Assembly (NCBI GenBank): GCA_964016885.1
Contig: CAXHJY010001732.1
Span: 33,763 to 97,762 of the forward strand
Length of the DNA stretch: 64,000 nt
Source: Eledone cirrhosa
Lineage: Eukaryota
Reading direction: 5' to 3'
The translations under genes and the position numbers were made by a program. Each line of letters begins with the position of its first letter. The stretch's first letter is position 1. The notes under the pieces are model-generated. The model ran no database searches. It was not told the origin of the DNA and saw only the letters and a program-made list of their open reading frames with translations. Shown here one piece after another: positions 1 to 64,000 of the stretch.

Positions 1-206
1 AAAGAAAGGGAGAAAATGAGAGAGAGAGAGATTTTCTCTATGTGTTTTTGAATGTCACAATGTGCACTGGAATGAATGGTATCAGTCTTAATAAACTGAA
101 ACTGTAGTGATTTCCAGAGGTTTACTGAGGAGATGAGACTGTCTGTCTTTCTGTTGATTTTTCCATTGTCTTTGTCTTGTGCACCCTTATTTTGAATATG
201 TATATA

Positions 207-306
207 CAGGGTGTCCCCCAAAAATGTATATATACTCAACAGCATTCTAATAAATATTGCCTGTATAGGTAATCAAAGTGTGTATATATTTTGGGGGGAG
301 ACCATG
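207..306. mobile_element. Tc1/mariner-like MITE
   Basis: Imperfect TIRs cagggtgtcccccaaaaatgtatatatact / agtgtgtatatattttggggggagaccatg flanked by TA. Confidence 0.6.
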
Positions 307-498
307 TATGTATATATATATAGATATATATAGAGAGAGATAAATATACACGGGTGTGTATGATTGTGTATAGAAGATTATATTAATAAAAGGAATTCCA
401 ACTTTGTCTGATTTACTCGTTTTATTTACAATCCTTTAAAATTTATAATGGTATTAGAATGAAATAGTATGGTAGAATATTAAATGTTAAGTATTAAT

Positions 499-537
499 TG
501 AACAAGTACTTTCATGCTTTCGCAATCTTCAGGTTCA
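499..537 (-). ncRNA. Minimal type-I hammerhead ribozyme motif (Penelope-like-element type)
   Basis: Minus strand reads tgaac CTGAAGA t tgc-gaaa-gca t GAAA gtac TT gttca: 5-bp stem I, GNRA-capped stem II, palindromic stem III. Confidence 0.8.
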
Positions 538-669
538 TATTCTGTGGTGACAGTCAAGTTTGCAATTTTCAACTGTAATGAGATGGGTAAATTTTGTGCC
601 TTATATACAGTGAAAAGTGGCTCCAGAATGCTAAATCTTGCAAACTGTATTTCGACCAATCGGTACATT

Positions 670-938
670 TGGCACTCTCGTTAGAGAGTTCCTGTATGCT
701 GATGATGCAGATTTGTGGCTCACACAGTAGAGGACATACAGTTGATATTGGACCCCTTTTCCAATACATGTATTGTGTTTGGGCTAAATATTAGTCTAAA
801 AAAAGACTTAGGTTATGTACACTCCCCTAGTTGGGAATGTATATGTGGAGCCAAACATTTTCATGAGAGGACAAAGACTTGAGGTGGTGGATAGCTTTGT
901 GTATCTCGGAAGTACACTTAGTAGAGATGGTACCATCG
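670..938 (+). mobile_element. RTE-clade LINE reverse transcriptase fragment (decayed)
   Basis: Translates across frameshifts as REFLYADDAD..FGLNISLKKT..LEVVDSFVYLGSTLSRDG. Confidence 0.75.
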
Positions 939-1877
939 CTGTTTTTGTACCCCTGATGAAGGGCTAATGCCCAACACGTCGAACTTTCTTTCCCCCATTT
1001 CTATATAAAGCGTGAAACTAATAAGACTTTCTGTACTTCTGTTTTGTGTTTCCTTGAACTATATATATATATAAATGATCATAGGTCAATGAGTAAAAGA
1101 GTTAAAGAACTTCTCAAGATTTTCATTGCCCTAATAAACAGTAAATGACGTCAATGTGTTATCAATGGCTTACTCACACATTTATAAAAAAAAAACTTGT
1201 TTGCTGAATTAGTGACATTGACCCCACCAAAGATCAAACTGAGATAAAAGCTGTCTGGAATGGGTTATGCCCAGATATACAATTATATCTATATATAAAA
1301 TACCTGTGTGCTTTAAATTGACATTAAGTCAATAATGAATCCTCCACCTGCCCATTTACACTATTTACCCATACCAGTAATTTATTAGTGTTCTTCCTTT
1401 AAATTCTCATTTTTTTTTTTAAATACTTTATTAAAACATTTATGAGGTGACAGATTCGATAGGTGTTGGTACAAAACCGGTTATGTCGAATGAATGAGGA
1501 AGTCTGTAAATATATGATCACTCGACATGCTAGAAATAGCAGCCAAATATCTCTCAAATTACATTTAAATAATTTTTAAAGAAGACACATTGAATAATGT
1601 AATAATACAGAAAGACGAAATGATCATTGGTGAAATAGATTTCATCGTATATCTGACCGATAAAGGCTGAACTGGGGCTAAACAACAATAAAAACCGCCA
1701 GCTATAAAGATTATTTAATTTTTAAAGAAAGTTTAGAAGCTGGAAAATCGCGTGATCCTACATGAGTTATTTCCCTTGACCACAATCTTCAATGAGATAA
1801 TGGCGTAACAGGATAAGAGTAAGAGAGGAGCAGTGAGTTGTTTACCTGCGGACTTGGGCCTGTCTCGGCTATATATA

Positions 1878-1918
<41 letters not shown>

Positions 1919-2114
1919 ATATAACACCAACCCTCACTAACGTATACAGACATACAACTCACAAACATAACACACACTTACAAGGTGACGTCTGTTCTAA
2001 AGGACAAGGTTACTTAAACCTACTTTGTTGTCAGCTGTAAAGGAGTCATCTTCGACGGAATTTCTGCATTTTTATTCAAGATTTCTTTGTCTGTTTATCT
2101 ATTGATTTATTTGT

Positions 2115-2147
2115 CACACACACACATACACACACCTCTTTATCCTT

Positions 2148-2199
<52 letters not shown>

Positions 2200-2274
2200 G
2201 AAAATATATAATTGTCAGTCTATCTAAATATGCATTTAATTGTCTAGGTATATAATTGTCTATATATCTATTTA

Positions 2275-2345
<71 letters not shown>

Positions 2346-2858
2346 GGATTAACCGAACAAGGATATGCCTGGCCTTGTCAGTATAAGAACTTCACAATGA
2401 AATATGTAAAATCTCCGTATAGAACAGGAACTAACTCATTCATACACATAAACATATAAATACTCACTCACACATAAACATACAAGCACACGCACACATA
2501 CATACACATATATACTGACGCACACACGTACACAATGTGTATACATGCTACTGTAATTTGTTGTTAAATAATATGGAACTGTAATCTTTTGTTATAGATA
2601 TTGCTATTATGCATTTATGATATATATATATATTATATATATATGTGTGTATGTATGTATGTATACGTTCATGAGTGTATTTCATTCCTAGCTGGTCCCT
2701 TTATCGATCCTTCTTAACCTTATTTTCTCTCTCTCTCTCTCTCTCTCTATACCCACACACACACATTCTCTCTCTCGATCTTTTTCTCTTTCTCTTTCTA
2801 TACACACACTCTCTCACTATATATAAATACACACACACACACACACACACACACTCTC

Positions 2859-2912
<54 letters not shown>

Positions 2913-3866
2913 ATTCTCTCACTATATATATATATACACACAAACTCCTACTATATACACACACACACACACTCTCTCTCTCCTGACAATAATTTCGAGG
3001 TTTCAATCCCCACTACTATCACCACCACCATCAATACCATCATCATCATCACCACCACTACCACCACCATCGCTACCACCACCATCATCACCACCACCAC
3101 CACCACCATCATCATCATCACCATCAGCACTATCACCACTCTACAGACACATACCCAGAAACAGAAAGCTAGCTCTGATAGTAGGTCTAATGCAGTCGTA
3201 AAACGTCGCACCATTCAAGCACCTATTGTAGAGTTGACAACCAAACAGAAAATATTTCTTCCACGAAATTAAAAGCTTCCTCTATTCTTTTTAATCTTTT
3301 TTATGCTTCTTTTTCTGGTTTCAGTCATTAAAACGTAAGGAACTCTGTCCATCTATCTCTCTGTATATCTATCTATCTGTCTGTCTGTCTATATATATCT
3401 ATCTGTCTGTCTATATCTATCTATCTATCTGTCTGTCTGTCTTGTATATACCTACGTTGAAACGTTATATATAAGTAGAAACATACGTACATAGAAACAT
3501 ACATACATAGAAACATATATATATATATACATACATATACATACATTGAAACATACATATATCTATATATACACACACACACACAGAAACATACATACAT
3601 AGAAACATACATACATAGAAACATATATATATATACATACATTGAAACATACATATATCTATATATATATATATATATATACACACATAGAAACATACAT
3701 AGAAACATATATATACATAGATACATACATATATCTATATACATACATACATACATAGAAACACACCATATATATATATACATTTATATATATATATACA
3801 CATATACACATAGAAACATACGTACATATATACACACACATAGAAACATACATACATTGAAACATC

Positions 3867-3929
<63 letters not shown>

Positions 3930-4195
3930 CTGTTCGTCGTATCATTTTTGCATACGCATATATATAAATATATACACACAATATCTATAGAGTATTGACA
4001 CTTTCGCATACATAATTTCACACATACATACATACATACACACACATACTCATACATATACACTCAATAAAAGCAAAAAGTAAACAAGAACTACATAAAA
4101 ACAACAACAGCAACAACAACAATGGAACAGCTTAACAATTAACAACCACAACAACGACCACCACCACCACCACCACCACAACAACAACAACACCA
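2115..4195. repeat. Mixed CA/CT/TA/CAC/CAA microsatellite block upstream of the first coding exon
   Basis: Direct inspection. Confidence 0.9.
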
Positions 4196-4404
4196 TTATA
4201 TTTTATCTACAATTAAACATCAGTAAACAATGGAACCTCTTTGAACTATTGATGCCGACCACTATTACTATTAATAATATTATTATTGTTGTCGTTGTTG
4301 CTGTTGTTGTTGTTGTTGTTTCTACTATGTCTTGATGATTACGACGATGATGATGTTTGTTTGTTTGGAGGTAGCAGCTACAAGTGGTTGTTTTCTCTAG
4401 AAAA

Positions 4405-5226
4405 ATGGCATCGTTTAATAGCAACGGTGGCGGCCATCCTCCAGAATTTGGCGCAGCCTGCGACAATATGGATCGGTTCGGGGTTATATGCGAACCCCTA
4501 GTGACCGACGATCAACGGTCAGCTTTAGAAAAACACTCGCCAACTACAGCAATAACGACATCAACATCAACAACAGCTATTCCCATACCTACAAGAACAA
4601 CGGCGACTAGTCCTCCGTCGATTGCGACTGACACTACAGAAAACCTATTCAGTGACCACCACTACGGCCAACAAAATAATCAACATCATCATCACTACCA
4701 CCAGCAACAACAACAACAACATCACCACCATCAATACTACCCACTAACAAGTGTGCAGATGTCTTCGTCACCGCCACTATCATCGTCACCGCCGTCGCTG
4801 TCATCATCACCATCGCCGTCGTCGTCATCGATGTTCTATCAGTCTCGCTGTAGATCAGCGTCGTCGTCGGCCGTGGGGAGTGTGGCGGGGGCGATGGGCT
4901 ACCCTTGTGGCGGCATGTCCCACGGAGGTGGTGGTGGTGTTGGCGGTGGTGGTGGTGGGCCGTCTGGTGGACTCACCCGAACTACCACTACTACGTCTGT
5001 AGCCTCCACTTTGCTATACGAAATCCCCGACTTACGCGAACATGAACCCATGACCGGACTACTGGGACTAATTCCCTCAAAGGCCCTTAAAGGGATGTTT
5101 AACGAATGTGAACTATTACTGACTTGTATCGCTGCCAGTGGGGAATATATATGTCTCGGTACAAATGTCGGCCTCGTTTTCATGTTTAACAGAAAGAAAC
5201 GTTGCTTGGAGAGGTTACGTTGTGAG
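4405..5226 (+). CDS. TECPR2: TECPR2 coding exon 1: low-complexity N-terminal extension plus start of WD40 region
   Basis: Acceptor-like ttttctctag ends at 4400, ATG at 4405, donor GAG|gtaagt at 5227. Encodes [35 protein letters not shown]. Confidence 0.85.
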
Positions 5227-8200
5227 GTAAGTTACTCTTTCAATTTATTTCATTAATTTTATTATTAATCCCACCGAGGTTAACTTTGCCTTTCATCCAT
5301 ACAGAGGTCGATAAAATAAAGTACCAGTAATGTACTGGGTAATTGCTGGCCTTGTGCCAAAAGTAGAAACAATTATTATCATCATCATCATCATTGCAGC
5401 ATGGGAGTTATGGCCCTTTACGGTCTGAGTTCAAATCTTGCCGAGGTTAGCTTTGCTTTTCATCCTTACGGGGGTCAATAAAATATAGTACCAGTAATGC
5501 ACTGGGGGTTCGATTTAATCGACCCACCCCCCGCCCCATCACCCAAATTACTGGCCTTGTGCCTACACTAGAAATCATTATCATTGCAGCATAGGAGTTA
5601 TGGCCCTTTACGTTCTGAGTTCAAATCTCGCCACAGTTAACTTTGCCTTTCATCCTTACGGGGGTTGACAAAATATAGTACCAGTAATGCACTGGAGTAA
5701 TTGCTGGCCTTGTGCTAAAAGTTGAAGTGGATTGGTAGTATCTGTAGAGGGTCGGACGGTGTGCTTTGCAGCATAGAGTCACGGCCCTTTACGTCCTGAG
5801 TTCAAATCCCGCCACGGTTAACTTTGCCTTTCATCCTTGCTGGAGTCGATAAAATAAAGTACCAGTCACACACTGGGGTCGATTTAATCGACTTTCCCCT
5901 CCCCCAAAATTGCTGCCCTTGTGCCTATATAAGAAACCATTTTTATTATTTTGGGATTGGCAGAATCGTTAGAGCGTCCGACAAAATACTTGGCAACATT
6001 TAGTTGTGACCCTTTATATTCTGAGCTCAAATCCTACCGAGGTTAACTTTGCCTTTCATCTTTCTACGATGGTTGTGGTGTGGAATGGGTCAATAGAATA
6101 AAGTATCGGTCAAGTACTGGGTTGATGTAATCGATGTGTCTTTCACCCCCACAAATTGTTGGCTATTTGCCTGAAATTAGAAATTGTAATCATCATCATC
6201 ATCATCATCATAGTTGGTGTGTTGGTGGATTGGTCGAATCGTTAGAGAGTCAGAGAAAATAACTTGTGATATTTGTTCCATCTCCTTTACTCTTTTACCT
6301 GATCCATCCCCATCCATCCGGCTGAGGCCATGCTGGGGCACCGCCCTTGTTTGAATGCTTACAGCATCTAGGTTTCCCCAGCGGTCACCCATCTAAGTAC
6401 TAACTAGGATCACTAAGCTTAACATTGCTTAACTTCGGTGATCGGACGAGAACCAGCCTTTTCAGCATGATATGCCTGTAAACATCCTGGGTTCAACTTT
6501 TGCTGGGGTCAACTTTGTCTCTCATCCTTTCAGGGTTGATAAATTAAAGTACCAGTCATGTATTGGGGATAAGTTTGAGCTTCCCTTCACCACAAAATTG
6601 CTGGTCTTGTGCCAAAATTAGAAATCATCATCATCGATTAACGTCTATCTTCCACGCTAGCATGGGTTAAACAGGTTTGTCCTATTTAGAGGCAAGTTGG
6701 GTCAGGTGACTGTGTCTCGCTCATATAGGACAGTTTCCGGATGGTTTTCTACGGCTGGATGCTCTTTCTGACGCCAACCACATTAACAGTGTGTGTTGGG
6801 TACTTTTTGCCATGTCTTTTACACATCCACTTTACAGTGTGGGCTGGGTGCTTTTTGTTGTGACACCTACATGATCACTTTACATAATTATTTGTAATCT
6901 TTTCTCTTATAGAGTTTCACCGTCATCTTCATCTTACACCTGTATTTTCATGCTGAAATGGGTTGGTTAGGTAACACAGTATCTCATCATTCGTTGGAGC
7001 CCTTCATGTCCTGACACACACAACAACAAAGAAAACTCCTCACTTTACTGGACACTGTCCTTCATATCCTGGGGGACGGTGATGCCATCAGAGAAAACCA
7101 CTAATCTTTTCTGGTCACAGTCCTTTGTATCCTGGGGGACACCAACAGATAAAACTTTTGATCTTTGGTGGTCAGTTCTTCATATCTTGACACATACACA
7201 GAGAAAACTTCTGGTCTTTGCTAGCCACTGTTCTTCATATTCTGACCTACACACCCACAGAGAAAACCACTGGTCATTGCTGGTCAGTCCTTTATAGTCT
7301 GACACACACACACTAACAGAGAAAACCACTGGTCACTGCTGGTCAGCCCTTCATATTCTGACCTGCACACCAACATAGAAAACCACTGGTCACTGCTGGT
7401 CAGCCCTTCATATTCTGACCTACACACCAACAGAGAAAACCACTGGTCATTGTTGGTCAGTCCTTCATATTCTGACATACACACCAACATAGAAAACCAC
7501 TGGTCACTGCTGGTCAGCCCTTCATATTCTGACCTACACACCAACAGAGAAAACCACTGGTCATTGTTGGTCAGTCCTTCATATTCTGACATACACACCA
7601 ACATAGAAAACCACTGGTCACTGCTGGTCAGCCCTTCATATTCTGACATACTCACAACAGAGAAAACCACTGGTCATTGCTTCATATTCTGACATACACA
7701 CCAACATAGAAAACCACTGGTCACTTGCTGGTCAGTCCTTCATATCCTGACACATACACACCAGTATAGAAACTCATAGGTCTTTGCTAGCCAATCCTAC
7801 ATGTCTATACATTGTGACACAAAGGACTTCTGTTGTTTGTTGTGTATAACATGTTTTTTAACATGGTTTTTACAGCCTGGTACCCTTCCAATCACCAACC
7901 AATTTACATCATGAACTGGGTGTATTTTATCAGGCTGCCACCATTAACCCTTTATCATTTACATGGTCGTGTAGGAGACACAGTAAAAAGGCCCCCAGCC
8001 CACACTGTAAATGTAGTTGGTGTTTGATAAAGGCATCCAGCCGTAGAAAACCAGCCAGTAACTCTCCTATATGAGCGAGACATGGTCACCCGACCCAAAT
8101 TGCCTCTAAATGGGACAAACCCATCTAACCCATGCTAGCGTGGAAGATAGATATTAAATGACAACGATGATGATGATGATTACCCAATATTTACTATTGT

Positions 8201-11200
8201 ATTTTCATGGTAAAGGCTTTACCTCACACAACATTGAATCTATGAGATTTTAATACTGTTTATTTTGAGACCAATACCTTAACATCAGTATGAGTAGCAG
8301 GTTACAGCCGGTTTGAACAGAAAGAGTTGAGAGAATTCTGGTTGTGTATGGCCAGTTTAAATGTTAAGGGGTTAAAGAGGTTGTCTCCTGTTGCTGCAGG
8401 ACAAATAAAGGGACTCCTTTGTCCCTTTGCTAATTTATATTCAGAGTTACTGCTCTTGTAGATGTGTTACCGGTCATGTGGCTTAGGGATAACAATCTGG
8501 GATAGGTATTGATATGTACCTACATGTTTGCTATATATCTAGATGGTATATACCTACATGTTGGTAAGTACGTAAATGTTGAGGTTTACCTACATGTTGC
8601 TGTGTACCTACATGTTGCTGTGTACTTACATGTTGCTGTGTACCTACATGTTGGTAAGTACGTAAATGTTGAGGTTTACCTACATGTTGGTGTGTACCTA
8701 CATGTTGCTGTGTACCTACATGTTGCTGTGTACCTACATGTTGCTGTGTACCTACATGTTGCTGTGTACCTACATGTTGTTGTGTACCTACATGTTGTTG
8801 TGTACCTACATGTTGTTGTGTACCTACATGTTGCTGTGTACCTACATGTTGCTGTGTACCTACATGTTGCTGTGTACCTACATGTTGCTGTATACCTACA
8901 TGCTGCTCTGTACCTACATGTTGCTGTGTACCTACATGTTGCTGTGTACCTACATGTTGCTGTATACCTACATGTTGCTATGTACCTACATGCCGCTGTG
9001 TACCTACATGTTGCTATGTACCTACATGTTGCTGTGTACCTACATGTTGCTGTGTACCTACATGTTGCTATGGACCTACATGTTGCTGTATACTCTCTAC
9101 TCAAACACCCCACTATTGAAATAACATTCCTTCAAATCCCTTCACTCTATTACATGTTCCAGCTGAGAGGTTGAGGCCAGACTGGGGCACCACCATTATT
9201 AGTTAACGCTATGTCCAGTGTTGAAATAACATTCCTTCAAATCCCCTCACTCTATTACATGTTCCAGCTGAGAGGTTGAGGCCAGACTGGGGCACCACCA
9301 TTATTAGTTAACGCTATGTCCAGTGTTGAAATAACATTTCTTTAAATCCCTTCACTTTATTTTCAATGAGACTGTTAGTAATGATATGTCTGGTTTTGGA
9401 ATAATGATCCTTGAACTCTTTACCATTTACATTACTCTATATATACTATTGTATTTTCATGGTAAAGGATTTATGTCATATAATATCGAATCTGAGATTT
9501 TGATGTTATTTATTCTGAGAACAATACCTAAACGTCAGTACGAGTGACCAGTTACAGCCATTTTGAACAGAAAAAGGTGAGAGAATTGTCCAGTTGCACC
9601 GCTCAAAGGTGATGTCACAAGACTGAGACCTCTGGCGTTAAGCAGTAATACAGAAGACCTGATTTCCCACAGGTACAAGCCAAAACTGAAGCATATAGAC
9701 AGTATGCTGCCAGCCCCTTCCCACTGTAAAGTGGTCATGTAGGTGTCATGTCAAAAAAGCACCCAGTCCACACTGTAAAGTGGTTGTGTAGGAGACACAG
9801 TAAAAAAGTACCCAGTACTCACTGTAAAGTGGTCATGTAGGAGACACAGTAAAAAAGCACCCAGTCCACACTGTAAAGTGGTCATGTAGGAGACACAGTA
9901 AAAAAGCACCCAGTCCACACTGTAAAGTGGTCATGTAGGAGGCAGTAAAAAAGCACCCAGTACGCACTGTAAAGTTGTCGTGTAGGAGACACAGTAAAAA
10001 AGCACCCAGTACACACTGTAAAGTTGTTGTGTAGGAGACACAGTAAAAACAGCACCCAGTCCACACTGTAAAGTGGTCGTGTAGGAGACACAGTAAGAAA
10101 GCACCCAGTACTCACTGTAAAGTGGTTGTGTAGGAAACACAGTAAGAAAGCACCCAGTACACACTGTAAAGTTGTCGTGTAGGAGACACAGTAAAAAAGC
10201 ACCCAGTACTCACTGTAAAGGGGTCGTGTAGGAGACAGTAAAAAAGCACCCAGTACTCACTGTAAAGTGGTCGTGTAGGAGACACAGTAAAAAAGCACCC
10301 AGTACTCACTGTAAAGTGGTCATGTAGGAAACACAGTAAGAAAGCACCCAGTACTCACTGTAAAGTGGTCGTGTAGGAGACACAGTACAAAAGCACCCAG
10401 TACTCACTGTAAATGAGGTTGGTGTTAGAAAGGGCATCCAGCTGTAGAAATCAAGTCAAAATCAGTTCTGTATGAGCAAGATATGGTCACCTGACCTAAC
10501 ATTGCCCACAACAGGACAACCTATCTAACCCATGTTAGTGTTGAAGAATGGACGTAAAACGGTGATGATGATGATACTGCCAGTTTAAATGCTAATGGGT
10601 TAAATCTTGGATCAAGTTACATCCGATATTAAAATGATTCTTTACTCAATTTGTTCTTATAACAGCTGTGTTTAATGAAATGTTCATTCTTTGCCTCCTC
10701 AGTATTTCCAGCTGCAAGTCCTTATATTTCACCATAGATTTTCAGACTTCTCTTCAATGATATTTAACAAAGGCTTCTAATGATTGACAGATTTAATTTA
10801 CTAGTCTTTAATGCTTTTGGTTCTAAACTACCCCTTTGTTCTATGACACGACCCTGCTTATTTTAACCCTTTAGCATTTAAACCAGCCGTATCCGGCCAG
10901 AATTCTTTCACCTCTTTCTGTTCAAACCGGCTGTAACCTGCCACTGATTCTGGTGTTAAGGTTTGTTCTCAAAATAAACAATATCAAGCTCTTATAGATT
11001 CGATATTATGTGAGATAATTATGTCAGATAAAGCCTTTACCATGAAAATACAATAGTTGATATAGAGTAATGTAAATGCTAAAGGGTTAAAGTGTTTATA
11101 TCTATATAAAATTAGAATTTGGTTTTTCACTCTAACATAGGAGATATGTAAATGTATTTGTGAGTTTTATATCGAATATTAATAATATTCGATTCGTTTG

Positions 11201-14200
11201 CAAGCAATCGGCCTCAATACGCTATGTTTTTTAGATGACCATTGTTATCTTTGTTTCTCTCTGTGTCACCACTAGAAGTAAATCAACAATATGGTTTCTG
11301 GGTTATTGCCCAGCGAAACACGGTCCTCTGACCTGATCTCTCACAAAGGGACAGCCCGTCTTACCCATGCTAGCATGGAAAATGGATGTTAAACGATGAT
11401 GAGGATGTCACATTATTGTCAATTATTAATGTCACTGCTAGAACAAAAGGATGACGATTGTCATCTAAAAAAACATAGCGTAATGAGGCTGATTGCTTGC
11501 AAACGAATCAACTATTATTATTATTTGGCTGGATTATTTAGGCGGAGAATTGGCAGTATCGGTAGAGGGTTGGACACCATGGTTACGGCATAGTTACGGC
11601 CCTTTATGATCTGAGTTCAAATTTCGTTGAGGTTAGCTTTGCCTTTCATCCTTACAGGGTCGATAAAATAAAGTACCAGGGTCGATAAAATAAAGTACCA
11701 GTCACGCACTGAGGTCGATTTAATCAACTTTCCCCTCCCCCAAAATTACAGGCCTTGTGCCTATATAAGAGACCATTATTTGGGTGGATTAGCAGTATCG
11801 GTAGAGGGTCGGACGATATGCTTTGCAGCATAGAGTTACGGTCCTTTATGGTCTGAGTTCAAATCCCGCCGAGGTTAACTTTGCCTTTCATCCTTGCGGG
11901 GTCGATAAAATAAAGTACCAGTAATGCACTGGGGTAATTGCTGGCCTTCTGCCAAAAGTAGAAACTATTATTATTCGATATAAAACTTATGAATTCATCT
12001 ATATAAAATCCTTTCATCATAATTTTATGTGAAAACTTTTCTTAAGCTATTTTCCAAACTCCGGATAAATAATAGGAAGTTTAGTTATATTACTAAATCA
12101 CTTCAAGTACTTGATAACTTAACCCTTTAGCATTTACATTACTCTATATATACTATTGTATTTTCACTGTAGACAATTTATCTTACATAATTATCTCGTA
12201 TGACATTTTGATATCATTTATTTTGAGAACAATACCTTAACATAAGTATGAGTGGCCTGTTACAGCCAGTTTGAACAGAAAGAGGTGGGAGAATTCTGGC
12301 CGGATACAGCCGGTTTAAATACTAAAAGGTTAAAAAATGCTAGGCAGTGTGTTTTACTAGAAATACGATAGCAAAGGTGTTAAATACAATGTTAGGTCTG
12401 TTATCAGTAACAGACTGTTATCATTTTAAATAAAAGAGGTGGTGGGTGCTGTCCAAGAAGGAAACTATTAACCCTCACCCCTATCTCTTCAGCCTTCTGT
12501 TACTAACTTGTGTTTTTCTGTACTGAAGCATACCAACACTTGCTGCAGCCGCAACCTGGTGCAGTCTGCGACTAACCCAGGTTCTGCTGCACATCGGGCT
12601 GAGGGGGCCAAACTCCTCAAATACCGGTGGCTCTCTGACAGGCTTGCAGTTGTACCCTTGGCAGTGGAGACTTCTGGTGTCCTCGGCCCTAGGGCTACCT
12701 CCCTACTTACCACCATAGGCACAGACCTGGCTACCTGAAGCAGTGGAGACTTCTGGTGTCCTCGGCCCTAGGGCTACCTCCCTACTTACCACCATAGGCG
12801 CTGAGCTGGTCAACCGCAGGTGTGAGCATCGCGAGCTGGAATGGCTCTTCCAGCGCGTCTCCCTTGCCGTCCTCCGGGGAAACGCCTTCTCCATTCTCTC
12901 CGCCAGGGCTGTGGGGAGGCCACCAATATGATTGGCTGACTTGTCGTTTTATCAGTCAGATGTTCTAATGCTTGTATGATATTAAATGAAGTGAAAAATA
13001 AAGAAAACATTGTCTAAATAGATAGGTAAGTCTGTTGGTGACACTGCCTAATGTGGTGTTGGTGTTCATATTTGTAAGTAAAAAAGCTGACTTTACCAAG
13101 CAGAATATTTACAAAGTCGTATTGAAATTACATTCCAGCCTTTATAACATATGTGTGAATCGCAAACAAATTATATATGGAGTTTTGGCAAAGGCTGGAT
13201 ATCCAAAACAGATGTGGTCAATTGTTTTTTGGTATAGTAATCAATTGATCATGTCCCTCTCTTCCCCAGCATGTTTTTTGAAAAAAACCACATATGTTCA
13301 AGACCAGGGGTGTGTAACATATTCCATTGGCAGGCCACTTTTGAACATTGGAACAACTATTAGGGCCATTAATATTTATTAAGCACTATTCCAAAGATTC
13401 ACCACAACTTCTTTCCATAACATGGAACTGGGAAATTCTAACACGCATAACCCTATCAGTGAAGCCCTTTAGTATAGGTCAACTAACAGAAAATTGTATT
13501 ACAGTTACGAAAAAAATTCTAAATAAGCCTACTAGGTAAAAATTAAAAAAGGCCATCGCGGGGCCACTCTGATTGGTCTGGCAGGCCCATGCGCCGCCTG
13601 TTGCACGCCCCTGTTCAAGACCTTTATATAAAAGTGCCTATGTACATTGAGGTTTTTAAGGAACATAACATCAGGTTCTCTGAAGGTTGAGAAAACCCAG
13701 GAAAAAGAATTGATGGTAGTAAGGGTTAGAGTTGTCTCTTCCCTTGCATGTTTTTGGTTGGGTCTTTAATATTAGCTGGAAGAGACAAACCTCCAATATA
13801 GAAATTTAACCCTTTAGCATTTACATTATTCTATATATATTATTTTATTTTCACGGTAAACTCTTTACCTCACATAATTATCTCACATGATATCAAATCT
13901 ATGAAATTTTGATATTATATATTTTTAGAACAATACCTCAACATCAGTATGTGTAGCCAGTTATGGCCGGTTTGAACAGAAAAAGGTGAAAGAATTCTGG
14001 CCAGATATGGCCGGTTTAAATGCTAAAGAGTTAAACCGGCTATATCTGGCCAGAATTCTCTCACCTTTTTCTGTTCAAACTGGTTGTAACTGGTTGCTCA
14101 TACTGATGTTAAGTTATTGTTCTCACAATAAATAATATGAAAATCTCATAGATTCGATATATGGCAGCTCCTACGCCATTATATAAGGTAGCACCACCAG

Positions 14201-15822
14201 TAGATATGGAGGAATTATAAAAAGCTATATATAGGGAAAGTTTTCTTTCTTTAAACTACTGAATAAAAATCAATTACACATTATTTCAACAATATCGAGC
14301 AAGATATTACACTGTTCTCAGACATATGTTATGTAGTAGTAGTAGTGGTAGTAATAGTAGTAATTGTGGTGGTGTTAGTAGTAGTAGTGGTAGTAGTAGT
14401 AGTAATGGTGGTGGTGTTAGTAGTAATAGTGGTGGTGGTAATAGTAGTAATGGTGGTGGTAGTAGTAGTAATGGTGGTGGTGTTAGTGGTAGTGGTAGTA
14501 GTAATGGTGGTGGTGGTGGTAGTAATGGTGGTGGTGTTAGTAGTAGTAGTAATAGTGGTGGTGGTAATAGTAATAGTAGTAATGGTGGTGGTAGTAGTAG
14601 TAATGGTGGTGGTTGTAGCAGTAGTAGTAATGGTGGTGGTGGTGGTAGTAGTAGTAATGGTGGTGGTAGTAGTAGTAGTAATGGTGGTGGTGGTGGTGGG
14701 GGTAGTGGGAGGTTGATGGTAGTAGTAACGTAGCAGTAGTGGTAGTATTAGCAACATCAGTAGTAGTAGTACCAGTAGTAGTAGCAACAGTAGTAGTAGC
14801 AACAGTAGTAGTAGTAGCAGTAGAAATTACTTTTGTTATTGTTATGCAAGTTATATATATCATTTTTACCTAATTACATCTCTGTTATTAATTGTAGCTT
14901 TTAGACTTTATATGGTGGCGGTGGTGGTGTAGTGGTAGTGGTGGTGGTGGTGGTAGTGGTGGTGGTGGTTGTCATCATGGTGGCGGTGGTGGTGTAGTGG
15001 TAGTGGTAGTGGTGGTGGTGGTGGTAGTGGTGGTGGTGGTTGTCATCATGGTGGCGGTGGTGGTGTAGTGGTGTTGGTGGTAGTGGTGTTGGTGGTGGTG
15101 GTGGTGTTGTGGTGGTGGTGGTGTAGTGGTGGTGGTGGTGTGGTGGTGGTGGTGTGGTGGTGGTGTAGTGGTAGTGGTGGTGGTTGTGGTAGTGGTGGTG
15201 GTAGTGGTGGTGGTGGTTGTCATCATGGTGGCGGTGGTGGTGTTATTAATAGCGATGATGGTGGGGTTAGTAATATTAATAGTGGTGGTGGTGGTGGTGG
15301 TGGTGGTGGTGACTGTCACCATAGTAGTGGTGGCAGTGGTGTTGGTGGTAGTGATATTGATAGTGGTGGTGGTGGTGGTGGTGGTGGGGGTAGTGATATT
15401 GATAGTGGTGGTGGTGGTGAGGGTAGTGATATTGATGGTGGTGGGGGTGGTGGGGGTAGTGATATTGATAGTGGTGGTGGTGGTGGGGGTAGTGATATTG
15501 ATAGTGGTGGGGGGGGGGGGGGGGGTAGTGATATTGATAGTGGTGGTGGTGGTGGAGGTGGTGGCGGTAGTGATATTGATAGTGGTGTTGGTGGTGGGGG
15601 GTAGTGATATTAATAGTAGTGGTGGTGGTGGGGGTAGTGATATTAATAGTAGCGGTGGTGGTGGGGGTAGTGATATTAATAGTAGTGGTGGTGGTGGTGG
15701 TGGTGGTGTGCAACAGGTTGTGTTCAAGGTTGTAATTTCTTCTTCACTCATTATCTAATTGTTATCACTTAGTACAACACACATCATTCACTACTGATTC
15801 TTTCTCTCTCTTTCTTTCTCTG

Positions 15823-15856
<34 letters not shown>

Positions 15857-18800
15857 AAGACAAGATAAAGTGAGTAAAATAAAATAAAAATGTAGAGGAA
15901 ACAGAGAGGAGTAAGACTAATCATTGAGAAGGTCACAAATGTGTGACAAAAGACCTTTGACAATTAAATAACCATGTAGTTACCAAACTAACTAGGAGTG
16001 GATTAGTTACTTGCCTAATAATGGTTTCTACTTTTTGGCACAAAGCCAACAATTTGAAGGGGAGAGGAAAGTTGATTAATTCGACCCCAGTGCATCACTG
16101 GTATTTTATTTTATCGACCCCATAAGAATGAAAGGCAAAGCTAACCTTGTCAGAATTTGAATTCAAAACATAAAGGACTGTAACCAAAAATGGAGCATAT
16201 GAACAAGACAAGGTTTTCCTCTCTGTCAAACCATGACAACCCGCCCAACCCATGCTAACAGGGAAAGCAAATGTAAAATGGTTTTGATGGTGATGATAAT
16301 GATGGTGTTATCCTCATCATCATCATCACCAATATTATTTAACGTCTCTCAGCTAGCAAGGGTTGGATTGGATAGGCCTTCACAGACCAAGTCGGTACAC
16401 ATATAATTACTACTATGTCCTACTAATTAGAATTGCTTCATTACAAATATTCTAATTATGGCATCATCTTCCAAAATAAATGTGAAATACAAAAATGGAA
16501 TTGTTTTCTTTAAACATTAACATTAAATTTTGTTTACACTAACATAGACTTGGCTCACAGGTTCAAAATTCATCTTGGTCAATACATTGCTAACATAAAG
16601 TACTCATGTTTTTAACTCAATTACATGGGGGTACTGTTTTCTTTAGGGAAATTACTCACTGGTGCCATTTCAAAAAGCCTGCAGTCCACCCTGTAAGATG
16701 GTTGTATTTTACATAGTTGACTGAGAGCATTTATTGTGGCACCAACACTACTGAAGTGAAGTTAGTGATTATTATGAAAGAGGATGATAAACATGACAAA
16801 TACAGTAATTTTGGTTAGATACATAACTTTAATTTACCTCAGTTAAAAAGGAAAAAGAATATGATTACTTGGAATCAGAAAAATATAAAGTTTGATGGTA
16901 GCACTCACAAATGAATACAGTGTTCGAAAAGGCCTCTGTGTTGTGCTGGAGAATCTTTGGTTAACCCTTTAGCATTTACTCTATATTTACTATTGTATTT
17001 TTGTGGTAAAGGCTTTATCTTACATAATATCGAATCTATGAGATTTTGATATTGTTTATTTTGCGAACAATACCTTAACATCAGTATGAGTGGCCAGTTA
17101 TGGCCAGTTTGAACTGAAAGAGCTGAGAGAGTTATGGCCAGTTTAAATATTAAAGAGTTAATATTCTTTGCTCAATTAGAAGGTGCCAAGTTGTAGTCTG
17201 TCAGTATTATCAGCATAGGTAGTAGTAAGTACGCAGTGCAAGGGAGCTGTGTTGTCTGTATCAAGAGGTGGATGATTCTCTGTGAGTGGTTGAATTGCTG
17301 TGGGACCGTTATTGACAGCGCTGAAGTTTTTTTACCAAGTGCTACATCTCACTAGTTGCTTGAGCAGGTTGAAGTGATGCTTCTCTCCCAAGGAACCAGA
17401 GTCGAATGGCCTAAAGAAAAACTTATCTCGCTTCACCTCAAGCTAACCAACCACTCCATACTGCTGACAATAACTGAGATAAAGAGAAGTAACAGCCAGA
17501 TGTCATTCAGGGGTCAGCATGTGCGATGATATTTCACTACACTACCACTTTGCAGATTAGGCTGGGTGCTTTTATTGTGGCACCAGCACTACCACTTTAC
17601 AGAGTCGACTGGATGCTTTTATTGTGGTACCACCATTTTACAGAATAGGCTGGGCACATTTTAATTAAATGACGAGTGCAACCATTATTCAAAGAACTCA
17701 ATACTTTAATCTTTTTGGTATCAACCCAGCCATAACCAGCTCTGGTTCTGTGAAACCAAACCACCCATTTTAAAAGATTCCTATTTAAATTAAAATCTTC
17801 CAACATAATTTTATATAAGAACAATATGTTGTTACAATCTTAGTAATGAAATAATTAATAATTTTAGTAAATCCATCAAAATTCTTCATTAACAGTTTTG
17901 CTACCAAATCACTTGTAATTTTGATGAAAAAAATTGATAATTTTAGTAAATCCCTCAAAAAATTCTTATTTAATTAATTAATTAATTAATATAGAATATA
18001 TTTAATTAGAAATACATTCATGATAGGGTTCATTGCTGATATCGACTCAATTGATCTCCATGTGGGTTGGTCATTCATTGCCATTGCCAAATCCTCGATT
18101 TCAATACCAGAATCTCTGGAGATGACATTGGGATAGGAGAGCTTGCGCCCCAATTCGTTGTCACCATCATCATCATCATCATCACCATCATCATTTTTAC
18201 ATCCATTTTTCCACACTAGCATGGGTTGGACATATCGGTAGAGAGTCGGACGCCATGCTTTGAAGCATAATTACCTCCCTTTATGATCTGAGTTCAAATC
18301 CCGTCAAAGTTAACTTTGCCTTTCATCTTTACGGGGTCGATAAAATAAAGTACCAGTAATGTACTAATGTAATAATTGCTGGCCTTGTGCCAAAAGTAGA
18401 AACAATTATTATCATTATTCACGGTGGATTGGCAGTATCAGTAGAGTGTCTGAGTTCAAATCCCGTCAAAGTTAACTTTGCCTTTCATCCTTACGGGGTC
18501 GATAAAATAAAGTACCAGTAATGCACTGGAATAATTGCTGGCCTTGTGCCATAAGTAGAAACAATTATATATAAGCATTTATTATTATGTATTTTTTTTT
18601 TTTTTTTTTTTTTGTTTTTTGGTACTCTTTCAGAAAAATGATGAATTGGTGACTTGTTTGAAGATCCAACATGGAATCGACTACCAAGTGGCAGCTGGTA
18701 CTTCTATGGGAGGTCTATATATGTTTAATATTCCATCAGATTTGGTAGTTAACAGAAAGGTAAGAATTCTTCTCATGAAATTTTATTCATTTCTCTACTG

Positions 18801-21800
18801 AAAAGTTTCAATGTGGTGCAGTCATTTTCTTTTTTTTTTTTTTTTCCAATACAAAAAAAAAATCTTTTCTTTGTACATACACGCTGGACATTCATGTAAT
18901 AATGGAGTGGAAAATAAGAAAATATAAAAAAAGGGAGGGAAAGGCAAGGGCTCTGGTGTCATGAAAGAATGGTAGGAGGGTGGTGATTGGGCTCTGGCCT
19001 AGGGCGTGGTGCTGGAGTTGCACCCCATTCCTGCAGACAATGGCCAGCGACACCCACCGCAACAGCCACCTCAACTCGCAGGGCTCCTTCCTCTGATGGG
19101 CTGCTGACATTCCAATCTTGTGGAGGAGCTCAGCAGTGTGGGATCCAAGTACACCTGAGGTCTCAATGGCGACCGGTGCAAAGAGGAAGCAGCTGGACAA
19201 GCTCCTGGTACATAGTAGGCCGCAGTACTGGGGTTTGTGCCTGAAGCAGCTAAGTTGGGGGCAGAGAACATATGTAATTATATCCTAGACATAAATTATT
19301 AAAATATCATTTTTATGCATATATAAAAGGATGATCGACTTTCGTCAAATCGGACCAAGGGAACAATGTTTCCATTGGTCTTTCCAATTGCTAATACTAT
19401 CTATCAGTCGCAACTCCAGGTAGAAGGAGCAACGTGAAATAAAGTGTCTTGCTCAAGGACATAACACATTCCCCGGTCCTGGAATCAAACTCACAACCTC
19501 ACGATTGCGAATCCAATTCTCTAACCACTCAGCCACACGCCTTCACTGCATATATATATACATAAGTATAAAGAAGGTGCTCAAGCACAGAAATGCTATA
19601 AAGTTAGCTTACAAAGGGTGAAGACCCTTGAGCGATGGAAAAAGAAGTTGCCATCGGCTGGTATGAGGTATTGAACCCTATATCTTCCAGATTCCGGCTA
19701 GACACTTTACCCTTTAAGCTAGGGAGCCATAAAAAGTCCCTTACCATCATTTTATCTAGATAACTAGGCAACAGCTTTCAGATGTTGACAGGCGGAGAGA
19801 CTGGCAGTCAGACATCTGTGTCTAAACAAACAATGTACGAAGCTGAATTTTCGGCTTTTGAAGCGCTGAGGATTATATATCATCATCATCATCATCATCA
19901 ATGTTTAACGTCCGTGTTCCACGCTTGCATGGGTTTGGACGGGGGTATTCCCACTTGAGGCAAGAGTGATTGTCTTGCTCGCATAGGACTGTCTGGCAGG
20001 TTTTCTACAGTTGGATGCCCTTCCTAACACCAACCACATTTACAGTGTATATATATATAAGTATGTATACGTACATACATATATGTATACAGACATTATA
20101 TATGTATATGTATACAGACATTATATATATATATAAGTATGTATACGTACATACATATATGTATACAGACGTACAGAAGTATGTGTATATATATATATAT
20201 ACATACATGCACACATATATATATGTACGTATGGATTCACCGAACATTTATTATAATGCTCGGTGTGTTTGTAAACAAACATCCCGAATTAAGCCGTACA
20301 GTGTCTAGCAACCACCGTTGCTCGTTTGTTCAACACTGACAAAGGAACGCTGTACTAGTTTCAAGCTTATTAGCTATCGTCAGCAACGTATACCTTCCTG
20401 CCAGATTGTTGAACGTATATACTTACCTTATGCATATTAACAGCTGAGTAGCCCAATTTGCATATCGAATGGGTTAATCAGCCGGGTGCACCGAAAACGA
20501 TAAACGGAAAAAATGAAACAAAATTTCATTTCCCACTCTTAGTACGGCTGTTACTTAAATATAAGTATGTACACGTACATACATATATGTATACAGATGT
20601 ACAGTAGTATGTATATTTATATACATACATGCACACATATATATATGTACGTATGGATTCACCGAACATTTATTATAATGCTCGGTGTATTTGTAAACAA
20701 ACATCCTGAATTAAGCCATACAGTGTCTAGCAACCATAGTTGCTCGTTTGTTCAACCCTGACAAAAGAGTGATAATCACAGATATATACATATATGTGTT
20801 CAAATCGTAAGGGACCAGGTTCGCTAGGGTGAAAAAAATACTTACGATTTGAACACATATATGTATATATCTGTGTTTATCTCTCTTTTATATTCAATTA
20901 TAGTACAGGCCCCGAAAATTATTTTTAAGTAAACATGATTTTTTTAAAATATTTTTAAGTGAACCTGACCCAATGGGTCATGGGTGGTCTAGTACCATAT
21001 ATATGCATCCTGTTGCAGGCATCTGGTTGTAAAACATTGCCTCAAAAAGACCCATCCAACCCATGCCAACATGGAAAAGTCAACATAAAATTGATGATGA
21101 TAATGATGTATGGTTCTGTTACTCTCTATTCCAGCTTCCTCAGCGTTTCTCTGTCCAAGATGTCCACAGTACACCACTAACATGTCTGGAATGGAGTCCA
21201 AATGGTATGAAACTATTCAGTGGTGACAAGAAAGGTGTAGTAATTTGTACCGAAGTAGATTTCCAGAAGGTAAGACGCATCAATTCAAAATCTTCACCTA
21301 ATATTTCAACGGTTTTTCTATCCTTAAATCCGGTTATGATGATGATGATTACCATCATCATCATCATAACCGTTTTACATCTGTTCTTCCACGCTAGCAT
21401 GGGTTAGACGGGTTGTCCTGTTGTGGGCAGTGTCCGGTTGGCTGACCTTGTCTTGCTCATACGGGAACTGAGTCTGGCTTGATTTCTACAGCTGGATGCC
21501 CTTCCTAACACCAACCTCATTTACAGTGAGAGCTGGGTGCTTTTTTGCCATGGCGCCTACACATCCACTTTACAGTGTGGGCTGGGTGCTTTTTTTTCCA
21601 TGGCGCCTACACGTCCACTTTTCAGTGGAATGATAGGGACCCCAGTCCTATCATCTCATTTCTACAGCTGAGTAAACTGGAGCAATGTGAAATAAAGTGT
21701 CTTGCTCAAGGAATCAACACATCACCCAGTCCGAGAATTGAACTCACAATCTTTCCATTGCAAGTCCAATGCTCTAACCACTGAGCCATGTGCCTTCATT

Positions 21801-24800
21801 TATTATAATAATAATAATTGTTTCTAATTTAGGCACAAGGCCAGAAATTTGAAGGGGAAGGGAAAGTCGATTAAATTGACCCCAGTGTTCATCATCCACA
21901 TACTTCACATGTCCCATGTCCATACCAGTACAGTCTTCTCTCATTGCCCCATAACATTTGATTTCTCTAATACATGAACTAACAGAACCATATCTTCATA
22001 TTACAGGGTCGGTGCCAGTCTTCTGTGCTGCTAACAGAGTTCTTGTCTGAGATTGTACAGCTCAGCTATTTCCAAAGAGCACTCCTAGTTTCCACAAGTA
22101 TGCGTGCCATCATTTGCAGAACTGACACAGACAATGAAATCATCCAAGTTGGACAAAAGAAACGAAAAATGTAAGTTCTTTTATTTGCAGTATTATTCAC
22201 AACCCAGAAAATAATGCAGTAAACCTTTGGTCAGTAAAGGGGTTAGTATTGAAAATATACTATAAATATGATGAAATTCAAGTGACAATTTCTACAGGAA
22301 ACTGCCCCTCGTTCTAAGATATATAACTATAAGGGTCTGTCATCAGATGACATTTGTAACCTGTAAAACATATATCTGTATATATGTCCCACAACAACTA
22401 CATTATTTTATATATATATATATTGTGTTGAAAAATGACGTAGACATTACAATATAAAAGATGGCGTAGACATTGCAATACATTGGGAGGAAACATAATA
22501 GCACCACTGATGATGTCGCAGATGTGCAACAAAAGAACTTTGATAGACTATATATATATATATATTTATATCTATATTTTTAACCGTTGGTCAATCAATG
22601 ATAAACATTGATTGCCAGATAAATTAACTATGGAGATATAAAAGATACAGAAGCGAAAACCAACCCAAACCAAACAGTGAGTGTATCCTGTTATTCTGGC
22701 AATATTATAACAATATGACCCTCCCCAAGTATAACAATATATATATATATATATATATATGAAAAGATTCAGGACCCTGATGGCTGAGTTCCGGCCGTTT
22801 CGACAGCTAGATCTGAACTCTTGAAACGGCCGGAGCTCACCTGTCAGGGTCCTGAATCTTTTCATATTACCCACTCTACTACCCCATGTATCGAGTACTC
22901 TGGTGGGTTATGGTCCACCTGGTATTTTACCACACCCTATCTGATATATATAGATATATATATATATATATATATATCATCATCATCATCATCATCTATA
23001 TATATATCCAGGAGGCAGCAGAGGCCCAGGAAGACCAAAAAGGACTTAGATGGAGGATGTCCATCAGGATGAAGCTAGGCTTGGCCTGACCCAAGTGAGA
23101 CCAATGAACAGAAACACATGGAGCAGGACGCTAAGGAGTGCTGTCAGGCAGGACCCACCCTTCGTAGGGATTAATTGTGTCCTGCATAATCAAAAACTGG
23201 ATGATGATATATATATATATGTGTGTTAGGTAATTCCGAAGGAAAAGCAAAGGGAAAAAAGAGTGCTCTATGTATAGAACAGAGCTATTTAATTAGAAAG
23301 TGAACAACACAAAATATAACTACTCCATTACCAAAGGATAACATCTCTGTCTGACGACCGATCCAGACGTCTATATTATTATTATCGTCTGTGATCCAGA
23401 AACCTTTGGTAATGGAGTAGTTCAATTTTGTGTTCACTTTCTAATTAAATGTATATATATATATATATATACAATATATTAATAAATGGAAACTATATTT
23501 ATAAAACCATATTTATTTTATTATACATATTTCAAGGGCCACCAAGGCAAATTATGGTGCGCTTTCATCAGATAAAATACAATACAGATTAGTTTTATAA
23601 ATAAATATTGATATACCCTGAAAAAAGACTATCCAGGAAGCTCCAACCGGTAAGGTTGTCTTTTTTCAGGGTATATCAATATTTATTTATAAAACTAATC
23701 TGTATTGTATTTTATCTGATGAAAGCACACCATAATTTGCCTTGGTGGCCCTTGAAATATGTATAATAAAATAAATATGGTTTTATAAATATAGTTTCCA
23801 TTTGTTAATATATTGTATATTTACACCAATAATTTGTTGAGTGCTTTATATCAGTTATAAAAATATTTTTAAGCTTGTTGTATCCCAACAAATTAAATAT
23901 AACTTCTGCATATATATATATATATATATATAAGACTGCCTGTATTATCAGATCTGATCTGGGGTGGGATCTGATGTCTGTATTATTAGTCAACACTATC
24001 GAGACTGCCTTATCTGATCTGATCTAGCATCGGATCTGATCCGATACAATAGTAAATCATCATCATCATCATCACTGTTTTACGTCTATTCTTCCACACT
24101 AGCATGGGTTAGGCGGGTTGTCCTGTTGTGGGCAGTGTCCAGTCGGCTGACCTTGTCTTGCTCATACGGGAACTGATTCTGGCTTGATTTCTACAGCTGG
24201 ATGCCCTTCCTAACACCAACCTCATTTACAGTGAGTGCTGGGGGCTTTTTTGCTGTGGCACCTCCATGACCACTTTACAGTGGGAGGGGGTGAGGGCATA
24301 TTGTCTATATGCTTCAGCTTCAGCCCATGTGAAGAGTGATATAAATGCTAAAGCAGAGGTTCTCAAACTTTTGGGGCTACTGCCCCTCCTCACGGCCACG
24401 TAAAACCCTCAGCAACCCCAACCCTATTCCCAGAGAAACCTGCCTACATGCAAATTGTAAATAACATATAATAAATAAGAGTGTTAATTTATATATAATA
24501 AATAATATAATATATACAACGTATAAATAAATGTTATATCTTTTTTATTTCACTATATTTATATATGTCTCATTTGATATTTTATATTCTATTATATCAT
24601 CTCTACCGCCACCCACCAACCCCTTAGGCCCTAGCAATCCCTGGGACCTTCTCAATGCTCCACGGGGTTGGGGCAGTGATGCCCACTTTGAGAACATCTG
24701 TGCTAAAGGGTTAATGAAAAGTAAAATATAACATTTGTAATTCTCTGGTAAATCTTCTTCTGCAGACCTGGTAACTACGGTGCTTGCTTCATCCCGATGC

Positions 24801-27800
24801 TGTGTAAATTGACCGACGCCCAGCTCTATGCTGGACGACCTGGTCAACGTGTTTGGATGTCCAACATAGACGGAGTAGTTCAAGCGACTCACATCTTCAA
24901 ACACCTTACCACAGACTGTCGGGAGATCCCTCTGCTTCATTACGAACACTCTCCACCCACTAACCACCTAGCTGTTACTGACCAACAGTTTGGTCAGCTT
25001 TGCCCTTACGGCGACAGTCGGCAGATTGTTACCTGGAACAAGAGGGCCCTCTTTCTTCTCGACCCCGAAAAGAATGTGGTAATCGGTAAACAACACCAGT
25101 TTGGCCATATCATTGATGTAGCCATTAATTCTAAAGAAATATTTGTCCTAACAAGAGCTCAGAGCAGGTCCATCATTCGGATTTCTCCGCAACCAGAATG
25201 TCAAAGATACAAAGGTTTGTAATTGTTTGTTGTGGTTATAATAATAATAATGAAATTTTTGTGTACAGTGCTCAGGTGCACTACAACTCCTCAAAGGTGC
25301 ATGTATAGTACATAGAATAATGTACAAATGTCAGGGAAGTGAATAGTGTATGAGTCATGATATACATGTGTGCGTGTGTATGGAGGGGGAATATCAGGTG
25401 TAGTGATGGCGAATCTCGGGAAGCATGGAGGTTTTAAAGGATGCAGTGTCTCGAAAGCTAACACCTGATGCAGGTAGTTTGTTCCATGGAGGTTTTAAAG
25501 GATGCAGTGTCTCGACAGCTAATAACTGATGCAGGTAGTTTGTTCCATGGAGGTTTTAAAGGATGCAGTGTCTCGACAGCTAACAACTGATGCAGGTAGT
25601 TTGTTCCATGGAGGTTTTAAAGGATGCAGTGTCTCCACAGCTATCAACTGATGCAGGTAGTTTGTTCCATGGAGGTTTTAAAGGATGCAGTGTCTCCACA
25701 GCTAACAACTGATGCAGGTAGTTTGTTCCATGGAGGTTTTAAAGGATGCAGTGTCTCCACAGCTAACAACTGATGAAGGTAGTTTGTTCCATGCTTTAGC
25801 AACTCTGAGCGTGAAAAAATGTTTCCGAAAATCTCAGCTGTGCTGTTCTTACACACATATACATACACACACGCATGCAATCTTACTACATGATCATACA
25901 TATACATACTGTACACCAACACACCACATGTAAATACACCAGAACATTAACCATACACACACCCACTTTCTACATCACATCACATACACTACCCACACAC
26001 ATACACACATACACACTATCACAACTATAGTGTTTTTTTACATTGTTTACACATGAGGGTTGGCTGAAAATTTCATAGTCTGACCAAGATACTCTCATGG
26101 AATGACCAAATGAGGTTTATTTTTCAACATTGTCCTTTGAAAGAAATAATGTAGTTATTAATAAGAAGAGTTGAAATTAATGCATGCAAGATTTCACAGC
26201 TCTAGCATCACTCCTGCATAAGCTGACCAAGATACTCTCATGGAATGACCAAATGAGGTTTATTTTTCAACATAGTCCCTAGAAAGAAATAATGTAGTTA
26301 TTAATAAGAGGAGTTGAAATTAATGCATGGAACATTTCACAGCTCTAGCATCACTCCTTCATAGTCAGCCTATGAAATGTTCAGCCCACTTTCATATGGT
26401 ATCTGTACCATATGGTATGTACATGTGTTATTACTGTAAAATTACAGTTGTTATGTTTCGATATGTTCACATTGTCTTTCTTATATCCCCAGTTGGACTT
26501 ACTGTCAACATCCCTGCAGCCAATTCATCTAAAAATGAAGATGAGTATCGCAACAGATCCAATTCTCCGATCCATTTCCTTCCAGCCAATATTTTCGGAA
26601 TCATTCGACCAAAGGAATCTAAGTATTCACCATCAGCTTATTCCAGGAAGTCTTCTGAGCCAAAAAGTTCCGAATTTCAGCTTCCAACAGAAGCTCGTGG
26701 TCGAACACGTTCTCTGTCATCACAGGATGACTTAAACCGTTCCAGTGACAATAACAGCGAACATAGAAACCCAGTAGACTTTGCAAAAGCTATGCTTCAG
26801 TCAAACGAAAAAAAATCCAAAGCTGATACTAGCAACGATCTCCCTGCCGCCACTGGCACATCTTCCACCGGAAGTAAATCTCCCCGAAGTGTGTTGCCAC
26901 CATTAATAACACTCCCTTCTGATGATATCATCCGACTCGAACTGTTTTCCCAAGTTACTGACAATGAACCCGGTGGTTTTGCTTCGCCTCACACGGGAGG
27001 TGAGGAAATCTGTACAGGTGTTGCAGCTACAGAACTAATTAGTGATGAAGCAATGTCTGAAGACAAAGAAAGGTCTTCAGTAGCTTCTGCTGAGCCGGTG
27101 TCACACACACAGCAGAAGAACTCCAAAATGTTGGTGAGACGCAGCTTCGTAGACAGAATCGATATGTCCAACTATGACAACAATGAGATTGTTTTCAAAA
27201 GTAAGACAAAGAAGAAGAAACAGAGTTCTGGTATGTATTTTAGCAGCATGGTGTATAAATGTTATTGAGACACGAGTAACATAATAATGACGTCAACAGC
27301 AGAAATTAGAGATGAAATGTATATTTATTTTTGTTGTAGCACAAATAATGTTGGTTAACTTGTATGGTTGAAGTTACACATAAAATGAGGTTACAAAAGG
27401 GAATGTGCCATTGCGCCGGACAGCCGGCAGGCCAAGGTGCAAAATCTCACCGTCACATGTACGTGTTGCTGGTGCGAGAGGAAGATTCTTCAAATCTTTG
27501 CGGGGAATTTCTCCCCCAGGGCGCGTATGGATACATCCTCTTCTACTGGCGTTGATTGGCTGAGCTGAGCCAAATCACGCACAGAGAATGTATGTGAGCC
27601 CGCGGAATGTAGGTCACTACAGTATCATAGTTTAGAGTTTTTGTCTTTTAGTGTCTCGTCTAACCCATGCTAGCGTGGAAGATAGACGTTAAACGATGAT
27701 GATGATGATGTCTCAAATGTGTGGTGGCCATGCTGTATAGATGAACGACACATCGGCAGTGTTGTCAGAGCTTTCATCATCATCATTTAACGTCCACTTT

Positions 27801-30800
27801 CCACGCTAGCATGGGTTAGACTGGTTGTCCCATTCAAAGCAATTTGGGTCAGGTGACCGTGTCTTGCTCATATAGAACTATTTCTGGATAGATGGAAGGA
27901 TGCCCTTCCTAACGCCCAACCACATATATAACAGTGTGTGCTGGGTGCTTTTTGTCGTAATGAAAGGGTTAACCCTTTAGTGTTCAAACCGCCCAAAACT
28001 GGCCAGAATTCTCTACCTCTTTCTGTTGTAACTGGTCGTTCCAACTGATGTTAAGGTATTGTTCTCAAAATAAATACTTTCAAAATCTCATAGATTCAAT
28101 ATTATGTGAGGTAAAGCCTTTACCATGAAAATATAATAGTATATATAGAGTAATGTGAATGCTAAAGGGTTAAAGTGTTTATAGTTATTTAAAAACCTCC
28201 ATAATTTTAAGTAAAGATCTTTGTTATGTTCCCACCGCCAACTTAATTATGACAAAGTTAGGCAATATCTTTCATTAGCAATATGGTAACAAAAGGTTAA
28301 CCCTTGTTTGTCTCTACAATTGTACATATACAATCTAAAGTCTGTCTTAAGCCAGAAGGCTCATTAGACCTTTATAGCGATATTCTCTTTTTCATTGTAC
28401 ATAAACATATTGTATATATTTTCATATACATCCCTATAATGACCAACACTATGTTAATGCTACTGTCAATCAATGTTATGTTGTTGTTGTTCTTCATATT
28501 GTTGTTTTGAATATTTTTCAGGTGTTAAATCAAAGAAACGTTTCAGTTGTATTGAAACTGCCTCGCAGCTTTCCGATACTTGTTCTGTGGACAGTCTTGA
28601 AATATCAGCCACCCCAAATAGTGATAACATCAAGTCTTCTCCAAATCTTCAACGCAAAACCCTTTCTCATAATTCTTTTGAACCATCACTAAATCTCGGT
28701 GAGCAACATTTTCCAATTGCTAGTTCTCCGGGGAGCAGCCATTCTCTGTCCTCTACTGATAATTCTTATGCTACATCTCCAGAGAATGTTGATGAATCTG
28801 ACGATAATCTACTACCTCCGTCTCTTCCTGTAATAACCTGTTGTAGGTCTGTTGAGAAAGAAACTAATGAGAAACCGTTAGATCATAGAAAAAATAAGGT
28901 TGTCAAATCCGAACCAATTAGAACTGATATTGACAGTGACAATACATCTTTGAAAGCAGAATTTAATACAAATACTGCTGCTAAAAAAACTCAGAGTTTA
29001 CCAGATGACAATAACACAAACACACTTGAAAAAGACAATAATGAACCCTTTAAAGGTTTACAGGAAAATGACACTAAGATTTTTGTCCAGAACTTGGCTA
29101 CTAATACTGAGTTCAGTCCCTTGTGTGAGGGTGAGAGTGAATCTTCTGTCAATTTGTTAACTGAAGGAAATCAAGTATCTCAGGTTGACAAGATTGAAGA
29201 TCCTTTAATAAAACGGAGTGAGCCCATTAAAAGTGCATCATCCCCACAGTTATCTACAGCGAATGCATCAGACAGTGAGCAAACAGACTGCAACAATTGT
29301 CTGCATGTGTGCACTGTTGCAGACAAAGCTTTGTCACCTTTAGAGAAAATTGTTGATGGTACAGGTAATTTGACATTAGAAAACGGTGACAATGTCTCAT
29401 ATTATACAGAAAGCAATGACAATAACGAAACACCTCATTACAGCTTTGATCCTTCTAATCACTGTCCAAGACCTGCTAATCTTTCAACCGACAGCACACC
29501 TTTGCCACAGAAGCTGACTGAGGAAACCTCACTTAAACAGCCATTATGCAGGTCGGAGAGTACAGATTCTACGACTGAAGAAGACTTTTATAGAATGTAT
29601 CGATCTTCATCTTCAATGAGCTTTCTGGAATCTCCTCTACAACCTTCTAATAATGGTGTCACCCATCATCTTTCTAATGCTGATAACCAGTCAAATTCAG
29701 CTTTCACTAATGCCAAAAATCTCACCAAACTTCAAGAGCAAGAAAAAGAAAAGAACAATGAAGTATTGCCAAAACAAATCCTTCTACCAAAGTTAGTTAA
29801 CAGTTGGTTGGTGTGGAGTGTCCCAGAAAATATCCACAGTTTATCTGCTACCCATTCACACATTTGGTACACAGACAGGTAACAAACTTTAGCAATTTCA
29901 TTTGATTTACTAATATCATTACCATGTAGAGTTTCCTTCATTGTAAGGTGAAGTTTAATGTCCAGGTACATTTTGATAGTCTAAACAAGAACACAGTGGG
30001 GATTCTATATGACCTGTTCTTAATATAATTTAAGGGTATATGACCTGTTCTTAATATAATTTAAGGGGATATGACCTGTTCTTAATATAGTTTAAGGGGA
30101 TATGACCTGTTCTTAATATAGTTTAAGGGTATATGATCTGTTCTTAATATAGTTTAAGGGGATATGACCTGTTCTTAATATAGTTTAAGGGTATATGACC
30201 TGCTCTTAATATAGTTTAAGAGTATATGACCTGTTCTTAATATAGTTTAAGGGTATATGACCTGTTCTTAATATAGTTTAAAGGGATATGACCTGCTCTT
30301 AATATAGTTTAAAGGGATATGACCTGTTCTTAATATAGTTTAAGGGTATATGACCTGTTCTTAATATAGTTTAAGGGTATATGACCTGCTCTTAATATAG
30401 TTTAAAGGGATATGACCCGTTCTTAATATAGTTTAAGGGGATATGACCCGTTCTTAATATAGTTTAAGGGGATATGACCCGTTCTTAATATAGTTTAAGG
30501 GGATATGACCCGTTCTTAATATAGTTTAAGGGGATATGACCCGTTCTTAATATAGTTTAAGGGGATATGACCTGTTCAAAGCCAACATAGTCTGTGTTTA
30601 TTAACCTTCTTCTGTGTCTGATAAATGTTGAATGTTGACAGGTCTGGCTAAGATAATGAAGGCTGAAATTTGATAGCTTATCTAAATCACAACATTTATC
30701 ATCAGACTAAAATCACTGACTTTTTAAAAACATTTTTATTTTCTCTTTATTTCTTCTTTATTTCTTTGCATGGTGGACGTCCAGAAGTGAAAACCTCTTC

Positions 30801-33800
30801 TATCGACAGACTGATTCCATGTCAGGAGCCTGGCATAAGGTTGACCTCTATGCCCATCAGATTGCCGTTTCACGTTCAGGCAATATATTTTGGCGCCTCT
30901 ACCAAAACACAGTGTATGTGGCCATAGGAGTGAGCGCACGAAAGCCTGAGGGTAAAAAACAGGTTGAAGCCATACGAGATGTAGCCTACATTACTGTAGA
31001 CAATGATTGTGGATGGTGAGTAATGAAGTGAAGTGAAAAAGCTTTACTTGGAGAAACAATGCGTTTCTCTTTTATATTTCCTTTCTGTTTTAACCAGAAA
31101 CATTTATATAACAGTTAGCTAAAATACATAATAATAATAATTATTATTGTGTACAGTGCTCAGGTGCACTACAACTCATCAAAGGTGCATGTATATTACA
31201 TAGAATAATGTACAAATGTCAGGAAAGTGAACAGTGTACGAGTCATGTGTGCGTGTGTATGGAGGGAGGACATCAGGTGTAGTGTTGGTGAATCTCAGGA
31301 AGCATGGAGGTTTTAAAGGATGCAGTGTCTCGACAGCTAACAACTGATGCAGGTAGTTTGTTCCATGAAGGTTTTAAAGGATGCAGTGTCTCGGCAGCTA
31401 ATAACTGATGCAGGTAGTTTGTTCCATGGAGGTTTTAAAGGATGCAGTGTCTCGGCAGCTAATAACTGATGCAGGTAGTTTGTTCCATGGAGGTTTTAAA
31501 GGATGCAGTGTCTCGACAGTTAACAACTGATGCAGGTAGTTTGTTCCATGGAGGTTTTAAAGGATGCAGTGTCTCGGCAGCTAATAACTGATGCAGGTAG
31601 TTTGTTCCATGGAGGTTTTAAAGGATGCAGTGTCTCGACAGCTAATAACTGATGCAGGTAGTTTGTTCCATGGAGGTTTTAAAGGATGCAGTGTCTCGAC
31701 AGCTGACAACTGATGCAGGTAGTTTGTTCCATGGAGGTTTTAAAGGATGCAGTGTCTCGACAGCTAATAACTGATGCAGGTAGTTTGTTCCATGGAGGTT
31801 TTAAAGGATGTAGTGTCTCAACAGCTAACAACTGATGCATGGAGGTTTTAAAGGATGCAGTGTCTCAGCAGCTAACAACTGATGCAGGTAGTTTGTTCCA
31901 TGCTTCAGCAACTCTGAATGTTTCCGAAAGTCATAGGAGCTAGCTGTGCTGTTTTCTGATATTGTAGGCATGCCCACGTGTGTTAGACACATGGACTTCA
32001 ATAAGGTGCTCAGGGTTGTTGTTGGCAAGATAGTTAATAATTTTGTGGGTGTTTACCAAGTCAGTTGCCAGACTTCGGAGCTTCAGTGTATCCATGCTTC
32101 AATGTATCCATAACAGAACATTCTATGAAAGTTGTACAAAATGTCACTTTAAATGCTGTCGCTTAAACAGCTCTTCAGATTGTAATCTTGATCACACCAC
32201 ACTTACTCTTCAATTAAATATTTTGCTCTCTGTGTGTGTGTGTGTATCTGATAAAGAGAGAGATGGAGATTAGTTGCATACTTTTAGAAAATCTGAAAGC
32301 TTCATAGGCACACTTAGCAAGGATAGTTATTCTTCATTATCAGAACTTGTATAGGTGTCCTGTAATGACCGATCTTCAGTATATATATCATCATCACCAT
32401 TTAACCTGGCCATATCTGGCCAGAATTCTCTCACCATTTTCTGTTCAAACCAACTGTTACCAGCTGGAGAGAGAGAGAGAGTCAGATTAGTTGCATACTT
32501 GGAAAAAATTTGAAAGCTTCATAGGCATGTCACCATTTAACCCTGTAACCAGCTGCTCATACTTATGTAAAGGTATTGAAGCTCACAGAGGAGATGACGA
32601 AGCACCCTGACAAATGGAGAGATGCTGTGCTGAAAAGGACCCATCCCACCCTTGCAAGCAAGGAAAAGCGGACTTAAATTGATGATGATGATGATATTTA
32701 AGCCAGATGAAGTCTCAAGACTATGATAAAGATTGGGCTGCTAAACTATTGAATTTTCTCTGAATTTCTTCACTTCACAGGTACATCAAAGTAAATGGAG
32801 AGATAGCTGTTCATAAAAAGCTTTCAAGAGAACGACCAGCATACCGTAGTCAGAAAATACCATGTGAATATAATCTCATCCAACTAGCATGTCTGAACCA
32901 GGTGATCTGGGGCCTTACTAAGGAAGGGCAACTTGTGTGTCGAGCTGGTGTCTCTGACCAACATCCTGAGGGAGATGAATGGTGCAAATATGAGGGGTAA
33001 GCCATAAATATATACACACACACATACACATATGCCTACACAACCACACACGCACATACACTTACACACACACACAACCACACACACACACCTACACACA
33101 CATACATACGCACTCACACTTACACACACACACATACACATTTGCGCACACACATACACACACACACATACACACATACACTTACACACACATACACTTA
33201 CACACACAGACATACACACACATGACTCAATGTCTATATATATGACAAGTAAGTATGTTTTGAAACAGTGAGCAGGTTTGAAATTAGAAAATAGAATAGC
33301 TTTCACTGTATTTTTGGCTAAAGAAATTTTAGCCTGATAATGGGGTTTAGAACCCTCAGATAAATGGAAAAAGATGAGTATTGATGTACATGTACATGAA
33401 TACTCATCTTTTTCCATTTATCTGAGGGTTCTAAACCCCATTATCAGGCTAAAATTTCTTTAGTCAAAAATACAGTGAAAGCTATTCTATTTTCTATATA
33501 TATATTTATGTCCCCCATCTAAATATCTCCATATCTGAACACTACCGTGAAGATATATAAAGTATTCTCTTCTGCCTCTCTATTTACGACAACAGCCCAC
33601 CTAACTGGCATGTTCCTGAAATGATGAATATTGCATTAGGTGACAACAATATTGGTTGGTGTGTTGACACCCAAGGTCGGGTATGGTTCTGTACCAATGT
33701 CACTCGAGAACATCCTTTTGGACAAGGAATGTGGTACCAAGTAAGTACAATCTTAGGAATTGTTTATATACTTCATACAGTGTCTTTTATTTGAAATACG

Positions 33801-36800
33801 GTAATGAAAGGGTCTTTCATCCTTTCGAGGTCGATAAAAGAAGTACCAGTCTAATACTGGGGTCGATTCTTCCTCTACATCTCTTTCTCATTTCCTCTCT
33901 CTCTCACTTTCTATCTTTCTCTGGAAGACATCTGCTGTGCTTAGGCCTGGAGAGGCATGGGCTCCTCCAGGCTTAAAATGTCAATATGGCGCCCCTACGA
34001 CTCTGTCAGGTGTTACGGGACCATACCATAGCAATGAAAGCGTTAAAGTGTTTATATTTATTTTAAAACATTCTATAATTTTATGTAAGAACCTCTGTTA
34101 AGTTATGGTCCAAACGTTGGCTTTATAATAAGACCCCCAAATTTTTGATTATTTTCAAAATGATTTAAAAGTCATAAGCAGTGTCTTTCGTTAGAAATAC
34201 AGTAATGAAAGGGTTAAAGTGTTTATATTTACTTAAAAACCTTCCATCATAATTTTAAGTAAGAACTTTTGTTAAGTTATGAAAACGTTAGCTAGCTAAA
34301 TTACTAAATTCCTCAAAATTTGTGATTATCTTCAAAATTATTTGAACATTCCATCATAAATTTTATGTTAGAACCTTTGTTAAGTTATGTTCCAAACACT
34401 GGTTTAATAATGAGAAAATTAAATATTCTACAAATTCCTCTAAATTCTTGTTAGGATTTTCAAACTATTTTGAAAATCCTAAGAGAGTATCTTTCATTAG
34501 AAATATGGTAAGAAAAGGGTTAATCTTTCTCTCTACAATTATCATCACCCACCTAGGTTGCCTTTAGTGATTATTTTATGATGGATCCAACCATGACAGA
34601 CATGATGAGGTCAGTGGCTGAAAGACTTGATCCACAAAAGTTATCCCAGTTGCTAATATCACCAAGAGGAGGAGGATTGATTGCTGCTACCCATGTTGGT
34701 ACTTGGTTTGTTCCAAGTTACAGGAATGTCATTCAAGTTTGTAAAAGTATTATGCAAGGTAAGGGATTCTTTGAAACATTCTTCTCTCTCTATATATATA
34801 TATATTTTTTTTTCTCCCTCTTTATATACACATATATATATATGGCTTAGTGGTTAGAGCATTGGCCTTGCAATCGAAAGGTTGTGAGTTCAATTCTCAG
34901 ACCAGGTGTTGTGTTGTTTCCTTGAGCAAGACACTTTATTTCACATTGCTCCAGTTTACTCAGCTGTAGAAATGAGATGATAGGACTGGGGTCCCTATCA
35001 TTCCACTGCAAAGTGGTCGTGGAGGTGCCACGGCAAAAAAGCACCCAGCACTCACTGTAAATGAGGTTGGTGTTAGGAAGGGCATCCAGCTGTAGAAATC
35101 AAGCCAGAATCAGTTCCCGTCCCACCCTTGCAAGCATAAATACACACATCCTCCCATTTCCATCCACTGTGTCGATAACACAACAAAAAGCACCCAGTCC
35201 ACACTGTAAAGTTGTTGTGTAGGAGACATGGTAAAAAGGCACCCAGTCCACACTGTAAGCTGGTCGTATAGGAGACATGGTAAAAAGGCTCCCAGTCCAC
35301 ACTGTAAAGGTGGTTGGTGTTAGGAAGGGCATCCAGCCGTAGAAAACCTGCCAGAGACACTTCCATACAAGCGAGACATGGTCTTCTGACCACATCAAAT
35401 GGAACGAAACCATCTAACTCACGCTAGCATGGAAGATGGACGTTAAACGATGATGATGATGATATATATTTATATACACACATTGTTCAGAAACACCGAA
35501 GATTCAAAACCTTATCAAACTAACAAATATTTCTCCCGGGATAGAATTTTAATAACTGGGTTAAAATTTTATAATTTAACCCCTAGTCTTCAATTCGGTA
35601 CCAGCATCATCAGAGTTTATTAAAGGCTTCATTAATATTTCACGCATAGTAAAAATTCATTACATTAAAACATTCATTATGGTAACAATTTACAGAATGC
35701 AAAAATTTCAAACACATAAGCGCCTTAAAATCAAGTTGCAAAATTTAAAAAAAAATTTTTTGTAACACTTTGCCCTCACTATCACTTAGAGAGTGCACTG
35801 CTTGGTTGCTTCAATCTTTTTTTTCACCTACATTCTGTTTCCAAGAATTATATCTTCTCAGAAGAAATTTAATTGATGTTGTTGTTTGTATCAGGTCATC
35901 ATTGGACGATAACTCCGCCTCTTGGCATGGCAATATCATCATCTTGGAGATTAGTTAGTGCTGGTGCCTACACTGAAGAACATGGTAAGTTATGCTTTCA
36001 AAACCTTCACATAACCCTTTAGTATTTAAACCAGCCATATCTGGCCAGAATTCTCTCACCTTTTACTGTTCAAACTGGCCAGAATTCTCTCACCTCTTTC
36101 TATTCAAACCAGCCATATCTGGCCAGAATTCTCTCACCTCTTTCTATTCAAACCAGCTATATCTGGCCAGAATTCTCTCACCTCTTTCTATTCAAACCAG
36201 CTATATCTGGCCAGAATTCTCTCACCTTTTTCTGTTCAAACCAGCCATATCTGGCCAGAATTCTCTCACCTCTTTCTATTCAAACCAGCCATATCTGGCC
36301 AGAATTCTCTCACCTCTTTCTATTCAAACCAGCCATATCTGGCCAGAATTCTCTCACCTCTTTCTGTTCAAACCAGCCATATCTGGCCAGAATTCTCTCA
36401 CCTCTTTCTATTCAAACCAGCCATATCTGGCCAGAATTCTTTCACCTCTTTCTGTTCAAACTGACCATATCTGGCCAGAATTCTCTCACCTCTTTCTATT
36501 CAAACCAGCCATATCTGGCCAGAATTCTCTCACCTCTTTCTATTCAAACCAGCCATATCTGGCCAGAATTCTCTCACCTCTTTCTATTTAAACCAGCCAT
36601 ATCTGGCCAGAATTCTCTCACCTCTTTCTGTTCAAACCAGCTATATCTGGCCAGAATTCTCTCACCTCTTTCTGTTCAAACCAGCCATATCTGGCCAGAA
36701 TTCTCTCACCTCTTTCTGTTCAAACCAGCTATATCTGGCCAGAATTCTTTCACCTCTTTCTGTTCAAACCAGCTATATCTGGCCAGAATTCTCTCACCTC

Positions 36801-39800
36801 TTTCTGTTCAAACCAGCCATATCTGGCCAGAATTCTCTCACCTCTTTCTATTCAAACCAGCTATATCTGGCCAGAATTCTCTCACCTCTTTCTGTTCAAA
36901 CCAGCCATATCTGGCCAGAATTCTCTCACCTCTTTCTGTTCAAACCAGCCATATCTGGCCAGAATTCTCTCACCTCTTTCTGTTCAAACCAGCCATATCT
37001 GGCCAGAATTCTCTCACCTCTTTCTGTTCAAACCAGCCATATCTGGCCAGAATTCTCTCACCTCTTTCTGTTCAAACCAGCCATATCTGGCCAGAATTTA
37101 ATGTTTATCTTTCCCTACCCACAGAATACATCTGGGCACAACATGTTAATGGAGAAATGGTGATATTTTCACCAGAAGCTCGCCACTTCAAGATGGTCTC
37201 TCAACCTTCGATTACGAACCACTTCATCTGTATTAGTGCCTCAGAAGATTCACTGTGGGGTCTCGCTACCAATGGAACTATATATGTCCGCAGTGCAGTA
37301 CGTAGTAGTTGTCCTGAAGGGATAAACTGGGTACGGTTGGATCTGGAACAGCTAGGTAACGTAACATTACACTCTCTCTTCCTCTATCTAGCTCTCTCTC
37401 TCTCCCAAGTTCTCTAAAGCTCACTTTCTCGCTCTCTCTAGCTCTCTTTAACTCTTTCTCTCTCCCAAGTTCTCTAAAGCTCACTTTCTCTCTCTATCTA
37501 GCTCTCTCTCTCTCTCCCAAGTTCTCTAAAGCTCACTCTCTCCCTCTATCTAGCTCTCTTTCTCTCTTCCAAGTTCTCTAAAGCTTACTCTCTCCCTCTA
37601 TCTCACTCTCTCTCTCTCTCTCTCTCTTCCTCTCAAGTTCTCTAAAGCTCTCTCTCTCTCTCTCCCTCTATCTAGCTCCCTTTAACTCTCTCTCTCTCTT
37701 CCTCCCAACTTCATCTAACTCTCTTTCTTTCTCTCTCTCCACTTAGGAAACAATTTCTTCACCCACCTTTCCTGTGGCAGCGACTGTATCTGGGCCGTGG
37801 ACAACAAAGGCAGCATCTACCACAAATTTGGAGTCCAACCTCCATCTCATACAGTCTTCACACCTGTCTGGCTTCAGGTGGATCCAGAGCCTAATGGCAT
37901 ATGTTTCACTCAAGTAATAGCTGGACCTGAAAACTGGATGGTAAGCTGGTTTGTCATTTCACCATTATGTGGAAGAAAGCTTCCTTCATGTGATAGAGAG
38001 CTTGCCCCAAGTGGAGGGAAGCTTGACTACAAATGGAGGGAAGCTTAAGCAAAGTGGAAAGAAGCTTGCCCCGAGTGGAAATCTTTAGATTTACAGTTTA
38101 TAATAAATCAATGTATTTGTTTATTTCAGGTTTGGGCCATTGATAACCGGAAGCAAGTATATATGAGGGATGGTATCTCAGATAAAATGTCTATTGGAAC
38201 AAAATGGTGCCAAATTACTGGTGAGTTTACTGACGTTTCCTATCTATATAATGTCTATATGCTGTCTATATAATGTCGATGATGATGATGATGATGCTTA
38301 TTATATACATAAAGAACACCCAGCCCAATCTGTAAGGTGGTCATGTTGGTGACATGACAAAATGCACCCAGCCCATCCTGTAAAGTGGTCATGTTAGTGA
38401 CACAACTAAAAGCACCTGGTCCACTCTGTAAGGCAGTTACGCTGGTGACACAAAAAAAAAGCATCCAGTCCACCCTGTAAAGTGGTTGTGTTGGTGACAC
38501 AACAATAAAAGTACCCTCTCCAAACTGTCAGTTAGTCATTTTGGTGCCACAATAAAAAGCATCCCGTCCATTCCCCAAATATGGTTGGCATTAGGACAGG
38601 CTTCCAGCTGTAGAAACCTAGTTAGAAACAATTCTGTATGAGCAAGGACCTGACTTGTCTTGCAATGAGACAACCCATCTAACCCATGCCATCATGAAAA
38701 AAATGGATGTTAAACGGTGATGTAAATATATACTGAAGTGGTTACATGCATACATGCCTTCATGTGCTACAAGGAACACGTTGAGCCTGTCCTTATCCCA
38801 GTTTCATGGTGTGCAGCAACTGAGAGTACAAGACTCCTCCCTGGACAGGATTCCAGTCCATCACAGATTAAACCCCCAGCTATTGCTGGTATTCATTTTC
38901 AACTGAGTGTACCACACTGTAAGCATGGTTGGTGTTAGGAAGGGCATCCAGCCGTAGAAAACCTGCCAGACAGTCCTATACGAGCGAGACACGGTCACCC
39001 GACCAATCTTGCCTCAAGTGGGATAATTCCCGTCTAAACCCATGCTAGCGTGGAAGATGGACGTTAAACGATGATGATGATGTACTGGAGCAACGAAGCC
39101 CAGGAATCAAACCCATGACATTACGATTGTAAGTCCAACACCCTTACCACTAGGCCACGTGCCTCCACAAAGTGGCTACAGATTAAAATACATGTTGTAA
39201 TAACTAAGGGGTGAGCAGATATCTGTAACTTGTCTTTCTTCTTTAGGTACCCCTGCAAATCAGTTAAGTATCAGCAAGTTAACTGTCTGGGCTCTAAATC
39301 CTGAGGGAGAAATATTGCATAGACTTGGTGTCTCTATTGCTAACAGGGGTGGAGATTACTGGAAGAAAATACCTGGTGTATTTTCTTTTCTATCAGGTAA
39401 GATTTTGATTCTTTGTTTTTTTTTTGTCTTCTTCTTCTCCCCTATTCAGGGATCAAAAACTATTTCAGCTCCCTTCAATAGTCGTTAACTTTAAATGACA
39501 TAGGTTCAGTGTACACTGGAATACAGTTCATATCTCTGGGGTGTTGTATTGATCAAACACACACACACACACACATACTTGTACATATACTCATACACAC
39601 AAATTCATAGACACATACATAAACACATACATTTACACACATAAATACTCATACATACATACATTCACTCACATACACCAATGCAACACAAATTCATACA
39701 CACACACACTCACATACATAAACATACATTTACATGCACATACACACCCACACATACATATATTCACTCAAGCATATTCACATACATACATACATTCACA

Positions 39801-40273
39801 CACTCACACACAAAAGAACCTAACTCACCACTATCATCACACCTCTTTTATATCTTGAAGAAGGACTTTTAGCCCCAAAATATCATGAAATAGGGGTAAA
39901 CTTTTGTTTTGTTTTGTTTTACTTCCCTTCAGTTTTCACTCTTTAATTTCTAACATGCAATGTTCTGGTTTTTCTGAAATAATTGTAGCTATATACCTTA
40001 CAGTGATGTATATGAAGGTTTGTATGTATCCAGTTTAGAATAGGTACACCATAATAAAATATCCTTTTTGTAGCTAGAAATGACTGAATGTCTCTCATAT
40101 TCTCTCTCATTGCAGCGTCTCCCTCCAACGAGCTGTGGGCAATCAGTAAAGAACTACAGCTCTACCGACATCACACCAAGTTTATTTATCGCAAACGTCA
40201 ATCAGCAATGCCTGCTGCACCAGCTGATATGTTGGACCAGTCCTCCATAGATGATGACTGGGAAATTGTTTAA
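4405..40273 (+). CDS. TECPR2: TECPR2-like gene (tectonin beta-propeller repeat-containing protein 2). 17 coding exons: join(4405-5226,18634-18759,21135-21269,22007-22170,24766-25214,26493-27230,28522-29878,30785-31015,32781-32996,33596-33740,34557-34758,35895-35984,37125-37355,37747-37940,38130-38220,39247-39396,40116-40273), about 1832 aa
   Basis: Hand-spliced; every intron is GT..AG and phases agree throughout. N-terminal WD40 motifs ([20 protein letters not shown]; GNYGACFIP; [11 protein letters not shown]; [10 protein letters not shown]) match TECPR2 as I recall it. A long S/T-rich linker, C-terminal tectonin repeats and a terminal acidic W-x-x-V motif follow. Confidence 0.93.
5268..6630 (+). 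mobile_element. Tandem cluster of about 6 tRNA-derived SINE copies. The family also occurs at 11545-11970, 16020-16185(-), 18230-18570 and 48440-48590(-)
   Basis: Recurrent tggcagaatcgttagagcg..ctgagttcaaatccc (A and B boxes) plus ctttgcctttcatcc..gtcgataaaataaagtaccag. Confidence 0.8.
6357..6483 (-). pseudogene. 5S rRNA-derived sequence (pseudogene or SINE3 head) with a short insertion, nested in a tRNA-SINE
   Basis: Minus strand gttctcgtccgatcaccgaagttaagc...ttagtacttagatgggtgaccgctggggaa..tgctgtaagc matches eukaryotic 5S boxes A and C. Confidence 0.85.
7232..7750. repeat. Minisatellite, 57-bp unit, about 9 copies
   Basis: gaaaaccactggtca.tgctggtcag.ccttcatattctgac recurs every 57 bp. Confidence 0.9.
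8589..9090. repeat. Minisatellite, 18-bp unit tacctacatgttgctgtg
   Basis: Direct tandem array. Confidence 0.95.
9116..9360. repeat. 105-bp tandem duplication (about 2.3 copies)
   Basis: ttgaaataacatt starts at 9116, 9221 and 9326. Confidence 0.85.
9722..10412. repeat. Minisatellite, 49-bp unit, about 14 copies, derived from a retro-repeat
   Basis: cactgtaaagtggtcgtgtaggagacacagtaaaaaagcacccagta array running into the element's 3' part. Confidence 0.92.
10863..11090. mobile_element. piggyBac-like MITE (TTAA-CCCTTTAGCATTTA...TAAATGCTAAAGGG-TTAA); further copies at 12119-12333, 13806-14034, 16961-17161 and 27969-28173
   Basis: Terminal inverted repeats beginning CCC, flanked by TTAA; multiple homologous ~210-230 bp copies. 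Confidence 0.8.
12520..12931 (+). mobile_element. CRE-clade non-LTR retrotransposon C-terminal fragment with a short internal duplication
   Basis: [31 protein letters not shown] resembles the C-terminus of CRE restriction-like endonuclease ORFs. Confidence 0.65.
13305..13613. mobile_element. hAT-type MITE
   Basis: TIRs caggggtgtgtaaca / tgttgcacgcccctg with an exact 8-bp TSD ttcaagac. Confidence 0.85.
14335..15710. repeat. (GGT/AGT)n microsatellite complex with a ~30-bp higher-order unit agtgatattgatagt(ggt)n
   Basis: Direct inspection. Confidence 0.92.
18634..18759 (+). CDS. TECPR2: TECPR2 coding exon 2
   Basis: Poly-T...tttcag acceptor; [26 protein letters not shown]; AAG|gtaaga; 126 nt, phase 0-0. 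Confidence 0.92.
18970..19265 (-). mobile_element. CRE-clade retrotransposon fragment
   Basis: [27 protein letters not shown], homologous to the 12.5 kb fragment. Confidence 0.6.
19656..19727 (-). pseudogene. tRNA-like (pseudo-tRNA) sequence in a TA-flanked island
   Basis: Minus strand gctccctagcttaaagggtaaagtg..agggttcaatacct has D-arm-like and T-arm-like boxes, but the acceptor stem is poor. Confidence 0.45.
20133..20765 (-). mobile_element. Hammerhead-bearing unit (~430 bp) with a partial direct tandem copy (20561-20765), pseudo-LTR-like
   Basis: 20133-20345 is repeated at 20561-20765; hammerhead at 20347-20389. Confidence 0.6.
20347..20389 (-). ncRNA. Minimal type-I hammerhead ribozyme motif
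   Basis: Minus strand reads acgttg CTGACGA t agct-aata-agct t GAAA ctag TA cagcgt: 6-bp stem I, palindromic stem III, GUA site. Confidence 0.82.
21135..21269 (+). CDS. TECPR2: TECPR2 coding exon 3 (WD40)
   Basis: ttccag acceptor (an in-frame alternative cag lies 9 nt downstream); [24 protein letters not shown]; AAG|gtaaga. Confidence 0.93.
22007..22170 (+). CDS. TECPR2: TECPR2 coding exon 4
   Basis: ttacag acceptor; [37 protein letters not shown]; AT|gtaagt, phase 2. Confidence 0.92.
22757..22945 (+). mobile_element. Fold-back island in (TA)n with arms 22757-22801 / 22823-22867 plus tail; related copy at 42721-42883
   Basis: Inverted arms containing GAAAcggccg; the tail attacccactctactacccc..gagtactctggtg is shared between the copies. 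Confidence 0.55.
23009..23210 (+). mobile_element. RTE-like LINE 3' end fragment
   Basis: [23 protein letters not shown] motif followed by a (GAT)n tail. Confidence 0.55.
23345..23417 (+). ncRNA. Type-I hammerhead ribozyme motif with 41-nt stem II
   Basis: ctctgt CTGACGA c..gatc cagacg-loop-cgtctg t gatc..a GAAA cc-ttt-gg TA atggag. Confidence 0.7.
23514..23579 (-). ncRNA. Hammerhead motif, inverted copy of 23708-23773
   Basis: Minus strand reads tattttat CTGATGA aagcgcacca..tggtggccctt GAAA tatgta TA ataaaata. Confidence 0.7.
23708..23773 (+). ncRNA. Type-I hammerhead ribozyme motif
   Basis: 8-bp stem I tattttat/ataaaata; CTGATGA at 23716; GAAA at 23754; self-complementary UAUGUA stem III (with GU pairs); AUA site. 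Confidence 0.72.
24354..24700. mobile_element. hAT-type MITE
   Basis: TIRs cagaggttctcaaa / tttgagaacatctg with an exact 8-bp TSD tgctaaag. Confidence 0.85.
24766..25214 (+). CDS. TECPR2: TECPR2 coding exon 5
   Basis: ctgcag acceptor; [30 protein letters not shown]; AAG|gtttgt, phase 1. Confidence 0.93.
25238..25850 (-). mobile_element. CR1-like LINE 3' end with a 61-bp internal unit amplified 6 times
   Basis: Minus strand [30 protein letters not shown] followed by a (TTA)n tail. Confidence 0.75.
26053..26397. mobile_element. mariner-like MITE with an internal ~130-bp duplication
   Basis: TIR-like ends gagggttggctgaaaatttcatag / ctatgaaatgttcagcccactttc; duplicated ctgaccaagatactctcatgg.. 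block. Confidence 0.55.
26493..27230 (+). CDS. TECPR2: TECPR2 coding exon 6 (predicted disordered linker)
   Basis: ccccag acceptor; open frame; ends [15 protein letters not shown]|gtatgt. Confidence 0.88.
28522..29878 (+). CDS. TECPR2: TECPR2 coding exon 7 (1357 nt; linker to start of C-terminal propeller)
   Basis: tttcag acceptor; long open frame; ends [27 protein letters not shown]|gtaaca. Confidence 0.9.
30008..30577. repeat. Minisatellite, 31-bp unit, about 18 copies
   Basis: tatgacctgttcttaatatagtttaagggga array. Confidence 0.95.
30785..31015 (+). CDS. TECPR2: TECPR2 coding exon 8
   Basis: First AG (gtccag) after a pyrimidine tract restores the frame; [21 protein letters not shown]; TG|gtgagt. 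Confidence 0.87.
31129..32100 (-). mobile_element. CR1-like LINE 3' end with the same 61-bp unit amplified about 10 times
   Basis: [38 protein letters not shown] followed by a (TTA)n tail. Confidence 0.78.
32781..32996 (+). CDS. TECPR2: TECPR2 coding exon 9 (tectonin repeat)
   Basis: tcacag acceptor; [27 protein letters not shown]; GG|gtaagc. Confidence 0.92.
33596..33740 (+). CDS. TECPR2: TECPR2 coding exon 10
   Basis: caacag acceptor; [37 protein letters not shown]; |gtaagt. Confidence 0.92.
34557..34758 (+). CDS. TECPR2: TECPR2 coding exon 11
   Basis: acctag acceptor; [12 protein letters not shown]..; AAG|gtaagg. Confidence 0.88.
34843..35000 (+). mobile_element. Second tRNA-derived SINE family; also at 19410-19547(-), 21640-21797(-) and 42408-42525
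   Basis: tggcttagtggttagagc..gagttcaattc head plus ccttgagcaagacactttatttcacattgctccag body. Confidence 0.7.
35000..35463 (+). mobile_element. Abundant short retro-repeat with (GAT)n tail, probably RTE-related; at least 10 copies in the window, e.g. 7960-8180, 9700-10575, 21355-21625(-), 24058-24285(-), 38910-39080
   Basis: Recurrent gttaggaagggcatccagc.gtagaaa ... acccatgctagc.tggaa..gacgttaaacgatgatgat. Confidence 0.65.
35517..35618 (-). ncRNA. Hammerhead motif with 73-nt stem II, partly decayed
   Basis: Minus strand reads aaact CTGATGA tgctgg...gggttaaa-loop-tttaaccc...cccggga GAAA tatttg TT agttt. Confidence 0.6.
35895..35984 (+). CDS. TECPR2: TECPR2 coding exon 12
   Basis: tatcag acceptor; [26 protein letters not shown]; ATG|gtaagt; 90 nt, phase 1-1. 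Confidence 0.87.
36028..37098. repeat. Minisatellite, 44-bp unit, about 24 copies, derived from the piggyBac-like MITE
   Basis: ccagccatatctggccagaattctctcacctctttct.ttcaaa array, preceded by the MITE end taaccctttag. Confidence 0.95.
37125..37355 (+). CDS. TECPR2: TECPR2 coding exon 13 (tectonin repeat)
   Basis: ccacag acceptor; [33 protein letters not shown]; TAG|gtaacg. Confidence 0.92.
37747..37940 (+). CDS. TECPR2: TECPR2 coding exon 14
   Basis: acttag acceptor; [26 protein letters not shown]; ATG|gtaagc. Confidence 0.92.
38130..38220 (+). CDS. TECPR2: TECPR2 coding exon 15
   Basis: tttcag acceptor; [26 protein letters not shown]; CTG|gtgagt. Confidence 0.92.
39247..39396 (+). CDS. 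TECPR2: TECPR2 coding exon 16
   Basis: ctttag acceptor; [39 protein letters not shown]; CAG|gtaaga. Confidence 0.93.
40116..40273 (+). CDS. TECPR2: TECPR2 last coding exon, with C-terminal LIR-type motif (DDDWEIV*)
   Basis: ttgcag acceptor; [11 protein letters not shown]..; stop TAA at 40271-40273. Confidence 0.93.
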
Positions 40274-40494
40274 TCACACACACTTAAAAAACACACACTC
40301 TCGTGCACACACTGGCTATCTCATACACATATACATACAGACAATGACTCTCTCACACACACACACAGGCGCTAACACATACACACTATTCACTCACTAC
40401 ACACCAATCCACCCTTCTAATGTATTTCTTTAATGATACAAATGTACATACATGTGTCTTTCTGTGTGCTTCTGTGTATATATTTATATATATG

Positions 40495-40525
<31 letters not shown>

Positions 40526-40672
40526 GTGTATAGTTGCAAGAAACTCTCCAGCTCTCCTGGGAGACTTGTGGCTATATATATTATATATATATATATATAT
40601 ATATCCATATATGTATGAATATATATATATATATATATCCATATGTATATATATATATATATATATATATCC

Positions 40673-40712
<40 letters not shown>

Positions 40713-40769
40713 ATATGTATATATATATATATATATAAACCTATATATATATATAAATCTATATATGTA

Positions 40770-40812
<43 letters not shown>

Positions 40813-41740
40813 CTATATATGTATGAATATATATATATATATATATATAAGTATTACAAGTAAATGTGTGTGTGGGGGGGTTACAAATTATTCAGAAATC
40901 ACAGAATCTGATTTTGTCTTGCAAACAACATTTCTTCATATACAACAGATTCTGGTTGCTTCTACTTATGTCTCGCTGCTTTTGACCTCTATACCCTCCC
41001 TGATAATGAGGGTGACCCTGAGTACTCAGACATAGCATTGGGATCAACAAAAAGAAGCTATTTAAAAAATAAATAAATATATATATATACATGGAGGCAC
41101 ATGGCAAAGTGGTCGTGGAGGCGCCACGGCAAAAAAGCACCCAGCACTCACTGTAAATGAGGTTGGTGTTAGGAAGGGCATCCAGCTGTAGAAATCAAGC
41201 CAAAATCAGTTCCCGTCCCACCCTTGCAAGCAAGGAAAAAGCGGACGTAAAATGAAATGATGAAATGATGATATATATATATGTGTACACCGCAAATACT
41301 AAAATTAAAATATTCATATATGTATACACCGCAAATACTAAAATAAAAATATTCATATATATATACACCGCAAATACTAAAAAAAAAAAAAATTCATATA
41401 TATATATATATGATGATGATATATATATATATACACTGCAGATACTAAAAAAAAATGATATATATATATACTGCATATACGAAAAAAAATGTATACATAT
41501 ATACACACACTGCATATACTAAAAAAAAATTATATATATACACACCATATATACTCAAGTATAAGTCGAGGGATATGTTAACAAAATCGATTTTAAAAAG
41601 ATGATGGGGGCTGGCTTATATGTACTATCTAAACAATGTGTTGATTAGCTGCCCCAGCTTATGAATAGGGTTTGGATATTTGACTATTTCTCAGACATAA
41701 TATAAGGCGGGGATGTTTGCTTATATTTGAGTATGTACTA

Positions 41741-41787
<47 letters not shown>

Positions 41788-41901
41788 ATCCAGCAAGTAA
41801 GACATTTGCAAAGGAGGCTTATGTCAGATATATAATCCTTGTGTGTATACAATCTTATCTTCTTTTTACACTTATCTAACTTTATAAAGCTCCTCACAGC
41901 C

Positions 41902-41940
<39 letters not shown>

Positions 41941-42000
41941 TATATACATAACATACATACATGCATGTATTTCCATGTACAAAATGAGAGCAAAACAGTT

Positions 42001-42050
<50 letters not shown>

Positions 42051-42169
42051 CTATATATGTGTGTGTGTACATACATATATATATATATGCATACATATAT
42101 ATGTGTGTGTGTACATATATGTACACATACATATATATAGATATATACATACACACACACACATATTTA

Positions 42170-42204
<35 letters not shown>

Positions 42205-42600
42205 ATATATATATATATATGTATATACAGTGGTGAGTTGTTGGACTGTTGGATTGAATGCCTCGGTATTTGTTGCAATTCTCTGCCATCTGAGCTCCAA
42301 TACTGTCGCCTGTCTTGAGAGAAACATGGTCAATTCTACCAACCAGCCGGTACTATCAGCAATAGAAAGACTAATGGAGAAATAACTTCTTTGTTACATT
42401 CAGACACTCAGTGGTTAGAGCGTTGGGCTTGCAATCATGAGGTTGTCAGTTCGATTATCTAAGCAGGTGATGAATTGTGTCCTTGAGCAAGATTCTTTAT
42501 TTCATGATATTCCAGTTCACTCAGTTGTATATATACACATTCGTATGCACATATATATATGTGTGTGTGTGTGTATATATATATAATGTGCACACACACC

Positions 42601-42633
<33 letters not shown>

Positions 42634-42651
42634 ATATATATATATAATGTG

Positions 42652-42720
<69 letters not shown>

Positions 42721-43113
42721 ATATGAAAAACTCTGGGCAGCAGTGGCTGAGCTCTGGCCGTTTCAATGGCTAGGTATGGGAGCTCCACTGTTGGGGGTCC
42801 CGAATTTCTCATATTACCCACTCTACTACCCCAAGTATTGAGTACTCTGGTGAGTAATGGTCTTTTACTGCCTCCATTCTGATATGTGTGTGTATATATA
42901 TATATATATATAGCGAATGTAGAAAAGTAACACACGAGTTGATGTATATAAAAATAAATAGTAGAAAGGGAAAAAAATTTTTCAGTAGAAAATATTGAAG
43001 AGATTTTTTCAGTGAAATATCTGAAAAAATCTCAACATTTTCTACTGAAAAAATCTTTTCCCTTTCTACTATTTGTTTTTATATACATCAACTCGTGTGT
43101 TACTTTTCTACAT

Positions 43114-43149
<36 letters not shown>

Positions 43150-44464
43150 AGTACAAAATGAGAGAGAAACAGTACATGTAACAGTATTTATTTATACCCA
43201 AGTTAAATTCCCATTTTTTCTCCCCTTAAAAATTGCTGAGACATTTCATTGCAGTCTTAAATGATGATAAAAATGATAATAATAATCGTTGCTAAAATAT
43301 TTAGAACGACTCGTTTTGCTGAGAAGGTTTAGTTGATTATATTTCCCCTAGTACTTTATTTTGTCGGCCCAAGAATTATGAAAGGTAAAGTTGATCTCAG
43401 CAGCTGGATTTGAACTCTGAATGTAAAATATAAAGTCTGTCTTAAGCCAGAAGGCTTGTTAGGCCCCGTGCTTATCCCGGTTTCATCCCGTGCTTATCCC
43501 GGTTTCATGGCATGAATCAACTGAGAGTTCATGACTACCCGCTAGATAGGATGCCAGTCCATCGTAGGGTCTATCCACCACCTATTGCTGGTATTCATTT
43601 TCAGCTAAGTATACTGGAGTAACGTGAAATAAAGTGTTTTGCTCAAGAACCCAACACACAACCCAACACGAACCCATGACATTATGGTTGTAAGTTCAAC
43701 ACCATTACCACTAGGCCACAGGTCTACACTAAATCTAAAGAGCCAGAAGAAATGCTACAAGTCATTTTGCCCCATGCTCTAACAATCGTATATTAATTAT
43801 AATAAGGGTTTCATCTATCACCTCTCCACGGTGTGAATGTGTGTGTATACATACATACATATTGTACTACTTGCTATTAACTAAAATGTGTGCACTCTGA
43901 ACTATAGGTTCCAGTAGCATTACTGCACTCTAGCAGATTTATTGAGTGGGTGAGCCATTGGCCAGAGATTGTTGAGTTAATATCAACGATTTCTGTAAAC
44001 ATTGTACATACATATACATATATATATATATATAATGGTTTCAACTACACAGATACACATATACATACATGCACACACACACATGTATTTAATGTATATA
44101 TAAAAATGTTTCAAATGATGGGGAGAGAAGGGATATTTGATGTCAAACCAGTGAAGAAACACTTTAATCCCCCAAATTAAAGATCTAATCTGTTACATTT
44201 AACCTATAACCAGCCCCTTCTCCCCTTCCTACACCATGTCTTTCTATCATGTTCCTATTCATGTCATGCCTAAAGCCTCTTACAGAAACAAGCTACATAG
44301 AGAAAGCCACCATATTTTGTCAATGATGTGGTTCAATCATAGAGCTATTATTATTATCATTATTATTATTATTGTGTCTTTGAGTTATAATTCTGGTGAC
44401 ATATTCATGTAAACTCCTTAAATAGTTGTCAGTTATTTCAAAATACATTTCTAGATATCCATAT

Positions 44465-45332
44465 CCCTGTATCTAAAAATAACTGACAGGTTTCTACCTC
44501 TAGAAATAACTGACAGATTTCTAACTCTAAAAATAACTGACAGGCTTCTACCTCTAGAAATAACTGACAGATTTCTAACTCTAGAAATAGCTGACAGATT
44601 CCTACCTCTAGAACTATACCTAGGAATAACTGCTAGATTTCTATATTTAGAATAACTGACAAATGCCGACACTAGAACTATATCTGGAATAACTGACAGA
44701 TGCCAACAGCTAGAAATAGCTGACAGATTCTAACATCTAGAATTATAACTAAAAATAACTGACAGATGTCAACATCTAGAACTATATCTAGAAATAACCA
44801 ACAGATGCTAACATCTAGAAATAACTGACAGATGCCAACATCTAGAACTATATTGAGAAATAACTGACAGATGCCAACATCTAGAACTATGTCTAAGAAT
44901 AACTGACAGATGCCAACATATAGAACTATATCGAGAAATAACTGACAGATGCCAACATCTAGAACTATATCTAGAAATAACTGACAGATGCCAACATCTA
45001 GAACTATATCTAGAAATAACTGACAAATGCCAACATCTAGAAATAACTGACAGAATCCAACGTCTAAGAATAACTGACAGATTCCAACATCTAGAACTAT
45101 ATCTAGTAATAACTGACAGATGCCAACATCTAGAACTATATCTAGTAATAACTGACAGATGCCAACATCTAGAAATAACTGACAGAATCCAACATCTAGA
45201 ACTATGTCTGGAATAACTGACAGATTCCAACATCTAGAACTATATCTAGTAATAACTGACAGATGCCAACATCTAGAACTATATCTAGTAATAACTGACA
45301 GATGCCAACATCTAGAACTATATCTAGTAATA
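44465..45332. repeat. Minisatellite with mixed 27-bp and 39-bp units
   Basis: aataactgacagatgccaacatctaga, with or without actatatctaga. Confidence 0.9.
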
Positions 45333-45945
45333 ACATACACCTTGTCATTTCAATGAGAAGACAGACTATAAAATATTACTTAAACCATTCCAGACTATTG
45401 CTGATATCTCTGGCTAATTCCAACCCCCAATACATTCAATTCTCTTATGCTATCAATGTTATTTCAGAAGGACCCCCTAATTTTATATTTTCCATTCAAA
45501 TAATTTTATTTTCTAAATATTGTTTTACAGGTTTTAATCGTTTATTTTTGCGAATTCTTGTGCAGGATTTTTCGTCCTTTTGTTATATATTAATCGTTCA
45601 TTTGGAAACAGCTCTGCCTGGATAAATTCCAGGCTGTTGCTACAATGATGGTGATTATGATGATGATAAGGAGGGGGAAGAGAATGATTCTGAACTAAAA
45701 AGGAAATTTCCAAAGTACCTTCCACTTCATACCATGTATGTTTTTTTTTTTTAAAAAGAATTATTTTATAATTTCTTATAACAAATTATATTGTGTATGT
45801 GTATTAAAATTATTTTCAATCTGTGATACTATAACCACCACAAAAACTACAAAAGATAGGAAATCTGTTAAGTAGTCTATACAGTGCCCCAGCAGGGCTT
45901 CAGCCAGATGGCTGGAACAGGTAAAACAGTATATTATTTATTGCT

Positions 45946-46288
45946 TACTCTTGGGTCTCAAATAATTGTCCCCCTGCTTATTAAATTTTTAGATTTTTTT
46001 CCAACCCCTTCGCTTATTAAACTTTGCTAATCTGTATCCGATGAAATTTTATTTAAGTGATAACATTCCTGTGACAATTACTTTTCTTTAGACATTAAAA
46101 AACATTATACATGACAAAAAAGAACATTACAAGAAATCTCATGTTATAAAATAAATAGGATTGATTGAGGTCTCAATATGTAAATTAAACCACAAATTTG
46201 TTTTTGTTTTTTTTAAAAAACCTTGGGAGACAACCTAGAAAAATTACCGATTTTCCCAAACCCATCCCTTATTATTTGGGACCCGAGA
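45946..46288. mobile_element. Unclassified MITE
   Basis: Inverted ends ctcttgggtctcaaataa / ttatttgggacccgag. Confidence 0.45.
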
Positions 46289-46471
46289 AACTACATGCCA
46301 CTTCTAATATATATATTATATATATATATAATACTCTGGTGAACCTACAGTAACTGGATGTTACAATCCCTAAATATATATATATATTATATATATGTAT
46401 ATATATATATATATATTTATGTATGTATATATATATATTTATGTATGTATATATATATATATATATATATT

Positions 46472-46526
<55 letters not shown>

Positions 46527-46531
46527 GTATG

Positions 46532-46566
<35 letters not shown>

Positions 46567-46567
46567 G

Positions 46568-46632
<65 letters not shown>

Positions 46633-46834
46633 ATGTATATGTGCTGGTGGCTTCCTACGCCTCAGCAAAACTCCAATACCAGTCAACCAAGATACATATA
46701 ATAAAGACTCTACTACATATATGGGATCACCCCATCAGTAAATGTTTGTTGTTATTTATATATACATACCATAGAAATCTACAACCTAACATACATATAT
46801 ATTGTATATATATATATGTGTTATATATATATAT

Positions 46835-47170
46835 ATACAATATATTAATAAATGGAAACTATATTTATAAAACCATATTTATTCTATTATACATATTTCA
46901 AGGGCAACCAAGGCAAATTATGGTGCGCTTTCATCAGATAAAATACAGATTTGTTTTATAAATAAATATTGACATACCCGGAAAAAAAGACAACCTTAAC
47001 GGTTGGAGCCCTTGAAATATGTATAATAGAATAAATATGGTTTTATAAATATAGTTTCCATTTATTAATATATTGTGTATTTACTCCACTAACTTGTTGA
47101 GTGCTTTATATCAGTTATAAAAATGTTTAAGCTTGTTGAATCCCAACAAATTAAATATAACCTCTGCATA
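46835..47170 (+). mobile_element. Penelope-like element remnant, second copy of the 23467-23910 family
   Basis: Same outer ends, different inversion junction, flanked by (TA)n. Confidence 0.7.
46880..46945 (-). ncRNA. Hammerhead motif, same family as 23708-23773
   Basis: Same core as the 23.7 kb motif. The stem I variant atagaata keeps pairing through a U-G wobble. Confidence 0.7.
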
Positions 47171-49041
47171 TATATATATATATATATATATGAGTGTACA
47201 TGTATATATATATATGTGTGTGTGTGTGATTAGTATTTGTCTATATATATATACACAAATACTAATCAGCCTCCTCCAACTTAAACAAATGTGGTCTCCA
47301 TATTATTACCTGCATCTGTTATGTCTTCAACTGAAATATAATATTCCATAACCATGTATTTAATTTAAACCAAATTTTACAGACTGTACAGAAGCTTTTC
47401 TTTTTATTATATCAACTCCAGCGTTCATTTAAAGCTGTGAGCAATTCTGATTCATTGAAAATATTTTAACCAATGATTTGAAAAGCACAACAAACCAAAA
47501 CCAGAAACAAAAACTCTGTGGTGTCTGTAAGAAACATAAGTTTTTGTTGTTAATTAGTCAGCCAAAATGTATTAGTATTTCAAGATATTTCAGACCCACT
47601 GGAGTTCAGATTTCTGACTGGTGGGATGTACAAAAATTATTTGATTGACCATCATGCAGACCTGTCGACTCTCCCTGTCCGATGGTGAGATTTGCAATAG
47701 ACTTTGGGGTGGTTGAGAGATGTCTTCTCTTGCGAAAATGGGTATAGCTTTCATTTTGTAATATCTCCCCATTTTTGGCTCATTTCTTCCCTGTTTTGGG
47801 GCACTTTTTTTCATGGTACACTCTGTTTGGGTTTTTAAAGGTTGGCAGGTCTGCATCATCATTTTAGTTACCAAATTTCAACAGTTCATCTTTTTTCAAT
47901 ATTCAATGCACTGCCTGTTTTTGTGAAAAACTTTTTTTTTTAAGTGTGTGGTTTATAACCTGAAGCTATTTTATTAATTTTTAACTGATCAATTTATATA
48001 TTTTAATGTTGCATTATAATGGAGGAAATATCAATAGTTTGTGCTGTGAGACAAAGTTGTAAAGCTAAAGAAATGTTTCCTACAAAACAAATACCAACCT
48101 TTGACAGCCATTTTGCTTTTACTAAAGAATCCTATGAAATTATTTATCAAGTTTTCTGGAAAACTAAAATGTATTCTTGTTTGCTATTAAGTCGCATGTA
48201 TGACAAACTGTTTATAGTTTATAAACCATGAAATGTTTAAGAATCAACTAACTACAAGTACATATCCATCATCATCATCATCATCATCATTGTCATCACC
48301 ATCATCACCATTTCTTCAATTAATGTCTGTTTAATCAAAGCTTGCAGGACTTAAGTCTGCCCGGTCATATTTCTTTAGTAAAGTTGTTCAGTAGAATTTG
48401 TGTGATTGGCCCAAATGGTTTGAGAGTTAGCTGTCCTTCATAATTGTTTCTACTTTTGGCACAAGGCCCAGCAATTATCCAGTGCATTACTGGTACTTTA
48501 TTTTAGCGGGATTTGAACTCAGAATGGCAAGGGCCGTAACTCTATGCATCCAAGCATGACGTCCGACCCTCCACTGATACTGCCAAACCACCGCCTGTCC
48601 TTCATAATGCCAATCACAGAATAGCAGAATAGAATAATACACAACAGACGTCTAACACAGAGGTTCTCAGAGACCCCAGTCATGTTCCTTTCCTTGTCGT
48701 CCCAGCTTTCCTCACTTCCTCCTCCATTTTGAATTAGCATCTAAGAATTTTTTCACCATAATAAATTTATAGTGTTTATTATCAAAAGAATTTATTAAAG
48801 CAAATTACTATATTAAGATATTTGTGAACTGTTAATTCCTAATAACCATTGTAGTTTGGTATATTGGTATTTCATTTTATATCTACCCAATGTAAACTAT
48901 TCTTTGCCAGTTTCTATTTCTTGACTAATGTTCTTCCTCGGTTCCTCTCTTGACTAACTTCCTTCACTGGGAGCCAAGAATTTCTCTAATATATATAGAA
49001 GTAGTTCCACAACAGTTAGTCCACCATACCGAGAACAAATG

Positions 49042-49079
<38 letters not shown>

Positions 49080-49845
49080 CAGAACCAACAAAACAAACAA
49101 CACAGTACAATGAAGAAATATATTAGTTTAACGCTTCATATAGTAGGAAAAGAATCTTTACGTTTCAAACACTAGTCCTTCATCACAAAATAGAATAAGA
49201 AATAAAAGATGCAATAAAGAGTAGGAAGAGGAAAGAACAGAAAAAGCATGTGTGGGGTTTTGGATTAAAATATATAGTTAATAGCACCTGGCAGTAGATG
49301 AAAATTTGAAATATTTGTATATAAACTAGCTTCTAGAATAGTTTTGCAACTAAAAATAGTTTAACCTTATCAATTACTGTTACTAATAACATATAACATT
49401 GTTTCTTCTGCTCGTCTCAATTGAAAACTACAGCTCCTCTCTTGGATGCATGCAATAACCTAAAGAATAGAGTGGAAGATTGTTGTATGGTATTAATATA
49501 ACACTCTTTGGCTTCTTGTGCTAGTTTATAGCTCCACTGGCAGAGTAGAAGACTAAACTGTAGTAATATTCTTATAACTATAGATCTTCAGTCGCCGCAG
49601 TTTGACCACAAAAGTATATAAAAATAATAGTCAGGAATATACCTGGAGCAAATATGTGTGTCAAACCTTGAATGTTCAAGAATTTTCTAGCAAACATTTA
49701 GCAAGGTAGATAGATCTGCAGAAATGATGAATACTTTTATTATATATATATATTCTTTTAAATACTAAAAGTTTAATGCTTATATTAAGATATTTAACCA
49801 TTAATTTATCATATATATATATATATAAAAGAATACTTATATATA

Positions 49846-49887
<42 letters not shown>

Positions 49888-50194
49888 GTGTGTGTATGTA
49901 TTGAAACATGTCTGTTTCTTTCACCAAGTTGATTTACAGACAGCCCACTCAATCCCACAGCATTTTCTAAACTTGTTCCAAAAAGCTTGGATCAGCTCAG
50001 GCTATAGGAGTTATACCCCTTGATTTCTTCTTGCGATCTGAACATCCCTAAAGGGAAAACCGGACTAGAAATAGCAAGAATACAGTCAGTTGATTGAAGT
50101 TTCTGCCCACCTAACCCACTCAACATATTCAGAATGCAAGACTATTTGTATATATACACTTCAGGCAATTTGCCTCAACCCTTCGTCAACACAC

Positions 50195-50225
<31 letters not shown>

Positions 50226-50938
50226 TATATATTGTGCTTTATTTCTGTTGTTTTGTTGCTTCTCTTCCTGTCTCCATTAATTGTGGACATTTCTGAAATT
50301 ATGTCTGTCTGTTCTGTATATGAAGTCTGAAAGTAAATCTGTCATTTATTTCATGAGGACAGAATATTCATTGAGGCATTCACTTTCTGGAAATAGATTC
50401 TATTAAAGTTTGGCTGTAAGATGCTTCCTACCCACCCAACCCATACCCCCTATCCTACAATTATTGGAATTGGAAAGAATTTTTTTTTTAATTTGTTTTG
50501 AATCAACTGTCTCTTTTTTTTTTTTTTTTTGACATTGCTTTCGTGGTGTTATTAATTATTATAATGATGAAAAAATATATAAACCTTGAATAATTACAAA
50601 AAAAAATTATTTCAAATATTCAATATACTAAATAGTTGTTAGTTTTGAGGACAGCTACAATTTGGGACGTCGTACAAAATAATTAAGTCTGTTTCGGTTA
50701 TGTTTATTATCTCAGAAAATAAAATCTTTTTCCCCCCATTGACTACAAATGTCTTCACTTCTTTTCCTTTCTATATTAAAGTTCTTGTCCTGTTGAGATG
50801 TAGGAGTATTTTCTATGTGTTGTACATATTTGGAAGTCCTCAGATTTTGGTTATGCGAGACACACCAGAACAGAAACTCAAACCCTCCATCTCAATTTTA
50901 CTTTTATTATTCATAAGAACTGTGAAACCTGTAGAGTA

Positions 50939-50944
50939 AATAAA
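50939..50944 (+). promoter_or_regulatory. Candidate distal polyadenylation signal for TECPR2
   Basis: AATAAA followed about 20 nt later by GT/T-rich sequence, at the end of a unique AT-rich stretch. Many other AATAAA hexamers exist in the window. Confidence 0.2.
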
Positions 50945-51723
50945 TATTCTTAAAAGACTCCAGTTGTATTTTCAATTTCTTTTCCTTATATTTTTACCCA
51001 TTTTAAAAAACTTTACTTTCTTATATATGTGCAACATATCGAAAATACATCAACAGCTACATCCGAACTGTTCAAATAAATTACTTCGAACGATCATATA
51101 TATATATATATTTATATTTATATATATATTTTCACAGTGAAACTTTTTATTTCGTATAATTGTTATGGAATAAAGTTTATTAAACTCTGTGTGTGTATAT
51201 ACACACACAGAGTTTAATAAACTTTATTCCATAACAATTATACGAAATAAAAAGTTTCACTGTGAAAATACGAAAAGGTGACTGAGAATGTGTGGTTAAC
51301 TTTTAAAGGTAGCACGTATTGTAATGAAGTCCGGGAAATTTGAAGTTTAAACATTCAGGTAATTATTAGAAAACTAAACTTTATTTTCTCTATTATATTA
51401 ACAACATCCATAAGTAATTTATCGAACAAATATGATTTATAAATGAATATATATAAATATATAGAGAGGAGTTAATTATAGAAATAAGGAAAGGTAAAAA
51501 TTACAAACAAAACGCGAGAAGACAGACACACCCCCAATTACACATTGAACAGAAAATATTGGTGTTTCCTTCTAAATATATTTAATGGCAAACTAAAACA
51601 TTCAGGACATTGTCGCAGGTAATATTGAAGCTAAGGTGCTGTAATATTCATGTTCATTTATGTGTTATGTTATATATAGGTATATATATATATATATATA
51701 TATATGTGTATATATATATATAG

Positions 51724-51765
<42 letters not shown>

Positions 51766-51882
51766 GTATGTATGTATATATATATATATGTATGTATGTA
51801 TATATATATGTATATATATATGTATGTATGTATATATATATGTATATATATATGTATATATGTATATATATATGTATATATG

Positions 51883-51933
<51 letters not shown>

Positions 51934-51990
51934 GTATATATATATGTATATGTATATATATATGTATATATGTATGTATATATATATGTG

Positions 51991-52039
<49 letters not shown>

Positions 52040-52193
52040 GTATATATATGTATATATATCTGATGATTTCTAATGAATGAAACAGTTCTAGTCCTGTAGA
52101 ATCTCATCTATATTAAAACTTTTATACTCTGCTATGTATTGAGTACCTTACTTACTGTGGTTACCTCCGATTCAACCCGGAATAACGTATATG

Positions 52194-52260
<67 letters not shown>

Positions 52261-52269
52261 GTATATATG

Positions 52270-52307
<38 letters not shown>

Positions 52308-52341
52308 TATATGTGTATATATATATATATATGTATATATG

Positions 52342-52404
<63 letters not shown>

Positions 52405-52413
52405 GTATATATG

Positions 52414-52460
<47 letters not shown>

Positions 52461-52473
52461 GGATATATATATG

Positions 52474-52508
<35 letters not shown>

Positions 52509-52529
52509 GGATATATATATGTATATATG

Positions 52530-52562
<33 letters not shown>

Positions 52563-52657
52563 GGATATATATATGTATATATATATGTATATATGTATGT
52601 ATATATATATGTATATATATATATACATATATGTATATATATATATATACATATATG

Positions 52658-52690
<33 letters not shown>

Positions 52691-52826
52691 GTATATATGT
52701 ATATATATATATACATATATGTATATATGTATATATATATATACATATATGTATATATGTATATATATATATATACATATATATATATACATATATACAT
52801 ATATATATACACATATATATATACAC

Positions 52827-52868
<42 letters not shown>

Positions 52869-53114
52869 ATATATATACATATATATATATATACATATAC
52901 ATATATACATATATATATATATACATATATATAAATATATACATATATATATATATACTTATATATACATATATATAAATATATACATATATATAAATAT
53001 ATACATATATATATATACATATATATAAATATATACATATATATAAATATATATATATAAATATATACATATATATATATACATATATATAAATATATAC
53101 AAATATATATATAC

Positions 53115-53163
<49 letters not shown>

Positions 53164-53318
53164 CATATATATACATATATATATATACATATATATATAT
53201 ATACATATATATAGTAATAATAATAAAATTGAAGACTAAAATCCAAGAGTTTCAGAAGATCCCGTTAAGGGTGAAAGCAGCGATTCTTTGCTTAAACTTT
53301 AATCTGTTATTTTAATAA

Positions 53319-53468
<150 letters not shown>

Positions 53469-53551
53469 GTATATACATATATATGTATATACATATATAT
53501 GTATATACATATATATATATATACATATATATATAATGTATATATATATAC

Positions 53552-53584
<33 letters not shown>

Positions 53585-53585
53585 C

Positions 53586-53618
<33 letters not shown>

Positions 53619-53935
53619 CATGTATGTATATATATATATACATGTATGTATATATATATATACATATATATATATATACATATATATATATACATGTATG
53701 TATATATATATATATACATATATGTATATATATATACATATATGTATGTAGATAAATCTACCAAGAGTTTACGGTAGTGTCCAATCCGTATGAAGAACTC
53801 AATGTATTCCGGATATCATGGAAAGAAGAGATGTAATGAAAAACCACTTTCGGTGAAAGATAAACGGTATACAGAGTCAAGATAAAATATTAAACAAATA
53901 ATGAATAAACAATTCCTTATATTAAACAAAAAAAG

Positions 53936-54090
53936 TTCATTATTTAACGATCGTTTCTAGGATATATATGTGTTATAATTGGTATGCATATTCAACAGAT
54001 CTATGTACAAAATTATACAAAATTATACAAATTATCAAGATTAAATATACATACCAAACACATATATACGCCGTCTTCAGAAATAATGAA
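53936..54090 (-). ncRNA. Hammerhead motif with 116-nt stem II, inverted copy of 56020-56174
   Basis: Reverse complement of the 56020-56174 motif. Confidence 0.75.
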
Positions 54091-54902
54091 GTATATTTAT
54101 TGATAATAACAACAATTCAAAATTTCAGTTCAAAATTGACCAATGAAAACACAAAAGGTTAAATGCAGTTCGGTGTGTGTATATACATGTAAAACCCTTA
54201 CACATATTTTACAAAAATGTATGTATAATTTGTATACGCATACTAAAAGGATGGATGCAAATACGAAATTTCAAGGTTAATGTCTCTGTGAGCTTACATG
54301 CGCAGATAAGATGCGCATTGATACTTATGAAATCAAGTATATAAATATATTTTTTTTCATACTCACACATATCAGTACAATCACACATACACGCGCGTAT
54401 ATGCATAAATATACACATAACCACGAACATACAAACACACACACACCCCCACTCACATTTATATATGTGGATATAAAATCATAAGCACATGGATATTAAT
54501 TCACTCACATAAAACACTGGCACACACATTTCTAGATCAAGATACAGAAATTAGGTGGGAGGGGGGGGGGGAGGGGTCAGTATTCAACTGTCTGAGCAAA
54601 CTGTCTAATATAAATGTATCTATAAATTAAGAAAAATAAAAAAATAAACAATAAAATATAATAAATATAATGTAATATACATACACATACAGATATATAC
54701 ACATACATACATGTACGCACACATAGAAATATTTACGCATACGCACATACACACATACATATACAGTCATACACACACATACACTTACACGAACATACAC
54801 ATACACATATATAAAGATATATATATACACACACACACACACACGCAACACATACACATATATATAAAAATAAACAATAAAGATATATACCTATATATAT
54901 AT

Positions 54903-54955
<53 letters not shown>

Positions 54956-55356
54956 CACACACATACATCTAAATATACATACACATACATACACACATAC
55001 ATGTACATACATGTACATACATATACGCACATCGATATACATATATATATATATATACACATATATATATACACACACATAGACATGTAGATACATACAC
55101 ACACAACTTACATACACACATATATATATACATGTATATTCATACATAGAATTAGATATATAATCATACATACTTATGCACTTACTTATACTCATATATA
55201 CAAATACATACGCATCTATATATGCATATATACATAAAAAAAACTACAACCTCACCTAACTCAGACATACAAATAAAAATAATAATAAAAAGGCATATGT
55301 ATATACATACACACACGCATTAATAGAGATATATATATAGAGACACATACATACAC

Positions 55357-55422
<66 letters not shown>

Positions 55423-55425
55423 ACT

Positions 55426-55469
<44 letters not shown>

Positions 55470-56019
55470 GATATCCATTATTCTTAATTTATAGATACAT
55501 TTATATTAGACAGTTTGCTCAGACAGTTGAATACTGACCCCTCCCCCCCCCCCTCCCACCTAATTTCTGTATCTTGATCTAGAAATGTGTGTGCCAGTGT
55601 TTTATGTGAGTGAATTAATATCCATGTGCTTATGATTTTATATCCACATATATAAATGTGAGTGGGGGTGTGTGTGTGTTTGTATGTTCTTGGTTATGTA
55701 TATTTATGCATATACGCGCGTGTATGTGTGATTGTACTGATATGTGTGAGTATGAAAAAATATATTTATATACTTGATTTCATAAGTATCAATGCGCATC
55801 TTATCTACGCATGTAAGCTCACAGAGACATTAACCTTGAAATTTCGTATTTGCATCCATCCTTTTAGTATGCGTATACAAATTATACATACATTTTTGTA
55901 AAATATGTGTAAGGGTTTTACATGTATATACACACACCGAACTGCATTTAACCTTTTGTGTTTTCATTGGTCAATTTTGAACTGAAATTTTGAATTGTTG
56001 TTATTATCAATAAATATAC

Positions 56020-56174
56020 TTCATTATTTCTGAAGACGGCGTATATATGTGTTTGGTATGTATATTTAATCTTGATAATTTGTATAATTTTGTATAATTT
56101 TGTACATAGATCTGTTGAATATGCATACCAATTATAACACATATATATCCTAGAAACGATCGTTAAATAATGAA
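56020..56174 (+). ncRNA. Type-I hammerhead motif with 116-nt stem II
   Basis: 10-bp stem I ttcattattt/aaataatgaa; CTGAAGA at 56030; long stem gtatatatgtgtt/aacacatatatat and tggtatgtatatt/aatatgcatacca; GAAA at 56153; palindrome cgatcg; GUU site. Confidence 0.78.
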
Positions 56175-56419
56175 CTTTTTTTGTTTTAATATAAGGAATT
56201 GTTTATTCATTATTTGTTTAATATTTTACATATATGTATATATATATACGTATATGTATATATATATATATGTATATATATGTATATGTATATATATATA
56301 TGTGTATGTATATATATATATGTGTATGTATATATATATATATATATATGTATATGTATATATATATATGTGTATGTATATATATATATGTGTATGTATA
56401 TATATATATGTGTATATGT

Positions 56420-56450
<31 letters not shown>

Positions 56451-56464
56451 TATATATATGTATG

Positions 56465-56511
<47 letters not shown>

Positions 56512-56668
56512 GTATATGTATATATATATATGCATATATATATGCATATATATATATATATGTATATATATATATGCATATATATATGCATATATATATA
56601 TATATATGTATATATATATGTATATGTATATATATATATGCATATATATATGCATATATATATATATG

Positions 56669-58478
56669 TAACTTTGAATAACTTTGAATAACTTTGAAAT
56701 GTTTTGGCCAGTATTGGCCCAGGCCATGTCTAACTTAATAGCACCACCTGGCGAAGTCTTTCATTCAGGATTTGGGCACCATGGCCCATTCGAGAAGAGA
56801 ATTACTGTTTGCGGAGACATATCCGGGTGTGGGTGGTTTGTCCGGGATTACTTGGAGGAATTTGTCCAAAGACTTCTTGAATTTTGTGTGGTCAGTTTCT
56901 GTTTTGACGTGTCCTGGTGTGATGTTGAAGAGAGCAGGGCCGATTGAGGTGAAATAATTGTGCCGTATTGTTGTTATGAGTTGCGATTTAGATTTTTGAA
57001 TGGGACGGATAGCACGGGGCCCAAGCCTTGGGTGTATCTTGAAGGCGATGCCAACATCATTTGGGCAGTGATGATGGAACATTTTCCACATCATGCAGAT
57101 AATATAACGCTCACGGCGGACGTTGGAGTGAGTAAAGTTTCAGGTTTTCCAATCGACCCCAGTAGTCAAGGTCTGACATGCCATCTATCTTTTTCGTGAT
57201 TGCCCTTTGAGGAGCTTCAAGTTTCATGATACTTTGTTTCGTGTGGGGAGACCACAGTGGACAACAGTATTCAAGGTGTGGTCGGGCGAAAGTAGAGAAG
57301 AGAAGGATAATGGTGCGGGAATCTCTCGACTGGAAGGTTCTGAGGATCCAGGAACACTGCGGGCCATGTCAACTTTGCTGCTTATATGCGTGGTCCAGCT
57401 TATGTTGCTGCTGTCCACGGTTACTCCCAAGTCTCTGATGTTGTTAGATGCCACGAGAGTTTCCCCGGAGGGAAGGGAGTACGGGAGTTTCAGAGCATCC
57501 TCTTTTCCAAAGTGGATCAGTTCGAATTTGTCTTCGTTCAGTAACATGTTGTTCTTTTCTGCCCATTGGGTAACAGCCAGTAGGTCTGACTGAAGGCTTA
57601 TCCGGTCATCCACGCCATTGATGACCTTTTGGAGCTTGGAATCATCAGCGAAAATTTTAATGTTGCTGTGTTTGATGATGTCAGTGATGTCATTAATATA
57701 GATGATGAAGAGAAGTGGGCCCAACACAGTGCCTTGTGGGACCCCACTACTGACTTTGGCTGGGCTTGATTTGACTCCCTCAACTACAACATGTTGGGTT
57801 CTGTTTGACAGGAAGCTCTTGATCCACTGCAGCAGCTTTCCAGTGACACCAATATTGGACAGCTTTCTCAGTAGAATGTTATGATCAACCCTGTCAAAGG
57901 CCTTGCTGAAATCAAGGTAGATAACATCAGTGTTGGAACCCTCTCCCAAGGCTCTCAAAATGTCATCAAAGTGATGCAGTAGTTGCGTCAGGCAATCCCT
58001 TCCATTACGGAATCCATGCTGGTTGGAGTTCAGCATATTGTTACTCTCAAGGAAGTGGGTCATTCGCGATCTCACCACTCGCTCAAATACCTTAATGATA
58101 TGAGAGGTGAGTGAGATTGGACGGTAATTCACGGCAAGGGATTTGTTTCCCTTTTTGAAAACTGGGACAACAGACTGGGATAGAAGGTTTTCTGGCACAT
58201 ATCCAGCATCCAGTGAGTTCCGCCACAGATTGGCAAGAGGAGAAGCAAGTTGGTGTTGACACGCCTTCAAGACACAAGCAGGGAACCTATCGGGACCTAC
58301 TGCTGAATTATGCTTGATTTCCTTTATTGCCGCCAAGACATCAGGGGCGCCAAACGTTATGTCCGATAAGGTGTAATGGGGAGTAACATCGCCGATACAG
58401 CCCAGATCGGCCATATCAGGATTGCTGAAAACAGAGCAGTATTGTTTCTGCAGTATCTCACCCATGGTTTTAGCATTG
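56669..58478 (-). mobile_element. 5'-truncated LINE (CR1/L2-group) with reverse transcriptase domain and frameshifted C-terminus
   Basis: [70 protein letters not shown]; 3' tail (TTCAAAGTTA)x3; inserted in a TA array. Confidence 0.92.
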
Positions 58479-58592
58479 TATGTATATATATATATGCATA
58501 TATATATGCATATATATATATATATGTATATATATATGCATATATATATGCATATATATATATATGTATATATATATATGTATATATATATG

Positions 58593-58637
<45 letters not shown>

Positions 58638-58937
58638 GTATATATTATATATATATGTATATATGTATATGTATATATTATATATATATGTATATATGTA
58701 TATGTATATATATATATATGTATATATATGTATGTATATATATGTATATATATATATGTATAATATATATATGTATATATGTATATGTATTTATATATAT
58801 ATGTATATATGTATATGTATATATATATGTATATGTATATATATATATGTATGTATATGTATATATGTATATATGTATATGTATATGTATGTATATGTAT
58901 ATATATATATGTATGTATATGTATATATGTATATATG

Positions 58938-59010
<73 letters not shown>

Positions 59011-59150
59011 GTATATATATATATGTATATATGTATATATATATATGTATATATGTATACATATATATATACATATGTATATATATATATGTATATATGT
59101 ATACATATATATATACATATATATATACATATATATATATATACATATAC

Positions 59151-59181
<31 letters not shown>

Positions 59182-59230
59182 CATACATATATATATATAT
59201 ATAAAATATTTTCATATCATTCCAATACAA

Positions 59231-59347
59231 AGGTCTGACGACATGGTGTGTTTGCTTACAGTGTACCTTCGGTTTATGATAATATTTGTATATTATTCAA
59301 ATAGCGAGGTATAGGTAACCCATACACTATAGAAACAATTGTTACCT
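59231..59347 (+). ncRNA. Type-I hammerhead motif with 90-nt stem II
   Basis: aggt CTGACGA c atggtgtgt...atacactat a GAAA caattg TT acct. Confidence 0.78.
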
Positions 59348-59399
59348 AATAAATTCTATATACCCGCATTTCCATTTCGTAAACTTCTTCTCCATATGT

Positions 59400-59462
<63 letters not shown>

Positions 59463-59530
59463 TGTATGTATATATATATATGTATATCTTTATATATATG
59501 TATGTATATATATATATGTATATATATATG

Positions 59531-59600
<70 letters not shown>

Positions 59601-59632
59601 TATGTATATATATATATGTATATATATATATG

Positions 59633-59677
<45 letters not shown>

Positions 59678-59736
59678 GTATATATATATGTATATATATA
59701 TATGTGTATATATATATGTATATGTATATATATATG

Positions 59737-59769
<33 letters not shown>

Positions 59770-59782
59770 GTATATATATATG

Positions 59783-59853
<71 letters not shown>

Positions 59854-59917
59854 GTATATATATATGTATATATTATGTATATATATATATGTATGTATAT
59901 ATATATATATATGTATG

Positions 59918-59964
<47 letters not shown>

Positions 59965-59967
59965 TTG

Positions 59968-60003
<36 letters not shown>

Positions 60004-60110
60004 TATATATATGTATATATATTTGTATATATATATGTATATATATATATATATATATAAATATATATGTATAGTGTATATATATATATATATATAAATA
60101 TCTATGTATA

Positions 60111-60167
<57 letters not shown>

Positions 60168-60223
60168 TATATGTATAATATATATATATATGTATATATA
60201 TATAATATGTATATATATGTATA

Positions 60224-60283
<60 letters not shown>

Positions 60284-60350
60284 ATATATATATATATGTG
60301 TATATATATATATATGTGTATATATATATATATGTGTATATATATATGTG

Positions 60351-60397
<47 letters not shown>

Positions 60398-60508
60398 GTA
60401 TATATATATATGTATATATGTATGTATATATATATATATGTATATATATATGTATATATATATATATGTATATATATATGTATATATATATATATGTATA
60501 TATATATG

Positions 60509-60553
<45 letters not shown>

Positions 60554-60604
60554 GTATATATATATATGTATATATATATATGTATATATATATATGTATA
60601 TATG

Positions 60605-60803
<199 letters not shown>

Positions 60804-60836
60804 ATATATATGTATGTATATATATATATATGTATG

Positions 60837-60867
<31 letters not shown>

Positions 60868-60868
60868 G

Positions 60869-60938
<70 letters not shown>

Positions 60939-61170
60939 TGTATGTATATATATATATGTATGTATATATATATATGTATGTATATATATATATGTATGTA
61001 TATATATATATATGTATGTATATATATATATATGTATGTATATATATATATGTATGTATATATATATATATGTATGTATATATATATATGTATGTATATA
61101 TATATATATGTATGTATATATATATATATGTATGTATATACATATATATGTATGTATATATGTATGTATG

Positions 61171-61277
<107 letters not shown>

Positions 61278-61366
61278 GTATATGTATATATATATGTATA
61301 TATGTATATGTATATATATATGTATATATGTATATGTATATATATATGTATATGTATATATATATG

Positions 61367-61433
<67 letters not shown>

Positions 61434-61450
61434 GTATATGTATATATATG

Positions 61451-61527
<77 letters not shown>

Positions 61528-61538
61528 GTATATATATG

Positions 61539-61593
<55 letters not shown>

Positions 61594-61832
61594 GTATATA
61601 TATGTATATATATATATATGTATATATATATATGTATATATATATATAGGTATATATATATATATGTATATATATATGTATATATGTATATATATATATA
61701 TGTATATATATGTATATATGTATATATATATGTATATATATGTATATATATATATGTATATATATATATGTATATATATGTATATATATATATGTATATA
61801 TATGTATATATATATATATATGTATATATATG

Positions 61833-61863
<31 letters not shown>

Positions 61864-61874
61864 GTATGTATATG

Positions 61875-61926
<52 letters not shown>

Positions 61927-61978
61927 TATGTATGTATATATATATATATATATATGTATGTATATATATATATGTATG

Positions 61979-62009
<31 letters not shown>

Positions 62010-62020
62010 ATATATATATG

Positions 62021-62087
<67 letters not shown>

Positions 62088-62088
62088 G

Positions 62089-62123
<35 letters not shown>

Positions 62124-62184
62124 GTATGTATATATATATATATGTATATATATATGTATATATATATATATGTATATATATATG

Positions 62185-62237
<53 letters not shown>

Positions 62238-62259
62238 GTATATATATACTATATATATG

Positions 62260-62296
<37 letters not shown>

Positions 62297-62309
62297 GTAT
62301 ATATATATG

Positions 62310-62360
<51 letters not shown>

Positions 62361-62385
62361 GTGTGTATATATGTATATATATATG

Positions 62386-62443
<58 letters not shown>

Positions 62444-62489
62444 TATGTGTATATATATATATATGTGTATATATATATATATGTATATG

Positions 62490-62662
<173 letters not shown>

Positions 62663-62675
62663 GTATATATATATG

Positions 62676-62706
<31 letters not shown>

Positions 62707-62711
62707 GTATA

Positions 62712-62800
<89 letters not shown>

Positions 62801-62801
62801 G

Positions 62802-62832
<31 letters not shown>

Positions 62833-62843
62833 GTATATATATG

Positions 62844-62898
<55 letters not shown>

Positions 62899-62899
62899 G

Positions 62900-62930
<31 letters not shown>

Positions 62931-62935
62931 GTATA

Positions 62936-63433
<498 letters not shown>

Positions 63434-63438
63434 GTATG

Positions 63439-63469
<31 letters not shown>

Positions 63470-63510
63470 ATATATATATATGTATGTATATATATATATA
63501 TATATGTATG

Positions 63511-63544
<34 letters not shown>

Positions 63545-63666
63545 TGTATGTATATATATATATATGTATGTATATATATATATATATGTATGTATATATA
63601 TATATCTATGTATATATATATATATGTATGTATATATATATATATGTATGTATATATATATGTATG

Positions 63667-63717
<51 letters not shown>

Positions 63718-63785
63718 GTATATATTATATATATATGTATATCTTTATATATATGTATGTATATATATATATGTATATATATATG

Positions 63786-63855
<70 letters not shown>

Positions 63856-63884
63856 TATATGTATATATAGTATATATATATATG

Positions 63885-64000
<116 letters not shown>

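Follow-up and report, generated by a model that had tools for sequence, protein, structure and literature searches.

The G10.1-C11.1 pair with which helix II begins belongs to the hammerhead consensus, but natural exceptions have been published (PMC8557442, PMC7229834, PMC3088659). In the minimal hammerheads of Penelope-like elements (PLEs), which typically carry an additional base following A9, this pair is described as highly conserved and helix II as 4-8 bp long (Cervera and De la Pena 2014, PMC4209133); one of the 56 rows in Fig. S3 of that study reads AGAAA, although which row it is remains unsure. The Hydra clade of PLEs is characterised by RWK-like and DKT motifs, by CxCX5C, CxxC and CxH without the CCHH motif, and by elements generally shorter than 3 kb. 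By our count, the 25 Hydra families in File S2 of Craig et al. (2021, PMC8557442) comprise 7 with G-C, 14 with U·U, 3 with G·U and 1 with U·C, so that 18 of the 25 depart from G10.1-C11.1. The same file marks two spike-moss motifs with longer arms as deviating. As reported by Perreault (2011, PMC3088659), U·U supports more activity than other mispairs at 10.1-11.1, and the axolotl hammerhead HHR_Amex2, with a U·U mismatch at the base of helix II, reaches 22% cleavage within an hour when monomeric, and its dimer does better (PMC7229834). The element PAc is described as being copied from uncut RNA, and its hammerhead as needing its protein (PMC11167929).

The motif studied here lies in a 64-kb window (the whole stretch of DNA analysed, 64,000 nucleotides from Eledone cirrhosa) and is composed as follows:

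56020..56174, forward strand: type I hammerhead motif, a 155-mer recognised from sequence and fold
56020-56029 with 56165-56174, forward strand: stem I, 10 bp
56030-56036, forward strand: CUGAAGA core box
56037..56152, forward strand: stem II, 116 nt, starting with C56037 and ending with A56152
56153-56156, forward strand: GAAA box
56156..56163, forward strand: palindromic stem III, ACGAUCGU, the predicted dimer interface (sequence and energy model)
GUU site, forward strand: predicted cut after 56164

An earlier note on this DNA had proposed the arrangement of stem I, CUGAAGA, the C/A flanks, the 116-nt hairpin, GAAA, the palindrome and GUU, and all of these were found where it had placed them. 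The motif contains the complete core (C3-U4-G5-A6-N7-G8-A9, G12-A13-A14, A15.1-U16.1 and the H17 site) and three helices with an open stem I, and its stem III, ACGAUCGU, is palindromic as in the minimal PLE hammerheads. It departs from the consensus in two respects: the first pair is C·A instead of G10.1-C11.1, and stem II, with about 30 bp in 116 nt, is not the short helix II of 4-8 bp. Read outwards, stem II begins with C56037·A56152, followed by G·U, G-C and a C·C mismatch, and its interior combines a small inner hairpin, the loop of which contains 10-nt repeats, with two long helices. The C·C mismatch at in-register pair 4 (window 56040/56149) is seen in the 56020 lineage, and C·C at pair 4 also occurs in 14 of 38 distinct stem ends from the genome census described below (census loci L137-L256). 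By analogy with the minimal PLE hammerheads, C56037 could also be numbered as an extra base after A9, a numbering that applies only if an additional A also precedes G12.

With regard to folding, the hairpin is as long and well paired as had been claimed: the 155-mer fold has a z-score of -6.82, and none of 200 shuffles was as stable. In the energy model, the stem III self-duplex of the 56020 motif amounts to -10.0 kcal/mol, and a two-copy cofold reaches -108.2 kcal/mol against -95.6 for two monomers, i.e. 12.6 kcal/mol lower; the active-like monomer fold of the same motif sits 3.2 kcal/mol above the minimum. RNAalifold applied to the lineage consensus paired C3-U4 with G12 and A11.1, giving an inactive fold, and this CU/AG pairing has a probability of 0.06 in the 56020 copy itself. 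A search of the locus against Rfam with E up to 10 gave no hammerhead match and two weak miRNA matches only, in agreement with the expectation that standard descriptors would miss the motif. Over the window, no hammerhead was present among the 150 of 392 Rfam matches listed.

To examine how the junction bases are distributed, we searched the 3.0-Gb assembly (1,796 contigs) with a pattern containing the 56020 core and stem III and an arm of 86-116 nt, both junction bases being left free. This pattern gave 12,709 matches, compared to 10 for its reverse. C…A was found in 11,145 of the matches (87.7%), whereas C preceded GAAA in 291 (2.3%), the remaining matches numbering 1,273. Most of the 100 listed among the 291 represent another family, with G-C and an arm of 95-97 nt. 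An independent profile, built from the arm interior alone without core or junction, was run on a 1.2-Mb sample and recovered seven copies; A preceded GAAA in all seven, and C was found in five of the six that reach the 5' junction. The earlier note had held that C/A would have to be regarded as decay if the family consensus were G-C. Mutational decay of G-C in old copies would be in keeping with the existence of the sister long-arm family with G-C and with the variation of single old copies at the junction, but it is largely refuted by these counts, and C…A is found upstream of intact ORFs and across older subfamilies. We therefore consider decay very improbable; C…A is an inherited family state. 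Within the family, arm length ranges from 93 to 116 nt, and C·A, U·A, U·U and G-C occur as natural variants of the first pair.

The long arm itself shows signs of having been maintained. Among 21 members of the lineage, 92.5% of 912 cells in stem II were paired, compared to 19-59% in slid controls. Covariation, which had been suggested as a check on the motif, was evident as well: the stem II score was 0.152, none of 500 shuffles scored as high, and 8 of 45 pairs changed on both sides. Since the 21 rows are related, were hand-picked for diversity and have a core that is invariant by construction of the alignment, the compensatory changes are to be taken as support for selection on the arm, not as proof. 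In the lineage, the outer part of stem II consists of C·A at pair 1, one of G-C, G·U and A-U at pair 2, G-C at pair 3 and C·C at pair 4. The pair following C·A was G-C in 8, G·U in 6 and A-U in 6 of the 21 rows, and it is not G-C in the families of the motifs at 59231 and 23345 (see below).

Some copies of the motif form inverted pairs, and others are tandem copies with a spacing of 6.44 kb. The tandem unit encloses an ORF of 830 codons that starts about 300 nt past the predicted cut; all 54 scored copies of this ORF were 99-100% identical, and 50 of the 54 were without a stop. The tandem copies, the ORF and the insertion layout place the hammerhead in the pLTR of a Penelope-like element, and this layout matches the one published for such elements (PMC8557442). 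The parent protein (830 aa, single ORF) consists of a reverse transcriptase (RT) followed by a C-terminal GIY-YIG domain. The RT motifs and VY…YIG were identified in its sequence and are conserved in homologues, while the parent protein had no supporting match in Pfam or among PDB sequences. The protein contains RWR at residues 54-56, DKT at 132-134, CxCX5C at 690-698, CxxC at 788-791 and CxH at 816-818. All five are conserved in a set of 38 homologues, the last three in 26-30 of the 27-31 that cover those residues. A conserved CCHH endonuclease motif is absent: the two Cys and the second His close to the GIY-YIG vary, C713 being found in 4 of 30 and H741 in 4 of 29 homologues. All 33 free 3' ends adjoin TA repeats, i.e. 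insertion is into (TA)n. These results demonstrate that the parent is a young Penelope-like element with Hydra-clade protein motifs; the likeness of its protein to Hydra-1_Obim and Hydra-1_Amil was judged by eye, and the probable Hydra placement is based on the motifs. The Nematis clade was considered for the parent and dropped after comparison of the clade motifs. The unit of 6.44 kb exceeds the size below 3 kb that is typical of the Hydra clade, though not strict, because of a non-coding stretch of about 3.5 kb between ORF and hammerhead; the units of sister families measure 2,986 and 3,551 bp. This stretch (L031:3847-7350) is rich in microsatellites and is carried in young copies. The one-sided tail was found to be 137 nt (window 53745-53882; L031:1117-1253), compared to the 30-40 nt usually described.

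In the window, the element is represented by two 5'-truncated 3' ends lying back to back, each with an identical hammerhead:

55477..56228, forward strand: right arm, 5'-truncated 3' end of the element, ending 63 nt past the cut in (TA)n
53745..55477, reverse strand: left arm, again a 3' end of this element, in inverted orientation and 5'-truncated, reaching 201 nt past the cut and ending in (TA)n
53936..54090, reverse strand: identical twin of the 56020 hammerhead, recognised from sequence

The inverted arms are 98.9% identical over 756 bp. The 56020 copy itself is likely to be inert, since a transcript across the insertion would pair with this inverted twin. A LINE-type RT fragment at 57224-58450 (reverse strand) was considered as the parent and rejected; it is a separate insertion (RVT_1, E 4e-32), interrupted by TA repeats. 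A descriptor search of the window gave 11 hammerhead-like motifs in all. Seven further matches (23579, 46945, 35619, 20389, 537 and 50848 on the reverse strand, 23708 on the forward strand) were noted, most of which fall into further repeated hammerhead families whose first pair is A-U or U·U; the match at 50848 may be due to chance. Exons of a TECPR2/HPS5-like gene were seen at window positions 4375-39485 (forward strand), with HPS5 beta-propeller, Hyd_WA and Tectonin matches, and the part of the window from 39.5 to 51.6 kb yielded no exon with Pfam support. A 5S rRNA-like sequence at 6356-6483 (reverse strand; 63 bits, above the Rfam gathering score) contains a 9-nt insertion and is probably a pseudogene or a SINE head.

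Among published hammerheads, those of the Hydra clade as described by Craig et al. (2021, PMC8557442) resemble the 56020 motif. Both are type I, lie in a terminal repeat, accompany a C-terminal GIY-YIG protein and are associated with (TA)n; in both, the first pair in register is often not G-C and stem III is small and near-palindromic. In contrast, stem II with its loop does not exceed 26 nt in the published Hydra table and spans 93-116 nt here, C…A is present in the 56020 family and in no Hydra row of that table, and the Hydra elements are described as shorter than 3 kb with a tail of 30-40 nt, compared to 6.44 kb and 137 nt. One motif in the same source, PLE-X1_cBra from Chara braunii, resembles 56020 in having C after CUGAUGA and A before GAAA. 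There the C…A encloses a G-C pair and the motif is tabulated as canonical; unlike in 56020, its stem II has about 21 nt and its element is Chlamys-related and endonuclease-less. The minimal PLE hammerheads (PMC4209133) share with 56020 the pLTR location, the palindromic stem III, the prediction of a dimer and the expectation of low activity, but differ from its C·A in register and its stem II of about 30 bp by their highly conserved G10.1-C11.1 and their short helix II. HHR_Amex2 has U·U where 56020 has C·A, and both HHR_Amex2 and PAc combine a short helix II with assayed activity (PMC7229834, PMC11167929), whereas the cleavage of 56020 is a prediction. We found no PLE hammerheads with arms of about 100 nt in the literature searched, which was covered mostly at record level. 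The arm length (up to 116 nt, against at most 26 nt published) thus seems to be the unpublished part. The result is otherwise a modest one, since earlier tables already include the clade, the relaxation of its first pair and one example of C…A.

The ends of the copies bear on how the motif may be used. Among 35 motif copies (L001-L030; some overlapping loci are counted twice), the 3' end lies at cut+63/64 in 16 and at cut+201/203 in 17, and the remaining 2 continue into the ORF. These two fixed 3' ends are comparable to the pair of RT start sites that PAc has downstream of its hammerhead (PMC11167929). With regard to the 5' ends of 30 copies with a full ORF, none begins at the predicted cut, the nearest ones lying at +7 and +38, and 23 of the 30 include the whole upstream hammerhead. 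A genomic footprint of cutting is therefore absent; the inclusion of the upstream motif is what would be expected if the template is uncut RNA, as for PAc.

Taken together, we favour the interpretation, with a probability of about two in three, that the 56020 motif represents a PLE hammerhead in which C·A and the long arm are inherited traits, and that such hammerheads would cut after U56164 slowly, as dimers and perhaps aided by a protein. Two copies in a tandem transcript would pair via the palindromic stem III. The C·A would likely be stacked as a tolerated mismatch under A9·G12, like U·U in the relatives; HHR_Amex2 with its U·U is a precedent by analogy for activity despite a mismatch at the first pair, and C·A may be a poor one, because U·U is the best of the mispairs at 10.1-11.1 (PMC3088659). 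The arm could likely lengthen because minimal hammerheads need no contacts between the loops of stem I and stem II. The RNA that gets copied would mostly be uncut, since reverse transcription appears to start 64 or 201 nt downstream and to run through the motif.

The same 5' ends would also fit an element in which the fold is kept as a platform for protein binding or folding, C·A and the long arm making it effectively non-cleaving. Such a role agrees with the lack of starts at the cut and with the 23 copies that run through the upstream motif, with in vitro insertion by catalytic mutants of PAc (PMC11167929), with the success of Naiad elements that thrive without canonical hammerheads (PMC8557442) and with the weaker activity expected for C·A than for U·U (PMC3088659). 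We nevertheless regard it as unlikely, as judged by the parts that have been kept: CUGANGA, GAAA, the UH site and the palindromic stem III persist behind ORFs that are 33-53% identical, and in the sequencing runs the H17 base varies between U and A alone, both of which are allowed.

The interior of the arm carries signals that resemble those of an intron:

56056..56109, forward strand: candidate 54-nt retained intron in stem II, GUAUGU…UGAU…UAG, recognised by pattern

On this basis, the arm could be a regulatory module of a regulated ribozyme. The arm, grown 4-fold, would contain a retained intron of 42-54 nt with a masked donor and would be edited from A to I by ADAR, and C·A together with the C·C at pair 4 would hold cleavage off until splicing, editing or a protein remodels the arm. 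The sequence GUAUGU…UGAU…UAG is present as one pattern of 42-54 nt in 16 of the 21 lineage rows, and the strand with the donor has 10 non-consensus cells compared to 33 in its partner, whereas the outer helix is symmetric (39 and 40). The Penelope intron of D. virilis is described as ending at the hammerhead of that element (PMC4209133). Moreover, sequencing run X4 has A>G changes at four sites in stem II that are absent or below 0.05% in X2 and X3, a pattern that hints at A-to-I editing. The changes lie at window positions 56069, 56131, 56143 and 56145 (L031:925-1040) and amount to 4-35% of depth. X4 is a run whose kind is not on record, from another sample, and outside the stem a single T>G is enriched in it as well; alleles can therefore explain the A>G changes. 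Donor and branch are separated by 19-23 nt, which is short for animal introns. The exact intronless form was found in none of 17 shortened genomic copies, no splice-like joint was seen in the five runs X1-X5, and the six other long-arm families checked have no shared set of donor, branch and acceptor. Introns as a general explanation of long arms thus failed in those six families, and for the 56020 lineage we consider a regulated arm doubtful, slightly more so than the non-cleaving platform. The slowly cleaving, inherited hammerhead remains our preferred reading.

The C…A flanks had also been reported at two other positions of the window, 23345 (41-nt stem II) and 59231 (90-nt stem II), and were confirmed in both:

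59231..59347, forward strand: hammerhead with C…A and a 90-nt stem II, from a sister family of Hydra type and part of a remnant that spans 59202-59432
23345..23417, forward strand: hammerhead from a third family, with a stem II of 41 nt in which C·A is followed by C·C

The motif at 59231 had been called unrelated-looking. This does not apply to its parent, a unit of 2,986 bp in L267, whose RT is 52% identical to that of the 56020 element (residues 38-489). For the family of 23345, no parent ORF was found, a tandem-spaced locus (L257) being without a match to the parent protein; 15 of the 21 matching motifs in its 20 best-scoring loci read CC…CA. In four other diverged families, intact cores were found behind the ORF, and several other related ORF remnants had no hammerhead within 2 kb downstream. 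The genome also contains retrozyme-like short tandem hammerhead repeats (G000:C3:100447149-100448340, L146 and L177), with units of about 535 bp with C·A and a 48-51-nt arm and of about 466 bp with G-C and a 14-nt arm. Behind a different RT family, with a YVDD motif (L162, L230, L264), lies a short, bulged hammerhead that has G-C and a stem II of 18 nt; canonical minimal hammerheads thus coexist in this genome.

We also asked whether the long arm and C…A define a single subclass, using a census of 120 evenly spaced 10-kb regions. It gave 75 motifs in 22 clusters, compared to none in the reversed control. By copy, the first pair was G-C in 21, A-U, C·A and U·U in 12 each, G·U in 5, U-A and A·A in 4 each, A·G in 3 and other in 2, and stem II was longer than the longest published Hydra example in 45 of the 75. 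Of the 9 clusters with a stem II of at least 48 nt, 5 had C·A as their most frequent first pair, compared to 0 of the 13 with a shorter one (Fisher p = 0.005; the 48-nt cut-off was set post hoc, the clusters are related, and the C·A family of 23345, with 38-41 nt, lies outside the sample). G-C is found on long arms as well (in most of the 100 listed among the 291 matches above), as are U·U, A·A and A·G. A second type of stem III accounted for 5,902 further matches with arms of 75-105 nt, and in the 100 of these listed all four bases follow the core, C in about 15.

In metagenomes, a scan with the single parent protein found no relative (596 stretches), and one with eight homologues gave 78 loci, 58 of them with a hammerhead. 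The 53 distinct motifs comprised 21 with G-C, 16 with U·U, 5 with G·U, 5 with A-U, 3 with A·C, 2 with C·A and 1 with C·U, hence a departure from G-C in 32 of 53, and stem II was 10-25 nt long in 52 of them. The two C·A motifs come from a single Hydra element, L328, whose two repeats they represent, and have a stem II of 21 nt. In an RT tree of 52 regions (a quick search with SH-aLRT only, midpoint-rooted), the four long-armed families of this genome fall in a 9-row group from the same genome (SH-aLRT 99), and L328 falls among the 40 metagenome rows. C·A is thus enriched among long-arm clusters, yet the two traits separate. The recurring subclass of the earlier note stands in so far as C…A is found in several families and is the commonest first pair in five of the nine long-arm clusters; the single class of long stem II with C…A does not, as other first pairs (G-C, U·U, A·A, A·G) are also seen on long arms and C…A also on short ones. 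We rejected the idea of the long arm as compensation for the mismatch, since short U·U arms (12-18 nt), C·A with 21 nt and long G-C arms all exist.

It follows that searches limited in arm length and fixed on G-C undercount these ribozymes. The hammerhead search of Craig et al. (PMC8557442) used bare cores and allowed no more than 17 nt of spacer, and some Naiads are listed there as 'half core'; some 'hammerhead-less' elements therefore deserve a second look. In this genome, a young family that has dozens of intact ORFs and varies naturally in both the first pair and the arm length provides a ready series with which to test the importance of G10.1-C11.1.

Follow-up and report, generated by a model that had tools for sequence, protein, structure and literature searches.

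In the excerpts of Craig et al. 2021 (PMC8557442) used here, Hydra-clade Penelope-like elements (PLEs) are ~3 kb long, carry one open reading frame (ORF) with a reverse transcriptase (RT) followed by a GIY-YIG endonuclease (EN), and show the motifs RWK and DKT, a CxCX5C linker, and CxxC and CxH around EN E/N. These elements target (TA)n and occur as 5'-truncated copies, partial tandems and inverted 5' copies, and their 3' region contains a type I hammerhead ribozyme in which the base of stem II is often mismatched and the nucleotide at the cut is often U. By inspection of the excerpted File S2 of that paper, stem II of the Hydra hammerheads is short (under 30 nt), and the longest arm, about 53 nt, belongs to PLE-X1_sMoe, which is not a Hydra element. 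Metazoan PLE hammerheads, in the consulted sections of Cervera and de la Pena 2014 (PMC4209133), are type I, with a stem I of 4 bp, a palindromic stem III suited to dimers and a helix II of 7-8 bp with a conserved G10.1-C11.1 pair, and most genomic copies are single and truncated. For PAc, a Poseidon element of Anolis, the excerpts of Frangieh et al. 2024 (PMC11167929) describe two internal reverse-transcription starts, which set both the ends and the tail, insertion into AT-rich targets, uncut RNA as the main substrate, and a protein-assisted hammerhead that overlaps the ORF start, with no ends, RNA ends included, at the hammerhead cut. The mammalian CLEC2 discontinuous hammerhead (excerpt of PMC6765202) accommodates a large insertion in its fold and cuts between the stop codon and the polyadenylation signal.

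The family described here, from the cephalopod Eledone cirrhosa, shares all of these Hydra-clade features, and differs from the elements in the excerpts of PMC8557442 in its 90-nt stem II, which is short there, and in a 3' tail of about 110 nt, against 30-40 nt there. Identity with Hydra-1_Obim was considered and rejected: the protein and the hammerhead differ by eye, and GAAACAATTGT has 0 occurrences in the portion of the PMC8557442 supplement used. The hammerhead agrees with those of PMC4209133 in type, in stem I, in its dimer-suited palindrome and in the predominance of single, truncated copies; in place of the short helix II with its G-C pair, it has a multi-helix arm that opens with a C.A mismatch. 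Like PAc, the family has two apparent internal reverse-transcription starts, AT-rich targets and no ends at the cut; unlike PAc, it belongs to another clade, its ATG lies past the cut, and its two start sites are about 110 nt apart. The large insertion and the position of the cut are shared with the CLEC2 hammerhead, which lies in a host gene and not in a retroelement, so that no homology is implied.

We analyzed a 64,000-nt stretch of contig CAXHJY010001732.1 (hereafter, the window), for which a solo hammerhead with a 90-nt stem II, occupying most of a small island between two TA arrays, had been predicted from the sequence alone. The features of this locus are listed in Table 1. The hammerhead lies where it had been placed, with stem I AGGT/ACCT, CTGACGA and GAAA (59332-59335), followed by CAATTG (59336-59341), U16.1 (59342) and U17 (59343), and the cut is predicted after 59343, at a GUU site. 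This arrangement corresponds to a type I core (CUGANGA ... GAAA ... UH) with three helices and an open stem I; the N7 position (59239) is C, T or A depending on the subfamily. The three stem II pairings named in the original prediction are likewise present (59243-51/59322-30, 59263-68/59307-12 and 59279-85/59290-96). CAATTG had been taken for the complete stem III palindrome; the true palindrome is longer, an 8-mer, ACAATTGT, at 59335-42, or, counting A14 and U17, a 10-mer, AACAATTGTT. The base of stem II is the C.A mismatch at 10.1/11.1, not G10.1-C11.1, and mismatches at this position are known in active or listed hammerhead variants (excerpts of PMC3088659; PMC8557442 File S2). Rfam searches identified no hammerhead in the window copy, whether the gathering score or an E of up to 10 was applied; the 90-nt arm is the likely reason.

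Table 1. Coordinates of the hammerhead, the truncated element and its target in the window
Feature	Position	Strand	Evidence
TA-rich microsatellite upstream of the insertion (part of the target), with TATA microhomology where the element begins	58479..59199		sequence
5'-truncated 3' end of the 3,017-bp Hydra-clade Penelope-like element (clade by motifs)	59200..59397	+	blastn of the full unit, copy identity, tandem unit length
Hammerhead stem I, 5' strand AGGU	59231..59234	+	sequence; pair probabilities 0.68-0.93
Catalytic core C3-A9, CUGACGA	59235..59241	+	sequence
Stem II, 90 nt, between A9 and G12	59242..59331	+	folding; shared variants mostly pair-preserving
GAAA core half, palindrome ACAAUUGU (stem III) and GUU triplet	59332..59343	+	sequence, dimer energy
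Hammerhead stem I, 3' strand ACCU	59344..59347	+	sequence, pair probabilities
AATAAA, candidate polyadenylation signal, 5 nt past the predicted cut	59348..59353	+	position repeated in long-arm rows
Proximal 3' end of the family's copies, where TCTTCTCCATAT meets the TA repeat; putative reverse-transcription start	59386..59397	+	69/100 copies end there
TA-rich microsatellite, downstream part of the target; contig and window end together	59398..64000		sequence

The island comprises 198 nt, positions -144 to +54 relative to the predicted cut. It had been described as the ribozyme plus a short tail between TA arrays, which is accurate, with approximate bounds of 59203-59396, which need a small correction: the full element unit matches the window by blastn solely at 59200-59397, so that the island represents the last 198 nt of the unit. 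The hammerhead is indeed solo locally, since neither the full unit nor the ORF matches any further part of the window. A search of the genome (3.0 Gb) yielded 1,114 candidates, 40 of which were scored and gave 42 matches, 41 of them 97-100% alike, and exact patterns found 735 copies with the family core (0 for a reversed control) and 961 with the 3' segment (control also 0). At all 29 other fetched loci, the sequence either extends further upstream or turns back into another copy, and longer stretches around the copies reveal an ORF-bearing repeat that is arranged both in tandem and in inverted orientation. In eight stretches picked for long open frames, from which the unit length was taken, the hammerheads of tandem copies are 3,017 bp apart in five loci and 3,003 in one. 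Thus, the original suggestion of an extremely 5'-truncated PLE insertion holds: what the island preserves is the 3'-terminal part of a Penelope-like element that exists elsewhere in full length, and the family displays the hallmarks of PLEs, that is, a pLTR formed by partial tandem, inverted 5' copies, 5' truncation and an optional tail.

Two sites, all of them shared polymorphisms, separate the window copy from its nearest relatives, which implies that it is young. Between 59223 and 59379, its 5' sites match one subfamily and its 3' sites another; it is either a chimera formed by template switching or a haplotype of intermediate type. On contig C4, at 204.13-204.57 Mb (L141, L148), full-length copies with intact 778-codon frames stand in tandem in a cluster that was probably amplified by segmental duplication and contains candidate source loci. 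The island locus itself is an ordinary truncated copy among hundreds and, as a solo copy without the ORF, the upstream promoter region of the element or a partner, is probably inert.

Full copies encode, from the first ATG, an ORF of 760 aa in which, read by motif, an RT (YRDD) is followed by a GIY-YIG domain (YYVGCT...ARLYQH); the ATG lies 212 nt after one cut, and the stop codon about 520 nt before the next. The motifs include RIRWKAF (RW[KR]), KADKTS (ADKT), YRDD, CNCTKPGTC (CxCX5C) and YYVGCT and, in the region of the C-terminal endonuclease, CKLCNLE (CKLC) and SKIERSLYCNH (CNH). Pfam, NCBIfam and PDB sequence searches with the ORF gave no match. We found 199 database relatives, with an identity of 31-39% among the 120 matches listed, and by eye the ORF looks colinear with the Hydra protein excerpts of PMC8557442. 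The 3' flanks of nearly all terminating copies are TA or CT-then-TA repeats, that is, (TA)n insertion sites. On these motifs, the element can be assigned to the Hydra clade of C-terminal EN+ PLEs.

To map the ends of the copies, the 961 matches were taken in genome order, and the first 100, which all lie on one contig (C1), were aligned to a natural tandem junction, with the arms of one insertion counted separately and alignment ends within TA repeats blurred by a few bases. The 3' ends fall at two sites, +43 to +54 (69 copies) and +148 to +172 (23 copies) from the cut; seven further copies read through into the next ORF, and one ends elsewhere. By contrast with these fixed 3' ends, the 5' ends are scattered: under a 24-nt search pattern, by which young copies are over-represented and any that begin past +20 are missed, 19 lie inside or just past the ribozyme (+16 to -108), seven at -115 to -144, and 48 beyond -575, with the rest dispersed. 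None of the 100 starts within -3 to +4 of the cut, the nearest being at -4 and +6. Among 30 copies picked for the ORF start, 28 cross the cut site upstream and two begin at +4 and +56; the 5' pile-up at the cut that the copy starting at +4 had led us to suspect is ruled out by both samples. A third sample (n = 30 copies) showed the same end pattern. The proposed check on the copy endpoints therefore gave a clear answer: 5' ends are unrelated to the ribozyme, 3' ends are fixed elsewhere, and, with no link between 5' start and ribozyme in 100 copies, the start of the island just before the ribozyme is due to chance. The mild excess of 5' ends at -115 to -144 (seven in 30 nt, against nine in the 150 nt from -151 to -300) is tentatively ascribed to AT-rich microhomology and a general truncation gradient. 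The fixed 3' ends, 43-54 or 148-172 nt past the cut, are what would be expected of PLE reverse-transcription starts.

Two side observations concern the ends. In four loci (L053, L073, L097 and L101), several inversion junctions lie at the stem III palindrome (-6 to -11), which suggests cDNA fold-back at this site; the 100-copy sample contains only three ends at -4 to -11. The tail in L144:1308-1530 folds better than shuffled sequences (z -2.93), with a hairpin that stops just before the distal 3' end, and the segment preceding the proximal end is predicted to pair with the ATG region.

The original prediction had also considered that the island might be a minimal mobile unit. This would be a non-autonomous, retrozyme- or SINE-like monomer with ends set by the ribozyme, spreading as such. 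The copy in the window has TA on both sides and no ORF, other long-arm families have short tandem or two-armed forms (L114, L126/L127), and animal retrozymes have been proposed to derive from pLTRs (bioRxiv 10.64898/2026.07.22.740005, excerpt). The island resembles animal non-LTR retrozymes (excerpts of PMC7229834 and of the same preprint) as a type I hammerhead on a short non-coding repeat. However, an island with the same bounds was found at 0 of the 29 other best-matching loci, only seven of the 100 copies start at -115 to -144 and no two of them at the same base, the 198-nt unit was not found in tandem, and the island differs from ORF-bearing copies solely at shared polymorphic sites. The scattered 5' ends and the lack of same-bounds islands contradict a minimal unit, which we regard as highly improbable. 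Retrozymes, in the consulted part of PMC7229834, are defined short tandem units, whereas the unit here is 3,017 bp long, coding and without a defined 5' end, and the island is a random fragment of it.

Very probably, then, the island is the last 198 nt of a Hydra-clade PLE copy. Its reverse transcription likely set out ~50 nt downstream of the ribozyme and, by chance, broke off early. In line with PLE biology, the TA microsatellite would be nicked by the GIY-YIG domain, and the RT would prime at an internal site on an RNA that is continuous across the ribozyme, a continuity implied by the copies that extend across the cut site. The template would be an uncut read-through transcript or a re-joined circle; synthesis would stop 144 nt upstream of the cut, and rejoining would occur on the TATA microhomology. 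Two ribozymes on a tandem transcript are predicted to pair via ACAAUUGU and thus to release unit-length RNA. A more specific scheme, proposed in the excerpted PMC4209133, concerns the mechanism and is compatible with this account of the origin of the island: tandem transcripts would be cleaved by the ribozyme to lengths of 3,017 nt, these units would close into circles, and an RT copying around such a circle would produce the partial tandems and the ends past the cut. The exact 3,017-bp tandems, the crossing of the cut by most of the ORF-start copies, and 3' ends beyond both the cut and AATAAA all fit this scheme. Nevertheless, uncut read-through RNA from a tandem locus would give identical ends, and, in the excerpts of PMC11167929, uncut RNA is the dominant in vitro substrate for another PLE; we therefore consider the circular template possible but doubtful.

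Stem II is modelled as the C.A mismatch, a basal helix of 9 bp, three further helices and an apical loop of the UUGU type. Folded alone, it has a z score of -3.34, with none of 300 shuffles equally stable, whereas the whole 131 nt folds less convincingly (z -1.69; 16 of 200 shuffles). In the monomer, the active stem III has a predicted pair probability of 0.03, and the minimum free energy (MFE) fold is inactive. A double hammerhead is predicted at -60.2 kcal/mol, whereas a pair of separate monomers reaches -49.0 if both are active and -59.0 if both are inactive; the best cofold (-65.6 kcal/mol) contains the palindrome duplex and lacks stem I. Given this cofold, C.A at 10.1/11.1 and the non-optimal GUU, the activity may be very low. 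On these models, the ribozyme is predicted to be a slow, dimer- or protein-dependent type I hammerhead, and its long stem II to be a tolerated extension that sits remote from the active site in the fold and whose structure is maintained; the calculated energies fit the slow, dimer-dependent PLE hammerheads in the excerpts of Cervera and de la Pena 2014 (PMC4209133).

The copies themselves carry signs of selection. In a survey of the 75 sampled copies, out of 100, that cover the island, variants in at least three copies were classed as shared, that is, passed through retrotransposition. Such variants are present at 0 of 17 core and palindrome positions and at 25 of 98 unpaired or flanking positions (p 0.02, in a test with 24), and the core and palindrome are intact in 65 of the 75 copies, with N7 in three states. 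In the drawn stems, 7 of the 10 substitutions classed as shared leave the pair intact, compared with 9 of 38 rare substitutions (p 0.01); for transitions alone, the figures are 7 of 8 and 9 of 21 (p 0.04); three of the 10 shared stem variants disrupt the drawn pair, and two of the seven that keep it are located in a helix of low predicted probability. No two-sided pair changes were found among the 75 copies of this family. Shared A>G changes at 59258, 59290 and 59301 fall in stem II helices, where they leave G.U pairs; RNA editing that became fixed in the DNA is a possible source. On this comparative evidence, stem II shows signs of structural selection.

In addition, we aligned 29 sequences from four mutually homologous long-arm families of the same genome. 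Their three-helix stem II has 85.8% of cells paired, a figure that leans high given that the structure was drawn from the same, related sequences, but that was reached by 0 of 500 shuffles and compares with at most 44% in slid versions; both sides have changed at 13 of 23 pairs. RNAalifold, unaided, recovered six pairs. As a candidate for a tertiary contact between stems I and II, we considered a pseudoknot in these sister families that would join a stem II loop to sequence lying 25-45 nt past the cut; covariation was unsupportive, with 177 of 2000 shuffles as good (two of the 29 rows were dropped, the downstream part being non-homologous).

These data bear on whether the ribozyme is catalytically dead or irrelevant, with the long stem II a neutral AT-rich insertion carried in the 3' UTR. 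Such a reading would accommodate the non-optimal 10.1/11.1 pair, the GUU site and the inactive monomer MFE, genomic copies that bear no trace of cutting, hammerhead mutants without effect on anole PLE insertion in vitro (excerpts of PMC11167929), and the failure of an HMM to detect homology between stem II of the window family and the sister arm, where 166 of 495 shuffles scored equally. However, the core and palindrome are free of shared variants while N7 varies, the shared stem variants tend to keep pairs, the sister families have two-sided changes, and U.U and other mismatches at the base of stem II, as well as U at the cut, are common among the Hydra hammerheads in the excerpted PMC8557442 File S2. 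Taken with these observations, a dead or irrelevant ribozyme appears unlikely, and the slow, dimer- or protein-dependent hammerhead predicted above is preferred.

For comparison outside this genome, we scanned 77 metagenome loci encoding relatives of the ORF, 60 of them with at least 150 nt after it, allowing a stem II of up to 160 nt. Among the 31 hammerheads obtained, 27 of them distinct, stem II measures 10-25 nt, so that the 90-nt arm of the window family is ~3.6 times the longest arm among the outside relatives found. Within the genome, the pattern CTGANGA-N75-105-GAAACAATTGT has 5,902 matches against 4 for a control, and short-armed motifs with the identical palindrome number 8,108 (control 6); counting short and long arms together, ACAATTGT forms stem III of no fewer than 14,000 hammerhead motifs, and dimers across families through this palindrome would still require a matching stem I. 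The long-armed motifs split into several families, with unbranched arms of 75-90 nt or, in one family, a branched 95-nt arm. Among 46 loci of the other long-arm families, 10 contain a Hydra-like ORF fragment (32-43% identity) in the fetched stretch, five of them upstream and on the same strand. A likeness, TCG...AGCGA, is visible between the arms of the window family and those of the sister families. As the arms are not detectably homologous and one is branched, long arms either arose repeatedly or diverged beyond recognition. The literature searched contained no long-armed PLE hammerheads, although such variants may be present in Lunse et al. 2017 (PMC5785218), and a search for hammerheads of octopus or cephalopod Penelope elements or retrotransposons returned solely Craig et al. 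2021 (PMC8557442).

The window contains further features. Another repeat family, also present in L041 and L059, is represented by two type I hammerheads at 46888-46937 and 23522-23571 on the minus strand, which are nearly identical and have a stem II of 31 nt and the palindrome ATATGTAT. At 35522-35613 (minus strand) lies a candidate hammerhead whose stem II measures 73 nt and whose stem III is nearly palindromic; it could represent a long-arm copy in decay or a chance match. An inverted repeat with arms at about 53500-54636 and 55477-56582, ~1.1 kb each, 90% alike and partly TA repeat, encloses a microsatellite-rich spacer (54636 to 55477) and looks like a two-armed insertion. Adjoining the TA array, at 56700-58478 on the minus strand, is a 5'-cut fragment of a non-LTR reverse transcriptase (RVT_1, E 3e-32) that is unrelated to the PLE and that, from the look of its motifs, may be CR1/L2-like. 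A 5S rRNA match with a 9-nt insertion at 6356-6483 (minus strand) is probably a pseudogene or a 5S-derived repeat.

The tail of the island contains AATAAA, as originally noted. Among 54 long-arm rows, AATAAA or ATTAAA starts 5-10 nt past the cut in 39, against a background of ~2% per 22 nt and in families that share ancestry, and two long-arm families (11 rows) have neither signal after the cut. No AATAAA was found in the 523-nt 3' UTR upstream of the cut. We rejected AATAAA after the cut as a general Hydra trait, as it accompanies just five of the 27 outside hammerheads. From its position, AATAAA is a putative polyadenylation signal, in which case cutting would remove it, as with the CLEC2 hammerhead (excerpt of PMC6765202), and polyadenylated RNA, ending before the reverse-transcription start, could not serve as template. 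Conceivably, but in our estimate improbably, the long stem II is a functional domain that was separately gained or remodelled in several Hydra lineages and gates the ribozyme before the polyadenylation signal. Under such a switch, uncut RNA would be polyadenylated and translated, and cutting triggered by protein or dimerization would remove the signal 5-10 nt on and commit the RNA to a 3-kb circular template.

To conclude, the element type itself is known, and what is new beyond the published picture is the structured long stem II: natural PLE hammerheads can have a structured stem II of 75-100 nt. About 5,900 long-arm motifs in a single genome elude Rfam, as tested for the window copy, and short-loop descriptors, and counts of hammerheads in animal genomes may thus be too low. 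As a young family with intact tandems and two sharp 3' ends, these elements provide good material to study what PLE hammerheads do, in particular, whether an uncut template or a circle is used and how cutting competes with polyadenylation.
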